Part shown: one piece after another, positions 1 to 64,000 of the stretch
How positions within the stretch are numbered: the stretch's first letter is position 1
Layout: each line of letters begins with the position of its first letter
Source: a virus
Lineage: Duplodnaviria > Caudoviricetes
Length of the DNA: 64,000 bases
Virus record (IMG/VR): IMGVR_UViG_3300013947_000024
Coordinates: 65,561 to 129,560 of that record
Direction: 5' to 3' (one strand)
The notes under the pieces: model-generated
What the model was told of the DNA's origin: nothing
The model's database searches: none
The model's input: only the letters and a program-made list of their open reading frames with translations
Translations under genes and position numbers: made by a program

Positions 1-2
1 CC

Positions 3-644
3 AACGATGCTCTGAAAGCTACTAACGGTCGTTTAACGGAACAGCTCGAAAAGGCAAATACCCATGTAGGAGACTTGAAGAAAGCAAACGCGAGATTGCT
101 TGAATCGAAACGACGCGACGCCGCCAATAACGGCAAAGCACTGAATGAAAGCCTTGACAAGAGTAATGCAAAAATTGCGGAACTCCAAGAAAAGATCAAG
201 ATCCTTGAAGAGGCAGCGCGTAAAGATGATTCGACCGATAAGGTGCGGAAGCTAACAGAAAGCATTTCCGAATTAAAGAAAGACGCAACGATCAAGAGTA
301 ATGAATACTCGAGAAAGATTGCAAAAGCAAACTCTCTTACAGAACAGTATAAGAGTGTTGCTAACATGGCGGTTGATAAGTATATCAATTGTCAAGCGGT
401 AAAACTTGGAATCGAAGCCGAAGAGATTAAGAGTCGACTTTCTGAAAATTATTCTCTTGAGGATATTGACAGATTGTGCGAAGCTATTCAGTCTCAGCAG
501 GCAAGAGATAACAGGTTACCATTTAACACCAAATCAAACAAATTATCCATTAAAGTGTCTGCTCCTAAGAAGGATAACTCCTACGGAGAATACGATGACA
601 CAGTGGATGACAATCTGCTCTATTTAGCGAGCAGATATTCGTAA
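3..644 (+). CDS. Prohead core scaffold protein, C-terminal part (5'-truncated by window edge)
   Basis: The frame is open from base 3. Long coiled-coil, located directly upstream of the major capsid gene (T4 gp22 position). Confidence 0.65.
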   Translation, partial: NDALKATNGRLTEQLEKANTHVGDLKKANARLLESKRRDAANNGKALNESLDKSNAKIAELQEKIKILEEAARKDDSTDKVRKLTESISELKKDATIKSNEYSRKIAKANSLTEQYKSVANMAVDKYINCQAVKLGIEAEEIKSRLSENYSLEDIDRLCEAIQSQQARDNRLPFNTKSNKLSIKVSAPKKDNSYGEYDDTVDDNLLYLASRYS

Positions 645-668
645 AATTAGAAAGGATAAATTTTTATC

Positions 669-2018
669 ATGGAAAGAATCAATCTTCTTGAAGCATACAA
701 GTCGAAGCTCTCTCTTGCAGAGTCCGTGTATGCAAAGACTCACAACGGCGAGACCGCTCCTATGGCGGTTAAACTTGCTACCGCAAAATCCATCCAGACT
801 GTTACCAAGTTCCTGAATGAGAACCTTGCCAGCCTTGGTGCTACCCAGCTTGGCGATATGGGCGCTTTCAAGCGTGCCGTCACCAGCATCACCACCATTA
901 CGCTTCCTTCTCTGATCGCTCCCTCTCTTGTTCATACCATTGCAATGCCCTCTCGTGCAAGCTCTTTCGTTTACATGGAGATCGTTGCTGGTTCGAATAA
1001 GGGTGGGGTGAAGAAGGGCGACCTTATCAACAACCCCTTCGCTCTTGGCAACATTGAGTCTGACTACTCGGGTGCAAGAGTCGTCGAGGATGTTACCCTT
1101 GACGCAGAGACGAAGGCTCAGCTCGCTTGGTCTCCTGTCCTCCTTACCTCCGATAACAAGCTCCTTGCTGGTTATGACGCTGACGGCAACGAGATTGCTG
1201 TGACTCTGACCTACAATGGTGCGGCTGTTACCTATACCGCTACGGCTGATGGTGTTATCACCGTTACTGCTGGTGCGGCGGCTACGAATGTTCTGAAGGT
1301 TAAGTATATCTACGACAACGCGTTCATTCCTGCTCGTGACATTCCTACCATCACCGCTCGTGAGAGAAATATTCCTCTGTATGCTAAGGTTCGCAGACTT
1401 GCTATCTACTACAGCCAGCTCGCCGCGTTCCAGAGCAAGCAGGACTATGGTATGGATCTCGAGAAGACGCTCTCTACTCAGGCGGTTGCAGAGCTTCAGT
1501 ATCAGATCGACACCGAAGTTTGTGATATGCTCGTTGATGGCGCTACCGAGGAAGCCGCTCTCGTTTGGAGCAAGACTCTCCCGATCGGTGTGTCGAAACG
1601 CGACCACTTTGATGGTTTTAGCGAGATGATTTCTCTTGCTCGTTCTATCGTGTTTAAGAGAACTCAGAAGTATGCTCCAAACTGGATGCTTTGCGCTCCC
1701 GATGTTCTCCCTGTCCTTAAGATGGTTACTGGCTTCCGTGCGGCTCCCGCGTCTGTGATGGCTGGTCCGTATCTTGCTGGCGAGATCGACGGCATGAAGG
1801 TGTTCGTGTCTGCTCATCTTGAGGATGGTGTGTACTGCTTCGGTGCTCAGTACCCCGAGCTTCAGGCAAACTGCGGCGTCCTTGCTACCTACATGCCTAT
1901 CGTTCCCACGATGCTTGTTATGGGTCCCGATGGTGGCGCTACGCAGGGCTTCTCCTCTATGTACGACTGTAAGGTTCTTAACCCCCTGCTCCTCGTCAAG
2001 GGTAGAATCACTGCCTAA
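669..2018 (+). CDS. Major capsid protein, T4 gp23-like
   Basis: AKVRRLAIYYSQLAAFQSKQDYGMDLEKTLSTQAVAELQYQIDTEV resembles the gp23 core (AKSRxLKAxYS..D....GMD.E..LS....EI..EI.REV). 449 aa with strong codon bias. Confidence 0.93.
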   Translation: MERINLLEAYKSKLSLAESVYAKTHNGETAPMAVKLATAKSIQTVTKFLNENLASLGATQLGDMGAFKRAVTSITTITLPSLIAPSLVHTIAMPSRASSFVYMEIVAGSNKGGVKKGDLINNPFALGNIESDYSGARVVEDVTLDAETKAQLAWSPVLLTSDNKLLAGYDADGNEIAVTLTYNGAAVTYTATADGVITVTAGAAATNVLKVKYIYDNAFIPARDIPTITARERNIPLYAKVRRLAIYYSQLAAFQSKQDYGMDLEKTLSTQAVAELQYQIDTEVCDMLVDGATEEAALVWSKTLPIGVSKRDHFDGFSEMISLARSIVFKRTQKYAPNWMLCAPDVLPVLKMVTGFRAAPASVMAGPYLAGEIDGMKVFVSAHLEDGVYCFGAQYPELQANCGVLATYMPIVPTMLVMGPDGGATQGFSSMYDCKVLNPLLLVKGRITA

Positions 2019-2058
2019 TTTTGAGTTTTTACTTGAAATTGCGTAAGTAAAATCATAT

Positions 2059-2095
2059 ATAGTAGTGTGAGGGGAGAAATCCTCTCCACTACTAT
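2059..2095 (+). terminator. GAAA-capped stem-loop after the capsid gene
   Basis: atagtagtg-t-gagggga-GAAA-tcctctc-cactactat. Confidence 0.55.
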
Positions 2096-2144
2096 CAATA
2101 TGTTCCACAAGCCGTGTTAGGCAGAGGAATACCAAGGAAAACAA

Positions 2145-3641
2145 ATGACTTTTGAAAGCGCAAAGAAAAACTTTTCGAAGGAGTTCCTTGAAGATAAATA
2201 TCTTGCACAAGGACTGTCCAAGGAAAATCTTGCAAAAGAAATTGGAATATCTCTCTGTTTGTTGAATCATCTTTTGTCTTGCTATGACATTAAGAAATCA
2301 CAGGAAGACATTAAGAAGCAGTCTCTCACTGGTTTAATGAGGCGAGCGCAGAAGCGAAGAGATGTGGCAGAAGAAACTCTGTCTAACATTGACAGAGATG
2401 AGCTTTACAGGCTTTACATCGTAGAGAATGCTCGCTATGAAGATATAGCAAAACATTACGGTGTTTCCTGCTATAGGCTTGATAAGATTTTGGCTGAATA
2501 CGGCATCCATAAGAGCAAGAAGCAGGCACATATTCTTACAACAGAGACAAATATTAAGAAACACGGCTCTATTGAAGCATATCATAAGCAAGCAAGAGAG
2601 AGCGCCGTTAAGACGATTCTGAAAAAGAGTGGGTCTCTTGAAGAACATTATGCGAATGTCGCCAAGAAAATGTCTGCTACCAAGGAAGAGCGTTATGGCT
2701 CTCGGCATTACTACAATGTCGATGGTATGCGCAAGACTTGCTTGGAGAAGTACGGTGTCGAGGCTCCTTGTATGCTCCCACAAGTCCGTATGCACGGGAA
2801 TGACTCTAAACCGAATAAAGAGTTTGAAGAGCTTTTGATTGCTAACGGAATTGAATATGAGCGAGAATTTGCTCTTGGAAGTTATTCATATGATTTCCGT
2901 ATCGGAAAGATTCTCATAGAAATCAATCCTACCGCCACGCATAATTCTTCTTATTCTCCGTTCCCCGATAGAACACCGACGGACAGTCGATACCACGAAA
3001 AGAAAACGACCTACGCAAGAACGCACGGTTTTCGTTGTGTCAATGTGTGGGATTGGGATGATAAAGATAAGGTTGTTTCGCTCTTGCAAAAGAGACAGAA
3101 GATAAACGCAAGAGATTGTGAAATTGTCTCTATCTCACAGAACGAAGCGTCTGACTACCTAAATAAGTATCATCTTCAAGGATATGCAAAGGACGAGATT
3201 AGATTTGCTCTTACATATCATGGAGAGATTGTTCTCGTGATGACATTTGGAAATCCTCGCTACAACAAGAAGTTTGATTATGAGTTAATTAGGCTTTGTT
3301 CTCATTGCTATGTTGTTGGAGGGGCAGAAAAAGTATTTTCGTACTTTCTACGAACATATTCTCCTACATCCGTTGTTAGCTATTGTGACTTTTCAAAATT
3401 CAACGGCGATGTCTACGAGCGACTTGGGTTTCGGTTTGAGGATTATTCTGTGGGAAAACACTGGTACAACCCAAGAACTGGAAGACATATCACCGATGCT
3501 CTTCTTCGCGCCAGAGGAGCCGACCAATTGCTTGGTACTGATTACGGTATTGGCGCAGACAATAAGGGTATTATGCTGTCTGATGGCTTCGTAGAAATCT
3601 ATGACGCCGGGCAGGCAAGATATACATACATAGCTCATTAA
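2145..3641 (+). CDS. Free-standing homing-endonuclease-like protein (Hef-like: Vsr/DUF559-type nuclease domain plus C-terminal domain)
   Basis: N-terminal HTH repeats, KTCLEKYGV repeat, YSYDFRIGKILIEINPTATH nuclease motif, and C-terminal YHLQG...MTFG.PRYNK..YEL.R...VVGGA.K signature. Inserted between head genes. Confidence 0.75.
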   Translation: MTFESAKKNFSKEFLEDKYLAQGLSKENLAKEIGISLCLLNHLLSCYDIKKSQEDIKKQSLTGLMRRAQKRRDVAEETLSNIDRDELYRLYIVENARYEDIAKHYGVSCYRLDKILAEYGIHKSKKQAHILTTETNIKKHGSIEAYHKQARESAVKTILKKSGSLEEHYANVAKKMSATKEERYGSRHYYNVDGMRKTCLEKYGVEAPCMLPQVRMHGNDSKPNKEFEELLIANGIEYEREFALGSYSYDFRIGKILIEINPTATHNSSYSPFPDRTPTDSRYHEKKTTYARTHGFRCVNVWDWDDKDKVVSLLQKRQKINARDCEIVSISQNEASDYLNKYHLQGYAKDEIRFALTYHGEIVLVMTFGNPRYNKKFDYELIRLCSHCYVVGGAEKVFSYFLRTYSPTSVVSYCDFSKFNGDVYERLGFRFEDYSVGKHWYNPRTGRHITDALLRARGADQLLGTDYGIGADNKGIMLSDGFVEIYDAGQARYTYIAH

Positions 3642-3676
3642 AAAAAAATTAATACATGAGAGAGAGGATTAAAATC

Positions 3677-4132
3677 ATGGCATCTACACTTACTATTGCA
3701 AATCCCCAGCTTCTGAAGATTAAGAATGAGGGCGACGCTCCTGTTACCTTCGTCCCTTATCGTGAGAGCGCGGTTTACACCGTTGAGGCTGGCAAGACCA
3801 TTGAGCTTGAGGCGGCTACTGCTGGTCAGGCTCTGTACTACCTGAAGCAAGCTATCGGCGACCTTGCTGTTACGCAGATTGAGGCGTTTGACGCGGCTTC
3901 GGCTGACATCACTGTAATTGATCTTCCTGCTACTGTTACTATTAAGAACGGTGGCGAGAAGGATCTTGCTTTTGTTCCTTATCGTGAGAACTTCGGTGAG
4001 GTTCTTAAGGCTGGCGATTCTATTGTTCTTCCTGCTTCTACTGTTGGTCAGGTTCTTTACTACCTGAACCTCAACAGATATGGCTTTACTGTTACTCAGG
4101 AAGCCGAGAAGGTTGCGGAAGACGGCGAGTAA
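3677..4132 (+). CDS. Probable head decoration protein with tandem duplicated domain
   Basis: Two repeats IKNxGxxxxxFVPYRE...AG..I.L.A.T.GQ.LYYL. Capsid-like codon bias; RBS gagagg before ATG 3677. Confidence 0.55.
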   Translation: MASTLTIANPQLLKIKNEGDAPVTFVPYRESAVYTVEAGKTIELEAATAGQALYYLKQAIGDLAVTQIEAFDAASADITVIDLPATVTIKNGGEKDLAFVPYRENFGEVLKAGDSIVLPASTVGQVLYYLNLNRYGFTVTQEAEKVAEDGE

Positions 4133-4145
4133 TTAAATACCGCGT

Positions 4146-4177
4146 GGCGGACGGGCGAACAACTCGTCCGCCTATTT
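4146..4177 (+). terminator. Intrinsic terminator
   Basis: ggcggacggg/ctcgtccgcc stem followed by tattt. Confidence 0.6.
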
Positions 4178-4201
4178 CACTAATAGGAAGGTAGGCTTAT
4201 C

Positions 4202-4912
4202 ATGGATAGAAAAGCGTTCAAAGACGAAATCGCATTTAGGCTTACTGGCGGTGTGCTACAACTTGAATTAGACGATGTAGCTCTTGATAATGTCTTAAAT
4301 GCGGCGTTTAGAGAGGTGCAGAGATATATCGACACCACAAAGATTGTCACAATCCCATTTCAAAGATGTATCGACTTAAAAGGCGCTAAAGTTAGTGCGG
4401 TGTCTACTGTCATGCGGGCAGACCCGAGAGGCGGTGGATTCACGAATTATGGGGCTTCTATGTCAGACCCTATTACAGCGTCTATGTGGCAAATTATGTC
4501 GGGTGGAGCAATGCATAATGTTGCAAATTTTGTGTTAAATTATGCGTCATATAATACTCTGCTACAAATAAGAAACACGGTGTCAACCGACTTAGACTTT
4601 TATTACGATAAGTCGTCCGAGCAATTGTATATCAATGTGTTGGATTCACAACCGCCTTATATCACAATTGAATTCGTCCCGAGATACGATGATGTGTCAG
4701 AGGTTGTGTCTGATTACTGGATTGATATAATTATGCGAATGGCTGTTGCTCTTGCAAAAGTAACGCTCGGTCGAATTCGTTCAAGATATAAACAGACAAA
4801 TGCTTTGTGGGAAAATGACGGTGATACTCTTCTTACAGAGGGTAATACCGAACTGTCAGAACTACGTAGCATGTTGTCGTCAAATGCGAATGTCACATAC
4901 CCGTTAGACTAA
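4202..4912 (+). CDS. Neck/head-tail adaptor protein (gp13-like)
   Basis: N-terminal RL.GGVLQLEL motif and C-terminal AL.K..LG.IRS.Y........DG..L..EG..EL motif typical of gp13-like proteins; gene position. Confidence 0.75.
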   Translation: MDRKAFKDEIAFRLTGGVLQLELDDVALDNVLNAAFREVQRYIDTTKIVTIPFQRCIDLKGAKVSAVSTVMRADPRGGGFTNYGASMSDPITASMWQIMSGGAMHNVANFVLNYASYNTLLQIRNTVSTDLDFYYDKSSEQLYINVLDSQPPYITIEFVPRYDDVSEVVSDYWIDIIMRMAVALAKVTLGRIRSRYKQTNALWENDGDTLLTEGNTELSELRSMLSSNANVTYPLD

Positions 4913-4933
4913 TTTTCAGAGGAGAAAGATTGA

Positions 4934-7276
4934 ATGTTTACGGAAGAAATTTTTGAAAAACTCCGCGCTCTTAACGAAGAGGTTTTTACTACTGACAAAG
5001 AAGGTATTGAAGACCTTGACGAATTTGAGAAGAATGATGAAGAGAGCACCGAGGTTGAAGTAATCGACGCAGAGGCAGAGAATGAAGACGAACTGAAAGA
5101 CTCTTATGTCGGTCAGGTCATTCTTGACTGTTGCGTTTGCCACTCTAAGATTTTTAGAGATAAGCACAAGATTACTCTTGATGAGACGAGAACTCTTGCC
5201 GATGTTGGTGAGGAGTGCCCGTATTGCTATGCCACCGATGGCTATAAGATTATCGGCGTTGTGTCTGATTTCAACCCCGAGGCAGAAGAGACCGAAGAGG
5301 AAATCGAAATCCGCAAGAAGGAAGAGATGAAAGAAGCTCTTGAAGAAAAGAAGAGAGCGCTTAAAGAATCTTCCGATAGAGTGCTTAATGCTGTCGCCGA
5401 GTATTTCAAGTATCAGGACGACGATCTGATTCGTCTTGTTGCCGATGGACTTGAATCTGTTGACTTCGCCGATGAGGACGATGTTGATAGCGCTATCGAT
5501 AACATGATGATGTATAATGAAGACATTGTCAAGATCATGCTTCATTATACGAACCCCGAGCTTGACGAACAGACCGTTGATGAGTTTTCTGAAGATGTAA
5601 GAGCTATTGCAAGAGAGCTTGCAGAGAGCAAAGAAGATGACGATGCTCTTGATGAGTCTTGGGAACAGAAGACCTTTAAGACAGATGAAGAGCGTAAAAA
5701 GTGGAAAGAAGCTAACAAAGACAAGTACCAGATCGACGATATTTTTGTTAATAACGGCTATGGTGTTGAGTATCGCCCGCTGAAGAAGGTTAATCTTGAG
5801 AAGTGTGGCGAAAAGAAGGGTCTTAGAGAATCCTACGAAGAAGTCGACGAGATTGAGGATATTACCACTGGCGAGCTGTTCAGAGTCTTTGGTGGCGGGT
5901 TCAATACCAGAGATGCTCTTGTGACTGTCGAAGACGCAGAGGGCAAGAGAAAGCGTATTGACATTGGCGATGTAATCAATGGCTATCGTTGGCATAAAGA
6001 TGGCGAGGTCATTCATGAGCCTGTTCTTGAAGAGAGCAAGAAAGAGCTGAAAGAAGCTCCTATGTACGACCTTGTGCCTACCGATGGTAGAGCGTCTTTC
6101 TATGGAAAGGCAAAGGTTATTAAGGACGACGACAGCAAGGACGAAAAGCTGTATTCCTATAATACTCTTGTCGCAGAGTTGAAAGATGGCAAGCCCATTG
6201 TATATGATACTTATTCCGCTACTACACTTCGCCACATCAAGGCTTGGCTGACACAGCACGGATTTAAGGCTGATAGTGCAAAGCAGATTATGCAGGATTA
6301 TGGCGCGCTGAATGAAGCCAATCTGACCGTCGCACAGAGACACAACAGAGAGCTTGATCGTGTCTTTAAGTCGAAAGAGCGTCAGGACGCGAAATTTGCG
6401 AAGTTCCTTAAGGATCACGGATACACAGACGAGCAGATCGAAAAACTTCGTGCAGACGACAAACTTTCCGATGAAATTGCTGATAAGTTTGTAAAAGAAG
6501 GCGAAAAGCCGTCAGATGTTCTTGGTTCTATCCTTAAAGAAGACCTTGGCGAAGATGTCGCGAAGTACCAGAGATGGGTTGACTACGACATGAAGAGATA
6601 CGGAAGAATCTCTGACAAGACCATGGAAGAGGTCACGAAGGCTGGGCTGAGCGTCGTAAAAGACCAGTACGGCGAGTACGAGGTTATTGCCCACGCTCCC
6701 ATTGAAGAGGATCTCGAAAAGGTCGAAGTAGAAACAAAAGACGAGAAGATTGAAGTAAAGCAAGAGGGCGAAAAAGTAGTGGTTGAAGCAGAAAAGAAAG
6801 AGGAAGAGACCATTAAGCCTATGGACGATGAAGTCAAGGCGGAAATCGCTATTGACGCGGCTAAGGCGGAAGATGACGATTTTGTCGATATTGATATTGA
6901 CGAGTTTGATGAAGAAACTTTTGACAAGCTTGGTGAGTCCTATCTGAAGAGAGTGTACAACAACATTGATAGCTATCACACAACGAACGCTTCCACTTCT
7001 GGAAAGACGATTACTCTTGAGGGCGTGATTAAGTTTAAGAGTGGCAACGAAAAGAAGACGGGCTTTGTCTTTGAAGCGGTGAATGTAAACCGCAAGGGCA
7101 AGATCGGCTTCCGTGGTGAGAACTGTCAGATTACGCCTAATAGGAAGGCGTTCCTTATGAGAGGTGGCGTCGACGGTGGTAAAAAGTTTGTCGCCGAATC
7201 TCTTAACTACAACTACCGCGTAGCCACAAAGAATGGCTCGCAGAGAATGTACGGCACAGTAAGAAGTGGAAAGTGA
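4934..7276 (+). CDS. Acidic multi-module internal head (ejected) protein
   Basis: Very acidic. Zn-ribbon (CCVC..CPYC) and several small modules separated by L-x-E motifs (LNE, LKE, LDE, LRE, LEE). Confidence 0.55.
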   Translation: MFTEEIFEKLRALNEEVFTTDKEGIEDLDEFEKNDEESTEVEVIDAEAENEDELKDSYVGQVILDCCVCHSKIFRDKHKITLDETRTLADVGEECPYCYATDGYKIIGVVSDFNPEAEETEEEIEIRKKEEMKEALEEKKRALKESSDRVLNAVAEYFKYQDDDLIRLVADGLESVDFADEDDVDSAIDNMMMYNEDIVKIMLHYTNPELDEQTVDEFSEDVRAIARELAESKEDDDALDESWEQKTFKTDEERKKWKEANKDKYQIDDIFVNNGYGVEYRPLKKVNLEKCGEKKGLRESYEEVDEIEDITTGELFRVFGGGFNTRDALVTVEDAEGKRKRIDIGDVINGYRWHKDGEVIHEPVLEESKKELKEAPMYDLVPTDGRASFYGKAKVIKDDDSKDEKLYSYNTLVAELKDGKPIVYDTYSATTLRHIKAWLTQHGFKADSAKQIMQDYGALNEANLTVAQRHNRELDRVFKSKERQDAKFAKFLKDHGYTDEQIEKLRADDKLSDEIADKFVKEGEKPSDVLGSILKEDLGEDVAKYQRWVDYDMKRYGRISDKTMEEVTKAGLSVVKDQYGEYEVIAHAPIEEDLEKVEVETKDEKIEVKQEGEKVVVEAEKKEEETIKPMDDEVKAEIAIDAAKAEDDDFVDIDIDEFDEETFDKLGESYLKRVYNNIDSYHTTNASTSGKTITLEGVIKFKSGNEKKTGFVFEAVNVNRKGKIGFRGENCQITPNRKAFLMRGGVDGGKKFVAESLNYNYRVATKNGSQRMYGTVRSGK

Positions 7277-7286
7277 GGTAAACAGT

Positions 7287-9083
7287 ATGGCAAGAATTTG
7301 CGAAGAACTGAAAAACCTCATGGAAGCATTTGATGTTGGCGAGGGGCATGAAGAACCCCTCGCAAGCACCGATGTTAAGACGAGACTGCGCCACGCTCTG
7401 ATTGAGGCGGCTTCTGAATTTGACGATGAGTCGGCAGATGTTAAGTCTGTGGAAGCAGTTCTCCAGTCTACAATTGAGCGTGTTACTGGTATGCCTTGGT
7501 ACGAAGCAACGAAGTCTAAGATTGTTTGGGATTTGCTTGAACATCATAGTATCTCACACACTATCGACGATATTCTTGACAATCTGATTACTGTCGAAGA
7601 TGAGAGTGAAAAGGTTGAGGAGAAGTTTGAAGGCAGTCTTACGCAGAAGGAAGCGGCTGAACTTGCTCTTCGTGCCAAGAAAGAAGACCCTTCGGCATAT
7701 GCCGTGCTCTATGGCGTGAGATACCCCAATGAGAGAAGAGCGCACTTCTTCGATCCTGTCTATATCGAAGACGAGAATGAAATGCGTCAGAGAGTTGGTT
7801 CCGCTACAATGGTTTATGCTCTCTATAATAAGAAAGACCCTTTTAAGGAGAGCAAAGAAGACGCAAACGCGCTCATGATGAAGATTGAAAAGCTCTATAA
7901 TCGCTATCATGATTATATCGACGGCGAGTATACGGCGCATAATGAGGTTGAGAGCGATAAGATTATCGACGAGCTTCATGATCTTCTTGTAGAGAACGGT
8001 CTGCGCGATGAAGAAATCGGCTGTATTATCGACGCCATGGATATTGATTATCGCAAGGACTTTGTTCCCGTTGTTCTTAAATGCCTCCACTCCATGAAAG
8101 AAGATGTCGTAAAACAGGGTTCGTACTGGGTAAACAAAGGCAAGGAAGGAACACACGGCAAATTCAAGACGAAGAAAGAAGCCGAGGCTCAAACTCGAGC
8201 AATGTATGCCAGAGGGTTTCGTGAGTCATGGGTTGATAACGCGAAAGTAATTGACAGAAAAGATCTGCCTAAACTCGGTGATAAGAAATATGATAGCGTC
8301 GTTACGGAAGTTAAAAAGATCGACGAAAAAGATGGATATGAAATCTACCGTGTATCGTATACGGAAGAGGGATCGATCGGTCTAAGCGATGATGACTTCA
8401 CGATTGATACGGCGCATTGGGAGTTTGCAGTCCCGAAAAATCGCATTGAAGAGAAGGTATCTCCAAAGGATTTTAATCCAACCATCACGGGCAAGGCATA
8501 TAAAGTGTTCAGAGTGAAGAACGGCAAACTATACCCTCCCATGGTGGCTAATGCTGGCAACGAGGCAACTCCTGTCGGGGTTTGGCTTGATGCTGAAGAG
8601 GGTGAGTTTGCGGGTTTATCAAAGACTGGTCGAATGAAGGTAAAGTCTTCCGGTGGTGGAACACTGGCTTATAGACCAGGATGGCACTTAGGTGATTTGC
8701 CTCTTGCAAAGCAGTTTTACAGAACAAACAAAGAGACTGGCGAGAAAGAATTTCCGAAAGACTTTGTTTGGGCTGAATGTGATTATGTGGCTGATATAGA
8801 CTATCAAGATGAAGCTATGTCTTACGGATATACGCCGAGTGGAAAGTTTCAACATAGTCTTGCTGGACTTCCTAAACTGCCCAAGGGTGGATATTATAGG
8901 TATAGAACAAATCCAAACCCAGATACAGTACCGTGGATTATCACTGGAGCAATGAAAGTAAACAGACTGCTCGACGACAAAGAGGTGGCTAACATTCTTG
9001 CGAGCCATGGAATCGAAGCTCCGAAGCGAGAGGGAGGAGAGAAAACTCTTGCTGACCTCGGGCTTAAACAAGTAGGAGAGTGA
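7287..9083 (+). CDS. Multi-module internal head protein with C-terminal 'LYPPMV...LAYRPGWH' domain
   Basis: RBS gaggt before ATG 7287. Modules separated by hydrophobic-x-E motifs; lies between the neck genes. Confidence 0.55.
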   Translation: MARICEELKNLMEAFDVGEGHEEPLASTDVKTRLRHALIEAASEFDDESADVKSVEAVLQSTIERVTGMPWYEATKSKIVWDLLEHHSISHTIDDILDNLITVEDESEKVEEKFEGSLTQKEAAELALRAKKEDPSAYAVLYGVRYPNERRAHFFDPVYIEDENEMRQRVGSATMVYALYNKKDPFKESKEDANALMMKIEKLYNRYHDYIDGEYTAHNEVESDKIIDELHDLLVENGLRDEEIGCIIDAMDIDYRKDFVPVVLKCLHSMKEDVVKQGSYWVNKGKEGTHGKFKTKKEAEAQTRAMYARGFRESWVDNAKVIDRKDLPKLGDKKYDSVVTEVKKIDEKDGYEIYRVSYTEEGSIGLSDDDFTIDTAHWEFAVPKNRIEEKVSPKDFNPTITGKAYKVFRVKNGKLYPPMVANAGNEATPVGVWLDAEEGEFAGLSKTGRMKVKSSGGGTLAYRPGWHLGDLPLAKQFYRTNKETGEKEFPKDFVWAECDYVADIDYQDEAMSYGYTPSGKFQHSLAGLPKLPKGGYYRYRTNPNPDTVPWIITGAMKVNRLLDDKEVANILASHGIEAPKREGGEKTLADLGLKQVGE

Positions 9084-9089
9084 TGTCTT

Positions 9090-9572
9090 TTGGAAAAATA
9101 CGGAAAGCTATTAGCTCCAGATGCTAAAATCCAAAGACAATATTTCAAAGAGCTTGTTCAATTATACGGAATTCAGGTGATATATAGAGCGCCCAGAGAG
9201 GGAAAGCATTATACCACTTATGCAGAGATAGATAGTAATTATTACGAACCTATTCTTGTGGGGTGTATTTTTGACGAGCACCCCACACAGAAAACGCTAA
9301 AGAAAATCGGGTGGACTTCGGAACTTCAAACGGAGTCCTCCCTCATTAGCGTTCCGTATGATTTGGAAAAGATTCAGGCTGGTGCTTTGTTCATGATTCC
9401 GAGCGGGCTTGATAATGGAAAGGCAAGACTTTTCAGAGTAAAGGTTTTGTCTAACATTATGATTTATCCCGCTTCTATTACATGCGAGATTGTGCCCGAA
9501 TACGAGAATGTATACTCTACTGGCTTAAATGTGGTAAAGAGAGATTCGATGAATGTTTTGAATGAGGAGTGA
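9090..9572 (+). CDS. Head completion/neck protein (gp14-like)
   Basis: ELVQLYGIQVIYR and TLKKIGW motifs; position before the tail terminator. Confidence 0.6.
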   Translation: MEKYGKLLAPDAKIQRQYFKELVQLYGIQVIYRAPREGKHYTTYAEIDSNYYEPILVGCIFDEHPTQKTLKKIGWTSELQTESSLISVPYDLEKIQAGALFMIPSGLDNGKARLFRVKVLSNIMIYPASITCEIVPEYENVYSTGLNVVKRDSMNVLNEE

Positions 9573-9578
9573 TGGAAT

Positions 9579-10505
9579 ATGCTGTTTCGTGTATTAAAAG
9601 AAAACATCGGTTATTCCGACATCCCAGACCTTCAAGCAAGAGTCGAAATCGCAACCAAGGATTTGACGAGCGAACAAGAGCAGTATCAAGCCATTAAAGA
9701 TGTACTTGACGAAGACACTACTCTTATTCCTGCTAATGTGAGTGGTTCGCAAAGAGATACGCTTACTACCATTTGGGCGGACACATTACTCTATGACGGA
9801 TTTGACGGAGAGTTTACAAATCTTCTGATTTCCATGGTGGGACAGGACGAAATTCTCTCTAATTACGGCGATAAAATCATGCAATTATGGCTTTTGTATG
9901 ATGAAGGACGACTAAATCTATCAGATGGAATTATTCCACCAGAAGATTTTTATAGTCACCCTGCTCTTTACAAAGATACCTCTAATGACGACTTTGAATA
10001 TCTCGTCAATGCAGAGATGATTGTCAACCACAACGATAAGGTTAGACAGTACATAAAAGCAACCCCGTCGCAGGACGATGTTCGAAAAGTGTTCTTTAAG
10101 GGCTTTAGAGGCTCGCAGGGGCTTAATACAGCCGAAGAGGTATATCAGAACATAGAAGCGCTTTCCGCTAAATATGGAGAGTCTGAGAGCCTTATGAGCA
10201 TATCTGATGCGGTGAGCAAAGAGTCTGGAGCTGATTTTGATAAGATGGATGATTCATCTATTGCTTCGACGCTTAAGGAATATGTGGATAGATACATTAG
10301 GCAGATTGATAAGACTTCATTTAAGTCTCAAGGCGGATATTCAGTAAACGCTTATCAAGATGCGATTGAAGAGTTGTCTCACAATGGTAGAGATCTAAAA
10401 TCGCTAATCGACGCAAAGATTGTAAGAGAGGCTACAAGCAAAGAAATTGCTCTCGCGATTATGGATTGGCTTGAGAAGAATCGTGTGCTCGAGAGGATCA
10501 GATAA
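9579..10505 (+). CDS. Hypothetical virion-associated protein
   Basis: 308-aa ORF in the late operon with N-terminal MLFRVLKE. Confidence 0.5.
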   Translation: MLFRVLKENIGYSDIPDLQARVEIATKDLTSEQEQYQAIKDVLDEDTTLIPANVSGSQRDTLTTIWADTLLYDGFDGEFTNLLISMVGQDEILSNYGDKIMQLWLLYDEGRLNLSDGIIPPEDFYSHPALYKDTSNDDFEYLVNAEMIVNHNDKVRQYIKATPSQDDVRKVFFKGFRGSQGLNTAEEVYQNIEALSAKYGESESLMSISDAVSKESGADFDKMDDSSIASTLKEYVDRYIRQIDKTSFKSQGGYSVNAYQDAIEELSHNGRDLKSLIDAKIVREATSKEIALAIMDWLEKNRVLERIR

Positions 10506-11092
10506 TGGGTGCATTTTTATACGATGAAGCCTTAACAGCAAAGATTAAAAGATGGTCTGAAAGAACAGAGCTTAGTATTGTAGGACCTGATGAAACAGAA
10601 CATCTTTTTGAAATGATAGCCGACCAAAACAACGACAAGCCAATCGCGCTTCCTCTTATCAGTATTGTCAGACCGAATGGATATACAGTAAACCAGCTTG
10701 GGAAAAGATGGTCGTCATTCAGTGGTCTTAACATAGAGTCAACCGAAGATAAATCTTATGTGTTGAACCAAATTCCAATTACAATAGAATACAGGATTGA
10801 CATATACACCCGATATCAAAAAGAAGCGGATGTATATGCGAGGAATCTTGTATTTAATATTATAAACTTCCCTAAACTCACAGTTGAAGTTCCTTATGAG
10901 GGGACACATTTCAGGCATGATTCCAACATAAGATTGACTGGCGGAGTAGAAAACACATCGGATCTTTCACAACGAATCGTCGCAGGACAATTCACGAGAT
11001 ATAGTATTGGAATTGATATTGACGACGCTTTCTTGTGGGATATACGAGCAAAAGACAATTTGTCTATTGTGCCTGAAGTTGAATTAAAATAA
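10505..11092 (+). CDS. Tail terminator/sheath stabiliser (gp15-like)
   Basis: LPLISIVR and PITIEYRIDIYTR motifs; immediately upstream of the sheath gene. Confidence 0.75.
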   Translation: MGAFLYDEALTAKIKRWSERTELSIVGPDETEHLFEMIADQNNDKPIALPLISIVRPNGYTVNQLGKRWSSFSGLNIESTEDKSYVLNQIPITIEYRIDIYTRYQKEADVYARNLVFNIINFPKLTVEVPYEGTHFRHDSNIRLTGGVENTSDLSQRIVAGQFTRYSIGIDIDDAFLWDIRAKDNLSIVPEVELK

Positions 11093-11112
11093 ATGAAGGA
11101 GATTTATAAAAG

Positions 11113-12684
11113 ATGCCTAAAATCGTAATTAACGAAAAAGACCAGACATCTCCTACCGCAGAACAACTGAGTGAAGATATTGTTTTTATCCCTGGTTTTG
11201 CAAATGTGAACGGGAATGTGTATATTAGTACGACAAGGGGAGAAACTCCAAAAGACGGCGTAGAGGGTACCGGAACAAAGGGTACTATCTATAAAGCTGG
11301 CGATACTGTTGACACCGCCAATGACGATCCGAGTATCTTCTCTAACACCGTTGATCTTAAGTCTTGGCAGTGCAAGCAGGTACCAGACGCTAAAGCCGAT
11401 CCTCAGGTCACAACTTATGTATGGACTGCGCTGGACACCTATGTGGCTCCGCACCCCGAGAATGAGATCGTTGTGTGTTACACCACCGAAGAGTTTCAGC
11501 AGAACTTTGGCACGGAGCCAGCTAAGTTCTCTGCCCCACAGGATCTTACTAATAACTGCTCTGATACGGCAAAATCGTATGCGTTTGAGAATGTTGAGGC
11601 GTTTCGCGCCAAAGATGATATTGACCTCTCTTATACAATGGCTATGGAGTGTCTGACTCTTGGTCTTCCTGTTGCGTATGTGAACATTACGAAGAGAGAA
11701 GCTGGTGCCCCGTATGTAGAGAAAAAGATTTCAGATCTTTATGATACACTGCCGACTGTTCTTGCAGACCTTGCTGACCCTGATTATGTCTATACAAGAT
11801 ACATCACAAGTGGCGCATATCCTTCTTTTGAAATGCAGACCACGAATGGCGCTCGTCTTGATAAGGCGATGATTGCTACGGCGAAAGCAAGACAGGACGC
11901 TTATGCGATTATCGACCATGGGGATAATTCCGCAAGACCTCTGTCTGGTACAAATTCTGTTATTTCGCAAGTTAGAGCTGATTTCGCACAGACAGACAAA
12001 GACGACAATAGTAACTCTTATGGCGCGATGTTTACGCCGTGGGGCACTTATAACATCACCAACCTGAATGAAAACATCGGTGGTGGTACACAGTCGATGC
12101 CCGCTTCCTTTGCGTATCTCTGTTGCCTTGGCAAAGCTCTGTCGGCTGGTAATCCTGCTTATCTTGCAATTGCTAACATTGGCAGAGGAAAGCCTCCGTT
12201 CCTGACTCATCTGAATACTACACAGAGACTTTCGAGCACGATCGCAAACACGGCAATGCAGAGCGATACGGCTATCTCCATTAACCCTATTACGAATATC
12301 AATCCTTACGGACTTGTGATCTACGGAAACAATACGCTGAAAGATAATGCTTTTTCAAAGGGCAAACAGGCGTCTTCAGACCTTAACATCAGAAACCTTG
12401 TGAGCCGTGTTACAAAACTTCTTCGTGATGCCGCCCAACAGATTATCTTTGAGCCGAACACGGACGCTCTGTGGGTAACATTCAAGGGCAGAATTATGCC
12501 GTCTCTTGATACCATGGTAACGAATCAGGGTCTTAAGAGATATAACATCGTTAGAGTCGATTCGAGCAATCCCAGAGAGGTTAAGGCAAAGGTTTATCTC
12601 TTCCCTGTTTATGCAGTTGAAAAGGTAACGATTGACCTTATTCTTTCTGACGCTGGTATTACTGTAGAAGGAGGAAATGAGTAA
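11113..12684 (+). CDS. Contractile tail sheath protein (gp18-like)
   Basis: MPKIVINEKD start, YGAMFTPW, INPI...GLVIYGNNTL, LNIRNL, FEPN...W sheath C-terminal motifs. Confidence 0.92.
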   Translation: MPKIVINEKDQTSPTAEQLSEDIVFIPGFANVNGNVYISTTRGETPKDGVEGTGTKGTIYKAGDTVDTANDDPSIFSNTVDLKSWQCKQVPDAKADPQVTTYVWTALDTYVAPHPENEIVVCYTTEEFQQNFGTEPAKFSAPQDLTNNCSDTAKSYAFENVEAFRAKDDIDLSYTMAMECLTLGLPVAYVNITKREAGAPYVEKKISDLYDTLPTVLADLADPDYVYTRYITSGAYPSFEMQTTNGARLDKAMIATAKARQDAYAIIDHGDNSARPLSGTNSVISQVRADFAQTDKDDNSNSYGAMFTPWGTYNITNLNENIGGGTQSMPASFAYLCCLGKALSAGNPAYLAIANIGRGKPPFLTHLNTTQRLSSTIANTAMQSDTAISINPITNINPYGLVIYGNNTLKDNAFSKGKQASSDLNIRNLVSRVTKLLRDAAQQIIFEPNTDALWVTFKGRIMPSLDTMVTNQGLKRYNIVRVDSSNPREVKAKVYLFPVYAVEKVTIDLILSDAGITVEGGNE

Positions 12685-13307
12685 TGATCAAAATCAAAGG
12701 CGTTAATAAAGAGAGCACTGTTTCCACTCCTTCTCTTGAAGCGCATAGCGCATATGCTCTCGCGGATAACCCCGAGCTTTGGGAACCGCAGAGACAGAAC
12801 AACTTCGAGTTTGTCGTTTCTGACCTTGACAACCTTGTAAGACCTGGCGTAGACCCCGAGTCCGATAACGCGAGCTTCGGTAACGCGCAGAAACTTCTCC
12901 GTCTCTCGGTTATGAGTTCGTCTGTCCCTCACTATACGAGCAATGTTATCACTCTTAACAGAGGTAACACCTCGATGAAGGTTGCTGGCAGAATGGAATT
13001 CCCCGAAGGTCAGCTTGTTATTCGTGATGCTATCGGAGCAGACACGAAGTCCATTCTCATGGCGTGGCAGATGAAGGCTGGCGACCCGCAGACTGGCAAG
13101 GTCGGTCTTATGAGCGACTACTACAAGGACGCGTGGCTTATCGAATATACTCCTGATTATCAGGTGGTTCGTCAGTGGAGACTTAAGGGGTGCTGGATTA
13201 GCGGTCTGACCGAAGACGCCTACAACATGGATAACGACGGTGAGAAGACAGTGACTGCTACGATTCAGTACAACATGGGCTATATCGACAATAGCGACAT
13301 TCTGTAA
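12684..13307 (+). CDS. Tail tube protein (gp19-like)
   Basis: EPQRQNNFE, YYKDAWL.EY.PD..VVRQW.L.GCW motifs; follows the sheath gene. Confidence 0.9.
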   Translation: MIKIKGVNKESTVSTPSLEAHSAYALADNPELWEPQRQNNFEFVVSDLDNLVRPGVDPESDNASFGNAQKLLRLSVMSSSVPHYTSNVITLNRGNTSMKVAGRMEFPEGQLVIRDAIGADTKSILMAWQMKAGDPQTGKVGLMSDYYKDAWLIEYTPDYQVVRQWRLKGCWISGLTEDAYNMDNDGEKTVTATIQYNMGYIDNSDIL

Positions 13308-13318
13308 TGAAATGCTTG

Positions 13319-13390
13319 TACCGTTGGCGCGACGGAAACATAAAGCCTGTGAGGAGCAGGAATCCGAAAGGAAGCGCACAAATACAACGC
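13319..13390 (+). ncRNA. Stand-alone miniature TnpB omegaRNA-like RNA (scaffold 13319-13379, putative guide from 13380)
   Basis: ccgtt-GGCGC-gacgg ... gcctgt ... agcaggaa ... a-GCGC-ac aligns element by element with the 3' omegaRNA/RE regions of the three IS605 elements in this window. No tnpB is adjacent. Confidence 0.7.
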
Positions 13391-13425
13391 ACGGCGGAGC
13401 GGACATGGTTCTGCTTCGCCGTTTT
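13391..13425 (+). terminator. Intrinsic terminator
   Basis: acggcggagcgga/tctgcttcgccgt 13-bp stem followed by a T-tract. Confidence 0.75.
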
Positions 13426-13445
13426 CTGTTAGAGAGGGGAAGATA

Positions 13446-14921
13446 ATGGCAAAGAGACTTAATCCTAACTTATGGGAAGATTCAAGATTAAAGCCAGAAG
13501 TATTAGAAGGCGTTAAGAACATATATGAATTCTTCATCCACCACTTTATAGACGAGTCAATCCCTCTTGACCCAGTAGATGTGAGAATCGTCGGCTCTAA
13601 TGCCGCGTATAATTATACAGACAAGTCTGATGTGGATATTCACATTGTAGACGGAAATACAAACAAAAAAGATATTACCCGATATGCTCAGTGGAAAGCT
13701 ACGAGAGATTTTAACGATAAATATGAAATCACTCTTAAAGGCGTCCCTGTTGAGCTTTATATCGAAGACATAGATAAGCCCGCTGTGTCAAACGGTGTTT
13801 ATTCTGTTACGGATGAAAGATGGCTACGCTATCCTCTTCCAGAACGCTCGTCAGAGGCGTCAGAATTGCCTACAATCGACGAAAGCAATGAATGGGTACA
13901 ACTAATCACAAAAGCAGAGAAAAACGCGTCAGCTAAAGAAATTCAGGCGCTTATCGACAAACTCTATGCCATGCGCAAGGAATCCATTGCAGATGATGGT
14001 GAAAAGGGTAAGGGGAACCTTATGTTTAAGGCTCTCCGTAACGCTGGCTATATTGACAGAATCAAGAAGGCATTGGATAAAGCTGTATCAAAGGAATTAT
14101 CCGTAGAGAGCCTTCATGAGTGCTTGCTTGAAAGAACACGCTCTGACCTTATTCGCCAGTCAAAAGATAGCGCTAAGGGAAGACAAAGATACGATAGAAG
14201 AACAAAATCAAGTGTAGCAAGAACGGTTCAACAGTATAACGAGATAGACATGAATAAGCTCTTCAAAGAGGATATTCTCACCGTTGACCTTCCTGTAAGA
14301 GGAGAAACAGATAATTATACTGTTAAAGTCAGCTTTGGTGGATTTCTTGATTCCCTACATGATGAAATGAAGAGGAATAACGGTGAGTTTGATTTCCGAG
14401 CCGTAACGAGAGCACTTCTTACTTGCTTTGATAGAGATGACACATTTGTAGGGTGTAGTTGCGCCGACTTCCGCTATCGCTTCGCATATGTAGCAACAAA
14501 ACGAGACTATATGTCAATGCTCCCCCAAATGATTCCCGCAAATATAACGAATCCAAAAGACTCATTGGGAAGTGCTTGTAAGCATGTTCTTCTTGTACTG
14601 GCTAATCATTCATGGCTATTAAAGGTAGCGAGCGTAATAAAGAACTATGTCACCTATATGGAAAGACATTATCAGAAAATGTACGCAGATATTATTTATC
14701 CCGCCATCTACGAGAAACCGTATGAAGGTGGGGTACAAATCACTATTGATGACGAGCAAAATGTTCCCCAAAAGGACACCATTACGCAAGCTAATATTGC
14801 CGCTCAGCAAGGAAGTAGATTCCAAAAGGGCAATGTGCAGGGCGTAAGGTTTGCTCCTAAATCAAAGCCTGATGAGCAGATAAGCATTGAAGACGAAGAA
14901 GAAGTAACTGAAGAAAATTAA
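13446..14921 (+). CDS. Pol-beta-family nucleotidyltransferase fused to a SWIM Zn-finger domain
   Basis: GSNAAYNYTDKSDVDIH (GS..DxD) motif; C-terminal CSCADF...ACKH SWIM motif. Confidence 0.8.
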   Translation: MAKRLNPNLWEDSRLKPEVLEGVKNIYEFFIHHFIDESIPLDPVDVRIVGSNAAYNYTDKSDVDIHIVDGNTNKKDITRYAQWKATRDFNDKYEITLKGVPVELYIEDIDKPAVSNGVYSVTDERWLRYPLPERSSEASELPTIDESNEWVQLITKAEKNASAKEIQALIDKLYAMRKESIADDGEKGKGNLMFKALRNAGYIDRIKKALDKAVSKELSVESLHECLLERTRSDLIRQSKDSAKGRQRYDRRTKSSVARTVQQYNEIDMNKLFKEDILTVDLPVRGETDNYTVKVSFGGFLDSLHDEMKRNNGEFDFRAVTRALLTCFDRDDTFVGCSCADFRYRFAYVATKRDYMSMLPQMIPANITNPKDSLGSACKHVLLVLANHSWLLKVASVIKNYVTYMERHYQKMYADIIYPAIYEKPYEGGVQITIDDEQNVPQKDTITQANIAAQQGSRFQKGNVQGVRFAPKSKPDEQISIEDEEEVTEEN

Positions 14922-14956
14922 CAAAAAATTAACATGAGAAAACTTCTTGCTTGTAG

Positions 14957-15320
14957 AAAACGAATCATATAACGTAGTGGAACGGAGATTGGCTGACGGA
15001 AGGAAGCCAATCGACGTTATGTATTATTACTAAGAGATAACGTAATACTATAGACGGTAGGTAAGTATTAAGTATTACGTAATAACTTAGTTATAACGTA
15101 ATACTACAGACATAACGTTAAGTAGAGAATACTACGTTATTTTGAGGTAAATATTCTATTATTCCCCTATGGGGAAATAAAGTATTTACCTCCATTACGT
15201 AATACTATAGACATAACGTATGGTTCACGAGATAACGTAAGATCTTAGTTAATACGTATTATTACAGTATAAACGTATTATAGAGAGTATTACGTAAGAT
15301 ATAAGTATATGATTCGTTTT
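14957..15320. repeat. AT-rich iterated array (candidate replication origin or protein-binding array)
   Basis: ACGT cores at 19-bp period, central inverted repeat 15144-15192, and 15-bp terminal inverted repeats (14957-14971 / 15306-15320). Confidence 0.8.
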
Positions 15321-15351
15321 TCGAAAATTCAAGTAAGGAGATAAAAATTTA

Positions 15352-16107
15352 ATGGAACTTTCCTCTATTGCAAGTCAATATACACTTCCGTCCCTTGGGA
15401 AGATTTACGGAAGAGAGTTTGACCCCGTTGTCACATTACGGTCTATGACTACTGCTGACGAGATGAGAAGACTTAACCCTACGGATAGACCTTGTAAGGC
15501 TATGTCAGAGATTATTGACGCTTGTATTGAACAGAGTCTTCCTATTTCGTCTTATGATATGTGCCTTGGAGATTATCAATATCTTCTTCATAGACTTCGT
15601 GTTGTTACCTACGGAGCAAAATATCCTGTTGTTACGGTTTGCCCTTATTGTGGCGTATCTTCTAAGCAGGACTTAAATCTTGAAGACCTTCCTGTGTTAC
15701 AGTATACGGATAATGTTCTTAATCTTATGGAATTTGATCTTCCTAAGACTGGAAAGCATATTAAGTTAAGATTTCAGACTCCTCGTATGCTTGATGAGGT
15801 AGCTCTTCGGGCGAAAGAACTCCGTAAAAAGCAGGGTGACGCATTTGTAGACCCGACTCTCTCTCTTACTGTGGAAAGCATGATTGATACGGTTGATGGG
15901 CATAAGCCCGACCTTATTAAACTTTCACAATGGGTTTCTTCTCTCCCAATGATGGACACGAATATCATTCTTCAGAGAGCGGAGAAACTTAATAGCAGTA
16001 TCGGCGTATCAAGAGAGCTTGACATTGAATGTGATGCTTGCGGACTTGACTACAAGACGCAGATGCCGATGAACGCAGAATTTTTTCGACCCAGCGCAGA
16101 CCTCTGA
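15352..16107 (+). CDS. Baseplate hub/tail assembly chaperone (gp26/gp51-like)
   Basis: LPSLG..Y, LRSMT.DE, GD..YLL..LR...YG..Y, CPYC and CDAC motifs, FFRP end; directly before the tape measure gene. Confidence 0.8.
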   Translation: MELSSIASQYTLPSLGKIYGREFDPVVTLRSMTTADEMRRLNPTDRPCKAMSEIIDACIEQSLPISSYDMCLGDYQYLLHRLRVVTYGAKYPVVTVCPYCGVSSKQDLNLEDLPVLQYTDNVLNLMEFDLPKTGKHIKLRFQTPRMLDEVALRAKELRKKQGDAFVDPTLSLTVESMIDTVDGHKPDLIKLSQWVSSLPMMDTNIILQRAEKLNSSIGVSRELDIECDACGLDYKTQMPMNAEFFRPSADL

Positions 16108-16309
16108 TGGAAAGCCGTATAGAGATACTGCGCTAAAGATAATCGTACAAAAGAAATATATCATTGCCAAGAAGCTGAATACTCCGTACACGGAAACAGA
16201 AAAGATTCCGCCTATGGAGCGAGAAATCTTGCTTTCTATGATTCAGGAAGAAGTCAGAAAGCAAGAAGAAGATATAAAAGCGGCTAAGGCGGCTATGAAG
16301 AAACACTAA
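16081..16309 (+). CDS. Frameshift-accessed C-terminal extension of the tail chaperone (gpGT-like)
   Basis: The +1 frame is open from TTT TTT CGA to TAA 16309 (DPAQTSDGKPY...YTETEKIPPMEREILLSMIQEE). It has an in-frame stop just upstream and no 5' ATG. Confidence 0.7.
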
Positions 16310-16324
16310 TGCGGAGGTATACAC

Positions 16325-18628
16325 ATGGCGTCCAAATTAAACGATGCTATCTCGTCAAATGCTGGTTTTTCACAGCGAGACTATGATAGTAGCCTTAAGC
16401 TATATTCGCAGTATATCGACGGCGTGTTAAAGCTCGAGCTTGCTTCCGCGAATCAGGTTGATAAAGTAAAGAGACAGCTTTACGGAAGTAGAACAAAGTA
16501 TAATAAACAAGAAGAAGCGCGTGCTGAAAAAATTGCCATTCAATATCAAGAACAGAGATATAAACATATGTCTCTGCTTGAAAAAAAGGCGTTTGATGAA
16601 AAGAAGAAGAATGACATCGCTTCTTACAGGGAGCAATTAAAGGATCAGCAAGCTCTTCAAGAGGCTCGTATTAAGAGTGCGCACATGTCTGCTGACGCGG
16701 AGAAAAAGGCACTCGCGAAGGTTCAGGCGTCTTACGCAAAGAAACAAGCAGAAATCAATCAAGAGGAGCTTGATAACAAAAAGAAGCTCGAGAGATATGA
16801 TAAAGTTGCATATCAGAGACTTTCGCAAGAGGATAAGTTAAAAGCAAAGGCACAGAAAAAAGAAGAGGCTTACGAAGAGAAAAAGAAAAAGACAGATGAG
16901 GCGAGACTTAAACTCCTTGAATTACAAGAGCGGAAGGCAAAGGATGCGGCTTCTGTAAGCGATGAGGATATGGCAAAAGCGCAAGCTGAGGCTGACACTG
17001 CGGAGGCAGAAGAAGACCGTGCTGGAAAACAGGCGCAGAACGCACAGCTCGTGTCGAACATGTATATGTCAGCCGCTAAGGCTATGTTCAATGTTGCCAA
17101 TAAAATGAACAACGAGGTCGAGTCCGCGATTGATTTCATTAAAGAGAACCAATCTGCAATCTCTACTCGTCTTCTTGGCACAGGAAAGACATATGAAGGC
17201 ATTACGGGACTGATTAAATCAAACCTTGCTGTAAGCCCCTATGTTACGCAGAGAGCCACTCTTGAAAATCTTGCAAAACTGGTAGACTCTGGTATTTCTT
17301 ATAATATCGAGCAGAGAGCGTTTCTTGCTACGATTTCAGATAAAATTGCTACAACATTTGACGCGTTCGATTCTAACCTGACGCGTCTGATTCGTTTGCA
17401 ACAGGCGGATATTACAGCGTCGAGACTTGGGATTGAGGCGTCGTTGAATAGCGCACTTAACTCCATGTTCTCTGACACAAGCTATCTCAAAGATATGTAT
17501 GATACCGTTGCTGGAGCACTTGTAGACGCGGAATCACAAATGACGAGAGAACAGGCAACAGAGTTTGAATACACAGTTCAGAAATATCTCGGTGCTCTGT
17601 ATTCACTTGGTCTTTCACAATCTGCGGTGAGTCAAATTGCTACGGGGCTTGGCTATCTTGGCACTGGTAATATTGAGGCGTTGTCTGGCAACTCGCAACT
17701 TATGAGCTTGCTTGGCATGGCGGCTTCAAGAGGTGGAGTTGATTTAGGCTCACTTCTTACGGGTGGCGTTACGGGGCAAAACGCAAACGACCTCTTGAAG
17801 GGTATGATTGAATACCTTCGAGAAATTGCCACATCTACCGATAACATGGCAACAAAGTCTGCGTATGGTTCCGTGTTCGGTCTTGGAATGTCTGATTTGC
17901 GAGCACTTGCTAACTTGACAGCGACAGACATTACAAATCTGTATAAGCAGGAAATGACATACAGTAAGTCTCTTGATACCGTTCAAACACTGCTGAATAC
18001 GGTTGGCGGAAGAATTAGTACGACAGAACTTGTAAGCAATGTGTTCTCTAATGCTATGTTCTCTTCAGGAGAGGCTCTTGCACAAAGCCCTCTCGGATAT
18101 ATTCCTTGGCTTGTTACATCAACAATTAAGGACTTAACTGGCGGCACAGAAATCCCCATGGTTATGGGGTCGGGCGCTAACACATCAATTGAAAGCCTTA
18201 TGCAGACCGCTTTGGTTGGTGCTGGCTTGCTTGGTTCTATTGGAAGCATTATGTCGAGCATTGGATCTGGTGGTGGTATTGACCTTGGCAAATGGGGCGG
18301 CACTGAATGGACTGTCAGAGGCACGGACTGGAAGGGGATTACGGGAGGAGTTAGAACTGGCGTTTCTCTCGGTGCTTATGTTGGTGGTTCTGGTGAAGAC
18401 ATCAAGTCAGATGTTTTGCAGAGATCGCAAGAAGAGATTAAACAACAAACTGGCGATACAGAAACCATTGATACAGAAGCTCTGTACGCCGCTTTGTTTG
18501 GAGGAGAAAAGGGAGAAAGAAAGCCTATCCTTGTTGAAATCAATAGCGTTACGAGCGGAGTGAAAATTCCTGTCAATGTAGAAGATACAGAGACTAATCC
18601 TATCAATGTAACACCCACAATGCGATAA
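16325..18628 (+). CDS. Tape measure protein
   Basis: 767 aa, Ala/Lys/Glu coiled-coil N-half and Gly/Ser/Ala-rich C-half; follows the chaperone gene. Confidence 0.75.
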   Translation: MASKLNDAISSNAGFSQRDYDSSLKLYSQYIDGVLKLELASANQVDKVKRQLYGSRTKYNKQEEARAEKIAIQYQEQRYKHMSLLEKKAFDEKKKNDIASYREQLKDQQALQEARIKSAHMSADAEKKALAKVQASYAKKQAEINQEELDNKKKLERYDKVAYQRLSQEDKLKAKAQKKEEAYEEKKKKTDEARLKLLELQERKAKDAASVSDEDMAKAQAEADTAEAEEDRAGKQAQNAQLVSNMYMSAAKAMFNVANKMNNEVESAIDFIKENQSAISTRLLGTGKTYEGITGLIKSNLAVSPYVTQRATLENLAKLVDSGISYNIEQRAFLATISDKIATTFDAFDSNLTRLIRLQQADITASRLGIEASLNSALNSMFSDTSYLKDMYDTVAGALVDAESQMTREQATEFEYTVQKYLGALYSLGLSQSAVSQIATGLGYLGTGNIEALSGNSQLMSLLGMAASRGGVDLGSLLTGGVTGQNANDLLKGMIEYLREIATSTDNMATKSAYGSVFGLGMSDLRALANLTATDITNLYKQEMTYSKSLDTVQTLLNTVGGRISTTELVSNVFSNAMFSSGEALAQSPLGYIPWLVTSTIKDLTGGTEIPMVMGSGANTSIESLMQTALVGAGLLGSIGSIMSSIGSGGGIDLGKWGGTEWTVRGTDWKGITGGVRTGVSLGAYVGGSGEDIKSDVLQRSQEEIKQQTGDTETIDTEALYAALFGGEKGERKPILVEINSVTSGVKIPVNVEDTETNPINVTPTMR

Positions 18629-18641
18629 CGGAGGCGTTTGA

Positions 18642-20156
18642 ATGTTTCAACAGTTTTTCACTACCACTGTTGTTGGTAGTTTTATCAAGGCGTTGTTACA
18701 GTCAACGCCTCTTCCTAAATATAAGACAGTAAAAGATGGAGATAAAGTTCGCGCTGACTTTGTTTATGTTTATGGTATTTACCTGATTAAGTGTACGGAG
18801 ACTGGAACAATCGGAGGCGACGCGACATACGATATTATTAAAAATGCCTTTGACGCCCCTACGGATAGCTCTGGAACATTTTTCTTCGGGGAGCAATACG
18901 CTGGAAGAACCGACCATATACACTCTCTGAATTCCTATTACGACGAAGACACCCATGAGGCTCTTGGTAATTATTTAAGATGTTATCGCGATCTTAAAGG
19001 AATTGATCTTATGCCGTTCTACAATTGCTTTTCATATAGAGTTGCAACGGACTTTTATATGGAGAAAAACGCGAACGGAGAAATGGAAATTAAGGAATCG
19101 TATGAAGATAAATATAAGGTGCTTTTGATTCCTATTCGTTTTAATCAAAAGTATTCCGTCTTCGTGGATAGCATTTCTCCTGTGGTGATTCGTCCAGTCA
19201 TTTACAACAATGGACTTGTAAGAAACGCGAAGAACGCTAATTATTTGTATAACAATGTGGTGTTTGAAGATAATTCGTCGCCATATAAGAGATATAGCCA
19301 AAGTTCATATAATTCGCCGATTGTGGTTGGCGTGAAGACCAAGGAAGATAGCACAAACGACGAACAAAATCAGGCATACGCACAAGAGCGTTATCTTTAT
19401 CTTGCTCTTCAATTATCAAAAGACAACAAGTCTTCTATCTGCGTTCTTGAGGGAGAATACAAACACGGTGACAACGCGACATGGACGGTAGGGAACAAAT
19501 CAAATTGGGATTCTCTTGAATTTAATAACGAATATGAGGCTCTCCCGTTTGGAACATTAGAAGATCATGGTGCATATCGAGTCGGTGACGCTGATGCAAT
19601 AGAATATGAATATCCAGACAACGTAAGCGATGGATTTTATGCTTTAGTGTCTTTTACACCTCGAGATGGTTTTGGTGGAATAGTCGACTTCTATGATGAT
19701 ATAGAATTCCGTGGCGATGATGTAATAAATAACCAATTCACTTATGTGTTGGGGAAATCTTACGATGCACTATTCACATATAATGGCAAGAAAATTGTAA
19801 CCATTCAGGCTGTGCCAGACAATAATGCGTCTATCGTATCCGATAGACAACTTTCGACTCTTTCTCTGACACAAATGAACGACGGAAATATCTACGCATT
19901 TTCAGACAGACTTGTTGAATATCTTTTGAAGAATGTTATCGACAGTGACGATACTATCGACGATAATGTAGTGAGGGTGCAATCCAAATCAAAGCAACTT
20001 CTTGGATATACGGGCAGTCTTAATGGCGTTTATGGAGACGACTTAAAGAAACTCATCTTCAACAAATATATGAGAGAAGTAAATCCAAAAGCATTGGATA
20101 TTACAGGATATACAGATAAAGATATAGAGGGGTGGCTTGATTCGTATGGCAGATAA
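18642..20156 (+). CDS. Hypothetical tail/baseplate protein
   Basis: 504-aa ORF in the structural operon. Confidence 0.45.
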   Translation: MFQQFFTTTVVGSFIKALLQSTPLPKYKTVKDGDKVRADFVYVYGIYLIKCTETGTIGGDATYDIIKNAFDAPTDSSGTFFFGEQYAGRTDHIHSLNSYYDEDTHEALGNYLRCYRDLKGIDLMPFYNCFSYRVATDFYMEKNANGEMEIKESYEDKYKVLLIPIRFNQKYSVFVDSISPVVIRPVIYNNGLVRNAKNANYLYNNVVFEDNSSPYKRYSQSSYNSPIVVGVKTKEDSTNDEQNQAYAQERYLYLALQLSKDNKSSICVLEGEYKHGDNATWTVGNKSNWDSLEFNNEYEALPFGTLEDHGAYRVGDADAIEYEYPDNVSDGFYALVSFTPRDGFGGIVDFYDDIEFRGDDVINNQFTYVLGKSYDALFTYNGKKIVTIQAVPDNNASIVSDRQLSTLSLTQMNDGNIYAFSDRLVEYLLKNVIDSDDTIDDNVVRVQSKSKQLLGYTGSLNGVYGDDLKKLIFNKYMREVNPKALDITGYTDKDIEGWLDSYGR

Positions 20157-20799
20157 GTACACAGAAGCATATTACAATCAACTCTCACGCAACGCACAAG
20201 CCACGACAGCGCACTCTCTGTCGATGATAGACAACTACATATATCTTTACCATACCAACACCGTTATCGTGCTTCCTACCTACCCTGAGACGGTCACAGA
20301 CAGTATGAGTGCAAACTTCTCTACTACAACACCACTTGGAAGGTCGGCTCCTATCTACTCCTATTCGAGTTCTGGACCGAGAACGGTTGGTTTTTCGTTA
20401 AATCTTCATAGGGATATGATGAACGCAATCAACTATCAATCGAGCAACGCAAATATCGAAATTGGCGATGATTATGTTGATGCCATGATTAAACAATTGC
20501 AGGCGGCTGTTGTTCCTAAATATAGTGCAACAGAGAGAATGGTTAATCCTCCTATTGTAGCCGTTAGACTTGGTGATGATATTTTCTGTAAAGGCGTTGT
20601 TACTGGAGCGCTTCAAATCACATATGGACTTCCTATCATCGAGATTAACGGAAAGAATAAATATGCACAATGCACCGTTTCTTTTAGTGTCAGTGAGATT
20701 CAACCTTATGGCGCTGATGAGATTATGAGAGACGGAAGTTTTAGAGGAGTGTCTACTACACTGGAGCGGAACATTTGGAAAACCACGGGAGGACTTTGA
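20146..20799 (+). CDS. Tail tube initiator/baseplate protein (gp48/gp54-like)
   Basis: LGRSAPIYSYSSSGPR, PKY......PP.V...LG motifs. Confidence 0.7.
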   Translation: MADKYTEAYYNQLSRNAQATTAHSLSMIDNYIYLYHTNTVIVLPTYPETVTDSMSANFSTTTPLGRSAPIYSYSSSGPRTVGFSLNLHRDMMNAINYQSSNANIEIGDDYVDAMIKQLQAAVVPKYSATERMVNPPIVAVRLGDDIFCKGVVTGALQITYGLPIIEINGKNKYAQCTVSFSVSEIQPYGADEIMRDGSFRGVSTTLERNIWKTTGGL

Positions 20800-20804
20800 G
20801 TAAT

Positions 20805-21128
20805 ATGTCTGATAAGATTACGCAAAAATCATATAAAGATTATGTAAGGCTCTCTCGTTATGCGGCATTCCCGTACTACTTCAATGTGCAGGATAACAAG
20901 TATATTTATGGCACTACGGCGAATTTAAGAGATGATACACCGTTTACGGCTCATACGGTTGCTGCTGGTGATACTCTTGATACGCTTGCTCTTGAATATT
21001 ACAATAACCCGACCTATTATTGGGTGATTGCAGACTTCAATAGAATCCAAGACCCGTATCAGAAATTGAAAGATGGAGAGATTCTTAAAATACCGTCAAT
21101 CACGGCGATTAAGTTTGAGGAATACTAA
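20805..21128 (+). CDS. LysM-domain baseplate wedge protein (gp53-like)
   Basis: HTVAAGDTLDTLALEYYNNPTYYWVIADFN.I.DP...L..G..LKIP. Confidence 0.85.
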   Translation: MSDKITQKSYKDYVRLSRYAAFPYYFNVQDNKYIYGTTANLRDDTPFTAHTVAAGDTLDTLALEYYNNPTYYWVIADFNRIQDPYQKLKDGEILKIPSITAIKFEEY

Positions 21129-22370
21129 ATGCAACTGCTAACATTTCCGAGTCTTGTTGAGGCTCCGTTCATTATTGTAAAAATCGGGGATTATACATTC
21201 GGCAACTATGACAAGAAGTCGGTAAATAGCAAGTTGTTCGATGTAAAGTACCCCAACTTTATGAAGTCGATGAGTATTCGTAAGGTCAACGGCGCTGTCA
21301 ATACATATACTATCGTTATGGAGTACGGAATTACGCAGGGAGACGACCCTAACTTCCTTGAAAGAGTTTTTAGCTCTATCTCTGCTAACCGCACTATTGA
21401 AATTAGCTACGGCGATTACGCATATCCAACATTCATTTATGCAAAAGAGAGTGCTCTGATTTCTAAGATTACAAGTAACACAGACTTTGGCAACTCTCGA
21501 ATTACTTATACGATTTCGTGTGTTAGTAAGGCGTTTGGTGCACGAGCTGGCACATACACTTTCCCGAGGACATATAGCAAGCCGAGTTCGGTGATCAGCG
21601 ATATTATCAGCCAACATAGCTACGGAATTAGTGACATTTTTCCGGGCATGAGGGACGCAAGCAAGGTATTGTCTTCTGGTCTTATCCCTACAGATGATGT
21701 GGCTGTGACAATGGAGTCAAAAACTTGCTCTCTGCTGGATTATCTGAATTATGCCGTCAGCTGTATGCAGAGTAGCACTGATAATCCAGATGATGTAATC
21801 AAGAAGACAAGATACTATCTCACAATTCGAGATGATGTGACAGAAGATTTCGACGGGACTTATTTCCGTATTACGGAAGTCGCTACGGCGTCGAGTGGTA
21901 ACTCTAATTATGAGAAAGCAGAGAATGTGTATGAGGTGGATATTGGTTATCCCACCAACGACCTTGTATCTGGCTTTACAATTAACACAAACGATGTGTA
22001 TAGTATTTTGTATAACACATCGAAGAATATCAAACAGTCCGATTATGTCTATCGCATTTCAGACGATGGAACAGTAGAAGATGTTTATTCTCCTACGATT
22101 TCCAACAATGTGGATATGCTTCATACAGGAGCGAGCGATAAAACATGGTGGACGAATATGACGCAGTTCCCTATCACAGCTACAATGACAGTCAAAGGAC
22201 TACTGCGACCGCTTATGCTTATGAGCTATGTGAAGATAAATGTCTACTTCTATGGAGCGAAGCATATATCAAGCGGACTTTATATCATAACGCAACAAGA
22301 AGACTTTATAGACCAAAGTGGTTATAAGTCTGTACTAAATCTTACGAGAGTGGGTGGGGATAAACAGTGA
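21129..22370 (+). CDS. Baseplate hub protein (gp27/gpD-like)
   Basis: C-terminal ATMTVKG...SGLYIIT...D.I...GY...L.LTR motif; gene order. Confidence 0.7.
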   Translation: MQLLTFPSLVEAPFIIVKIGDYTFGNYDKKSVNSKLFDVKYPNFMKSMSIRKVNGAVNTYTIVMEYGITQGDDPNFLERVFSSISANRTIEISYGDYAYPTFIYAKESALISKITSNTDFGNSRITYTISCVSKAFGARAGTYTFPRTYSKPSSVISDIISQHSYGISDIFPGMRDASKVLSSGLIPTDDVAVTMESKTCSLLDYLNYAVSCMQSSTDNPDDVIKKTRYYLTIRDDVTEDFDGTYFRITEVATASSGNSNYEKAENVYEVDIGYPTNDLVSGFTINTNDVYSILYNTSKNIKQSDYVYRISDDGTVEDVYSPTISNNVDMLHTGASDKTWWTNMTQFPITATMTVKGLLRPLMLMSYVKINVYFYGAKHISSGLYIITQQEDFIDQSGYKSVLNLTRVGGDKQ

Positions 22371-22831
22371 TTACAAGAGCCTTTATTACCGAAGTAATCA
22401 GCGCGAAAAAGGTTCGTGTGAGAATTCCCATCTACGACCGTATTCCTAAAGCTGGTCTGTCGGTTCAGAACAAAGACTTGTCTATTGCTACGATTTGTAC
22501 ACCTCCGAATATGGTGTATAATCCGCAAGTCGGAGATGTTGTGTTTGTAGGTTTTGAAGATTATGACGTGGGCAAGCCAGTTGTAATCGGGTATCTTATG
22601 ACAGATATTGAGAGGTCTGACGCAGAGGGCAATGAATCAAGCGCCCCTGCATTTAATCCGCTCTCACTAAATGTATCGCAGAGTGCTATTATGCCCTACA
22701 ACACGAATATAGGCTCTGTACGCCCCGAAGAGATTAAGACGCTTGAGAACGCGTCTGCAAACATTCAAGACCAAATAGACGCATTGGTGAGCCGTGTAGA
22801 GGCATTAGAGAAGCAGAGCGGAGGTAATTAA
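22367..22831 (+). CDS. Baseplate spike, OB-fold (gp5/gpV-like)
   Basis: KVRVRIP...PQVGDVVFVGFED.D..KPVVIG. Confidence 0.8.
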   Translation: MITRAFITEVISAKKVRVRIPIYDRIPKAGLSVQNKDLSIATICTPPNMVYNPQVGDVVFVGFEDYDVGKPVVIGYLMTDIERSDAEGNESSAPAFNPLSLNVSQSAIMPYNTNIGSVRPEEIKTLENASANIQDQIDALVSRVEALEKQSGGN

Positions 22832-22832
22832 G

Positions 22833-23207
22833 GTGCAATCAATTGCTTTCCCTAACATATTTAGTAATATGTATACAAACACGGTAGAAGATAAAGAGGC
22901 AACCAAACAAAACTTGCTTCTTCTTCTATCGTCTGAAAAAACATCTCTTTTTGGCGACCCGTATTTCGGAACCACCTTAAAGAAGGTAATATATGAGCAG
23001 AACACTGGAATTCTTGCCGATCTTGTAATAGACGCGCTGTATACGGCAATTCAGCAGTTCATGCCACAGATATATTTACAGAGGAAAGATATTCGTATTG
23101 AGCTCAGAGGTAGAGAGCTTTATGCGAAAATTACATACAGAAATTTAATCGACTATCAGCTTGATTCCTATACGATCAATCTGACGGAAGATACTTTGGA
23201 GGGATAA
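22833..23207 (+). CDS. Sheath initiator/baseplate wedge (gp25-like)
   Basis: KQNL.LLL.SEK..LFGDPYFG..L...IYE motif. Confidence 0.85.
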   Translation: MQSIAFPNIFSNMYTNTVEDKEATKQNLLLLLSSEKTSLFGDPYFGTTLKKVIYEQNTGILADLVIDALYTAIQQFMPQIYLQRKDIRIELRGRELYAKITYRNLIDYQLDSYTINLTEDTLEG

Positions 23208-23213
23208 AGATAC

Positions 23214-25823
23214 ATGGCGGATAATATTTCGGCAATCTCCTATACAAATAAAGACTTTCAAACGATTTATCCCGAGCTTCTTGATCTTGCCACACGCATT
23301 TCTAAGAGATGGACACCCGACCAGACAAACGAGTCAGACCCTGGCATTGTTCTCGCTAAGATTGCGGCGTTGTGCGCGGATAAGAATAACTACAATATTG
23401 ACAAAAATGTTCTTGAATATTTCCCGTCCTCCGTTACGCAGATGCCTAATGCAAGAGAGGTTTTTGCGCAAAGAGGCTATTATATGCACTGGTATCAGGC
23501 GGCAGAAGGTGAAATCACTCTTGCGGTAAAGAGCGGAAGTGATATTGCTGATAGTAGTAGCACCTATACTTCTGTTCGTATTAGTGACACATTATTCCCT
23601 ACTATTACGGGAAGCGATGGGAAAATTGTTTATACAATCAAACCAGATTTTGCCGAGAATGATATTAAGAAAGATGGGACACCTCGTACTTTTGAAGTAA
23701 TTCAGGGTGCCGCAAAGCAGTATACAACTACTGGTGGCTCTTCAACCATTACGGTTGCTGACTTGGACGCGGAGAGAAGACTGTATTTCCCGAATACATC
23801 TGTAGCAGAAAACGGTATCTTTATCTCTCATATAGACGCTTCAAAAGACTGGAGAGATTGGGAGAGAGTCGCGAGTGTCGACGCAGAGCCTATTGGCGAT
23901 AATAGATTTATCTACGAGTTTGGTGTCTCACGAGATGGCTCTAACTGCTATATCCAATTCCCTGATAATATTACTTCGATTATCGGCAACGGTATTGAAA
24001 TCTGGTATGTAGAATCTATCGGTGTTTCTGGAAATATTCCCGCGTTTTATCTGACGAAGTTTGCCAATGATATGCAAGGGGATTATCTCCCTGCTAAAGC
24101 CGACAAGACGTATGACTCCGTGTCTCTTAATTCCGACAACATTGTGTTTTCACAGTCTTCGTCTATCGTCAATGGAGAAAATCCAGAAACCATCGAAGAG
24201 GCGTATAGAGCGTATACAAAGACGGTTGGGACATTTGACACGCTTGTTACTATCCGAGATTATGATAACGCGCTCACGAAGGCTCCCGATGTGTCTAACG
24301 GTTTTGTTACGGATAGAACAAATGATATTCAGAGGGCATATCAGATTATTTCCGAACAGAACAATGTGAATGTTGTTATTGACCATACGCATGAAACGAC
24401 CGATACGACAACGCAGGCTACCACGGCTGATATGCTTGCTTTCGACCTCTGTATCTATGAGTTTGATAATATGCCACAGGCATCGACATGGGCTGATAGT
24501 GATTATAATATCACATTTGCTATGCTTGCTAATCACGACGATAAGATTGACACAAAGATCAATTCCCTTAAGAGTTATTTTGAGCAGAATAACAAGTCGA
24601 TTCAACATGATTTTGTAACATGGAAACAGGGCAGACCGCTTTGCATTAAAAACAAGTATAATGTCACTTGCAAGATTATTCCGCAATACTCCGTGACCGA
24701 GCTTCAGGCTAACGAAATTAAAAACAATATTACTCAGGCTCTCTATAAAAATTTGAATTCTTCTAAGATTGATTTCGGCGAAGAGATTACTTTTGAGAGA
24801 GTGTATAACATCATTGCTGATTCGGATGAACGAATTAAGAGTGTCTCTCTTGGGAATATTGAATTTACGCCTTGGATTGTTTATTGGGATAACGAATCTG
24901 GATTGAGAGAACTTGAAATTAAGTCTCTTTCGGGATATAATAAAGACGCAACAAAAGATTCCGACACATATGTGGCGCAACAGTTTGAGATTGAAATTTT
25001 TGCAAAGAGTATTCTTTCTGGACACACACCTCTGTTTAACCTCGATAAGAATATCAATTATTCTCTTGCGCAGACCGCGATCAATAATATTGATAACGCA
25101 AAGACGGTAACGACAGAGACGAAGATTCCGATTGGCACATCGAAATCAACGGCTACAACACTTCTTGATGGTGAGTCCGTCATATTCTACGCACCGTCTA
25201 TGATTACAGATACGACTTATTCGCTCGGAGTTAAGTATGTGGTTAATGCGGGTGTATCTGCTAACGAGACGAAGAATGTTGGGTTCGTTGCTCTTTGGAA
25301 AAAAGATGGGAAATATTATGCCCATAAATATGACGGCGTGTATGTTAAGCCGAGCTTTCAGTTGACAACATCGGATAATTACGCAACTATAGCAGGGGCG
25401 GTACCAGCCACCAATGTTGATGCGGACGTGTCTGGTGTGGGCACAATTGTAAATAGCTGGAATTCTCTCGCGAGCATTGCAACGAGTGGGTCTATTTCCG
25501 TTATGGTAAAAAACACACAGACAATCGGTACGTCAGATTATTGCTCTTGGATTCTGAATAATGTTACTTATGATAGCAAGAATAACGGGCAATGGGTTCT
25601 GTTCCCCGCGTCGACTAGTGCAACATCGACTTCGCCAATCACACAGGAATATGCGCTTGCTCCTGGTGAATATTTTATTGCCTCTGATAGTCAAAAGCAG
25701 AATATGACGATTTTTGGAGCCGGCACGTTGATTTCCCGCACGCTGAAGAGCGAAGCAAAGGAGCTATCTATTCCGTCTTATTTTTATGCAACTAACTGGA
25801 CGAGTGACGGAATGAGTGATTGA
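23214..25823 (+). CDS. Baseplate wedge protein (gp6/gpJ-like)
   Basis: YTNKDF..I, WT....ESDPG, G.NPET.EE, LVT.RDY motifs. Confidence 0.85.
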   Translation: MADNISAISYTNKDFQTIYPELLDLATRISKRWTPDQTNESDPGIVLAKIAALCADKNNYNIDKNVLEYFPSSVTQMPNAREVFAQRGYYMHWYQAAEGEITLAVKSGSDIADSSSTYTSVRISDTLFPTITGSDGKIVYTIKPDFAENDIKKDGTPRTFEVIQGAAKQYTTTGGSSTITVADLDAERRLYFPNTSVAENGIFISHIDASKDWRDWERVASVDAEPIGDNRFIYEFGVSRDGSNCYIQFPDNITSIIGNGIEIWYVESIGVSGNIPAFYLTKFANDMQGDYLPAKADKTYDSVSLNSDNIVFSQSSSIVNGENPETIEEAYRAYTKTVGTFDTLVTIRDYDNALTKAPDVSNGFVTDRTNDIQRAYQIISEQNNVNVVIDHTHETTDTTTQATTADMLAFDLCIYEFDNMPQASTWADSDYNITFAMLANHDDKIDTKINSLKSYFEQNNKSIQHDFVTWKQGRPLCIKNKYNVTCKIIPQYSVTELQANEIKNNITQALYKNLNSSKIDFGEEITFERVYNIIADSDERIKSVSLGNIEFTPWIVYWDNESGLRELEIKSLSGYNKDATKDSDTYVAQQFEIEIFAKSILSGHTPLFNLDKNINYSLAQTAINNIDNAKTVTTETKIPIGTSKSTATTLLDGESVIFYAPSMITDTTYSLGVKYVVNAGVSANETKNVGFVALWKKDGKYYAHKYDGVYVKPSFQLTTSDNYATIAGAVPATNVDADVSGVGTIVNSWNSLASIATSGSISVMVKNTQTIGTSDYCSWILNNVTYDSKNNGQWVLFPASTSATSTSPITQEYALAPGEYFIASDSQKQNMTIFGAGTLISRTLKSEAKELSIPSYFYATNWTSDGMSD

Positions 25824-26841
25824 TAGTGACCGTCTTGTGACAGGAGTGGAAATCACTGCAACCGAACGCGAGTATGTAGCTCTTGGCGCTGGAGCTTCGT
25901 TGTGGGGAAATCAATCGGCGAGCAGAAAGGCGATCGGGAATGATGAGGTCGATGTAAACAAGCTAGCGATTCAATACAGCTCTGATTCTGGTAACGGTAG
26001 CCTCGACCAGAGAGGCGATGATATTGGTTGGATGGCTCGTTCATTCCTTGCGTTCAATACTATGGACGGAGCCATGAAGCTATCTAACAGTAGACAGACT
26101 GTTGCTTTCGACAATGCAACATCTGGCGACGCTCAATTTGTTCAAGGAAATACTACTAATCCTTGGTATATCCAAACATCTCCGCAATATAATATGATTG
26201 GTGGAGAAGGGTTGTCTCTGCAATATGTGACATCTGATTCGACTACTCCGACATCGCCTAATATTATTGTGTATCAAAACGCGTCGCCGTCAACAGAGAA
26301 GCCTTTTACCCTGAATGACGACGGTTCTATTACTCTGTCGAAAGATAATACATCGACATCTTTTACTGTTCCGATTGCATCATATGATCGTGTGTTTAAG
26401 GTACAGAAGCCAGAAGATGCCCAATTTACAATTACAGGCTTCAAGTCTATTGGGTCTGATGATGCAACATATACACATCTTAAGAAGACGGTTATTTATT
26501 ATAAAATCGACGAAGACGATGCAACTGGAACGAAGGAATTCAGTATTGAGTATCAAAGTAGTGCAAGTATCACAATCTCTCCTCTGTATAAAGTAAAAAA
26601 TGTTGAGGACACCGTTATCACGGATACCGCTAATGACGCTGTATACAGTAAAGTTATCGAGCTTGACCAAAAGGGTGAATTCAACTATATGTATGAAGTC
26701 CCCGCAGAAAAGCTGATTAAAGACCCGCTTCTCGGAGAGTCGTTTGTGAATGTGGAGCATCCGTACAATCAATTCACAATGTGCCAGATGAACACCGATA
26801 AGAGTTCTGTCGAAATCTTCAACAAATTAAGTTCGAGGTAA
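25816..26841 (+). CDS. Baseplate protein (possibly the frameshifted continuation of the gp6-like gene)
   Basis: 8-nt overlap with the previous ORF, GTG start, same composition. Confidence 0.45.
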   Translation: MIDSDRLVTGVEITATEREYVALGAGASLWGNQSASRKAIGNDEVDVNKLAIQYSSDSGNGSLDQRGDDIGWMARSFLAFNTMDGAMKLSNSRQTVAFDNATSGDAQFVQGNTTNPWYIQTSPQYNMIGGEGLSLQYVTSDSTTPTSPNIIVYQNASPSTEKPFTLNDDGSITLSKDNTSTSFTVPIASYDRVFKVQKPEDAQFTITGFKSIGSDDATYTHLKKTVIYYKIDEDDATGTKEFSIEYQSSASITISPLYKVKNVEDTVITDTANDAVYSKVIELDQKGEFNYMYEVPAEKLIKDPLLGESFVNVEHPYNQFTMCQMNTDKSSVEIFNKLSSR

Positions 26842-26847
26842 AAGAAT

Positions 26848-27561
26848 ATGGTATTAACGAGATTACAAGATAATACCCCTGAAATATATTCTTCTGCTTC
26901 GAGAGACTTCCAGCTTCTTGAGAGACTGTATGATGCGGTGCTCAACGGGGCGAAATACGACACCTACTCTATGCTTGGAGTGACCGATTCAATGCACTGT
27001 AGGGCGTCGCTTCTCCCGTTTTTAAGAACGGCGGTAGGTTTTATATCTACCGCCAAATATCCAGACAAGGTTTTGAGAATTCTTGTAACAGCGTTCCCGT
27101 ATCTGATTCGGACAAAGGGGACATTGAATTGTGTTGTGCAAGCAACAAGAGTATATCTGAAGGCTTATGGTATCTCGGGAGATGTTGTGGCTAATTACGA
27201 TAAAGATAATGGTGCTGTTAATCTGACTGTTTATTCTGCCCCTGTTGATGTTATGTCATTGTCTTCGTTCGTTAAGTTTTTTGCGCCGACTGGTTTGAAA
27301 TTCAACTATACATTCTCAACGCCTTCTAAAGTTTCCACACAAACGAGAGAAACAGAAGATGGTGTTGCGGCTACAATTGGAAACTTCTATGGCGCTGGTC
27401 TTAGGCACGATTCTCCTTTGAATCTTAAAACAACAGATACGAAAACGGCATATAAGAGTTATGTCGATAAATACATCTCGGCGGTTGGCAGTGCTGTTGT
27501 CGCCGATAAAGACAACGGTGTATACCCGAGCACATATACAGAGAAGGAGCTTCAAGGATGA
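26848..27561 (+). CDS. Baseplate wedge protein (gp7/P2 gpI-like)
   Basis: P.IY...SRDF, LLPFL...VG, R.KGT motifs. Confidence 0.7.
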   Translation: MVLTRLQDNTPEIYSSASRDFQLLERLYDAVLNGAKYDTYSMLGVTDSMHCRASLLPFLRTAVGFISTAKYPDKVLRILVTAFPYLIRTKGTLNCVVQATRVYLKAYGISGDVVANYDKDNGAVNLTVYSAPVDVMSLSSFVKFFAPTGLKFNYTFSTPSKVSTQTRETEDGVAATIGNFYGAGLRHDSPLNLKTTDTKTAYKSYVDKYISAVGSAVVADKDNGVYPSTYTEKELQG

Positions 27562-28127
27562 GTGAATACATTGGCTATAAAGGCGAGGTCAGAATAACCT
27601 CCAGATATAAAGGTTCTCTTATTAAAGAACAGATTGTGCACAATGAGGGTTTATCGTATCTGTTTCAGTATCTCTGCCAATGCCTTGCGGCAATTCAGGG
27701 AATCACCGGAAACAATCCGAATCAGATTGCGGTAATCGGCGGTGGGAACCAATCTCAGAGTAGAAGCGCGACCGCTCGTTATTCGTTTGATGATAGCAAA
27801 CCTTATGCCGAGTTCTCTGCTACATTTACACAAAATGATTTTGGTGCTGATGGATATAGCGATGTCACTGGTAACACAGGTAAGGTGCGGTTAAAACTTC
27901 GGCGAGATAACAATGATTTTGCTCAGACGTATGTAGATAATTTCACAAAGATGTCAAAGGGAGAAGCTGTAACGATTGTATGGAGAATGACATTTACAGA
28001 TGCTTCTTCTTCCTCTGGCACAAATAATCAATCTTTGGCATCTCCTATTGCTGTACAGAAAGTATCGGCGCCGAAGAAGAAGGTAAAAACAACCCGTAAA
28101 GAAGTGGAGGTAGTGAAGAATGGCTAA
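27558..28127 (+). CDS. Hypothetical tail/baseplate protein
   Basis: GEVRIT......IKEQ.VHN and TIVW.MTF motifs common in tail fibre-attachment proteins. Confidence 0.5.
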   Translation: MSEYIGYKGEVRITSRYKGSLIKEQIVHNEGLSYLFQYLCQCLAAIQGITGNNPNQIAVIGGGNQSQSRSATARYSFDDSKPYAEFSATFTQNDFGADGYSDVTGNTGKVRLKLRRDNNDFAQTYVDNFTKMSKGEAVTIVWRMTFTDASSSSGTNNQSLASPIAVQKVSAPKKKVKTTRKEVEVVKNG

Positions 28128-28629
28128 GATTGCAAGTAATAGCATTTCGGTATTCCCTACAGTTAATAGAGGTGATGGAGATCAACTTGGTCGCTCTCAG
28201 AGACTGTTTACGGAGCAAAATGTTAGGGATATTGCTAATATGGTAAACTCTAAGGATTCTTATGTGATTGATGAAAACACAACCGTGGATGGCAAACAGT
28301 GCGTTGAATTTTGCCTCGTTGGGTATCATGTTTATGTTGATAAGGATGTGCTGGTGAATCTTGAAGGAATTGGCGTGGGGAACAGCATTTATGCCGTTGC
28401 ACAGTTCGATACAAACGGCAACTTAGATTCAGATGCAACCTCTACACCGAATGTATATAACGGCATTACTTTCCAAACCAGCGAACCAGATGAAGACAAT
28501 TCCAAATATCTACTTCTCGGAGCAAAAACACCGAGCGGATTGAGTGTTGCGAAATCGTCCAAAATCATGTATGATGGGGCGAGAGTAGATTCAACATCGC
28601 TTGATCTCATTGATGGCGGTACAATCTAA
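28120..28629 (+). CDS. Hypothetical structural protein
   Basis: Last ORF of the structural operon; ends IDGG. Confidence 0.45.
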   Translation: MAKIASNSISVFPTVNRGDGDQLGRSQRLFTEQNVRDIANMVNSKDSYVIDENTTVDGKQCVEFCLVGYHVYVDKDVLVNLEGIGVGNSIYAVAQFDTNGNLDSDATSTPNVYNGITFQTSEPDEDNSKYLLLGAKTPSGLSVAKSSKIMYDGARVDSTSLDLIDGGTI

Positions 28630-28675
28630 AATTTTTTAACATTTTGCATAATTATGCGCGCATAAAAGCATATAT

Positions 28676-28714
28676 AGTAGTGAGGGGTGTAAAAACTTCT
28701 CACTACTTTTTCTT
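28676..28714 (+). terminator. Intrinsic terminator closing the structural operon
   Basis: agtagtgaggggt/acttctcactact stem followed by a T-tract. Confidence 0.65.
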
Positions 28715-28730
28715 TATGCGAGGTTATACC

Positions 28731-29033
28731 ATGAAAAATAATCGTCAAATTATTACTTGCCCTAAATGCGGAGCGCAATATCTCCCCTCTGAAATCTTCC
28801 TCCCGAAACCCTTTCTCGGTCAACCAGAAGACATTGAAAAGGATTGCTACGGAAAGATTGTATACTATTCTGGAACAGACATGAATCTGAAAGAGTCTTA
28901 TCTTTGCGATTATTGTGGAAACAATCTCAGAGTAGAAGCAACAGTAGAATTCAGAAATATCGGCGATAACAAGAAATTTCAAGAAGAGACTGTTATTCAC
29001 TTTAATAATAAAGTCTCTATGCCCGAGAACTAA
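28731..29033 (+). CDS. Zn-ribbon protein
   Basis: CPKC and CDYC pairs; RBS gagg. Confidence 0.6.
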   Translation: MKNNRQIITCPKCGAQYLPSEIFLPKPFLGQPEDIEKDCYGKIVYYSGTDMNLKESYLCDYCGNNLRVEATVEFRNIGDNKKFQEETVIHFNNKVSMPEN

Positions 29034-30679
29034 TGGTTGTAATAGAAGAGAAGAAAGCAAAGAAAGTCCCTTGTCTTACATCTCTATTTGTTTCTGTTCC
29101 ATTTGCGGACAAACAATTATTCCGCATACTTATACATTTACATGGTTCGGTGTACGATAAGAAGAGCGGGACATTTGAATTTCCTCCGTCAAGTCTTCAA
29201 TTCCTTGTTAAACTATTCACGGCAAAAGATGATGTTAAGTTTATTCCGTTGAAAGAAGAAAGGAAGACAAAGGCGGTTGAAACTCTTAGCAATAAAACAA
29301 AATTCAAGAGAGACTTATTTAAGCACCAAAAGGAAGCTATTGAATATGGTCTGAACCACGCACAATGGCTTTTAAGAGACGATCAGGGGCTTGGAAAGAC
29401 AACGAGCGTTATTTGCCTTGCCGATGTATTAAAGCGCAAGAGAGGTATAAAACACTGCCTTATAGTGTGTGGTGTAAACGCTCTTAAATATACATGGAAA
29501 GACGAGATTGCAGAGTCTTCTGACCTTACTGCTTGTATTCTCGGTGAACGGATAACAAGGACGGGAAAGACGAAGATAGGAAGCGTTCCCGAAAGACTTG
29601 AGGCGTTACAGTCTTCTATTAGCGAATTCTTTGTCATAACGAATGTGGAGACACTTCAGAACAAGGATTTTGCTAAGGCTTTCAAGAAGAGTAAGACAAA
29701 GTTCGACATGATTGTTGTCGATGAGATTCACCGTCTTAAATCTTCAGGAAGTAATTCCGCAAAGACGCTTCTTCATCTCGACGCACCTTATAAGGTTGCT
29801 CTGACTGGTACAATGGTCGTAAACAGCCCATCAGACGCTTATGTGCCTCTTAAATGGATTGGTAGTATAAATAGCAACCTCTCCACGATGAACGGCGTGT
29901 ACGCGGTTTTCGGAGGCTTTGGGAATAAGCAGATTATAGGCACACAAAATCTTGACCTTCTCCGTTCCGTTATTCAGACTTGCTCTCTTCGTAGATTGAA
30001 GTCGGAAGTGCTTGACCTCCCTCCGAAGATTTATAAGAAAGAGTATGTAGAGCTTCTCCCAAAGCAGAAAGCATTATATGACGAAGTTAAAACAAAGGTT
30101 TTTGAATCTCTGGATAAGTTAGACCATAAGCCCAGCGTCATTGAAGAGATTTCGATGAATTTAAGGCTTAGACAGATTACAGCGTCCCCGTCAATGCTTT
30201 CGACAGAGGTAAAAGAGTCGGCGAAACTACAGCGTCTTGAAGAGCTTGTTGAAGATATTACGGAGCAGGGAGATAAAGTTGTGGTGTTCTGCTCTTTTAA
30301 GGGGACGGCTACGGAAATATGTGAAAGGCTACAAAAATATAACCCTGTTGTGTGTACTGGAGATATTCATGATTCTAAAGAAGTAGAAGTGCGGAAGAAT
30401 AAATTCATGACAGACCCGTCTTGTAAAGTATTTGTCGGGACATGGCAAAAGATGGGGACTGGGCACACACTGACTGTGGCTAACTATCTTATTTTTGTAG
30501 ATACGCCATTTACTGATAGTGATTTTCAGCAGTCGGCAGATAGAATATATAGAATCGGGCAGAAGAAAACATCTTTCATTATTACACTCATTACGAAAGA
30601 TACATATGATGAAAGAGTGCAAGAAATCATAGATACAAAAGCTATGGTGGCTAATTATCTGCAAGACGGGAAAGAATAA
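29033..30679 (+). CDS. SNF2-family helicase
   Basis: DQGLGKT, DEIH, LTGT, QSADRIYRIGQ motifs. Confidence 0.92.
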   Translation: MVVIEEKKAKKVPCLTSLFVSVPFADKQLFRILIHLHGSVYDKKSGTFEFPPSSLQFLVKLFTAKDDVKFIPLKEERKTKAVETLSNKTKFKRDLFKHQKEAIEYGLNHAQWLLRDDQGLGKTTSVICLADVLKRKRGIKHCLIVCGVNALKYTWKDEIAESSDLTACILGERITRTGKTKIGSVPERLEALQSSISEFFVITNVETLQNKDFAKAFKKSKTKFDMIVVDEIHRLKSSGSNSAKTLLHLDAPYKVALTGTMVVNSPSDAYVPLKWIGSINSNLSTMNGVYAVFGGFGNKQIIGTQNLDLLRSVIQTCSLRRLKSEVLDLPPKIYKKEYVELLPKQKALYDEVKTKVFESLDKLDHKPSVIEEISMNLRLRQITASPSMLSTEVKESAKLQRLEELVEDITEQGDKVVVFCSFKGTATEICERLQKYNPVVCTGDIHDSKEVEVRKNKFMTDPSCKVFVGTWQKMGTGHTLTVANYLIFVDTPFTDSDFQQSADRIYRIGQKKTSFIITLITKDTYDERVQEIIDTKAMVANYLQDGKE

Positions 30680-30683
30680 TCGA

Positions 30684-30764
30684 GAGAGCTATGGGAGAAA
30701 TCTTGTGGCTCTTTTCATTTTTTTCTCGAAAGTAGTTGACATCTTGTTTTTGATGTGCTATAAT
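30684..30764 (+). promoter_or_regulatory. Terminator + early SigA promoter cassette
   Basis: GAAA hairpin, then AAAGTAG-TTGACA-N17(TG)-TATAAT. Confidence 0.85.
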
Positions 30765-30791
30765 GACGACACCGAACGAAAGAGGGGTTGA

Positions 30792-31532
30792 ATGATGAGT
30801 ATTAAATTGTTTCGTGGAGATTGTCTCGATGTCATGAAGAGTATCCCAGATAAGTCTGTGGATATGATTCTGTGTGATTTGCCTTATGGTCTTACGCAGA
30901 GTAAATTGGATATAAGAATCCCTTTTGCTCCTCTGTGGCAACAATATGAGAGAATTGCAAAGGATAATTCGGCAATTGTTTTGTTCGCGCAAGGGCTGTT
31001 CTTTGTGGATCTTGTTCAAAGTAATCGGAAAATGTATCGGTATGATTTATGTTGGGATAAGGTTTTAACCTCTGGTTTTCTGAACGCTAAAAAAATGCCT
31101 CTTCGCCAGCACGAACAAGTTGCGGTATTCTATAAGAAACAACCGACATACAATCCTCAAATGCGTATTGGAAAGCCTCTCCATAGTAAAGGGAAGTCGT
31201 ATAAAGACAAAGAGATAATCAATAACAACTACGGAGAATTTAAGCTGACTGACGATGAACGAGCTGGCTCTACCGAGAAATATCCTACATCCATTTTGCG
31301 CTTCTCTAAACCACATCCAAGCAAAGCGATTCATCAGACCGAAAAACCCGTTGCTCTTTTAGAATATTTAATTAAAACATATTCTAATGAAGGCGATGTC
31401 ATTCTCGATAATTGTATGGGATCTGGTTCGACTGGAGTCGCATGTGTTAATACTGGACGAAATTTCATTGGTATCGAATTAGATGAAAAATATTATGGAG
31501 TTGCGGAAGATAGAATCGGGGTGCGATCGTGA
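30792..31532 (+). CDS. DNA methyltransferase (N6-adenine/N4-cytosine, beta class)
   Basis: GDCL, DLPYG, H.TEKP, LDNCMGSGST, IGIE motifs. Confidence 0.93.
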   Translation: MMSIKLFRGDCLDVMKSIPDKSVDMILCDLPYGLTQSKLDIRIPFAPLWQQYERIAKDNSAIVLFAQGLFFVDLVQSNRKMYRYDLCWDKVLTSGFLNAKKMPLRQHEQVAVFYKKQPTYNPQMRIGKPLHSKGKSYKDKEIINNNYGEFKLTDDERAGSTEKYPTSILRFSKPHPSKAIHQTEKPVALLEYLIKTYSNEGDVILDNCMGSGSTGVACVNTGRNFIGIELDEKYYGVAEDRIGVRS

Positions 31533-31533
31533 T

Positions 31534-31644
31534 CTGAAAATTTCAAGAGCATGGGCTATGCCGAACAGCAACACATTCAGTATTAAGCCAATTAAAGATT
31601 CGCTTGAAATATATATATCGCCATTTGATTGGAGAGAACGATGA
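31534..31644 (+). pseudogene. Remnant of a second phage DNA methylase family
   Basis: Translates to ISRAWAMPNSNTFSIKPIKD, which I recall as the N-terminus of a widespread phage methylase family; the frame then terminates. Confidence 0.5.
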
Positions 31645-32051
31645 GTCGTGAAATTCTGTTTAGAGGGAAAGCCGTCGGTACTAACAAATGGGTGTATGGG
31701 TATTACGTTCACCAATATGGAGCGCATGAAATTGTGTTGCCTGACGGACATGACGCCGATGGATTTGAAAGCCGTCATGTTGATCCAGAAACAATTTGTC
31801 GGTACACGGGATTGACAGACAAGAATGGCAACAAGATTTTTGAAGGCGATATTTTGCGTGTTCCATATCGCCCACACGATGATTGTATTGTTGAATGGTA
31901 TGACGGAAGTTTTCGTTTGCGTTGGGCAAACAAAGATAGGCGAGCAGAATACGGGAATGACTATAACGCGGTTTGTTGCGTGCAGGCGGTAGTAGGGAGA
32001 CGCACTATTGTCGGGAATATTTTTGATAATTGTGAGCTTGTAAAAGAGTAA
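31641..32051 (+). CDS. YopX family protein
   Basis: REILFRGK...WVYG, YTGLTDKNGNKIFEGDI, IVGNIFDN. Confidence 0.9.
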   Translation: MSREILFRGKAVGTNKWVYGYYVHQYGAHEIVLPDGHDADGFESRHVDPETICRYTGLTDKNGNKIFEGDILRVPYRPHDDCIVEWYDGSFRLRWANKDRRAEYGNDYNAVCCVQAVVGRRTIVGNIFDNCELVKE

Positions 32052-32188
32052 ACACGGAGGAAAATGAAAATGGTAAGTTGTAAAAGAATATATGGCAAAT
32101 ATCTTGTTAGCGTATGCGGAAGAGAATTCGAGTATGATACATGGCACGACGCATTTACTTTCCTTAAGTATGTGAGAGGGTATTTCTA

Positions 32189-32605
32189 ATGATACCCACC
32201 AAGAAGCAGATGTCATATTTTAAGTCCGCTGACGCTATGGCAGAACAATCTAATCATCCGAGAGCCAAACTTGGGTGTGTGGTTGTGAATAAGCACAGAA
32301 TCGTGTCGTCTGGGTGTAATTCTATCACAAAGTGTTCTCCTATTCAGAGAAATATGGATATAAAGAGATTTGGTGGAGAGCACAGAGGTGTTGTGCACGC
32401 AGAAACAGACTGTCTGTTGCCTCTTATCAAACAGGGATATGATTTAAGCGGAGCAGAGGTGTATGTGCACAGAAGGCATAAAAACGGCTCTCTGGCGTGT
32501 GCAAGACCTTGTAGCGGTTGTATGTCTCTACTGACTGCTTGTGGTGTTAAGAGAGTGTTCTACACGGTCGAGAACGGGTATGCAACAGAATCAATCAAAG
32601 AATGA
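32189..32605 (+). CDS. CMP/dCMP-type Zn deaminase
   Basis: HAE ... PCSGC catalytic motifs. Confidence 0.85.
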   Translation: MIPTKKQMSYFKSADAMAEQSNHPRAKLGCVVVNKHRIVSSGCNSITKCSPIQRNMDIKRFGGEHRGVVHAETDCLLPLIKQGYDLSGAEVYVHRRHKNGSLACARPCSGCMSLLTACGVKRVFYTVENGYATESIKE

Positions 32606-32643
32606 GACGATAGAAATTTCGTCTCGTTTTGAGGAATTTCTTA

Positions 32644-32679
32644 AAAGTAGTTGACTTTCGTCACGAGATATGGTAGAAT
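32644..32679 (+). promoter_or_regulatory. Early SigA promoter
   Basis: AAAGTAG-TTGACT-N17(TG)-TAGAAT, preceded by a hairpin at 32604-32625. Confidence 0.8.
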
Positions 32680-32711
32680 AGAGATACCAAACGAAAGAGG
32701 AGAATTAACCA

Positions 32712-32999
32712 ATGAAAAGAGAATTCAGAAACGCAGTTAAAGAAGTAATTAAAGCATTCAACGATCAGGAGTATAAGTGGACTGTTACATCAGATGGACT
32801 TAGATGGAGCTATCTTGACACAAAATTCACATTCGTCGAAGAAGATAATAAAGAATTTTTAAGTGTTCATGACAACCTTGACCGAGCCTTTATCACAATA
32901 ATGTACGGAGACGATAAGTATGCCGATTGCAAGACCCTTGAAGAAGCATACAAGGTAGCTACCGTTTGTACGATTCGTAAAGCAAAATATCTATACTGA
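32712..32999 (+). CDS. Hypothetical early protein
   Basis: RBS gaggag downstream of the promoter. Confidence 0.6.
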   Translation: MKREFRNAVKEVIKAFNDQEYKWTVTSDGLRWSYLDTKFTFVEEDNKEFLSVHDNLDRAFITIMYGDDKYADCKTLEEAYKVATVCTIRKAKYLY

Positions 33000-33007
33000 G
33001 GTGAATC

Positions 33008-33328
33008 ATGGAAGGCGTAACAATTCTTCAAGAAATTCATGAGACAAATTATGCTTTGGTATTTTGTATTATTTACGGAGTCACATCACTTTTGCTTTTA
33101 CTTATTGGATGCGTTTTTCGAGAAAGCGGTATGTTGGGATGCGTGTTGCCAGCCATTATACCATGTGCTATTGTGTCTGTGTTTTTGCTTATCTATAGTC
33201 TTGCTAATGGTACTGAAACAGTATCTTATCTTGTTGTCGTAGATGATTCGGTATCGCTTAACGAATTCAATAAAGTTTATGAAATCATTGGATATAAAGG
33301 AAGTATGTTGAAGGTTATTTTGAAATGA
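33008..33328 (+). CDS. Hypothetical membrane protein
   Basis: Two hydrophobic segments; RBS gaggtg. Confidence 0.55.
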   Translation: MEGVTILQEIHETNYALVFCIIYGVTSLLLLLIGCVFRESGMLGCVLPAIIPCAIVSVFLLIYSLANGTETVSYLVVVDDSVSLNEFNKVYEIIGYKGSMLKVILK

Positions 33329-33558
33329 TTTACTGTTTTATGTTTTTAGCGGCATTGTCAACTGCCATGATGTCATATGAAATGACTCTTACTACACAGT
33401 CATTTTGGTCAACGTTCTTCATTGTGGCAAGCATAGCTTGTTGGGCTTTGTCTGGATTTAGCATTGATCGCGAAAGCAGATATGCAAATAAACAGATCGA
33501 AGAACTTCAGAAAAGGATTGAAGAATTGGAGAAGCGCCATGATGACAAGAAAGATTGA
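33325..33558 (+). CDS. Hypothetical membrane protein
   Basis: Hydrophobic N-half and short coiled-coil. Confidence 0.5.
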   Translation: MIYCFMFLAALSTAMMSYEMTLTTQSFWSTFFIVASIACWALSGFSIDRESRYANKQIEELQKRIEELEKRHDDKKD

Positions 33559-33718
33559 AATCGTCCGTGACGAAAGAAGATTGTACAATCTTTACGACAA
33601 CGGGTGGTATGTTATGACTCGTAGTTGCGTAGATGATCTTCTGACTTACATCTCTGACATCTCTCCTTATTGGTGGATGGAATTTAAGTTTGTTGATCAT
33701 TCAATGGAGGTATGAATT

Positions 33719-34321
33719 ATGGGGTATAGACATTATCTGTACGCAATTCCTAAAAAACAGGTTATAGAAATTCAGGCTTGCAAAACTGCCACCGACCTAA
33801 CCGAATTTGCAAAACGATACGACTATCCATATGACAAAGATGATGGTTGGCTTTCTCTATACAAAATCGGAAAAAAACTTTATGAATTAGGAAAGTATTC
33901 GGAGATCGGTTTCAAACTTGAATCTGAAAGACCGTCCGTTTTTACATCGGAAGAATTAAAAAAAGAATATGTGGATTATGGATTTGCTCTTTTGACAAAA
34001 GATGATTTCAAGGCAGTTATTGAATTTTATCGACAAAAGATTATTGACTGGTTCAAAAGTCTGCTTGAAATTAAGGATAGTAGCAAATTTACCGTAGAAT
34101 TTACCAAAGAGCAATATCAATTTGAAATGTTAAAAAGAGAAGTACAGAACAAACTCGATTCTTGGAGCGGTAAATATTTTGGAATTTCTCCGATTGATTT
34201 AGATGAAAGTCGAGAACGCATCACTGGTGACTGGAGTTATGAATACGCAATTTTTGAATTGGTTCGTGTATATAAAGCATTTGATTGGGAAAACGAAGAC
34301 CTCGTTTTGATTGGGTGGTAA
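33719..34321 (+). CDS. Hypothetical protein
   Basis: 200-aa ORF with RBS ggagg. Confidence 0.6.
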   Translation: MGYRHYLYAIPKKQVIEIQACKTATDLTEFAKRYDYPYDKDDGWLSLYKIGKKLYELGKYSEIGFKLESERPSVFTSEELKKEYVDYGFALLTKDDFKAVIEFYRQKIIDWFKSLLEIKDSSKFTVEFTKEQYQFEMLKREVQNKLDSWSGKYFGISPIDLDESRERITGDWSYEYAIFELVRVYKAFDWENEDLVLIGW

Positions 34322-34324
34322 AAT

Positions 34325-34771
34325 ATGATTTATCGAGAAGAAGTTCGAGATCTTTTTTCCGTCCCGGAGGATTACTATCTCGCGCATTGTATTAGCGCTG
34401 ATTTTGGTATGGGAAAGGGAATTGTCGTAGAATTCAACAAACGCTTCAATATGAAACGCATTCTTCAATCAAAATATCCGGATTATGTCAACCAGTTTCA
34501 TCGACAGAAGAGACTATTCGGTTGTATTCTTGAAGACCGTGTTTTCAACCTGATTACGAAAGAACGGTATTTTGAGAAACCAACATATGAGACGATGCTT
34601 GGCGCGTTGAGCGAAATGAAGGTTTTGTGTTGGCTTGAAAAGATTCGCAAAATCGCAATGCCGATAATCGGATGCGGGCTGGATGGACTGGAATGGGATA
34701 AAGTTTCTAAAATCGTTAAATATGTTTTTCAAAAAGAAGATATCGAAATTTTGGTTTGCCGGAAAGAGTAA
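34325..34771 (+). CDS. Macrodomain ADP-ribose hydrolase (TARG1/DarG-like)
   Basis: DLF...LAHCISADFGMGKGI...F, FNLITK, IAMP.IGCGLDGL.W motifs. Confidence 0.9.
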   Translation: MIYREEVRDLFSVPEDYYLAHCISADFGMGKGIVVEFNKRFNMKRILQSKYPDYVNQFHRQKRLFGCILEDRVFNLITKERYFEKPTYETMLGALSEMKVLCWLEKIRKIAMPIIGCGLDGLEWDKVSKIVKYVFQKEDIEILVCRKE

Positions 34772-34997
34772 AAAAAAATAAATAAAAATTTTTCAAAAGA
34801 CTCTTTTGTCAAGAGTCTTTTTGTGATATAATAATAGCAGAGAGGATGGTGTTTATATTATGACAAAAGATGACTTTTGACTTTAGTCATGAGATGATAA
34901 AATCCTCAAAAATCAACATTTCTGTTTTGACGCGCGACTAAATCTAATAGAAAATATAAAAAGCATACTTTCTATAAAATCTTAAAGGAGGTTTCGT

Positions 34998-36140
34998 ATG
35001 ATTGTTTCTAAGTCATTCAAATTACGCTTATACCCAACGGAAGCACAACGCGCGATGATGAATAATAACATCGGCGCTTGTCGCTTCTTATATAACAATA
35101 TGCTACGCGAGCGTCTTGACGCATACGAAGCCCTTAAAGACGATAAACAAGCTCTTTGGGAATACAAATATAAGACAGAGAAACAGTACAAGGAGGAGTA
35201 CGAGTGGATGAAAGAGGTGGATAGTACATCTCTTCAGCAATCTCGTATTGACTTAACTCACGCGTATACAAATTTCTTTCGTTCTCTTCAAAATAAGAAG
35301 GGAGATAGTGGGTTCCCTAAATTCCATAAGAAGGGCGTTAAAGACTCTTATAGGGTTATGAATAATAATTACTCTATCAAGATGGATTTTGAAAATCGTA
35401 AAATTCGTATGCCTAAAATGGGATGGATTAAATTCAGAGACGATAGAGTTTTTGACCAGTCTCTTATCTCTTCTGTTACCATTTCTAAATCAAGCACGAA
35501 TAAGTATTATGCCTCTGTCTTGTGCCGTTTTGAAATCTCTGACATTGAAAAGATTAAGTATTCCGACGATTTAATCGTTAAAGGTCTTGATATGTCCATG
35601 GATAAGTTTTATATCGACAACGAAGGAAACTATCCAGAGTACTACAAGCAATACAGAATCAACCAAAAGAGACTTGCGTATTTACAGAAACAAGTAAGCA
35701 AAAAAGTCAAGGGTTCAGCCAACAGGAAGAAGGCACAACTTAGAGTCAACAAACTTTATGAGAAGATAGCCAATTCTCGTAAGGACTTTGTTGAAAAGCT
35801 GAGCAGAAAACTTGTTGACGAGAACGATATTATTGTGATAGAGTCGCTTAATATGAAAGCAATGTCACAATGCTTAAACCTTGGCAAATCTGTTAATGAC
35901 CTTGCGTGGGGAATGTTTGTTAATAGGCTCGAACAAAAGATAGCCTTAACAGAAAAGCTCTTAATCAAGGCGGACAGATTCTTTGCGTCTTCTCAAACAT
36001 GTCATATATGCGGATATAGGAATAAATCCTTGACGCTGAAAGACAGAGAGTGGGATTGCCCTGTATGCGGTAGCCACTTAATGAGAGATGAAAACGCAGG
36101 GGAAAATCTTAAACAATACGGAATTAACTTCTTGAAATAA
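34998..36140 (+). CDS. tnpB: RNA-guided endonuclease TnpB
   Basis: K.RLYPT HTH, GLDM / IESLN / RDENA RuvC residues, CHICG..CPVCG Zn finger. Confidence 0.95.
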   Translation: MIVSKSFKLRLYPTEAQRAMMNNNIGACRFLYNNMLRERLDAYEALKDDKQALWEYKYKTEKQYKEEYEWMKEVDSTSLQQSRIDLTHAYTNFFRSLQNKKGDSGFPKFHKKGVKDSYRVMNNNYSIKMDFENRKIRMPKMGWIKFRDDRVFDQSLISSVTISKSSTNKYYASVLCRFEISDIEKIKYSDDLIVKGLDMSMDKFYIDNEGNYPEYYKQYRINQKRLAYLQKQVSKKVKGSANRKKAQLRVNKLYEKIANSRKDFVEKLSRKLVDENDIIVIESLNMKAMSQCLNLGKSVNDLAWGMFVNRLEQKIALTEKLLIKADRFFASSQTCHICGYRNKSLTLKDREWDCPVCGSHLMRDENAGENLKQYGINFLK

Positions 36141-36152
36141 GAAGTGATTTTT

Positions 36153-36247
36153 ACAGGGTCGGGACGACCCGTAGAGCCTGTGGAGACGCCCGCACTGGCG
36201 GGGTCTATGAAGCAGGAATCTTACCACTTTAGTGGTGAGAAGTTCAA
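36153..36247 (+). ncRNA. TnpB omegaRNA 3' scaffold / IS right end
   Basis: gggtc-GGGAC-gaccc, gcctgtgg..gaagcaggaa, RE hairpin, agttcaa. Confidence 0.75.
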
Positions 36248-36502
36248 CCGACATCTATCGTTAGATTTCAAAAACCGCACCCGAGCAAAACGTTTCACCA
36301 AACAGAAAAACCGGTTGTTCTGTTGGAATATTTAATCAAAACATATTCAAATGAAGGCGATGTCGTTCTCGATAACTGTATGGGATCTGGTTCGACTGGA
36401 GTTGCGTGTATTGGTACTGGGCGCAATTTTATTGGTATCGAATTGGATGAAAAATACTATAAAATTGCAGAGAATAGAATCTACGAAGCATATAAGGAGT
36501 AA
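36248..36502 (+). pseudogene. C-terminal fragment of a DNA methyltransferase paralogous to 30792..31532
   Basis: Translates PTSIVRFQKPHPSKTFHQTEKP...LDNCMGSGSTGVAC...YKE*, starting exactly at the IS right end. Confidence 0.9.
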
Positions 36503-36506
36503 TAAA

Positions 36507-36992
36507 ATGATTATTATTGGATTTCCTGGAATTGGCAAAAGTAGCGTAACTCGTGCATACGACGGCGACACCAATACGACCGGCTATATCGACCTCGAAA
36601 GCAGCAATTTTGTCAAAGATGATAATTGGGTGAAAGAGTATTGCGATCTCGCTCTTGACCTCAATTTACAGGGTTATAATGTCTTTGTTTCGTCTCATAA
36701 AGCAGTTAGAGAATATCTGGCAGAACGACAGGGCGTTTTCTCGGACATTATGGAAGTGTTTCCGTCGAAAGAAATGCGCACCGAGTGGCTGAATAGACTC
36801 GAATCTCGTTACATAAAGTGCAAAACTGCTAAAAACGAAAGAGCTCTAAGTTATATGCGTAATAATTTTGATGATGCTATCGATGAAATGGAGCACGATG
36901 CAATTGTTCACAAAATTCGAATCACCGAAAAGAATATGAATGATTTGAGACAGGCAATGATAGACTATTGGAACAAGTGGTATACAAAGTGA
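36507..36992 (+). CDS. P-loop nucleotide kinase-like protein
   Basis: IIIGFPGIGKS Walker A; RBS aaggag before ATG 36507. Confidence 0.7.
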   Translation: MIIIGFPGIGKSSVTRAYDGDTNTTGYIDLESSNFVKDDNWVKEYCDLALDLNLQGYNVFVSSHKAVREYLAERQGVFSDIMEVFPSKEMRTEWLNRLESRYIKCKTAKNERALSYMRNNFDDAIDEMEHDAIVHKIRITEKNMNDLRQAMIDYWNKWYTK

Positions 36993-37020
36993 ATAAAAAC
37001 ATTATTTCATAATTAAATTT

Positions 37021-37060
37021 CCCAAAACCTCTTGACATTCAAGAGGTTTTGGGTTATACT
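37021..37060 (+). promoter_or_regulatory. SigA promoter embedded in a 15-bp inverted repeat
   Basis: cccaaaacctcTTGACAttcaagaggttttgggt-TATACT. Confidence 0.7.
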
Positions 37061-37107
37061 ATCGATAGAAACAAAATCCCGATTTTATTAACGAAGGAGA
37101 ATAAACA

Positions 37108-37593
37108 ATGAAAGAAATCAAGCTTACAATCGATGGCAAGGAAGTTCAGTTGACTGATAAACAGTTGAGGGTGCTGGGAATTGAAAGAAGAGAAAATCCT
37201 TTTGGCAGAACAAGCAATCTTTGTGGAGAATATTTCTATACAGATGCTTTTGGTTGTGTTGGTGTTGGGAGCGAGGAATATTCTGATGTATGGAGGCAGT
37301 TATGGAATGCCGCAAATTATTTCAACGATAAGGCATTTGCAAAGCGGGTCGCGCTTCGTCAGCTGCTTGATCGCAAACTTTTGAAGTATGCGTATGATAA
37401 TGGATATGAGGCAACAGAAGAGTCGAACCAGTATTATGTTAACTATTGTCCGAGCACAAAATCCTATACGGTTCAAATCGATTGTGGCTTTCGAGCTTTC
37501 TGTACTCATTTCTCTTCATATAAAGCTACTGAGCGTGCAATTGAAGAAATAGTTAAACCGTTTGTGAAAGAGCATCCTGAATTTGTATGGTGA
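37108..37593 (+). CDS. Hypothetical phage protein
   Basis: RBS aaggag; NPF.R, ANYF, RKL.K motifs. Confidence 0.6.
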   Translation: MKEIKLTIDGKEVQLTDKQLRVLGIERRENPFGRTSNLCGEYFYTDAFGCVGVGSEEYSDVWRQLWNAANYFNDKAFAKRVALRQLLDRKLLKYAYDNGYEATEESNQYYVNYCPSTKSYTVQIDCGFRAFCTHFSSYKATERAIEEIVKPFVKEHPEFVW

Positions 37594-37599
37594 GGAGGT

Positions 37600-38118
37600 T
37601 TGAAAATGAAATCCGATTACAAAGAATATGATCTTCATGATATGCGTATTTTTGCAGATGCAGATTTCGCCACCGATGTTTGCAGTATAGATTTAAGTGC
37701 GCTCTGTCAAATGCGCAATGACGCTTTGTTTTCTGTGCTACCAAAGGATAGAGCAGACGAACAAACTAATTTATTGCGTAGATTAAATGCGCAGGTTAGA
37801 ACTAAAAGATTGTATAACACAGAACTTTGTGACTATCGTTACGGATATAGAAAATATAGAGAGAAGATGGTTGTTCATAATGTGATATTTTCAAAATCTT
37901 ATATTCTAATATTAGCCTATGATCCCAGTAGAAATTGTGTCGCAACTTTATATGATAGGAACAGCCCAGTTGGTCTTTTATTTTTAGATAAACTTCAATG
38001 TTTTGCTTCAAATGAAGTTGATGATGACACTATAATAAATAACATAAAAGTTGAGTGGCTTAAGTTATCGAATGAAGAAATCTTGACAATTACAGCAATA
38101 GTTCTTCCATTGTTATAA
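37600..38118 (+). CDS. Hypothetical protein
   Basis: RBS gaggagg. Confidence 0.55.
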   Translation: MKMKSDYKEYDLHDMRIFADADFATDVCSIDLSALCQMRNDALFSVLPKDRADEQTNLLRRLNAQVRTKRLYNTELCDYRYGYRKYREKMVVHNVIFSKSYILILAYDPSRNCVATLYDRNSPVGLLFLDKLQCFASNEVDDDTIINNIKVEWLKLSNEEILTITAIVLPLL

Positions 38119-38153
38119 CAAAATATCGTAAAGAAACACAAAGATAAGAAGGA

Positions 38154-38447
38154 GTGAGTGAAATGTCAAAAAGAATCGTTGGTGTAACATACGAATACGG
38201 AATTGTAAAAGAATTGACAGTAGATCACATCGTCGATGTTATTACAGATCCAGAAGACACGGTACATTTCGTAAGATGTACTGGAGCTACTGAATTTCGG
38301 AGATGTGACTCGTGTGACTTTTTTGTAGGTTTCACAAAGCCAGCTGAAGACTTTGATGGTTTATGCAGCGCAAGCACGGGGCATCATGAAGTCGATTATG
38401 ACGAATGGTGCGCCAGATACAAGCCCAAAAAGGAGATTTTAAAATGA
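38154..38447 (+). CDS. Small Cys-rich hypothetical protein
   Basis: CxxC...C...C pattern. Confidence 0.5.
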   Translation: MSEMSKRIVGVTYEYGIVKELTVDHIVDVITDPEDTVHFVRCTGATEFRRCDSCDFFVGFTKPAEDFDGLCSASTGHHEVDYDEWCARYKPKKEILK

Positions 38448-38809
38448 GTTACGATATTTCTTTTAAAGTTAAGGTTGAAGGACTTCCGAGCCGTTATATT
38501 GAAGTCGGAGGCTGCTCTGCGAATACTACATGGAACCTCCGAGAAATGATTGTTGCGTCTACGGGTTTGGAATGGAAGAACGAAGAAAATAACGGCTTAT
38601 GCAAAGATATTATTCCCAAAATCGCAGAAGGCTATCAAGAACTTCTGAAGCACCCTGAAAAATATAAAAAATATGAGTCTAAAAATGGTTGGGGTACAGT
38701 AGAGGGTTGTCGACGATTCTTTTCTACTTTGCTATTAGAGTGGGAAGAATTTTGCGAAGCCTGCGCAACAAGTGATTTGAAAGATGTTACATATTTTTGG
38801 ATTGAGTGA
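38444..38809 (+). CDS. Conserved phage hypothetical protein
   Basis: MSYD start, N.T.N, NGWGT motifs. Confidence 0.6.
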   Translation: MSYDISFKVKVEGLPSRYIEVGGCSANTTWNLREMIVASTGLEWKNEENNGLCKDIIPKIAEGYQELLKHPEKYKKYESKNGWGTVEGCRRFFSTLLLEWEEFCEACATSDLKDVTYFWIE

Positions 38810-38908
38810 GGATAAATGATGGCGAGATACATAGACGCAGACAATTTAAAAATACGGAGCAGAAATCCCAATCCCTTTAGGGTTTGGGATGAATACGACA
38901 AATAAAGT

Positions 38909-39313
38909 ATGAGTAATTGGAAATCTAAAAACAGAAGGAAATATTTACTTCAATATCATTTGATTTTTGTTTGTAAATATAGGAAAAAATTATTTTGTCT
39001 TCCAAATATTTCTAATGACATTAAACAGTTCTCATATGAGATATGTCTAAAACACGATATTCAAATCAAATATATGGAAACGGATAAAGATCATATTCAT
39101 TATATGATTGAAACGACGCCAAATGTTGCTTTATCGTGGGTTGTTGATTTGCTAAAGTCATATACAACATTTCATATTTGGAAACTGTACCAAAATATTC
39201 TGCGAAAATATTTTTGGAAAGAAAATACTTTTTGGACAGATGGATATTTTGTTTGCAGTGTTGGCAACGTCTCTGAGAAAATGCTAAAGGAATATATAGA
39301 AAATCAAGGCTAA
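38909..39313 (+). CDS. tnpA: IS200/IS605 Y1 HUH transposase
   Basis: YHLIFVCKYR, DHIH (HUH), FWTDGYF, YIENQ. Confidence 0.96.
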   Translation: MSNWKSKNRRKYLLQYHLIFVCKYRKKLFCLPNISNDIKQFSYEICLKHDIQIKYMETDKDHIHYMIETTPNVALSWVVDLLKSYTTFHIWKLYQNILRKYFWKENTFWTDGYFVCSVGNVSEKMLKEYIENQG

Positions 39314-39333
39314 AAGAAAGGAGGAAATATATA

Positions 39334-40428
39334 ATGATTGTAAATAGGGCATATAAATTTCGTTTATATCCAAATGAAGAGCAGAAAATAATGTTTGCTA
39401 AAACGTTTGGGTGCGTCAGGTTTATTTATAACAAAATGCTTGAAGACAAAATCAAACATTATCAAGAAACAAAAGAAAAGTTGAATAACACACCGTCTCA
39501 ATATAAACCAGAATTTGAATGGCTAAAAGAAGTCGATAGTCTCGCTCTTGCAAACGCCCAAATGAATTTACAATCGGCATATAATAACTTCTTTCGTAGT
39601 CCAAAAGTTGGGTTTCCAAAATTCAAGAGAAAAAGAAAAGACAAGAATTCTTACACGACAAACAATCAGAATGGAACCGTTTCGATTGTTGATGGGAGGT
39701 TAAGACTTCCAAAAGTTGGATTAGTTAAGATGGTTCAACACAGAATAATTCCGTCTAATCAAAAAATTAAATCCGCAACAATTGAGAAGACTCGATCTGG
39801 TAAATATTATGTTTCTATATTAGTAGAATTTGAGAAAGAAACTCCAAATCTTAAATTAGATAAAACAAAAGCATTGGGGTTAGATTACGCGAGCCACAGT
39901 TTTTATGTCGATAGCCAAGGCAGAGAAGCTAATTACCCGAAATTCTATCGTAATGCACAAACGGTTTTATCAAAAGAACAAAAAAAACTTTCTCTTATGA
40001 AATATGGAAGTAATAATTATGAGAAACAGAGAGTTCGGGTGGCAAAAATTCAAGAGTATATCGCAAATCAAAGAAAAGACTGGTTGCATAAATTGAGTTT
40101 TGAATTGGCTGAAATATATGATTATATTTGTGTCGAAGACATCAATATGCAGAGTATGGCGCAGTCATTAAAACTCGGGAAATCAACCAACGACAATGGA
40201 TTTGGAATGTTTAGAACATTTCTTGCATACAAGCTCGCAGAAAGAGGAAAACAGTTAATTAAAATCGATAAATGGTTTCCTTCAAGTAAAATGTGTAGAT
40301 TTTGCGGATGTGTCAACAAAGGTTTGAAGCTTTCTGAAAGAGTCTGGACTTGTGAATGTGGAGCAGTTCTCAACAGAGATGAAAATGCCGCAATAAATAT
40401 TATGAATGCTGGACTCTCAATGGTCTGA
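39334..40428 (+). CDS. tnpB: RNA-guided endonuclease TnpB
   Basis: AYKFRLYP, GLDY / VEDIN / RDENAA, Zn finger. Confidence 0.96.
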   Translation: MIVNRAYKFRLYPNEEQKIMFAKTFGCVRFIYNKMLEDKIKHYQETKEKLNNTPSQYKPEFEWLKEVDSLALANAQMNLQSAYNNFFRSPKVGFPKFKRKRKDKNSYTTNNQNGTVSIVDGRLRLPKVGLVKMVQHRIIPSNQKIKSATIEKTRSGKYYVSILVEFEKETPNLKLDKTKALGLDYASHSFYVDSQGREANYPKFYRNAQTVLSKEQKKLSLMKYGSNNYEKQRVRVAKIQEYIANQRKDWLHKLSFELAEIYDYICVEDINMQSMAQSLKLGKSTNDNGFGMFRTFLAYKLAERGKQLIKIDKWFPSSKMCRFCGCVNKGLKLSERVWTCECGAVLNRDENAAINIMNAGLSMV

Positions 40429-41004
40429 TGCTATAAACAACCGCAGGAACTGCGGGGGTAGTCTGTTGATACTGTTGGTCAATGGTTATTGTGAAATTTT
40501 TAGAGCGGTAACTAAACCGACTTGAGCAGGAAGCCCACGCCCCTTTAGGGGCTGGGTAGTTCACTAAAGAAAATGCAAGAGCGATACGATGACCTTTTGA
40601 ACGAGGATGGATACTATGAAAATTTTACGCAAGGTTATGGAGACGCGCTTTCCACGGTCGAAAATGAGCCTACTGCCGATGTGCGGGAGGTGAAGCGCGG
40701 GGAGTGGATTTACAGAGGTCATCACGAAGTGATGGGATACTCATTTGAATGCTCTATCTGTGGGAGATGGATGTTTGCCAATTCTCCCGACCACGTCGTT
40801 GAAGAATATCCGTATTGCCATTGTGGTGCTGTAATGATGGGAGATAAAGAAAATGAAGATTAAAATTGAAGTGCCCGACACTATACTATGCGCAACTATG
40901 ACTTATGTGTGCGAGGATAACGGGTCGTTGAAGATGGAAACAAAATCCTTCAATACAGATACTATTGATGAGTATAAACTTAAAACGGAGAAGGATTCTA
41001 AACA

Positions 41005-41259
41005 ATGATTAAAATTATTAAAGACGGTCAAAAGGAATTTATTGCCAAGTGCAACACTTGTGGTTGCGAATTCTCGTATGAGCTTATGGATATTAGTATT
41101 GGCTCACAAGTAGAATGTCCTTATTGTGGTCATTATGTACCTCATGTACTTAAAAGGGGCAATTCTAATATATTTGATGTTCGTACTGTTCCGCTTAATT
41201 ACGCCACACAGACAACCGCAGACTGGGTAGAGTCTGCTGAAACAATTACTGCGCGATGA
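41005..41259 (+). CDS. Zn-ribbon protein
   Basis: CNTCGCEF..CPYCG. Confidence 0.6.
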   Translation: MIKIIKDGQKEFIAKCNTCGCEFSYELMDISIGSQVECPYCGHYVPHVLKRGNSNIFDVRTVPLNYATQTTADWVESAETITAR

Positions 41260-41269
41260 AGGAGCAGAA

Positions 41270-41826
41270 ATGACAGAATACACAGTAGAAATGTTAAAAT
41301 CACCCACAGATGCTGATTGGCGGTGGGTAAAAACTTGCACTCTTAACACTGTAGGGAAAACATCAACAAAGCTCCCTACGGAGAGTGGAAAAAGAAACTT
41401 ATTGAAGCAGAACATAGCCCCATGAGAGAGTTGTGGTTTGGGTTTAAGATCGAGGCTCCATACTGGCTCGTCATGCACCTTTGCCGTCACCACATAGGGT
41501 GCAATCACTATGTTCAAACACAGCGCAGTGATAGACAAGATAAGTATGACAGAGCATCCGCTCCGCAGGGACAGATTGTCAGTCATATTCTCTCCATTAA
41601 CGCACAGGAGCTTGTCTTTATGGCTCATAAGAGATTATGCGGTCAGGCGTCACCAGAAACAAGAGCGGTTGTAAGAAAGATGTGTGACCTTGTTATTGAG
41701 AAATATCCCGAATTCAAAGATGTTCTCGTCCCTCTTTGCCAGTATAGGGGTGGCTTGTGCACTGAATTTCATTCCTGCGGATTAAACAAGAAATTTCAGA
41801 GAAATTCTTCTGAATCAGACGATTAA
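41270..41826 (+). CDS. thyX: Flavin-dependent thymidylate synthase, frameshifted near 41380
   Basis: The N-terminal frame (MTEYTV..KLPTE) and C-terminal frame (EWKKKLIEAEHSP..RHH...VQTQRSDR..RLC.QA.PE.R) differ by one nt. Confidence 0.8.
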
Positions 41827-42274
41827 GGTCATATGTAGTAGTGGAGGAATTAAGCATGAGCAGAAAGTATACACAAATTCGCGTAGGAGACCTTAAAATC
41901 GGATATACGACGAATCCGATTGGTAGAAAAAGACCACAGCTAATTGTGGTACGAGGGAACACAGAATATCAGTTGGCGTCGTTCTCGGATGAAGCAAAGG
42001 CGGAATTTTTCTTTGACGCCTTGTGTGATATTGTCGGGTTGGATAAGGACACCGTTGAAAATGAGTAACAGATTTAGAGATTTTCATAGAACAACAAAGC
42101 AGACCATCACAGAAAACGAAGTCAACGCCCTCTGTGCCACGAACGGTAATCAGGGCGTAGATCATTCGGAAGAACACAAACGCTTGTGGAAGCGCGTCAA
42201 AACGCCTCGTAGCGATATGTTCGTAGAAGAGAGTATTTCAGAAATCAAAAACACGCAGGAGAAGGAGAGAGAAA

Positions 42275-42502
42275 ATGGAAGAGTTTGACTCCGTAAATAA
42301 GCCCAAGCACTACGCGGAAGGAAAATACGAGTGTATTCAGGTTATGGAAGAAGAGTTTGGAAAAGAAGCGGTACAAAATTTTTGTCTTCTTAATGCCTTT
42401 AAGTATCTTTTCAGGTGTGAGAAGAAGCACGAAACCCCAGTAGAAGATATTAAGAAGGCAAAATGGTATCTTGAAAAGTGGATTGTACTGGAGGATAAGT
42501 AA
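42275..42502 (+). CDS. DUF3310 family (T7 gp1.7-like nucleotide kinase)
   Basis: VNKPKHY..G..ECI...NAFKY.FR...K...EDIKKA.WYL. Confidence 0.85.
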   Translation: MEEFDSVNKPKHYAEGKYECIQVMEEEFGKEAVQNFCLLNAFKYLFRCEKKHETPVEDIKKAKWYLEKWIVLEDK

Positions 42503-42949
42503 ATGAATAATATTTTCAAACTTGGTATCTATCGACATACTCCTCGTCATTGGCTTAGAAACATTGCGCAATTCTTTCGTAATATCAAATATGCTTTCCA
42601 GAGAGCTACAAGAGGATTTGCTGACCCTGATTGGTGGGATCTTGACACATTCGTCGCTACGATTTTGAGAGATGGTTGTAGAGAGATGGCAAAACATCAC
42701 TACGGCTACCCAGCCAATATCTGTGACGGCGATGAAGAGGAGTCTTGCAAGAAGTGGGAAGAAACACTGAAAGAGATTTCTGACCATTTCAACGCATACA
42801 TTGAGAAGGACTTTCTTGAAGTCCCCGATAACGCAGAGGACGCAGATGATTATCTTGAGGTTCTTGAAGAGGCATATCACAAGGGTGAAGAAGAATACCT
42901 TGCTGGTCTTGAAATGCTGAAAGAGTGGCATGGACATTTGTGGGATTAA
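42503..42949 (+). CDS. Hypothetical phage protein
   Basis: QRA.RG..D.DWW.LD, ending LWD. Confidence 0.6.
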   Translation: MNNIFKLGIYRHTPRHWLRNIAQFFRNIKYAFQRATRGFADPDWWDLDTFVATILRDGCREMAKHHYGYPANICDGDEEESCKKWEETLKEISDHFNAYIEKDFLEVPDNAEDADDYLEVLEEAYHKGEEEYLAGLEMLKEWHGHLWD

Positions 42950-42952
42950 GAG

Positions 42953-43189
42953 ATGATAATTACGCTCAGTGAAGTAAAAGACGTGTACACGCTTGTCAAG
43001 GTTGCGCAGGCTTGCGTTGGAGATGTGGTCGTAAAGCAGAACAAGTACGCAGTCAATGCGAAAAGCATTCTCGGTTTGTTCTCTTTGGATCTCACACAGC
43101 CGATAGAGCTTTCACTTGAACAGCCGATGTACAACGATGTGAAAAAGATTGAAGAATTTTGCAAAAGAATTCGTGGTCGGGAACAATAA
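42953..43189 (+). CDS. HPr-like phosphocarrier protein lacking the His15 site
   Basis: VNAKSILGLFSL (Ser46 motif); no N-terminal GLHARP motif. Confidence 0.8.
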   Translation: MIITLSEVKDVYTLVKVAQACVGDVVVKQNKYAVNAKSILGLFSLDLTQPIELSLEQPMYNDVKKIEEFCKRIRGREQ

Positions 43190-43199
43190 TATCACATGA

Positions 43200-43273
43200 T
43201 AGCCATAGGAGAAATCTTGTGGCTATTTTTTTTTGTGAAAGTAGTTGACTTCTTCAACCCAATATGCTATAAT
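43200..43273 (+). promoter_or_regulatory. Terminator + early SigA promoter cassette
   Basis: agccatagga-GAAA-tcttgtggct with a T-tract, then AAAGTAG-TTGACT-N17-TATAAT. Confidence 0.85.
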
Positions 43274-43304
43274 TGTATCATCAAAAGCAAAGAGGTGTTA
43301 CAAG

Positions 43305-43883
43305 ATGAAACTCGTAAAAGCACAAGCATGGTTCAATCCTTTCTTCGTAGACTGCAATGGGCAGAAGGAACTCTCTGACATCGTAGTGTTCGATCATGGA
43401 GTAGAAATTCTTCATACAAGATGTGGTTGGTTTGGGAGCGGGAACAACCCCTTCAAAGAGATCGAGCTGAATTGTGATTGCGTCAGAAAGAATAAAGTCG
43501 ATCTGAATTGCAAGACAGCATTTGTTGTTCGTGCCGATAAAGGTTGTGCTGTGGCGTATGCGCTCTACATTCCTCAGTCTGCTATTCAGATGAAGAGAAG
43601 CCTTGGAAGAAAGGCTATGAGCGACAACTACTACGCCGTAGAAAAGTTTTCTTCTGAAGTGGTTAATGGTCTATCTTGTGAAACTTGGCATCCCGTTGGA
43701 AATCTCTACCAGATCTCTTGCTCTGTTAAGACTATTGTCGGCACTGCTGATATTGTCAGGGGAAACCTTGGAACCATCGCCGAGGCTCTTGTTGAAACGC
43801 AGAAGAGATTCGACGAAGAGAAGGCGAGACTTAATGCCATGAGCGACGAAGAACTCTTTGCAGAGAGCCAGCTGAATAAATGA
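43305..43883 (+). CDS. Hypothetical early protein
   Basis: RBS gaggtg downstream of the promoter. Confidence 0.6.
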   Translation: MKLVKAQAWFNPFFVDCNGQKELSDIVVFDHGVEILHTRCGWFGSGNNPFKEIELNCDCVRKNKVDLNCKTAFVVRADKGCAVAYALYIPQSAIQMKRSLGRKAMSDNYYAVEKFSSEVVNGLSCETWHPVGNLYQISCSVKTIVGTADIVRGNLGTIAEALVETQKRFDEEKARLNAMSDEELFAESQLNK

Positions 43884-44017
43884 GAATAATGCCATGGACT
43901 GAATGAACCGAATGGCATGACGATAACCTCCTAATTGGCAAAGAGGAAAGACTCTTGACTGCGGACAGACGCTGGCGTTTCGGAATTAGACGATTACTAA
44001 TACATAGGAGAACATAT

Positions 44018-44617
44018 ATGAAAGTAACGAAAATTGAACCGCTTGAAGATGCTCCTGGCGGATGGGAAGACGACGAGAACTCTTGGTACGAAGACCTCTA
44101 TTGTAGCATCTACGATGAAGAGTATAGAGTGCTTGAGGAGAAGTGGTCGAGAGAGCCCTTTACGGTTGGCGATATTGTTATGGTGAAATATTCCAAGAAA
44201 TCTTCCTCTGGCTCTAACTTCGTGTCTCCTCACAGGGTGTTTGTAATTAGCGCAGAGGTTAGCGAGAATGGAGAGCAGAAATATATCGGATTTGAAATGT
44301 CCAGTCAAATCACACGGTCAAATAAATATGTCTTGAATAGCGATGCGAAGCCGAGCGGAGATTGGTGGAAGGCAAATATCTACATTGACAATTATTCGGA
44401 CATTATTTCTGATGGTACGCCTTCTGACAGAGAGGCAATGATTGACCTTGGTACACTCTACTGGTTCACGAATAGTCAGATGTCTTCTAATGGCGTTAAG
44501 AAGGGCACATCAAAGAAAGAGTTTGCTGATTTTGTCTTTTCTCTTAGAGATAAGATTGCGAAGGGAGAAGACACCTCTCACTACACATGGGAGAACGGAG
44601 AAGGAAAGGAACGATGA
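44018..44617 (+). CDS. PemK/MazF-like protein with acidic N-terminal leader
   Basis: GDIVMVKY...PHRVFVIS....YIGFEMSS pattern resembles the PemK fold. Confidence 0.45.
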   Translation: MKVTKIEPLEDAPGGWEDDENSWYEDLYCSIYDEEYRVLEEKWSREPFTVGDIVMVKYSKKSSSGSNFVSPHRVFVISAEVSENGEQKYIGFEMSSQITRSNKYVLNSDAKPSGDWWKANIYIDNYSDIISDGTPSDREAMIDLGTLYWFTNSQMSSNGVKKGTSKKEFADFVFSLRDKIAKGEDTSHYTWENGEGKER

Positions 44618-45042
44618 AAATAGAAAAGCTTCTACGAGAAGTCCGAAAGGAAGACGACCTATATTATCAAGGTGCCTTCTGGATCGTGGCAGATTCCTAT
44701 CGTGATATTCAGAGAGGGAATTTTTCGTTGGTGGGAGAAAAGATCCCTTGCTCATATACAGGAGAACGAACGAGAGATACTTCTGATAGGCGTAGCAAGA
44801 CACACAAGGCTCTATGGGCGGCGAATAACGGCTATGGACATTCTGATAAGCCGTATGATTATTTCCCGCGAGGAAGAGTTTCTATCTATCGTGGCGTGGC
44901 GTATGTAAATATTCACAGTTTGTGTAATACGCCGAAAGTGGTTAATGCCATCATTCGAGAATTTAACCTACAACATCTTGAATTAGAGCTTGAGTGTAAT
45001 GATGAGACGCAAGGAAATCATTACGATTTTAGATTGGAGTGA
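44614..45042 (+). CDS. Hypothetical protein, 'G.FW..H..W..YFPRGRV..HY' domain
   Basis: Paralogous to both halves of 49557..50405. Confidence 0.65.
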   Translation: MKIEKLLREVRKEDDLYYQGAFWIVADSYRDIQRGNFSLVGEKIPCSYTGERTRDTSDRRSKTHKALWAANNGYGHSDKPYDYFPRGRVSIYRGVAYVNIHSLCNTPKVVNAIIREFNLQHLELELECNDETQGNHYDFRLE

Positions 45043-45046
45043 ATAG

Positions 45047-45520
45047 ATGAGTATGTGTAATAATAGTCAAGACGACTTCTTTGACGTTGACTTAGGCAGA
45101 GATGAAGATAACGAAAAATTGCGAGACGTAATCAAACACTTTAGAGATACTTTCCATGATATGTATACTGGTGGCGATATGTCTTTCCAAAATTTGGATC
45201 TGTATTATTGCGACCCCATGCGAGACGATATTCTCACATTTATCCATATTTGGTTGACCCAGCGTTCTTATCTATGGGATTTCAATACGGCGATTCGGAA
45301 ATGTTTTACATATCATAAGCCGTATTATGAACAAAGCGGTATTGTAGACGATCGTGAAATCAAATTGTATCAAGATTTTGTCAATTGGTGTAGCAAGGGG
45401 CTACATGTTCGCATAGCGTTGTTAAGGGCATTGCGTTATGCTGAGAGAGTGGCGAATGGCGAGCTACCGTTTTCAACAATATGGTTTTGGGACATCCGTA
45501 ATGTGTGGGAGAAGGAGTAG
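45047..45520 (+). CDS. Hypothetical protein
   Basis: 157-aa ORF with RBS ggag. Confidence 0.55.
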   Translation: MSMCNNSQDDFFDVDLGRDEDNEKLRDVIKHFRDTFHDMYTGGDMSFQNLDLYYCDPMRDDILTFIHIWLTQRSYLWDFNTAIRKCFTYHKPYYEQSGIVDDREIKLYQDFVNWCSKGLHVRIALLRALRYAERVANGELPFSTIWFWDIRNVWEKE

Positions 45521-45747
45521 AGAAATATAGTTTTGGAATAGATGAAATTTAGATTCAAAGATGATAGAGCAAAAAAGAGAGTCCCTATCATCTTGGATGA
45601 AATGGCTACCGATAGGGTTAATGTCGTTCATAGCGAAATATGGCGCTATTGTTGTAGATAATTGCTCCTACGATAATGATGATGGGCTCCAGAGCATCGA
45701 GAGTGTGGATTATTGGGAACGCAAATAACTTTTCAAAAAAGTTTAGG

Positions 45748-45783
45748 AAAGTAGTTGACAATTGAAGTTCGGTATGATATAAT
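45748..45783 (+). promoter_or_regulatory. Early SigA promoter
   Basis: AAAGTAG-TTGACA-N17(TG)-TATAAT. Confidence 0.85.
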
Positions 45784-46430
45784 GAGAGCGTAACGAGACA
45801 AGGATAGTCGTAAAAACCAAGAAAGAGAGAAGATAACGAGTGATATGGGGTTGTGTAGTCTGTGTGCATTTTCAATTGCTGGAGGTGCTGGATTATTGGG
45901 AGGATTTTGTCACTATATTGGGACTGATGGAGAGGATGCAGGTCGCTCTGCTATTTTTGGGTGTATTATTGGGGTTCTGGTTGGTATAGTTACTTTTGTT
46001 GCAACAAAGAGTTGCTTTCATTGAAATGATTGGTGAAAATTCAAATCGAGCAAACATTATTAAATATCGTGACGCGATACAACATCATGTGCGTGAATAC
46101 GATATAAATTGGAGACAACAATGCGAGCCGTGTGTTAACATAGAGGATAATAAAGTCCCTCTTTCAAAAATCATCAACGAATTGCGAATGATTGGTGTCG
46201 ATCTCAAAATGCCAAATATCTGGACAACACAATATAATGTGTGGCTGGAGATTGGCTCTGAAATTGTTAGACAAATCAATGAATATCTTGATTTTACAAA
46301 ACGAGTATTCATTAAATATATACCTCTGTATTTACCAATCATAATTTCTGTTGTTTCTTTGGTAATATCAATCTTTGTTCAATGAAGCAATACCCGTTGG
46401 TAATCTACAAAAATCTTAAAATTCTTCTTA

Positions 46431-46466
46431 AAAGTAGTTGACTTTTGAATTTGAATGTGCTATACT
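46431..46466 (+). promoter_or_regulatory. SigA promoter of the tRNA/ncRNA cluster
   Basis: AAAGTAG-TTGACT-N17(TG)-TATACT. Confidence 0.85.
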
Positions 46467-46704
46467 AAGAATGTCCTGATGAGAAGGACCTAAGTTGCTT
46501 CATGTTTATTCCTTTTCTCTCGTCATGGCGGATGCACGAAAGTGTTCTACGAGCAGAATCCGCGTCGGTGAAAATCCGACAGAGATACATTTCGTGTTTC
46601 ACTTTCTGGCTATCAGGAAAGACTGATTGACAATGCGGAAAGAAGACACACGCATTAACAAAGCGGTCGGACGCTTGGCATCTCGGACAGACGAGATTTT
46701 GAAT

Positions 46705-46779
46705 AGGGATTTAGCATAGTGGTTAATGTATATGGCTTTGACCCATAGGAGGTTGGTTCGATTCCAGCAATCCCTGCCA
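46705..46779 (+). tRNA. tRNA-Gln(UUG)
   Basis: agggatt/aatccct acceptor, tatgg-ctTTGac-ccata, gttgg-ttcgatt-ccagc, encoded CCA. Confidence 0.92.
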
Positions 46780-47019
46780 AAAGAATTGTCTAATGCTCTT
46801 TGCCTCTTGTCATCGGCAATATCATCGACAATTCTGATAGTCTTTTGCAGACGAGCGAAAGCCAAGCGAGGACTCTGTAATGGACTCTCCTACAGGAGTG
46901 ACTTGTGGCTGGTAGAATAGAAACCGACCAAGGACTTCGGTGCCTATTTTGCTGGCGCTGTGCTCAGTCTATAGTCTCGTGATGAGCTATTCGAGACAAT
47001 TCATTAAAGAGGTAGTAAA

Positions 47020-47391
47020 ATGAAAGTTCTTAAGGAAATGGCAATCGAAAGAGCGGACGCAATTGAAATCTGTCTGTCTCTCGGAAAGAAATTCATTGAA
47101 CATTTTCACAAGCTGTATGCCGAAGGTAAAAATTCTCCCGATTTCAATCACCATTGTGCGGAGATGCAAGCGTGGTACGACAAGTGCAGAATTTTGACTC
47201 TTAAGAACACGAAGCGGATGATTTCATCGTCCAATCTCATCGACTGGTTCTTTGAGGCTGGTGGGAGTATCGACGAGAACAACGGGTTCACTTCATACGA
47301 CGAGGCAAGTGCGTACGAAGAATTCATGCTTGCGCTTCTTGCAAACAGGGGTCTAACGGTCAAGTTTGTAGCAGAACAAGTTATCCCTTAA
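47020..47391 (+). CDS. Helical hypothetical protein (DUF29-like)
   Basis: MKVLKE leader; EH..KL......NH..E...W pattern. Confidence 0.5.
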   Translation: MKVLKEMAIERADAIEICLSLGKKFIEHFHKLYAEGKNSPDFNHHCAEMQAWYDKCRILTLKNTKRMISSSNLIDWFFEAGGSIDENNGFTSYDEASAYEEFMLALLANRGLTVKFVAEQVIP

Positions 47392-47533
47392 ATCTTTCAG
47401 GCTTCTGCGGTACTTCTCATGCGAGCAGAATTGGCTTTTAGAAGCAAGAGACAAAGACAAACAACTAATTCAGACAAGAATTAGCAAGGCAGATGTGTCT
47501 ATTTCGGTGATAGCCTAAGCCGATATTTAACCT

Positions 47534-47608
47534 GCTTCTTTAGCTTAAACGGTAGAGCGCGGGTCTGAAGAACCCGATGACCTCGTTCGATACGAGGAGG
47601 AAGCACCA
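47534..47608 (+). tRNA. tRNA-Phe(GAA)
   Basis: gcttctt/aggaagc acceptor, cgggt-ctGAAga-acccg, ttcgata T-loop, CCA. Confidence 0.92.
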
Positions 47609-47610
47609 TA

Positions 47611-47813
47611 GCAAGCAAAGGTTCGAGGATTGTGTAATAGCCAAAGTCGCGGAGCGATGATATCAGTGGAATAAGGGGCGAATAGTCCAACCTTCTCAAC
47701 GGTGTAGCGAAGAAACGATATGTAAAAACGATCTGGGCAGTGTAATTTCTGCGGTAGTAAGTAGGATTCCTGAGCCACAGGGACAAAATCGCGAAAGCTA
47801 TTAACCTTCTTGC
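47611..47813 (+). ncRNA. Candidate ~200-nt structured ncRNA
   Basis: Nested end pairing gcaag..aaggtt/aacctt.cttgc, taatagc/gctatta, tcgcg/cgcga; no credible + strand ORF. Confidence 0.45.
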
Positions 47814-47827
47814 ATTAACATTTATAT

Positions 47828-47898
47828 GGGTAGGTAGCACTGGGGAGTGCAGGACATCATGTCGTAGAAAGTTGGTTTGACTCCAACCCTATCCACTA
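47828..47898 (+). ncRNA. tRNA-like RNA with shortened anticodon arm
   Basis: gggtagg/cctatcc acceptor, gcac/gtgc D-arm, gaca-tca-tgtc, gttgg-tttgact-ccaac. Confidence 0.65.
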
Positions 47899-48176
47899 GA
47901 GCCTTTTCGTTAGAGTAGCACTTTTGGGCGTCAATTAAAACTGAAACTCTGACAGTCTGAAAAGACAGACATATTCAATAGTTGACCTATGCGAGGTGGA
48001 TCTGGAATACCTATACAAATTCCTAATAACACGCTGGGGTAGCACCCCAGATGAAGTGCTGGCATAAAATGCGAGGTGCGTCCAGTAGATGTAATTAGGT
48101 CGGCTGTTGTGCAAGTATCGTGGTGGTACTGAGAGAATAAAGAGCAGTGTACAGGCTCACATCACATCACATTCAT

Positions 48177-48249
48177 CGCTCAATAGTTTAACTGGCAGAA
48201 AACACCTCGGCAGAGGGTAGCGTTGGTTCGAGTCCAACTTGAGCGACAA
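48177..48249 (+). ncRNA. tRNA-like RNA with a GNRA tetraloop in place of the anticodon loop
   Basis: cgctcaa/ttgagcg, gttt/aaac D-arm, cctc-GGCA-gagg, gttgg-ttcgagt-ccaac. Confidence 0.75.
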
Positions 48250-48858
48250 AGCAAGATGAATCGTTTTGCAGGTACCCCAACATCTTTTCGGGTAGCTCCG
48301 ATAAAACAAATGGAAGTACCGGGGCGCATTAAGGCAGAGCCGATGACCAAAGCATTAACTCTCCAGTTCATGAACGGGCTTGGGCATAGCCTCACTTTGG
48401 TGGAATATGTCCTTTATATCCCTCTCGCAAGAGGCGGCTTTACCCGAAAGGTTTAGTATCAGTGCAAATCTGATAGGAGGGCGGTAGAAACCAACTACAG
48501 GCGCGTAAGGACGCGTATGGCGGGGTAAACCCATTCCCCGTAACGGGCTGGCTTAACTGGCAAGATAAACCGCTCCCTTGACGCGGGATGTTCCCCGTCA
48601 AAATATGTGAAATTCATAGCTTAGTCCGTTATAGTCGGGAAGTATTCATAGGCGTTCCTCCGCCTATCGCACCCCAGAAATGGGCGCGCGGAAAATGGAG
48701 GAAACCTCACCCATTTTTGATTTTGCGGTATTATCCGCCACGGGTGAACAAATTCTGGTGCTACGAAACTGAATAAATCTTGTACAGTGATCGCGTGGTT
48801 TGATTCCACCTCAGTAAGCAGTAGTTAAATGGAGTTTGAGGAACAGCCAGAATATTTT

Positions 48859-48931
48859 GCTGAAATAGCACAATTGGTAGTGCAGTCGTTTTGTAAGCGA
48901 CGTGGCGTGGGTTCGATGCCTGCTTTCAGCG
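48859..48931 (+). tRNA. tRNA-Thr(UGU)
   Basis: gctgaaa/tttcagc, gtcgt-ttTGTaa-gcgac, ttcgatg T-loop; CCA not encoded. Confidence 0.9.
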
Positions 48932-48954
48932 CAATAATAAGCAACGGAGAGACT

Positions 48955-49560
48955 ATGAACAATTATACAAAGCTAACAGAAGCAACACTAAATCGTCTGA
49001 TCAGTGGTCATGACAAGGATGGCTACATCATCATTTCCGCTTCTCGTGGTGACAAAACAACCGAAGAAAACAACAAGAGATTTGCAGAGCTGAAAAAGAC
49101 GGTGAAGATGAACGGCTACTCTTTCATCCCTGTATTCGGCGGCTACAAGGAAGACGGCGGAGATGTTCTTGAAAAATCACTCTATGTACTTCCTATCAGC
49201 GCAAGCGGAGAAAGAACAGATTTTGAGCGGTTTATCGAAGACATGGTAGACATTGCCAGTGCATACGATCAGGAGGCAATTCTTGTCAAGAAGGTCGGGG
49301 AAGACCCGAGATACTACAACCTGAAAGACGCAACGATCGGCGCTCCGTTCACTGGCGTTACGGTGAATGATGTGCTTCAACAGTATTTCACCGCTCTTAA
49401 AAAGTGGGATACGGACAAGTACGGAGATTCGATTAAGGGTAGCCCGCAGAGATTCACATTTCAAGAGTTGTATCTTGACGAACAGCCTCGCACTATTGCG
49501 GGAGCACACATGCGAAGAAGCGATGGAGAGATTGTGTGCTACGATAGGAGCAAGAAGTGA
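48955..49560 (+). CDS. DUF3293-like hypothetical protein
   Basis: IISA.R....EEN..R..EL......G.Y.E...E.S...Y.QEAIL; RBS ggag. Confidence 0.6.
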   Translation: MNNYTKLTEATLNRLISGHDKDGYIIISASRGDKTTEENNKRFAELKKTVKMNGYSFIPVFGGYKEDGGDVLEKSLYVLPISASGERTDFERFIEDMVDIASAYDQEAILVKKVGEDPRYYNLKDATIGAPFTGVTVNDVLQQYFTALKKWDTDKYGDSIKGSPQRFTFQELYLDEQPRTIAGAHMRRSDGEIVCYDRSKK

Positions 49561-50405
49561 GTGTGCTGACAGAAGTAAGAGAAACCGAGGGCTTGTATTT
49601 TCAGGGTCCTTTTTGGCTGATTGGAGAATCTCTTTCTGATATTAACAGAGGGGCATTCACCATTCTTGCGGAGAAGTACCTTGTTAGATATGACGGTTCC
49701 CCTGTAAATCCAATCCCCGAATCACAATCTACACACAAGAGCATTTGGGAAAACAAGTATGAGGAACATTATAGCGTCCCGTACAACTACTATCCAAGGG
49801 GTAGGGTAGTTTTCTGCAATGGAAGGCTCTATCTGAATATTCCGGAGGGATTGAATGTAGAAGCTATTAAGCGAAGACTTCTGACGGAGTTTGATTATCG
49901 GAGAGATTTCGATAATGTCTTCTACAAGGATCCTACGACTGGAGGGCATTACAGTTTTCTGTTGGAGAGCGGAGCAAAGCAGTCGCTAAATGAGGATTCA
50001 CAACTCTATAAGGGCGTGTTTTGGATTGTCGATTTTGACATGGTGGAGAATAATCGACAGTATTGTTTTACCATCCCATCTGACGCAGATGGGAACCCGA
50101 CATCAGATGATCTCGACCTTAACGCAAAGAGCGGTAGAACATACAACCACGAGAAACTGTGGAATTCTCTCCCTGCGAGAATGAGATATGGGCATGGTTT
50201 CAAGTTCTATCCTCGTGGAAGGGTGGAAATCTCTCATGGGCAGGCTACAGTCTACCTTAATCCGCACATCAATACGGAAGATATACAGGAATTCATTAAG
50301 AGTGAGTTTAATCTTACTGAGAGAAACGGCATTAAAAAGGTAGCGTTCTTCTCAGACGGATCAGATCATTACAAATGTTACTTCGATACGGAGGAAATTA
50401 AATGA
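49557..50405 (+). CDS. Tandem 'PRGRV' domain protein
   Basis: Two copies of the G.FW..H..W..YPRGRV..HY domain linked by LLE/LNE. Confidence 0.65.
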   Translation: MSVLTEVRETEGLYFQGPFWLIGESLSDINRGAFTILAEKYLVRYDGSPVNPIPESQSTHKSIWENKYEEHYSVPYNYYPRGRVVFCNGRLYLNIPEGLNVEAIKRRLLTEFDYRRDFDNVFYKDPTTGGHYSFLLESGAKQSLNEDSQLYKGVFWIVDFDMVENNRQYCFTIPSDADGNPTSDDLDLNAKSGRTYNHEKLWNSLPARMRYGHGFKFYPRGRVEISHGQATVYLNPHINTEDIQEFIKSEFNLTERNGIKKVAFFSDGSDHYKCYFDTEEIK

Positions 50406-50626
50406 AACTGGCAATTACATCGTTTGTTTGTTCTCTTGTTTCGCTTGTCATCTTTTGGTGGCTTGGCATTGTTGGAGTATTCCTTGGTGTCACAGCTGTG
50501 TGTAGATGCGAGGGCGATCTTAATGACAAGAATTTAATCACTGGATTTTCTGTGGCTGGAATTGTCATCGGAGCAATTGGCGTTGTTTTGTATCTGTTCA
50601 TTCTTGCCACTCTTAGAGGCGTGTAA
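50402..50626 (+). CDS. Small membrane protein
   Basis: Hydrophobic throughout. Confidence 0.55.
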   Translation: MKLAITSFVCSLVSLVIFWWLGIVGVFLGVTAVCRCEGDLNDKNLITGFSVAGIVIGAIGVVLYLFILATLRGV

Positions 50627-50667
50627 ACTTGCTACAATCGACGAAGAGGCTTGCATGGAAGAATTAA

Positions 50668-50926
50668 TTTCAAGGATTTCATTCAGGCATTAAAAGGGAG
50701 AACCGCAATGGCGTTACGTGCGAGATTTCCGTCTCTCATCAATGAGAAACTATGGGGAGATCATTTCTGGTCTCCGTCTTACTTCTTGGCGACAGTAGGC
50801 GATGTTTCGCTTGATACACTCGTTAACTATGTAAACACACAAAGAAAGGAGTCTGTTGATGATGAAGAGGAACAAGGCGTTCAAGTACAGAATTTACCCA
50901 AATCAGAGTCAACGGATTCTAATTAG
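50668..50926 (+). pseudogene. tnpA: C-terminal half of Y1 transposase
   Basis: LKGRT..LR..FP....LWGDHFWSPSYF..TVG......YV.TQ; the HUH half is missing. Confidence 0.85.
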
Positions 50927-51947
50927 CAAAACATTTGGTTGTTGCAGATTCATCTACAATAAGATGCTTGAGGATAAGATCTCGTACTATCAAGAAAATG
51001 GCGAAACTCTTAAAAATACGCCAGCGCAATATAAGGGCGAGTTTGAATGGTTGACTGAAGTGGATAGTCAGGCGTTAGCAAATGAACAAATGCACTTACA
51101 ATCAGCTTTCAACAACTGCTTCAAGAATAAGAAATTTGGTTTTCCAAAATTCAAGTCGAAGAGGAAGACAAAACGTTCTTATTCAACTTGCTGTGTAAGC
51201 ATTAGAAAAGACGGATTACATCTTGGTAAACTCGGCAAGGTCAGTTTTAGATACCATAGAGAAATACCGAGCGACTACAAGATTAAGTCTGCTACAATAT
51301 CACAAAGCACATCTGGAAAGTATTACATTTCTATTCTAACAGAATATGAGTATGAAGTACCAGACAGAGAATTAGACAAATCAAAATCTATAGGTCTTGA
51401 TTATAGCTCTCATAACTTCTATGTCGATAGCCAAGGCACGGAGGCATTACAAGAGCATTATTTCAGGCAGATAGAAAAGGATTTGGCGAAGCAACAAAGA
51501 ATCTTATCTCATATGGTTCTCGGAAGCAATAACTACTACAAGCAATTACGCAAGGTCGGTAGAATTCACGAGAAAGCAAGCAACAAGAGAAAAGACTTTG
51601 TTGAAAAGTTATCGACTAAACTCTCGCGAGAATATGACATTGTTTGTGTCGAAGACTTAAATCTAAAAGGGATATCTCAATCACTTCGCCTTGGTAAAGC
51701 TACTATGGATAACGGGTTTGGAATATTTAGAGATAAACTTCAACAGAAACTTGAAATTCAAGGAAAGAAATTAGTCAAAATCAACAAGTGGTTCCCATCA
51801 AGTAAAATGTGTAATGTATGCGGTTGTATCAACCAAGGTCTTCACCTTAAAGACAGAGCGTGGACTTGTACTTGTGGAGCACACTTAAACCGCGACCTTA
51901 ATGCGGCAATTAACATACGCAACGAAGGATTAAGGCAACTCGCCTAA
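50856..51947 (+). CDS. tnpB: RNA-guided endonuclease TnpB
   Basis: AFKYRIYP, GLDY / VEDLN / RDLNAA, Zn finger. Confidence 0.95.
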   Translation: MMMKRNKAFKYRIYPNQSQRILISKTFGCCRFIYNKMLEDKISYYQENGETLKNTPAQYKGEFEWLTEVDSQALANEQMHLQSAFNNCFKNKKFGFPKFKSKRKTKRSYSTCCVSIRKDGLHLGKLGKVSFRYHREIPSDYKIKSATISQSTSGKYYISILTEYEYEVPDRELDKSKSIGLDYSSHNFYVDSQGTEALQEHYFRQIEKDLAKQQRILSHMVLGSNNYYKQLRKVGRIHEKASNKRKDFVEKLSTKLSREYDIVCVEDLNLKGISQSLRLGKATMDNGFGIFRDKLQQKLEIQGKKLVKINKWFPSSKMCNVCGCINQGLHLKDRAWTCTCGAHLNRDLNAAINIRNEGLRQLA

Positions 51948-52212
51948 TTCATCATTATAAAGAACCGCAGGAACTGCGGGGATAGCCTGTTGATACTGTG
52001 AGTCAATGCTCGTTGTGAAATTTTTAGCACAGCGATTAAACTTACTTGAGCAGGAAGCCATCCGACTTTAGTCGGTGGTGGTTCACCAGATGAAGAACTT
52101 GCATACGCTTGTGGCTATCGTGACGGCTTTCATAGAGCTATCGAGCTAATGAACGCACAGACTGAACAACTAATTAAACAAATGGACGCATTACAGGAGG
52201 ATAAAATAAAGT

Positions 52213-52455
52213 ATGGCAAATACGAAAAAGAAAACGGTGACTGCTGAAGAAGTAAAGGCGGAAGTGGTCGAGAATGTTGGAAAGATTGTCGAGAATATTC
52301 AGGAGGAAGAAGCGCTTGCAAAGAACGGAGTTACCGTTACAGAGCATCGTGTATTTTGGAAGTGCAAGTTTTGTAATAGAGTATTCCCGAGCAGAGCAGA
52401 GATGAAGAAGCATGTTGCGCACTGCCGACTGAATCCCGAAAACGAAGAAATGTAA
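52213..52455 (+). CDS. C2H2 Zn-finger protein
   Basis: WKCKFCNRVF......KKHVAHC. Confidence 0.65.
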   Translation: MANTKKKTVTAEEVKAEVVENVGKIVENIQEEEALAKNGVTVTEHRVFWKCKFCNRVFPSRAEMKKHVAHCRLNPENEEM

Positions 52456-52458
52456 CAG

Positions 52459-52541
52459 AATCTCCCTGCTTAACGGTGGGGAGATTTTTTTTGTTAAAAT
52501 AACGCCAAGTAGTTGACTTTAACGATTGTTTATGCTATAAT
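52459..52541 (+). promoter_or_regulatory. Terminator + early SigA promoter cassette
   Basis: aatctccc..gggagatt with a T-tract, then AAGTAG-TTGACT-N17-TATAAT. Confidence 0.85.
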
Positions 52542-52596
52542 TTGGTTAAACAAACGATCATTTTGAAGGCAAAATTAAACAAGGAGGATACACACG

Positions 52597-52800
52597 ATGA
52601 AATTATATTTTGAAAATTCCAGAGGAGAAAGACGAGAAATTGGATCTCCTCTTACGGAGGGCGAGGCTTTGGAAATGATTAACGACTTCTGCGCAGAGAG
52701 AAATTTCACTATCTATTACAGCCGCTCTTGGGTTACTCCTAAGGCAGAAAAATGGTATGATGTCGGAAGCCATACAGAATTTTTTGTTTTGGAGGGTTGA
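52597..52800 (+). CDS. Hypothetical early protein
   Basis: RBS aggagg; DVGSHTEFF motif. Confidence 0.6.
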   Translation: MKLYFENSRGERREIGSPLTEGEALEMINDFCAERNFTIYYSRSWVTPKAEKWYDVGSHTEFFVLEG

Positions 52801-53039
52801 GAATGAAGAAACAATACATTACATATGATTCTGGCATCGGCGACTTTCAAAAAACGATGGTTCTTTTTGAAGATGGTGTTATGGTGAAGAAATTCACATA
52901 TGGGCATGACATGCACCAGTATGTGATATATCAATATGAGAAACTTGGTTATGAGCTTGGATTTTTACCACAAGATGTTGAGGAAAAGAAAAAGGAGTAC
53001 AAATACATGAAGGCTCGAGAGATTGTGAGGAAGAAGTGA
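52797..53039 (+). CDS. Hypothetical protein
   Basis: Translationally coupled small ORF. Confidence 0.5.
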   Translation: MRMKKQYITYDSGIGDFQKTMVLFEDGVMVKKFTYGHDMHQYVIYQYEKLGYELGFLPQDVEEKKKEYKYMKAREIVRKK

Positions 53040-53905
53040 TGGGGCGGATTATTAACGGGAAAGAGATTGCTACAAAGATCAGAGCGGAGCTGGCGGATAA
53101 AATTAAATATCTAATTGAATTCGGCTATAGAGCGCCGTGTCTTACAGTCATTCAGGTAGGAGACGATCCTGCTTCTTCGACATATGTCCGCAACAAGAAG
53201 AAGGCATGTGAAGAGTGCGGAATCGAATGTAGAGACATTCATCTTCCCGACACGAGTAAAGAAGATGATCTTTTGCGCACCATCCGCTATCTGAATATTG
53301 ACAAAGAAGTTGACGGTATTCTTGTCCAGCTTCCTCTTCCTAAGCATATGAACGAGAGACGAGTTCTTGAGCATATCGCCATTAACAAAGATGTGGACGG
53401 ATTTGCCATTGCAAACGCTGGTAAATTGCTTATAGGTGAAGATTGCACACTCCCTTGTACTCCCGCAGGGGTAATTGAACTTCTTCGCTCTACAGGCGTT
53501 AATTTGGCTTCTAAGAACGCCGTCGTAATTGGGCGTAGTAACATTGTCGGTAAGCCGATGGCGCTTCTTCTCCAGCGAGAGAATATGAATGTAACAATGC
53601 TTCATTCTAAGACTTCGCAGGATGACATGGAGTTTTACTGTCGCCACGCCGATGTGGTTGTGGTCGCAACAGGACACGAGAACACGCTTACCGACAGGCA
53701 TTTCTACGGGGGCAAGAATCCGATTATTATTGATGTCGGAATCAACCGTGGCTCGGACGGAAAGCTTCATGGAGATGTTTCTGAAGAGGTGAAGGCGAAG
53801 TATTCAAGTTATTATACACCTACCCCTGGAGGAACTGGTCCTCTCACCATCGCAATGTTGATGAAGAATGTATTCAAGGCATACAAGAAGGATTTGGAGG
53901 CTTAA
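53036..53905 (+). CDS. folD: Methylenetetrahydrofolate dehydrogenase/cyclohydrolase
   Basis: YVRNK.KAC, GILVQLPLP, KDVDG, PCTPAG, GRSNIVGKP, DVGINR, PGG.GP.T.AML. Confidence 0.97.
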   Translation: MMGRIINGKEIATKIRAELADKIKYLIEFGYRAPCLTVIQVGDDPASSTYVRNKKKACEECGIECRDIHLPDTSKEDDLLRTIRYLNIDKEVDGILVQLPLPKHMNERRVLEHIAINKDVDGFAIANAGKLLIGEDCTLPCTPAGVIELLRSTGVNLASKNAVVIGRSNIVGKPMALLLQRENMNVTMLHSKTSQDDMEFYCRHADVVVVATGHENTLTDRHFYGGKNPIIIDVGINRGSDGKLHGDVSEEVKAKYSSYYTPTPGGTGPLTIAMLMKNVFKAYKKDLEA

Positions 53906-53908
53906 GCA

Positions 53909-54307
53909 ATGATTGAAATCTATGATGTTATCTATTCTGTATCTATTGACGGAGCACCGTATCGTCGAGTGTGCGGTGTGTTGGATGATGTATGGAAAGT
54001 GCTCTATGTAAAGCCAGAAAACGGAACTCTTTTGGAAAATGTGCCGTTCGATCAGGCATACCGCTTTGTTTCTACTCTGCCCATTAGTGGAGTCCATGCC
54101 ACAAGAACATGGATACGAAACAGACCGCAAATCAATATCATGTATGCTGGTGCGTTTCAGGACATTGCGATTACCAAGTGCAAGACATTTTCTCTTCGTG
54201 TGGATTGCAAGCTGAGAAATGTCACAATGAAGTGGCTACTGGATAATCTGTCTGTTGAAGATGCTACTCCGTACATCATTCAGCACGGATTGCAGTCATA
54301 TCTTTAA
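53909..54307 (+). CDS. Hypothetical protein
   Basis: RBS ggagg. Confidence 0.55.
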   Translation: MIEIYDVIYSVSIDGAPYRRVCGVLDDVWKVLYVKPENGTLLENVPFDQAYRFVSTLPISGVHATRTWIRNRPQINIMYAGAFQDIAITKCKTFSLRVDCKLRNVTMKWLLDNLSVEDATPYIIQHGLQSYL

Positions 54308-54319
54308 TAGGAGAGAAAG

Positions 54320-54628
54320 ATGGTTAAATCAATTGAATTTTTTGACAAAGAGGAAGATCTGAAAAATCTCACTGGTCTCACACACGACGAGCTATGGGCG
54401 TTCGGCTTCGACCTTGACGACTGGGACTGGGGTTTTGTCTCGGACGAGTGCTACACTAAAACGGTTGAAGCAGATGAAGACGACCCGTATTCATATCCGC
54501 ACGACGAAGTTCTATGGGATATTCCGCAGTATGTGCGACAGATTCTGAATATGATGGACTCTTACTGCGTCGGCTTTCATCACACAGAGTTCCGTGGAAG
54601 ACATTACTACATGCAGTACCACTCGTGA
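54320..54628 (+). CDS. Acidic hypothetical protein
   Basis: RBS aggag; LDDWDWG motif. Confidence 0.55.
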   Translation: MVKSIEFFDKEEDLKNLTGLTHDELWAFGFDLDDWDWGFVSDECYTKTVEADEDDPYSYPHDEVLWDIPQYVRQILNMMDSYCVGFHHTEFRGRHYYMQYHS

Positions 54629-54638
54629 ATTTTTCTTA

Positions 54639-54674
54639 AAAGTAGTTGACTTTTAGATGAGAATGTGATAGAAT
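54639..54674 (+). promoter_or_regulatory. Early SigA promoter
   Basis: AAAGTAG-TTGACT-N17(TG)-TAGAAT. Confidence 0.8.
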
Positions 54675-54705
54675 AGAACCATCAAAAGAAAGAGAGGGTT
54701 TCTCC

Positions 54706-54999
54706 ATGAAACTTGTCAAACTTAATGAATCTATGAGCGCATATCATTGTTATGATGATGGCGCAAATGAAGTAAGCGCAGAAAATTGCGTATATCTTGT
54801 GGTCGACAACGCAGAAGCCGTTGAACGCTTTATTGATGACTGTAACGATGAGTATTGCAGAGGTCTGTATGAGTATACTCCCTCCGCAGATAACTTCAAG
54901 AGTCGCCGTCTGTTTGCTTTTGATAGCGAAGAGAATATCTGGCGCGAAATCCCTTACGGACTCATCGAGGTTATCAAGAAGAAATTCTCCCGAGGATAA
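54706..54999 (+). CDS. Hypothetical protein with MKLVKLNE leader
   Basis: RBS gagg downstream of the promoter. Confidence 0.55.
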   Translation: MKLVKLNESMSAYHCYDDGANEVSAENCVYLVVDNAEAVERFIDDCNDEYCRGLYEYTPSADNFKSRRLFAFDSEENIWREIPYGLIEVIKKKFSRG

Positions 55000-55004
55000 G
55001 CGAT

Positions 55005-55766
55005 ATGTCAGAACGAGCAGAAGTATTTCAATTCTACGATGAGATCTCGTGTTGCAATAACGAAAATGCCGTTGATACAACCAAAAATCTTTTTGCTACT
55101 GCGAATATTGAGCAGGTATCGAAAACGCGTGGCGGAAAAACATATATAGTGAATGAAAACCGCTCACCGTATAATAGCGTGTTGTTTGCGCGATGGGTTA
55201 TGTGTTATCACAAGTCATTCCGCAAGTGGTTTAATCTTTATGACTTCTCTGCTGACCAGTGTCACGACCTGATTTATCTTGTGTTTCGTCGTGTTATGCA
55301 CACATTTAATACAGATGTACTGAATGATGAAAACGCAGAAAAGATTCTTGGGCAGTATGTTCATATGACGATTACAACGGCGTGCGCAGAACAGGCGAGA
55401 AGAGCGAGAGCGTATGGTTCAAATCTTGGTGACCCCAAGCAGAAGCATAGAAGAATTAACCCGAATGATTGCGTCGATATTGACGAAGCCTTCTATGTAG
55501 AAGATGATTCGCAGTGTCCTTCGTCAAACGATATGATGTATGACATTAAAGAGAAGCTAAAGAACAATCCTTACGGAGAGGCTGTTCTGAATGCTCTGTT
55601 GGATAGTGACAAGCGTGGCGCTATGAAAACATGGGAAGTCAGGAAGGCAATGAATCTGACAGAAGCAGAGCAGAAGAATCCAACGACCAAGAAGTATATC
55701 TTATCGGCGTATAAGAATATCAAGAATATCGTCGGTAGATACAGGGCGTCCATTGCATACTGTTAA
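55005..55766 (+). CDS. Putative phage sigma-factor-like protein
   Basis: Region-2-like pattern (D.CHDLIY.VF..VM.TF....ILGQYV...I) and C-terminal helical/HTH-like part. Confidence 0.4.
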   Translation: MSERAEVFQFYDEISCCNNENAVDTTKNLFATANIEQVSKTRGGKTYIVNENRSPYNSVLFARWVMCYHKSFRKWFNLYDFSADQCHDLIYLVFRRVMHTFNTDVLNDENAEKILGQYVHMTITTACAEQARRARAYGSNLGDPKQKHRRINPNDCVDIDEAFYVEDDSQCPSSNDMMYDIKEKLKNNPYGEAVLNALLDSDKRGAMKTWEVRKAMNLTEAEQKNPTTKKYILSAYKNIKNIVGRYRASIAYC

Positions 55767-55781
55767 GCAGAAAGGGCGACA

Positions 55782-58592
55782 ATGATTGTAGAGAAAGAAA
55801 AAATCGAAGAAGCAAAACTTAAGATCGGTGCGGAGAAAACATGGGACACCATGAAGAGAGTGTACGGTCTTACAAATACAGACGACAGAAATCATAAGGC
55901 TTGTTGCCCTTTTCATAATGAGAAAACCCCGTCGTTCATTCTGAATGAAAAGACGATGAAATGCAGATGCTTTGGGTGTTCTCGAAACGCAGATATTATC
56001 GACGCATATATGTATGAGGGCAAAACATATATGCAAGCTCTTGAGGAACTCTTCAAAGAAGCTAATATGAGAGTTAGCTTTGGAGAGGTCGGAGTAAAGA
56101 CAAAGAGAGACTACAAGTACCCACATCCCGACGATTGCGGAAGTAAAGACATTATCTATGAGTATCTCGCTAAGAGAAAGATTTCTAAAGAGACAGTAGA
56201 TAAAGCTGGTCTTACACAGGATGATAAAGGCAACATCGTATTTAACTACTACGACACAAATGATGTTTTGACGATGTGTAAGTACAGACCTTCTCATAAA
56301 ATCATTAAAGGGAAAGAGAACAAGAACTGGTGTCAGTATGGAGCTGATACAACGCCTCTTTTGTTCAATATGAACAAAGTTAACGCAAGTTTGCCACTGA
56401 TCTGTTGCGAGGGCGAATGCGTATTGGGCGATACGGAGGTCTTAACCCCAACTGGTTGGGTGAGATTGGACGCCTATAACAACGAAATGGTATTGCAGAT
56501 TCACCCTGATATGACAGGTTCCTTCGTTACGCCTCTTGCGTATGTAAAGCATGAGTATGACGGCGATATGTATAGCGAGTGGAAGAAGAACTATTCTATC
56601 GAAGTCACTGCTAATCATAACATGGTGTATCTTGATAAAGACGGAGCGCCATATAAAAAGAAGGCGTGCGAAGCAAGATATGGAAGAGACGCTACTGTCC
56701 CTACCGTCACTCATGTTAATGGTACTGGTATTCCTCTGAATAACGAACAGATTGCGTTGTATCTTGCTGTCAGCGCTGATTGTACAATTGATGTTCGTAA
56801 GTCTGGTATTAGATATTCTCGATTCTCGGTTAAAAAGACAAGAAAATACCAGAGGATTAAGTCAATCTTAAATTCTCTGAATATTGAATACTTTGACAAC
56901 CCCAAGACGCCAGACGGGTATTATTATATCGGGTTTAGAACTCCCGTGTGGCTGGAAAGTAAACTGCTCCCTATGGAATGGCTTGGTAGCGCCACCGAAG
57001 AACAGAGAAGGTTCATCATCGAAGAGATGGTTCATTGGGATGGCAATACCGTTCCTAACAGGGCGCAGTATGAATATTCGTCTAAAGAATATCATAACGC
57101 AGTATTCATGCAGACAATCGCACATACTTGCGGTTATCATGCCACAATCATTCGTCGTCATAACGCGCATGGTTCTTGGTATAAGGTTGCTGTTTTGCTG
57201 AAGAAGAATCATGTATCGCACCAGAAGCCGTATCATGTAGAGCACTATAATGGAATGGTGTATTGCGTTACCGTCCCTACTGGCATGATTCTTGTGCGAC
57301 ATCATGAGCACATCTCCGTCACTGGTAACTGCGATACCCTCGCCGCAATCGAGGCTGGCTTCCCTAACGCGGTGTCCGTCCCCTTCGGATCGCAGAACAC
57401 ACAGTGGATTGAGCATAACTGGGATTGGCTTGAACAATTCAGTGAAATCATAATCTGTTCTGATAATGATGAAGCTGGTGTCAAGATGAGAAAAGAAGTC
57501 ATTCCTCGACTTGGTGCATGGAGAACAAAGTATATTGACATCCCCAAAGTCCATCATGACGAAGCCACTGGAAAAGATTATCCCATGAAGGACTTAAATG
57601 AGGTTCTTTTCTACGAGGGGAAAGAAGGGGTTAGAAAGCTCTTTGATTCTGCTTGTGATCCTGGAGTACCTTCCGTTACGAATGTTTCCGATATTCACGA
57701 CATGGACTTGGACGAGGTGGATGGTGTAACGACGGGAATTTCAGAAATTGACCGCGATCTCATGCGACTTTTTTATGGCACTTTGACTATTCTATCTGGG
57801 AAGGCGGGCGGAGGAAAGACATCCTTCCTTTCACAAGTCTTCTGCCATGCTATGGATGAAGGCAAACCTGTATGGATGTTCAGCCGAGAAATGCCCGACT
57901 GGATGCAGAAAAACTGGTTTAACTACATTCTTGCTGGCGGGCACCATATCACTGTGCAAAAGACTTCTACGGGAACAGAGTATTACAAGGTTGCTAACGA
58001 CGCAAAGGAAGCAATAGACAAGTATTATAATAATCAGTGGTTCCTTTACAGAGACGAGTGGAGCAATAAGATAGACGATGTTCTTGCCTCTATGGAAGAC
58101 AGTGTGAGAAAGTATGGAGCCAAACTTCTTATTATCGACAATTTGATGATGTTGGATTTAGGAGGAAGCGATGACGCAAAGAACGAGAGACAGACAGAAT
58201 GTGTTACACGTCTTATTAAGTTTGCTATGAAGTATTCTGTTGCTGTTGTCCTTGTTGCTCATCCTCGTAAGACACCAGCGGGAGAAGAGCTTAATATGTA
58301 CGATGTAGCGGGTTCAAGTAATATCATCAACCTTGCTCATCGTGCTATCGGATTGCGTAGAATTAATCAGGAGAAGGAGCATAGCGCATATAATGTAAAA
58401 GTCACCATTCTTAAGGATAGATTAAGAGGAATGGCGAACAAAGAAATCAATATGTACTATGATATGGCTTCTCGTAGATTCTATACAAACGAAGAAGAAT
58501 ATAATCATCAGTACGGATGGGATAATGGGCATTATGATGCTCTTCCTTATCCGCATAGCGATGAAGATGAAATTTTTGGAGAGGAGAAATGA
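55782..58592 (+). CDS. DNA primase-helicase (CHC2 Zn finger + Toprim + SF4 helicase) with intein
   Basis: CPFHNEKTPSF..CFGC, EGE|CD, DNDEAG, KDLNE, GKAGGGKT, IIDNL, VAHPRK. Confidence 0.95.
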   Translation: MIVEKEKIEEAKLKIGAEKTWDTMKRVYGLTNTDDRNHKACCPFHNEKTPSFILNEKTMKCRCFGCSRNADIIDAYMYEGKTYMQALEELFKEANMRVSFGEVGVKTKRDYKYPHPDDCGSKDIIYEYLAKRKISKETVDKAGLTQDDKGNIVFNYYDTNDVLTMCKYRPSHKIIKGKENKNWCQYGADTTPLLFNMNKVNASLPLICCEGECVLGDTEVLTPTGWVRLDAYNNEMVLQIHPDMTGSFVTPLAYVKHEYDGDMYSEWKKNYSIEVTANHNMVYLDKDGAPYKKKACEARYGRDATVPTVTHVNGTGIPLNNEQIALYLAVSADCTIDVRKSGIRYSRFSVKKTRKYQRIKSILNSLNIEYFDNPKTPDGYYYIGFRTPVWLESKLLPMEWLGSATEEQRRFIIEEMVHWDGNTVPNRAQYEYSSKEYHNAVFMQTIAHTCGYHATIIRRHNAHGSWYKVAVLLKKNHVSHQKPYHVEHYNGMVYCVTVPTGMILVRHHEHISVTGNCDTLAAIEAGFPNAVSVPFGSQNTQWIEHNWDWLEQFSEIIICSDNDEAGVKMRKEVIPRLGAWRTKYIDIPKVHHDEATGKDYPMKDLNEVLFYEGKEGVRKLFDSACDPGVPSVTNVSDIHDMDLDEVDGVTTGISEIDRDLMRLFYGTLTILSGKAGGGKTSFLSQVFCHAMDEGKPVWMFSREMPDWMQKNWFNYILAGGHHITVQKTSTGTEYYKVANDAKEAIDKYYNNQWFLYRDEWSNKIDDVLASMEDSVRKYGAKLLIIDNLMMLDLGGSDDAKNERQTECVTRLIKFAMKYSVAVVLVAHPRKTPAGEELNMYDVAGSSNIINLAHRAIGLRRINQEKEHSAYNVKVTILKDRLRGMANKEINMYYDMASRRFYTNEEEYNHQYGWDNGHYDALPYPHSDEDEIFGEEK
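56418..57329 (+). mobile_element. Intein with LAGLIDADG-type endonuclease (304 aa)
   Basis: Starts CVLGDTEVLT, block B VTANH, ends VYCVTVP...VTGN|C. Confidence 0.93.
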
Positions 58593-58945
58593 GAATGGAA
58601 TTTACGAATGAGGATATTTTGAGAATGGTAGGTCAGCTTGCACACTTTGGCGCGGGCACTATGGACGGGCGTCCTATCATCCCGACGAACTGGTTTGATA
58701 TGAGCAAAAACGATTTGAAGGAGTTTTGCAATGCTCTGATGAAGAAACCTATGTTTCGGCTGAGTAGTGGGCGCTTGGTTGTAGTCTTATCCGATATGAG
58801 AGATGCGTTTTTTGTATCGTATGCAATGGCTTCCTCGGGGTATGATCCGTCATTGCGCGCGGCTCCAAGGTCATTATACTATGTGGCATTCGAGAAAGCA
58901 AGTAGCGATGAAAAAGGTGAAAATCCACATGATCTCGGCGAATGA
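58589..58945 (+). CDS. Hypothetical protein
   Basis: Coupled to the primase stop codon; RBS gaggag. Confidence 0.5.
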   Translation: MRMEFTNEDILRMVGQLAHFGAGTMDGRPIIPTNWFDMSKNDLKEFCNALMKKPMFRLSSGRLVVVLSDMRDAFFVSYAMASSGYDPSLRAAPRSLYYVAFEKASSDEKGENPHDLGE

Positions 58946-59342
58946 TGCAAGAGCTGGTTCTGATAGCTTTGCAGAAAAGACGAGTGTTCAGGCGATCTAC
59001 ACCGCCATCGAGCCAGAGTTAATGAAAACGATTGAAGAAGAGATTCGTCTTGCAATGACGAATGGTGACACGAGAACCCAAATCAACTACGGGAGAAAAG
59101 TTGAGGAACTAATCGAAGAATATCTTTCCACCAACAACATTTACAGAACATGGGATGTAAAATGGAACTTAATGAAAAGCGGAGATTTTCGCAGAATCGA
59201 CAAAACAATAGAGGTTGTGTTGCAGTCATTGGGTTATCAGGCGTCTTTTGCCGAGCGTGTGTGGAAAAGGTTTAATGATGATGGTGATGTTATATATCGC
59301 CATACAAAGTGGCTCAACATATCATGGGCAAACAAAGAATAA
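58929..59342 (+). CDS. Hypothetical protein (MIxA.EAR...GY...ISW family)
   Basis: Paralog of the next gene. Confidence 0.55.
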   Translation: MISANDARAGSDSFAEKTSVQAIYTAIEPELMKTIEEEIRLAMTNGDTRTQINYGRKVEELIEEYLSTNNIYRTWDVKWNLMKSGDFRRIDKTIEVVLQSLGYQASFAERVWKRFNDDGDVIYRHTKWLNISWANKE

Positions 59343-59374
59343 TGAAAAAGAAAATACAAAAGGAGAAAAACAAA

Positions 59375-60163
59375 ATGATTACAGCAAAAGAAGCAAAAGG
59401 AAATGTGAAGGAAGCACTTGACAGATTCAAGGGAGGGGTTACTGAGGATGTAGCCATAGGTTTTGTTCTTCCACGACTTGAGATTGTGTACGATCAGTAT
59501 ATCCGTCAATACAGCAACGGAGGACACACATCTTTCCGCGACGTCCTCAGAGGAAAGATTGAGAATTCTCTTCGTGAGTGTTTTCAGATTAACGGAGGTG
59601 CCTTCATCAAATGTCCGGAAGATTATCAAAAACATCTTATAGATACAATCCGTGATCGGTTCGTGAATGACCTTCTGCTCCATGGGTATATTGCTCAATG
59701 TTGTCATTATTCGGGGCATTGGTTAGACGAGGATGAAATTGAGGTTATGTGGAGTGGTGGACACGAGTCGTTGTGTGACAACAAAACGATGATTACTGCG
59801 TGCGAAGCAAGAGAGATTGTAGACCACGCAATGTTTCGTGATGGCAATATTGCAGACAAACGGGCTTTTGTTTTACTTGTTAGATCGAACCTTATGAACA
59901 GACTTGATAAAAAAATTACCGATTGTAGTAATGCTGGAGAGACATATTGTTGGGTTAGCACACAGTGCACCATTGAATATGAGGTCAAAGAAGCGTTTCG
60001 CAGTGCTGGGGAGCGTATTGTGAGCAGGAAGCAATTTGAGGATCTCGTAAAGCTCTCCGCTGACGACATTGTATCTTTTCTGCAAAACATCGGATATGAC
60101 GCTGAGATTCGTAAGGGTGGCATCTCTGACGAGCTGTGTATCTCTTGGGGAGATAAAGAGTAA
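59375..60163 (+). CDS. Hypothetical protein with two MITA.EA...GY...W repeats
   Basis: RBS aggag before ATG 59375; internal duplication. Confidence 0.55.
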   Translation: MITAKEAKGNVKEALDRFKGGVTEDVAIGFVLPRLEIVYDQYIRQYSNGGHTSFRDVLRGKIENSLRECFQINGGAFIKCPEDYQKHLIDTIRDRFVNDLLLHGYIAQCCHYSGHWLDEDEIEVMWSGGHESLCDNKTMITACEAREIVDHAMFRDGNIADKRAFVLLVRSNLMNRLDKKITDCSNAGETYCWVSTQCTIEYEVKEAFRSAGERIVSRKQFEDLVKLSADDIVSFLQNIGYDAEIRKGGISDELCISWGDKE

Positions 60164-60173
60164 ATAGCTGAAC

Positions 60174-60246
60174 AACGACCATGAGAAAATTTCTTGTGGT
60201 CGTTTTCTTAAAAGTAGTTGACTTTTAGAATCTGTTGTGCTACAAT
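60174..60246 (+). promoter_or_regulatory. Terminator + early SigA promoter cassette
   Basis: aacgaccatgaga/tcttgtggtcgtt, then AAAGTAG-TTGACT-N17(TG)-TACAAT. Confidence 0.85.
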
Positions 60247-60277
60247 AGAGACATCAAACGAACGGAGGATTATCAAA

Positions 60278-60541
60278 ATGATTATCGACCTTATTCTTGA
60301 CAGAAAATACGATGATAATAACGGGTATAAAAACTCTTACAATGCAAGAGAATTCTATCATCGCGTTCTTGACTACTATGACATTGCTCCTGAAAATGTA
60401 GACGACATCACATCTGCTATGGATAGCGGTACAGAAGAAGATGTGAGGACGGCGCTGAAGAATTACATTGACGACCAAGAATACAATGCGACCATCAAAG
60501 ATTACATTGATTCTGTTGATTGGCTCGGAGAGGAGAATTAA
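60278..60541 (+). CDS. Hypothetical early protein
   Basis: RBS ggagg; MIIDLILDRK. Confidence 0.6.
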   Translation: MIIDLILDRKYDDNNGYKNSYNAREFYHRVLDYYDIAPENVDDITSAMDSGTEEDVRTALKNYIDDQEYNATIKDYIDSVDWLGEEN

Positions 60542-60543
60542 AC

Positions 60544-61227
60544 ATGGAAGCGAAAAAGGTTTATGAAATGTTGCTTGACATTAAGAGCAAGATGACTTCA
60601 TATGATGTTAGGTATATCGACACATGTATTAAAGATGCGCCATTTCGCGGGGATACCAACTTTTGCGAGTCTTTTGCTCATGCTCTGTATGTTGTGAGGA
60701 ATGAAATGCTTGCAGAAGAGTCCAAGAAGGCTGGCAGAACAAAAGAGCAGACCGCTATGTCGAGAATCCTTAAGAACGCGTGCAGAGAAGAGCTTAAATA
60801 TGCTTGGTACGACAAGAACAGACTTTGCGTATGTGACGGATATTCTTTCGTCATCAAGTCTAAGAATGACGGTATTGCGCTCCCTACGACTGACAAGCCA
60901 TTTATCGACAATGTGGATGATTTTCTGAAAAAGAATATGGAGTGTGATCGTACGCTCGCCGAAACGCCTGATCTTGCAAAGCTGAAGGTCTACCATAGCG
61001 AGCGGAAGAAGCTGACAGAAGAGAGAGATATCGCGTATTGTTTTGGAAACGGCGTCCATGTGCAAGTGAAATACCTCATCAACATGCTTGAAGCGATGGG
61101 TAAGAATTGCGAAGTATATATCGGCGGACCGTTTCAGTCAGTCAAATTCGTTAATGATACTGGTATTGGTTATCTTATGCCTATCAGAGCAAAAGACGGA
61201 GAGAACGCTCCGAGGACAGAGCTTTGA
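60544..61227 (+). CDS. Beta sliding-clamp-like protein (partial)
   Basis: VCDGY (cf. ATDGH), V.VKYL..ML, C-terminal LMPIR; adjacent to dnaE. Confidence 0.5.
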   Translation: MEAKKVYEMLLDIKSKMTSYDVRYIDTCIKDAPFRGDTNFCESFAHALYVVRNEMLAEESKKAGRTKEQTAMSRILKNACREELKYAWYDKNRLCVCDGYSFVIKSKNDGIALPTTDKPFIDNVDDFLKKNMECDRTLAETPDLAKLKVYHSERKKLTEERDIAYCFGNGVHVQVKYLINMLEAMGKNCEVYIGGPFQSVKFVNDTGIGYLMPIRAKDGENAPRTEL

Positions 61228-61236
61228 GGTTAGCCC

Positions 61237-62224
61237 ATGAGCAATAACTACACACCGTATCATGTGCATACGGATTACTCCCTGCTTGATAGCTCGACGC
61301 GCTATGACGAGTATGTGCAAAAGGCGGTTGAGCAGGGAATGAAAGCCATCGCCTTTTCAGAGCATGGCAAAATATCTGGGTGGGTGAAGAAAAAGAATTG
61401 CTGTGACGAGCATGGCATTAAATACATTCACGCAGTAGAGATTTATCTAACAGAAAAACTTGAACCAAAGGTCAGAGATAATTATCACACCGTTCTTATT
61501 GCAAGAAACTATAAGGGCGTGCAGGAAATCAACTCTATCGTGTCAAAGTCTTTTAATCCCGACCATTTCTATTACGCAAACAGAATCACATTCCAAGAGT
61601 TTTTATCTCTTTCTAATAATGTGATTACGACCTCTGCCTGTCTTGCATCTCCTTTGAATAAACTTGATGTCACGCACCCGCTGTACAAGAAGCTTGTTGA
61701 GCGTTATGACTATCTTGAAATTCAGCCACATAAAGACGGAGAGCAAGTGAAATTCAATCAACATCTCGCTATGTTGGCAGAGGAATACAAGAAACCTCTT
61801 ATTGCGGGGACAGATACTCATAGCCTGAACCAATACAAAGCAGAGTGCCGAAAAATCCTCCTTGCATATAAGAAACAGTCATACGGTAACGAAGATAATT
61901 TTGATCTAACATGGAAGTCTTACGACGAGCTTGTCAACGCCTTTGAAGAGCAGGGAGCACTCCCGAGCAATCTTTATATGGAGGCAATTGAAAATACCAA
62001 CCGCATGGCTGATATGGTTGAAGACTGGTCGCTGGATTGCTCTCTGAAATATCCTATTCTTTATAAGGATAGGCAAGAAGATGAAGAGAAACTTATCGAA
62101 ACGACTGGACGAAAGTTTGAGGAGAAGGTTAAGAACGGAATCATTACTCCCGAGCAAGTACAACCGTTCAGAGAAGCGATCGACGAAGAAATGCGAGTCT
62201 TCAAGAAGATTCAGATGATGGGGT
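61237..62224 (+). CDS. dnaE: DNA polymerase III alpha subunit, exon 1 (PHP domain)
   Basis: YHVHTDYSLLDS, SEHG, TSACL, YLEIQPH, TDTH. Confidence 0.95.
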
Positions 62225-63089
62225 TGGCAAGAATAGCTCCCGTAGCGTGAGAACGCTATGTAAAAATATCCATTGAACTGCTGGGAAACCCTTATAGCCA
62301 TCATACCAAAGCAGAGTGGCGAACAGTCACAGATGTCACGGTTTGAAAAGTTGATGGATTGGGCAATCAGCAACCAAGCCTCGAATAGAGGAAGGCTCAA
62401 CGACTATCCCAAGAGGAGTAGCTCGCAAGCGTGGGCGAAGTGGTGGACTCCTGTTAGAACAGGATGAAGATATAGTCTGCTCACATATGAAAGTATGTGC
62501 GATGAAAAATCGGTGTCGTTTAGCGAACGAATTTGTTGTGTGTTAGGAATAGAAGATGCCAAAAGCAAAGAATTTAATTGGTGAAAGGTTTGGTCGCCTT
62601 ACAGTAATTGAAAAATCAGATAGCAAAGATAAGCACGGGTATACAGTTTGGATATGCCGTTGCGATTGCGGGAATATCACACAAGCTCTATACAACTCCT
62701 TAAAATCTGGCAACACAAAGTCTTGTGGTTGCTTGCAACGCGAAAGAACAATTCAGACAAATTACACTCATGGTTGTTGTAATGAAAGACTTTACAATGT
62801 CTGGCAATCAATGAAGCAAAGATGTGCCAACCCAAATCGACCAAAGTATAAAGATTATGGTGGAAGAGGAATTAGAGTTTGTGACGAATGGCAAACATAC
62901 AAGCCATTCCGCGAATGGGCGTACGCTAATGGCTACGACGAAAATGCAAAATATGGCGAGTGCACTATCGACCGTATAGATGTTAATGGTAATTACGGAC
63001 CTTCTAATTGCAGATGGTGTAATTCCATAGAACAAAATAACAACAGAAGAAATTCAAAACACACACAACAATAAACACAAACAAATAGG
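62225..63089 (+). mobile_element. Group I intron
   Basis: Exon ends in U, intron ends in G; P1 ggggtt/agctcc; P aactgctgggaa, Q aatcagca, P7 gactat/atagtc. Splicing gives MMG-F-MLSM. Confidence 0.93.
62556..63074 (+). CDS. Intron-encoded HNH homing endonuclease
   Basis: G.RFGRL.V, W.C.CDCG, SCGC, YGGRGI.VC.EW, TIDRID.NGNY.P.NCRW....QN.N. Confidence 0.92.
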
Positions 63090-64000
63090 TTATGCTATCC
63101 ATGTCAGAACTTCTTTCATGGTGTAGAGAAAACGGAATTGTTACAGGACCTGCGCGTGGTTCTGTTGGAGGAAGTAGAGTCGCTTATATTACAGATATTA
63201 TTGACTTAAACCCTGAAACATGGCATACAGTATTCTCTCGGTTCGCCAATGAGGACAGAGTTGAGGTCGGCGATATTGATGTCGATGTTATCGAATCTGA
63301 CCGCCCTCGCATCTTTGAACATATCAAGGCAAGGTTCGGTGTAGATAAAACCGCAAGAGTCGCGTCTTTTGGAACAATTGCTGATAAGGGCGCTATTGAT
63401 GTCATCGTCGGCGGATTGAGAGAAGCATATAAGAAGCAACATCAATGTGGAGACAATGACACGCCTTATACTCTTAAATTTGCAGACGAGATTAAAAACG
63501 CCTATGCGGAAGATCCAGATAAAGCAAAAGAGAAGTATAAAGAAGTCTTCTATTATTTCGATGGACTTCTCGGTTGTAAGGTATCACAGTCTGTGCACCC
63601 AGCGGGAATGGTTATCGCTCCTATTACTCTTGCTGATAACTATGGAGTATTTGATAAAGAAGGCGATCTTTGCTTGTTCTTGGATATGGACGAGGCGCAT
63701 CATGTCGGTCTTGTTAAATACGACTTCCTCGTCTTAAAGACAGTCGGAATGATTAAGAGTATTTGCGCAAACGCTGGAATTCCATTTCCCAAGAGCCATG
63801 AGGTCAATTGGAATGACCAAAAGGTTTGGGAAGATATGACGAAAGATCCTGTAGGAATCTTTCAAATGGAAAGCGCCTTTAGTTTCGAGCTTCTAACGAA
63901 ATTCAAGCCAAAATCAATTTTTGACTTATCGCTTGTAACAGCGGCGGTTTTACCCCCTGGCGCAGCAAAAAAAGATGATTTTTGTGCTCATAAAAAACAA
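63090..64000 (+). CDS. dnaE: DNA polymerase III alpha subunit, exon 2 (runs off window)
   Basis: GPARGSVGGS, FSRF, DIDVD, HPAG, KYDFL.L, GIFQME. Confidence 0.95.

Follow-up and report, generated by a model that had tools for sequence, protein, structure and literature searches.

The window examined in this study, a stretch of 64,000 nt from a phage genome of 129.6 kb, contains a tail sheath gene (11113-12684) and, downstream of it, a tail tube gene that was assigned to the PHROG tail tube families (E 4e-16) and showed a weak match to Pfam T4 gp19. The 3' untranslated region of the tube gene carries a small structured element, which is followed by a terminator. The sequence at 13319-13425 was as quoted in the preliminary description of this DNA. 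The features of the locus are as follows.

12684-13307, + strand: tail tube gene, with the element in its 3' untranslated region
13308-13318, + strand: variable spacer that separates the element from the tube stop codon, with differences among four variants at 6 of 11 sites
13319-13379, + strand: miniature omegaRNA-like scaffold of 61 nt, in all likelihood a right-end derivative, the span being that of the exact covariance-model matches
13321-13335, + strand: P1 hairpin, a 5-bp stem (13321-13325 with 13331-13335) and the loop GGCGC (13326-13330)
within 13326-13330, + strand: 5' strand of the pseudoknot, GCGC, nt 2-5 of the P1 loop
13336-13345, + strand: spacer between P1 and P2, which drifts among variants and in which the near-invariant family motif GG-R-W-TAG is degenerate
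13346-13360, + strand: P2 closing stem with the pairing CCTG/CAGG (13346-13350 and 13356-13360), which encloses a loop of 5 nt (13351-13355)
13363-13372, + strand: end hairpin of 3 bp with a GAAA loop, in place of the TnpA-type hairpin P4
13374-13379, + strand: GCGC (nt -6 to -3), which is the 3' strand of the pseudoknot, and then AC (nt -2 and -1), with which the scaffold ends
13380-13392, + strand: putative guide, approximately 11-13 nt of it single-stranded before the terminator stem
13391-13428, + strand: intrinsic terminator of the tube transcript, a 13-bp stem with eight G-C pairs and a T tail

The terminator has a 6-nt loop and the tail TTTTCTGTT, as an intrinsic terminator should, and a homologous terminator lies 3' of the tube gene in all relatives. 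No promoter-like site was found between the tube gene and the element. We infer from the sequence that the element is transcribed together with the tube gene and lies in the 3' untranslated region of the late tube mRNA; its position there, followed by a strong terminator, agrees with the preliminary description. The sole trace of the element in RNA libraries was one 180-nt contig (13319-13498, depth 2), the sequencing runs being represented by contigs only and by small shares of the query. A small coding frame that overlaps the element (13312-13446) was rejected, since the frame and its start codon are lost in variants, and the element is therefore regarded as non-coding. Folding of the window sequence also predicted a long-range helix that joins the left flank to the guide; this helix was rejected, as the variants do not conserve it. 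The stability of the fold is unremarkable (z = -1.5). The element occurs as a single copy in the genome and at one locus in all variants, and no left-end hairpin was found upstream of it.

The same genome harbors several elements of the IS605 family, three of which lie in the window.

34998-36247, + strand: IS-A, with tnpB (34998-36140) and the right end/omegaRNA (36154-36247)
38850-40564, + strand: IS-B, with tnpA (38909-39313), tnpB (39334-40428), and the right end (40439-40564)
50856-52086, + strand: IS-C, with tnpB (50856-51947) and the right end (51963-52086)

The three TnpB genes and the one TnpA gene of the window were confirmed with Pfam, and the three right ends share the layout that had been described for them. 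IS-C is truncated at its 5' side, with only a remnant of tnpA and no left end. Two further right ends lie outside the window, one in an IStron and one in a gene-less PATE with both ends present (genome positions approximately 52,090-52,255). IS605-type elements occur in several states of decay in this genome, including two IS copies that split genes. All four TnpBs of the genome, those of IS-A, IS-B, IS-C, and the IStron, retain the RuvC catalytic triad (D/E/D). IS-A, the TnpB of which has an intact triad and matches ISDra2 TnpB with an E value of 9e-67, is a possible trans partner of the miniature element, and an element-bearing phage, that of variant V2, also encodes a 99% identical TnpB-A. 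The miniature element itself does not adjoin or overlap a tnpB 3' end, and it is not part of a transposon whose left end is flanked by a TAM. It directly follows the tube gene, with the closest tnpB copies at distances of 21.6 kb (downstream) and approximately 24 kb (upstream), which bears out the earlier remark that none lies within 20 kb.

The relation of the element to IS605 right ends was examined with a covariance model built from 22 relatives, with the miniature element left out. The model that included the pseudoknot helix matched the element with 20.8 bits (E 0.011), while the model with P1 in place of that helix gave 13.5 bits (E 0.37); modeling of the pseudoknot thus added 7.3 bits. 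The covariance-model check suggested earlier therefore returned a match, and the alignment ran end to end with exact ends at 13319 and 13379. The element was the best non-IS match, ranking fourth in the window behind the three true right ends and, across the 129.6-kb genome, directly behind five true right ends; outside the window, only those of the IStron and the PATE outscored it. The background reached 14.4 bits in the window and 12.5 bits in the rest of the genome, and the element was the only match of intermediate score in the 129.6 kb.

The pseudoknot between the P1 loop and the terminus, proposed in the preliminary description for the three IS copies, proved to be family-wide: it pairs in all 22 aligned relatives, the ends of which were located partly via this very complementarity, and covaries, one position being occupied by CG, AU, GC, or UA and another by AU or CG. 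It also agrees with the ISDra2 omegaRNA structure (PDB 8H1J/8EXA), in which nt -6 to -2 pair with the stem-1 loop (PMC10097598). In the miniature element, changes on both strands keep the pseudoknot, as had been noted: GCGC of the loop and GCGC at 13374-13377 form four Watson-Crick pairs, among them the G:C pair at -3 that is invariant in the family. Nearly all of the positions at which the family is invariant are kept. The P2 stem covaries in the family (CCTG/CAGG, CTCG/CGAG, CTTA/TAAG), and the P2-P4 junction closest to that of the miniature element is that of IS-A (GGAATC). The reported loss of the internal stem and of the TnpA-type hairpin was likewise borne out. The 5-nt loop at 13351-13355 stands in place of the internal stem P3 (stem 3) of the family, and the end hairpin, with 3 bp and a tetraloop against 8-12 bp and TTTA-type loops in the family, does not have the form of a TnpA substrate. 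The element cannot transpose, because it has neither a left end nor a TnpA hairpin.

Searches beyond the family alignment returned little. Rfam gave no match in the region at gathering or permissive thresholds, and viral contigs contained no exact copies of the element core. Two matches to the P4-like string, in unrelated high-GC phages, were due to chance. A full-length parent with the same loop was sought among 80 loci screened by the model, drawn from more than 116 pattern matches, and nothing real was found. Taken together, the alignments make it highly probable that the miniature element derives from an IS605-family right end/omegaRNA.

The search at the tube locus of related phages, which had been proposed as a check, was informative with relatives drawn from a large protein collection. 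The element was found in L044, in L053-L065, and in runs X1, X2, X4, and X13, and occurs as at least four natural variants in close relatives. It is present in a 98% relative and in the tube-protein cluster of the window itself, and absent from phages with a tube protein 92% or 79% identical. The spacer at 13308-13318 aligns with the ancestral spacer of the element-free 79% relatives (L049-L052) and is homologous to it. As judged from these alignments, the element is a lineage-specific insertion. The element-free 92% relatives share the last 4-5 nt of the scaffold and the guide (16 of 18 positions) and lack the ancestral left spacer; a shuffle test on this remainder gave p = 0.09. These phages are probably deletion derivatives, the element having been lost in the sister lineage. 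One locus, L067, appeared to carry a gene starting 40 nt past the tube gene; this proved to be the downstream gene with its start called wrongly, and no tnpB is involved. Cultured phages gave no DNA match to the locus and only distant tube proteins, and scans of IMG/VR and the JGI metagenomes with the tube protein returned relatives of at most 51% identity, or none.

Substitutions among the four variants are concentrated in loops. Only 3 of 34 helix sites vary (9%), in contrast to 9 of 18 sites in loops and spacer (50%), and the nine other single-stranded sites that are invariant in the family, which include the first loop G, the GAA junction, and the terminal AC, do not vary at all. The difference between paired and unpaired sites was significant by the Fisher test on these four related variants (p = 0.024), whereas comparison with downstream third codon positions alone was not (p = 0.24). 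Flanking neutral sites vary at 34-55%, and third codon positions of the tube gene at 39.6%. Between variants V1 and V3, 22% of the flanking third codon positions are different, as against 0 of 34 helix positions. As for the three helix changes, one improves a pair (the closing T.G of P1 is T-A in V2), one keeps the pseudoknot as a wobble (the last loop base is changed from C to T in V4), and one breaks a P1 pair, also in V4. The P2 stem and the segment at 13374-13379 are unchanged in all variants, while 4 of 5 sites in the P2 loop vary, the spacer between P1 and P2 shows four variable sites and one insertion, and the end-hairpin loop reads GAAG in L044. Since helices and omegaRNA-invariant bases remain constant and loops drift, we read the element as a functional RNA, and we consider it probable that its sequence is under constraint.

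The putative guide is invariant in all variants. This invariance does not single out the guide, because it forms part of a guide and terminator block that is equally conserved in relatives without the element: 11-12 of 12 guide positions are kept there, with a 1-nt indel in the region and no known TAM. The preliminary description had called for a search for TAM-flanked targets of the guide; neither the phage genome nor viral contigs contained one, and 55 viral matches to the guide 15-mer were rejected as being at chance level, without TAM or extended match.

These results bear directly on the function first proposed for the element, that of a domesticated guide directing IS-encoded TnpB to TAM and left-end junctions for anti-transposon cutting or repression. 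The proposal was based on the IS-B left junction, and its factual core holds: 6 nt after TTTAA (38845-38855) are identical to the first 6 nt of the guide, and short guides can bind without cutting. However, the match does not rise above chance. It amounts to 9 of 12 positions, with three mismatches at positions 7-9, and the left-end boundary of IS-B lies within an A-run and is ambiguous, while 15 other sites in the genome match the guide 12-mer better, with at most two mismatches. The A-type left ends, which come after TTAT, show no match to the guide, IS-C has no left end, and a block that is conserved in element-free phages does not track IS ends. An aim at IS left ends thus finds no footing in these comparisons, and we regard it as scarcely credible. 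Nor do we favor chance resemblance, in which ordinary intergenic sequence would happen to contain two short motifs and small hairpins. A pair of motifs of this kind (a 6-mer and an 8-mer within 140 nt) is expected approximately once per genome, as estimated from counts, and the model without the pseudoknot gave an E value of 0.37; nevertheless, the full-length alignment with exact ends, the gain from the pseudoknot, the solitary intermediate score, and the retention of nearly all invariant positions, in what is an insertion relative to outgroup phages and in a genome with five true copies, make this reading very improbable.

Two other readings accept the descent of the element and place its function, if any, elsewhere. 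It may be an exapted cis-acting structure of the 3' untranslated region, independent of TnpB, that stabilizes or processes the highly expressed tube mRNA or tunes read-through into the next gene; the remnant would have been kept because a compact pseudoknotted fold beside the terminator serves the tube mRNA. Its placement past the stop codon of a major late gene and ahead of that gene's terminator, without a promoter of its own, is consistent with this possibility, as are constrained helices with drifting loops and the lack of those parts that contact TnpB in solved or tested systems. Furthermore, even relatives without the element conserve the adjoining terminator block to an unusual degree, suggesting that the region has a function independent of the element. 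On the other hand, a generic stabilizer needs none of the nine unvarying single-stranded bases, which are those invariant in true omegaRNAs; sister phages thrive on the terminator alone; and the 3' end is already protected by the 13-bp stem. We therefore consider a cis-acting role somewhat unlikely. Alternatively, the element may be an inert fossil, a decaying solo right end without function that has lost the left end, the genes, and the hairpin interiors to deletions, and its tidy appearance may be due to slippage, which deletes hairpin interiors and leaves stem bases. The genome is full of IS605-type elements in varied decay (IS-C, the PATE, and the gene-splitting copies), the element is confined to a narrow clade with a sister lineage that lacks it, the spacer motif is degenerate, a P1 pair has been lost in one variant, and the signal of selection is modest and comes from four related sequences (p = 0.024). 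A fossil does not, however, readily account for the contrast of helix sites and invariant single-stranded bases with loops and neutral flanks, or for helices identical between V1 and V3; recombination blocks cannot explain a contrast on the scale of a few bases. This reading appears distinctly unlikely to us.

We favor the interpretation that the RNA of the miniature element is a ligand of TnpB, with a probability of roughly 0.4. According to this interpretation, the ancestor of a small myophage clade of the animal gut would once have received an IS605-family TnpB transposon in the gap that separates the stop codon of the tail tube gene from the terminator. The remnant would be its right end, cut down to the omegaRNA core and immobilized, which kept stem 1 and its loop, the pseudoknot formed with nt -6 to -3, a stem 2 of 4-5 bp, the GAA junction, the base of the end hairpin with a tetraloop cap, and the terminal AC. 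Transcription of the tube gene, which gives an abundant late mRNA, would yield the RNA as the 3' untranslated region, and the RNA would end at the terminator, approximately 12 nt past the scaffold. Its likeliest partner would be one of the four catalytically intact TnpBs of the phage, acting in trans, and it may act either in a short-guide RNP that binds and does not cut or as a competitor for TnpB. The absence of stem 3 and of the upper end hairpin, the degenerate spacer motif, the lack of a target, and the modest scores count against a TnpB ligand, as does the fact that the element is dispensable, being absent in the sister lineage. The element may also have a guide activity. The fullest form of the interpretation is a natural minimal TnpB guide RNA, a 61-nt pseudoknot core within a late transcript that is loaded in trans and, because its guide is only approximately 12 nt, binds DNA without cutting it; we consider this form unlikely.

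The consequences differ among the readings. If TnpB binds the RNA, a natural experiment would have defined the smallest scaffold that the protein accepts, approximately 61 nt against 95-116 nt in known natural ones, which would be relevant to compact genome editors. The element would also be an intermediate on the way from the guide of a selfish transposon to a domesticated guide, in which the RNA and not the protein was fixed by the host phage. As a minimal guide RNA, it would be a phage-domesticated, TnpA-independent, RNA-guided regulator or a device for competitor exclusion, with the smallest natural scaffold known for the TnpB nuclease family. With a function independent of TnpB, it would clearly exemplify the reuse of a transposon end as a 3' element of an mRNA, and a mere fossil would be ordinary. 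In every reading, the element is a small, concrete, and easily tested construct.

Comparison with known systems shows how much of an omegaRNA is retained. Like the IS200/IS605 omegaRNA of ISDra2, the miniature element has a stem-1 loop that forms a pseudoknot just before the guide, a short stem 2, an end hairpin, and a flank that may serve as a guide. In contrast, it measures 61 nt, whereas scaffolds of this family, counted from P1 to their ends, span approximately 94-125 nt and that of ISDra2 has 116 nt; it lacks stem 3, its end hairpin has 3 bp, its spacer motif is degenerate, it is detached from tnpB and from transposon ends, and the terminator limits its guide to approximately 12 nt. The missing parts have known roles in related systems: stem 3a and the upper end hairpin of ISDra2 contact the RuvC and WED domains of TnpB, and deletion of the matching stem-loops SL3 and SL5 from an IStron omegaRNA abolished cleavage. 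Structural parallels are found in engineered minimal omegaRNAs, namely ISDra2 Trim2 with its GAAA linker and the minimal scaffold of ISDge10, which also carry a tetraloop-capped stub, there in place of a dispensable stem, and keep the pseudoknot core. An engineered ISDra2 omegaRNA with a GAAA-capped trimmed stem works. These constructs nevertheless keep the protein-contacting stem 3a and end hairpin, both of which the natural element drops, and in ISDge10 the protein-contacting domains are essential (PMC13507860). With a 10-nt guide, wild-type ISDge10 TnpB binds without cutting (PMC13507860).

Gene-less omegaRNAs used in trans are known from PATEs (Meers et al., PMC10055086). The miniature element resembles these in having no protein gene and an omegaRNA-type scaffold, and it would depend on a TnpB encoded elsewhere; however, PATEs keep both end hairpins and are mobile and multi-copy, whereas the miniature element has neither a left end nor a TnpA hairpin and is a single copy at a fixed locus. 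TldRs are nuclease-dead TnpB repressors, some of them prophage-encoded, for which guides of 9-11 nt are known (PMC10705468). The putative guide of the miniature element is likewise short and probably omegaRNA-derived, and its role in the phage would be fixed and unrelated to transposition. TldR guide RNAs, in contrast, adjoin a tldR gene and have scaffolds of 95-100 nt, while the miniature element has no adjacent TnpB and no known promoter target, and the triads of all four TnpBs are intact, which sets it apart from the TldR guide RNAs.

The window covers the second half of a 129,560-base IMG/VR viral contig. Behind its tail tube gene, 138 non-coding bases lead to a 491-aa gene of unassigned function, and the intergenic sequence quoted here in the preliminary description is the actual one. 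These bases hold a 61-nt omegaRNA-like scaffold (the mini element), of which four natural variants (V1 to V4) were collected. Its helices are named as in IS605-family right ends: P1, stem 1; P2, closing stem; P3, internal stem; P4, right-end hairpin.

Anatomy of the locus (window coordinates)
12684-13307, tail tube gene, preceded by the sheath gene
11 nt, spacer from stop codon to mini element
13319-13379 (+), mini element
13321-13335, P1 hairpin, 5 bp, loop GGCGC
10 nt, spacer between P1 and P2
13346-13360, P2 stem, 5 bp around a 5-nt loop, then AA
13363-13372, P4 stub hairpin, 3 bp, GAAA loop
to 13379, scaffold 3' end, A followed by GCGC and AC
11-13 bases between scaffold and terminator, putative guide
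13391-13428, terminator, 13-bp stem and T tail

Since no sigma-70-like promoter was found between the tube gene and the mini element, the latter is presumably transcribed as, and should form, the 3' end of the tube mRNA. A V3-like, 180-nt contig from a transcriptome library (run X13) equals window 13319-13498 with one A missing at 13372; its 5' end is the exact first base of the mini element, it crosses the terminator into the next gene, and at depth 2 it is only a hint. When the window sequence is folded at MFE, the left flank (13314-13320) pairs with nearly the whole putative guide (13383-13390; 7 bp, one bulge) in an alternative long-range helix; this helix is not kept in the other variants, where the left flank varies. 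The gene after the terminator (13446-14921; PHROG 36119, no match in a Pfam search) is kept at the same position in all relatives, and the start of its product has a motif resembling the G-S ... D-x-D signature of nucleotidyltransferase folds.

The phage carries several IS605-type elements. Pfam identified three TnpB genes and one Y1 TnpA within the window, and all four TnpBs of the genome retain the RuvC D/E/D triad; TnpB-A, from IS-A, matches ISDra2 TnpB with E 9e-67. The right-end termini, placed where copies diverge from one another, are GTTCAA (A-type and PATE), GTTCAC (B and C), and GTTCAG (IStron).

IS605-type elements of the phage
34998-36247, IS-A (A-type), with tnpB
38850-40564, IS-B, with tnpB
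50856-52086, IS-C, with tnpB
genome 53479-54585, fourth TnpB, inside the IStron, 11 kb 5' of the window
genome ~52,090-52,255, gene-less PATE carrying both end hairpins, 13.3 kb 5' of the window

The PATE combines a left-end hairpin with an A-type right end (TAM TTAT, end GTTCAA) and lies immediately past the ORF at genome 50677-52071, within the loop formed by a 13-bp inverted repeat. It looks as if a transposon had inserted into a terminator hairpin, and the mini-element locus is a site of this kind too. IS-B (flanks 38818-38849 and 40565 onward) interrupts an ORF, whose frame is restored by joining the flanks if IS-B ends after TTTAA. IS-C (flank 52087 onward) likewise lies inside a reading frame and is 5'-truncated: its left end is missing, and a remnant at about 50626-50850 is all that survives of tnpA. 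Among the matches listed from gut assemblies, relatives of TnpB-A (query 34998-36140) number at least dozens at 88-99% identity, and those of TnpB-B (query 39334-40428) fall in clusters of hundreds of members at 80-91%. Because near-identical relatives are so many, several of them on contigs of 115-130 kb, this suggests that elements of the A and B types are actively spreading among this phage group.

To define the family, we aligned 22 right ends from relatives of TnpB-A in genomes and viral contigs, leaving the mini element out. RNAalifold and pair counting recovered P1, the closing stem P2, a variable stem P3, and the end hairpin P4, with 93% of cells paired, against 35-45% in slid controls; none of 500 shuffles reached the observed values. 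In each of the 22 sequences, nucleotides 2-5 of the P1 loop pair with the four bases that precede the terminal A-C/A; right-end boundaries were located partly through this complementarity, and the partner nonetheless lies at a constant place beside the conserved terminus. One position of this pseudoknot covaries as CG, AU, GC, and UA, and another as AU or CG. The solved structure of ISDra2 omegaRNA has the same pseudoknot, formed by its stem-1 loop and nt -6 to -2 (PMC10097598).

Scoring with covariance models, as the preliminary description had proposed, matched the mini element at 13319-13379. The model built from the 22 right ends gave it the fourth-best score in the window (13.5 bits, E 0.37), only the three true right ends scoring higher, in an alignment spanning model positions 1-94 with local ends standing for P3 and the P4 interior. 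When the pseudoknot helix replaced P1, it scored 20.8 bits (E 0.011), the next match having 14.4 bits; over the remaining 65 kb of the genome it was exceeded by the right ends of the IStron (52.5 bits) and PATE (49.2 bits) alone, and background reached at most 12.5 bits. Nearly all family-invariant bases are kept: the A before P1, loop GG, GAA after P2, the C-G at the P4 base, C -3, and A -2. The mini element thus very probably derives from an IS605-family right end. Its P1 stem is letter for letter that of a Desulfosporosinus-type relative; the P2-P4 junction is similar to the A-type, and the terminus to B and C. Its parent was therefore a family member that this genome does not contain. Two weak matches, 28113-28164 (-) (14.4 bits, E 0.28), which straddles a gene junction, and 41214-41303 (+) (12.4 bits, E 0.63), combine a P1-like hairpin with terminal TCAC and are perhaps chance matches, perhaps right ends in more advanced decay.

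Homologs of the tube protein in public assemblies share 98%, 92%, and 79% identity. The mini element is present in the 98% relative (L044) and in many contigs whose tube protein is that of the window itself or a cluster mate, and its variants recur in contigs of other sequencing runs, including pig-gut metagenomes. The V2 phage also has a TnpB-A that is 99% identical. The 92% (L046-48, L066-69) and 79% (L049-52) relatives carry instead a 26-28-nt or 17-nt spacer and then a homologous terminator, and the 51% relatives the terminator only. Judged from this distribution, the mini element is a lineage-specific insertion. Its left flank is alignable to the 79%-type spacer. This spacer is missing from the 92% type, which yet retains the last 4-5 scaffold bases and the guide region (16/18); it is probably a deletion derivative, although a shuffle test on the remainder gave p = 0.09. 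If it is one, the phage can survive losing the mini element.

Variable sites by class among V1 to V4 (four variants)
Tube third codon positions, 39.6%
Stop-to-element spacer, 6/11
Mini element helix positions, 3/34
P1-P2 spacer and two loops, 9/18
Other single-stranded positions (family-invariant), 0/9
Guide, 0/11
Terminator, 0/38
Downstream third codon positions, 8/54

Paired sites vary less than unpaired ones (Fisher p = 0.024) and than pooled third codon positions (p = 6e-4); against downstream third codon positions alone, p = 0.24. The three helix changes are T.G to T-A, a pseudoknot C-G to a wobble pair, and one broken P1 pair. Between V1 and V3, 22% of flanking third codon positions differ, and 0/34 helix positions. 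Fast and slow sites alternate every few bases within 61 nt, as expected of a constrained RNA fold and impossible for recombination blocks; with so small a sample, such constraint is no more than likely. An overlapping small reading frame was rejected as coding because its frame is not conserved in the variants, so the mini element is non-coding.

The preliminary description proposed that the guide may be aimed at IS left ends. The 13 bases after the scaffold are invariant in the variants, but 11-12 of 12 guide bases and 34/36 of the terminator are also conserved in the mini-element-free 92% relatives, whose synonymous sites have diverged by about 40-46%; guide function can therefore not be held responsible for this conservation. 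The loop letters of the terminator block (13380-13428) are conserved too in L046-L048 and L066-L069, far beyond a terminator's needs. The guide matches the IS-B left end at 9/12, with a junction ambiguous within an A-run, and 15 other genome sites match better. No TAM-flanked guide match (TTAT for A-type, TTTAA for B, TTGAT for IStron) was found in the genome, and the 55 occurrences of the guide 15-mer in viral contigs, none with a TAM or extended match, are by our estimate about chance for the collection size. Together, these results do not support the anti-IS idea.

TnpB uses a right-end transcript as its scaffold and the flank as its guide. In the most plausible reading (probability about 0.4), the mini element, as a right-end-derived RNA under structural constraint, would still dock to one of the phage's own TnpBs. 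The omegaRNAs of PATEs are believed to be served by TnpB in trans (PMC10055086). What is conserved and essential in omegaRNA is its pseudoknot core, and the ISDra2 omegaRNA was improved by trimming a flexible stem with a GAAA linker (PMC10097598). With a 10-nt guide, wild-type ISDge10 TnpB (TAM TTAT) binds but does not cut (PMC13507860), and TldR guides can be as short as 9-11 nt (PMC10705468). Counted against TnpB use are the protein contacts of the ISDra2 omegaRNA, made by stems 2 and 3a with the RuvC domain and by upper stem 4 with the WED domain, and the loss of cleavage when SL3 or SL5 was deleted from an IStron omegaRNA (PMC13521648). A 3' UTR element independent of TnpB, which would accommodate both these points and the constrained fold, is possible, though it seems to us unlikely. 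Still more doubtful is an inert fossil, to be weighed with the absence from the 92% relatives on one side and the quiet helices on the other; chance resemblance, set beside the modest E value without the pseudoknot and the retained invariant bases, is very improbable.

Stand-alone omegaRNAs and PATEs are already known. Compared with true right ends, the mini element is without P3, its P4 is a stub, its spacer motif is degenerate, and neither a flanking tnpB nor transposon ends accompany it. What sets it apart is its extreme reduction to a 61-nt core, the loss of every transposition feature, its location inside a structural-gene transcript, and the evidence of constraint.
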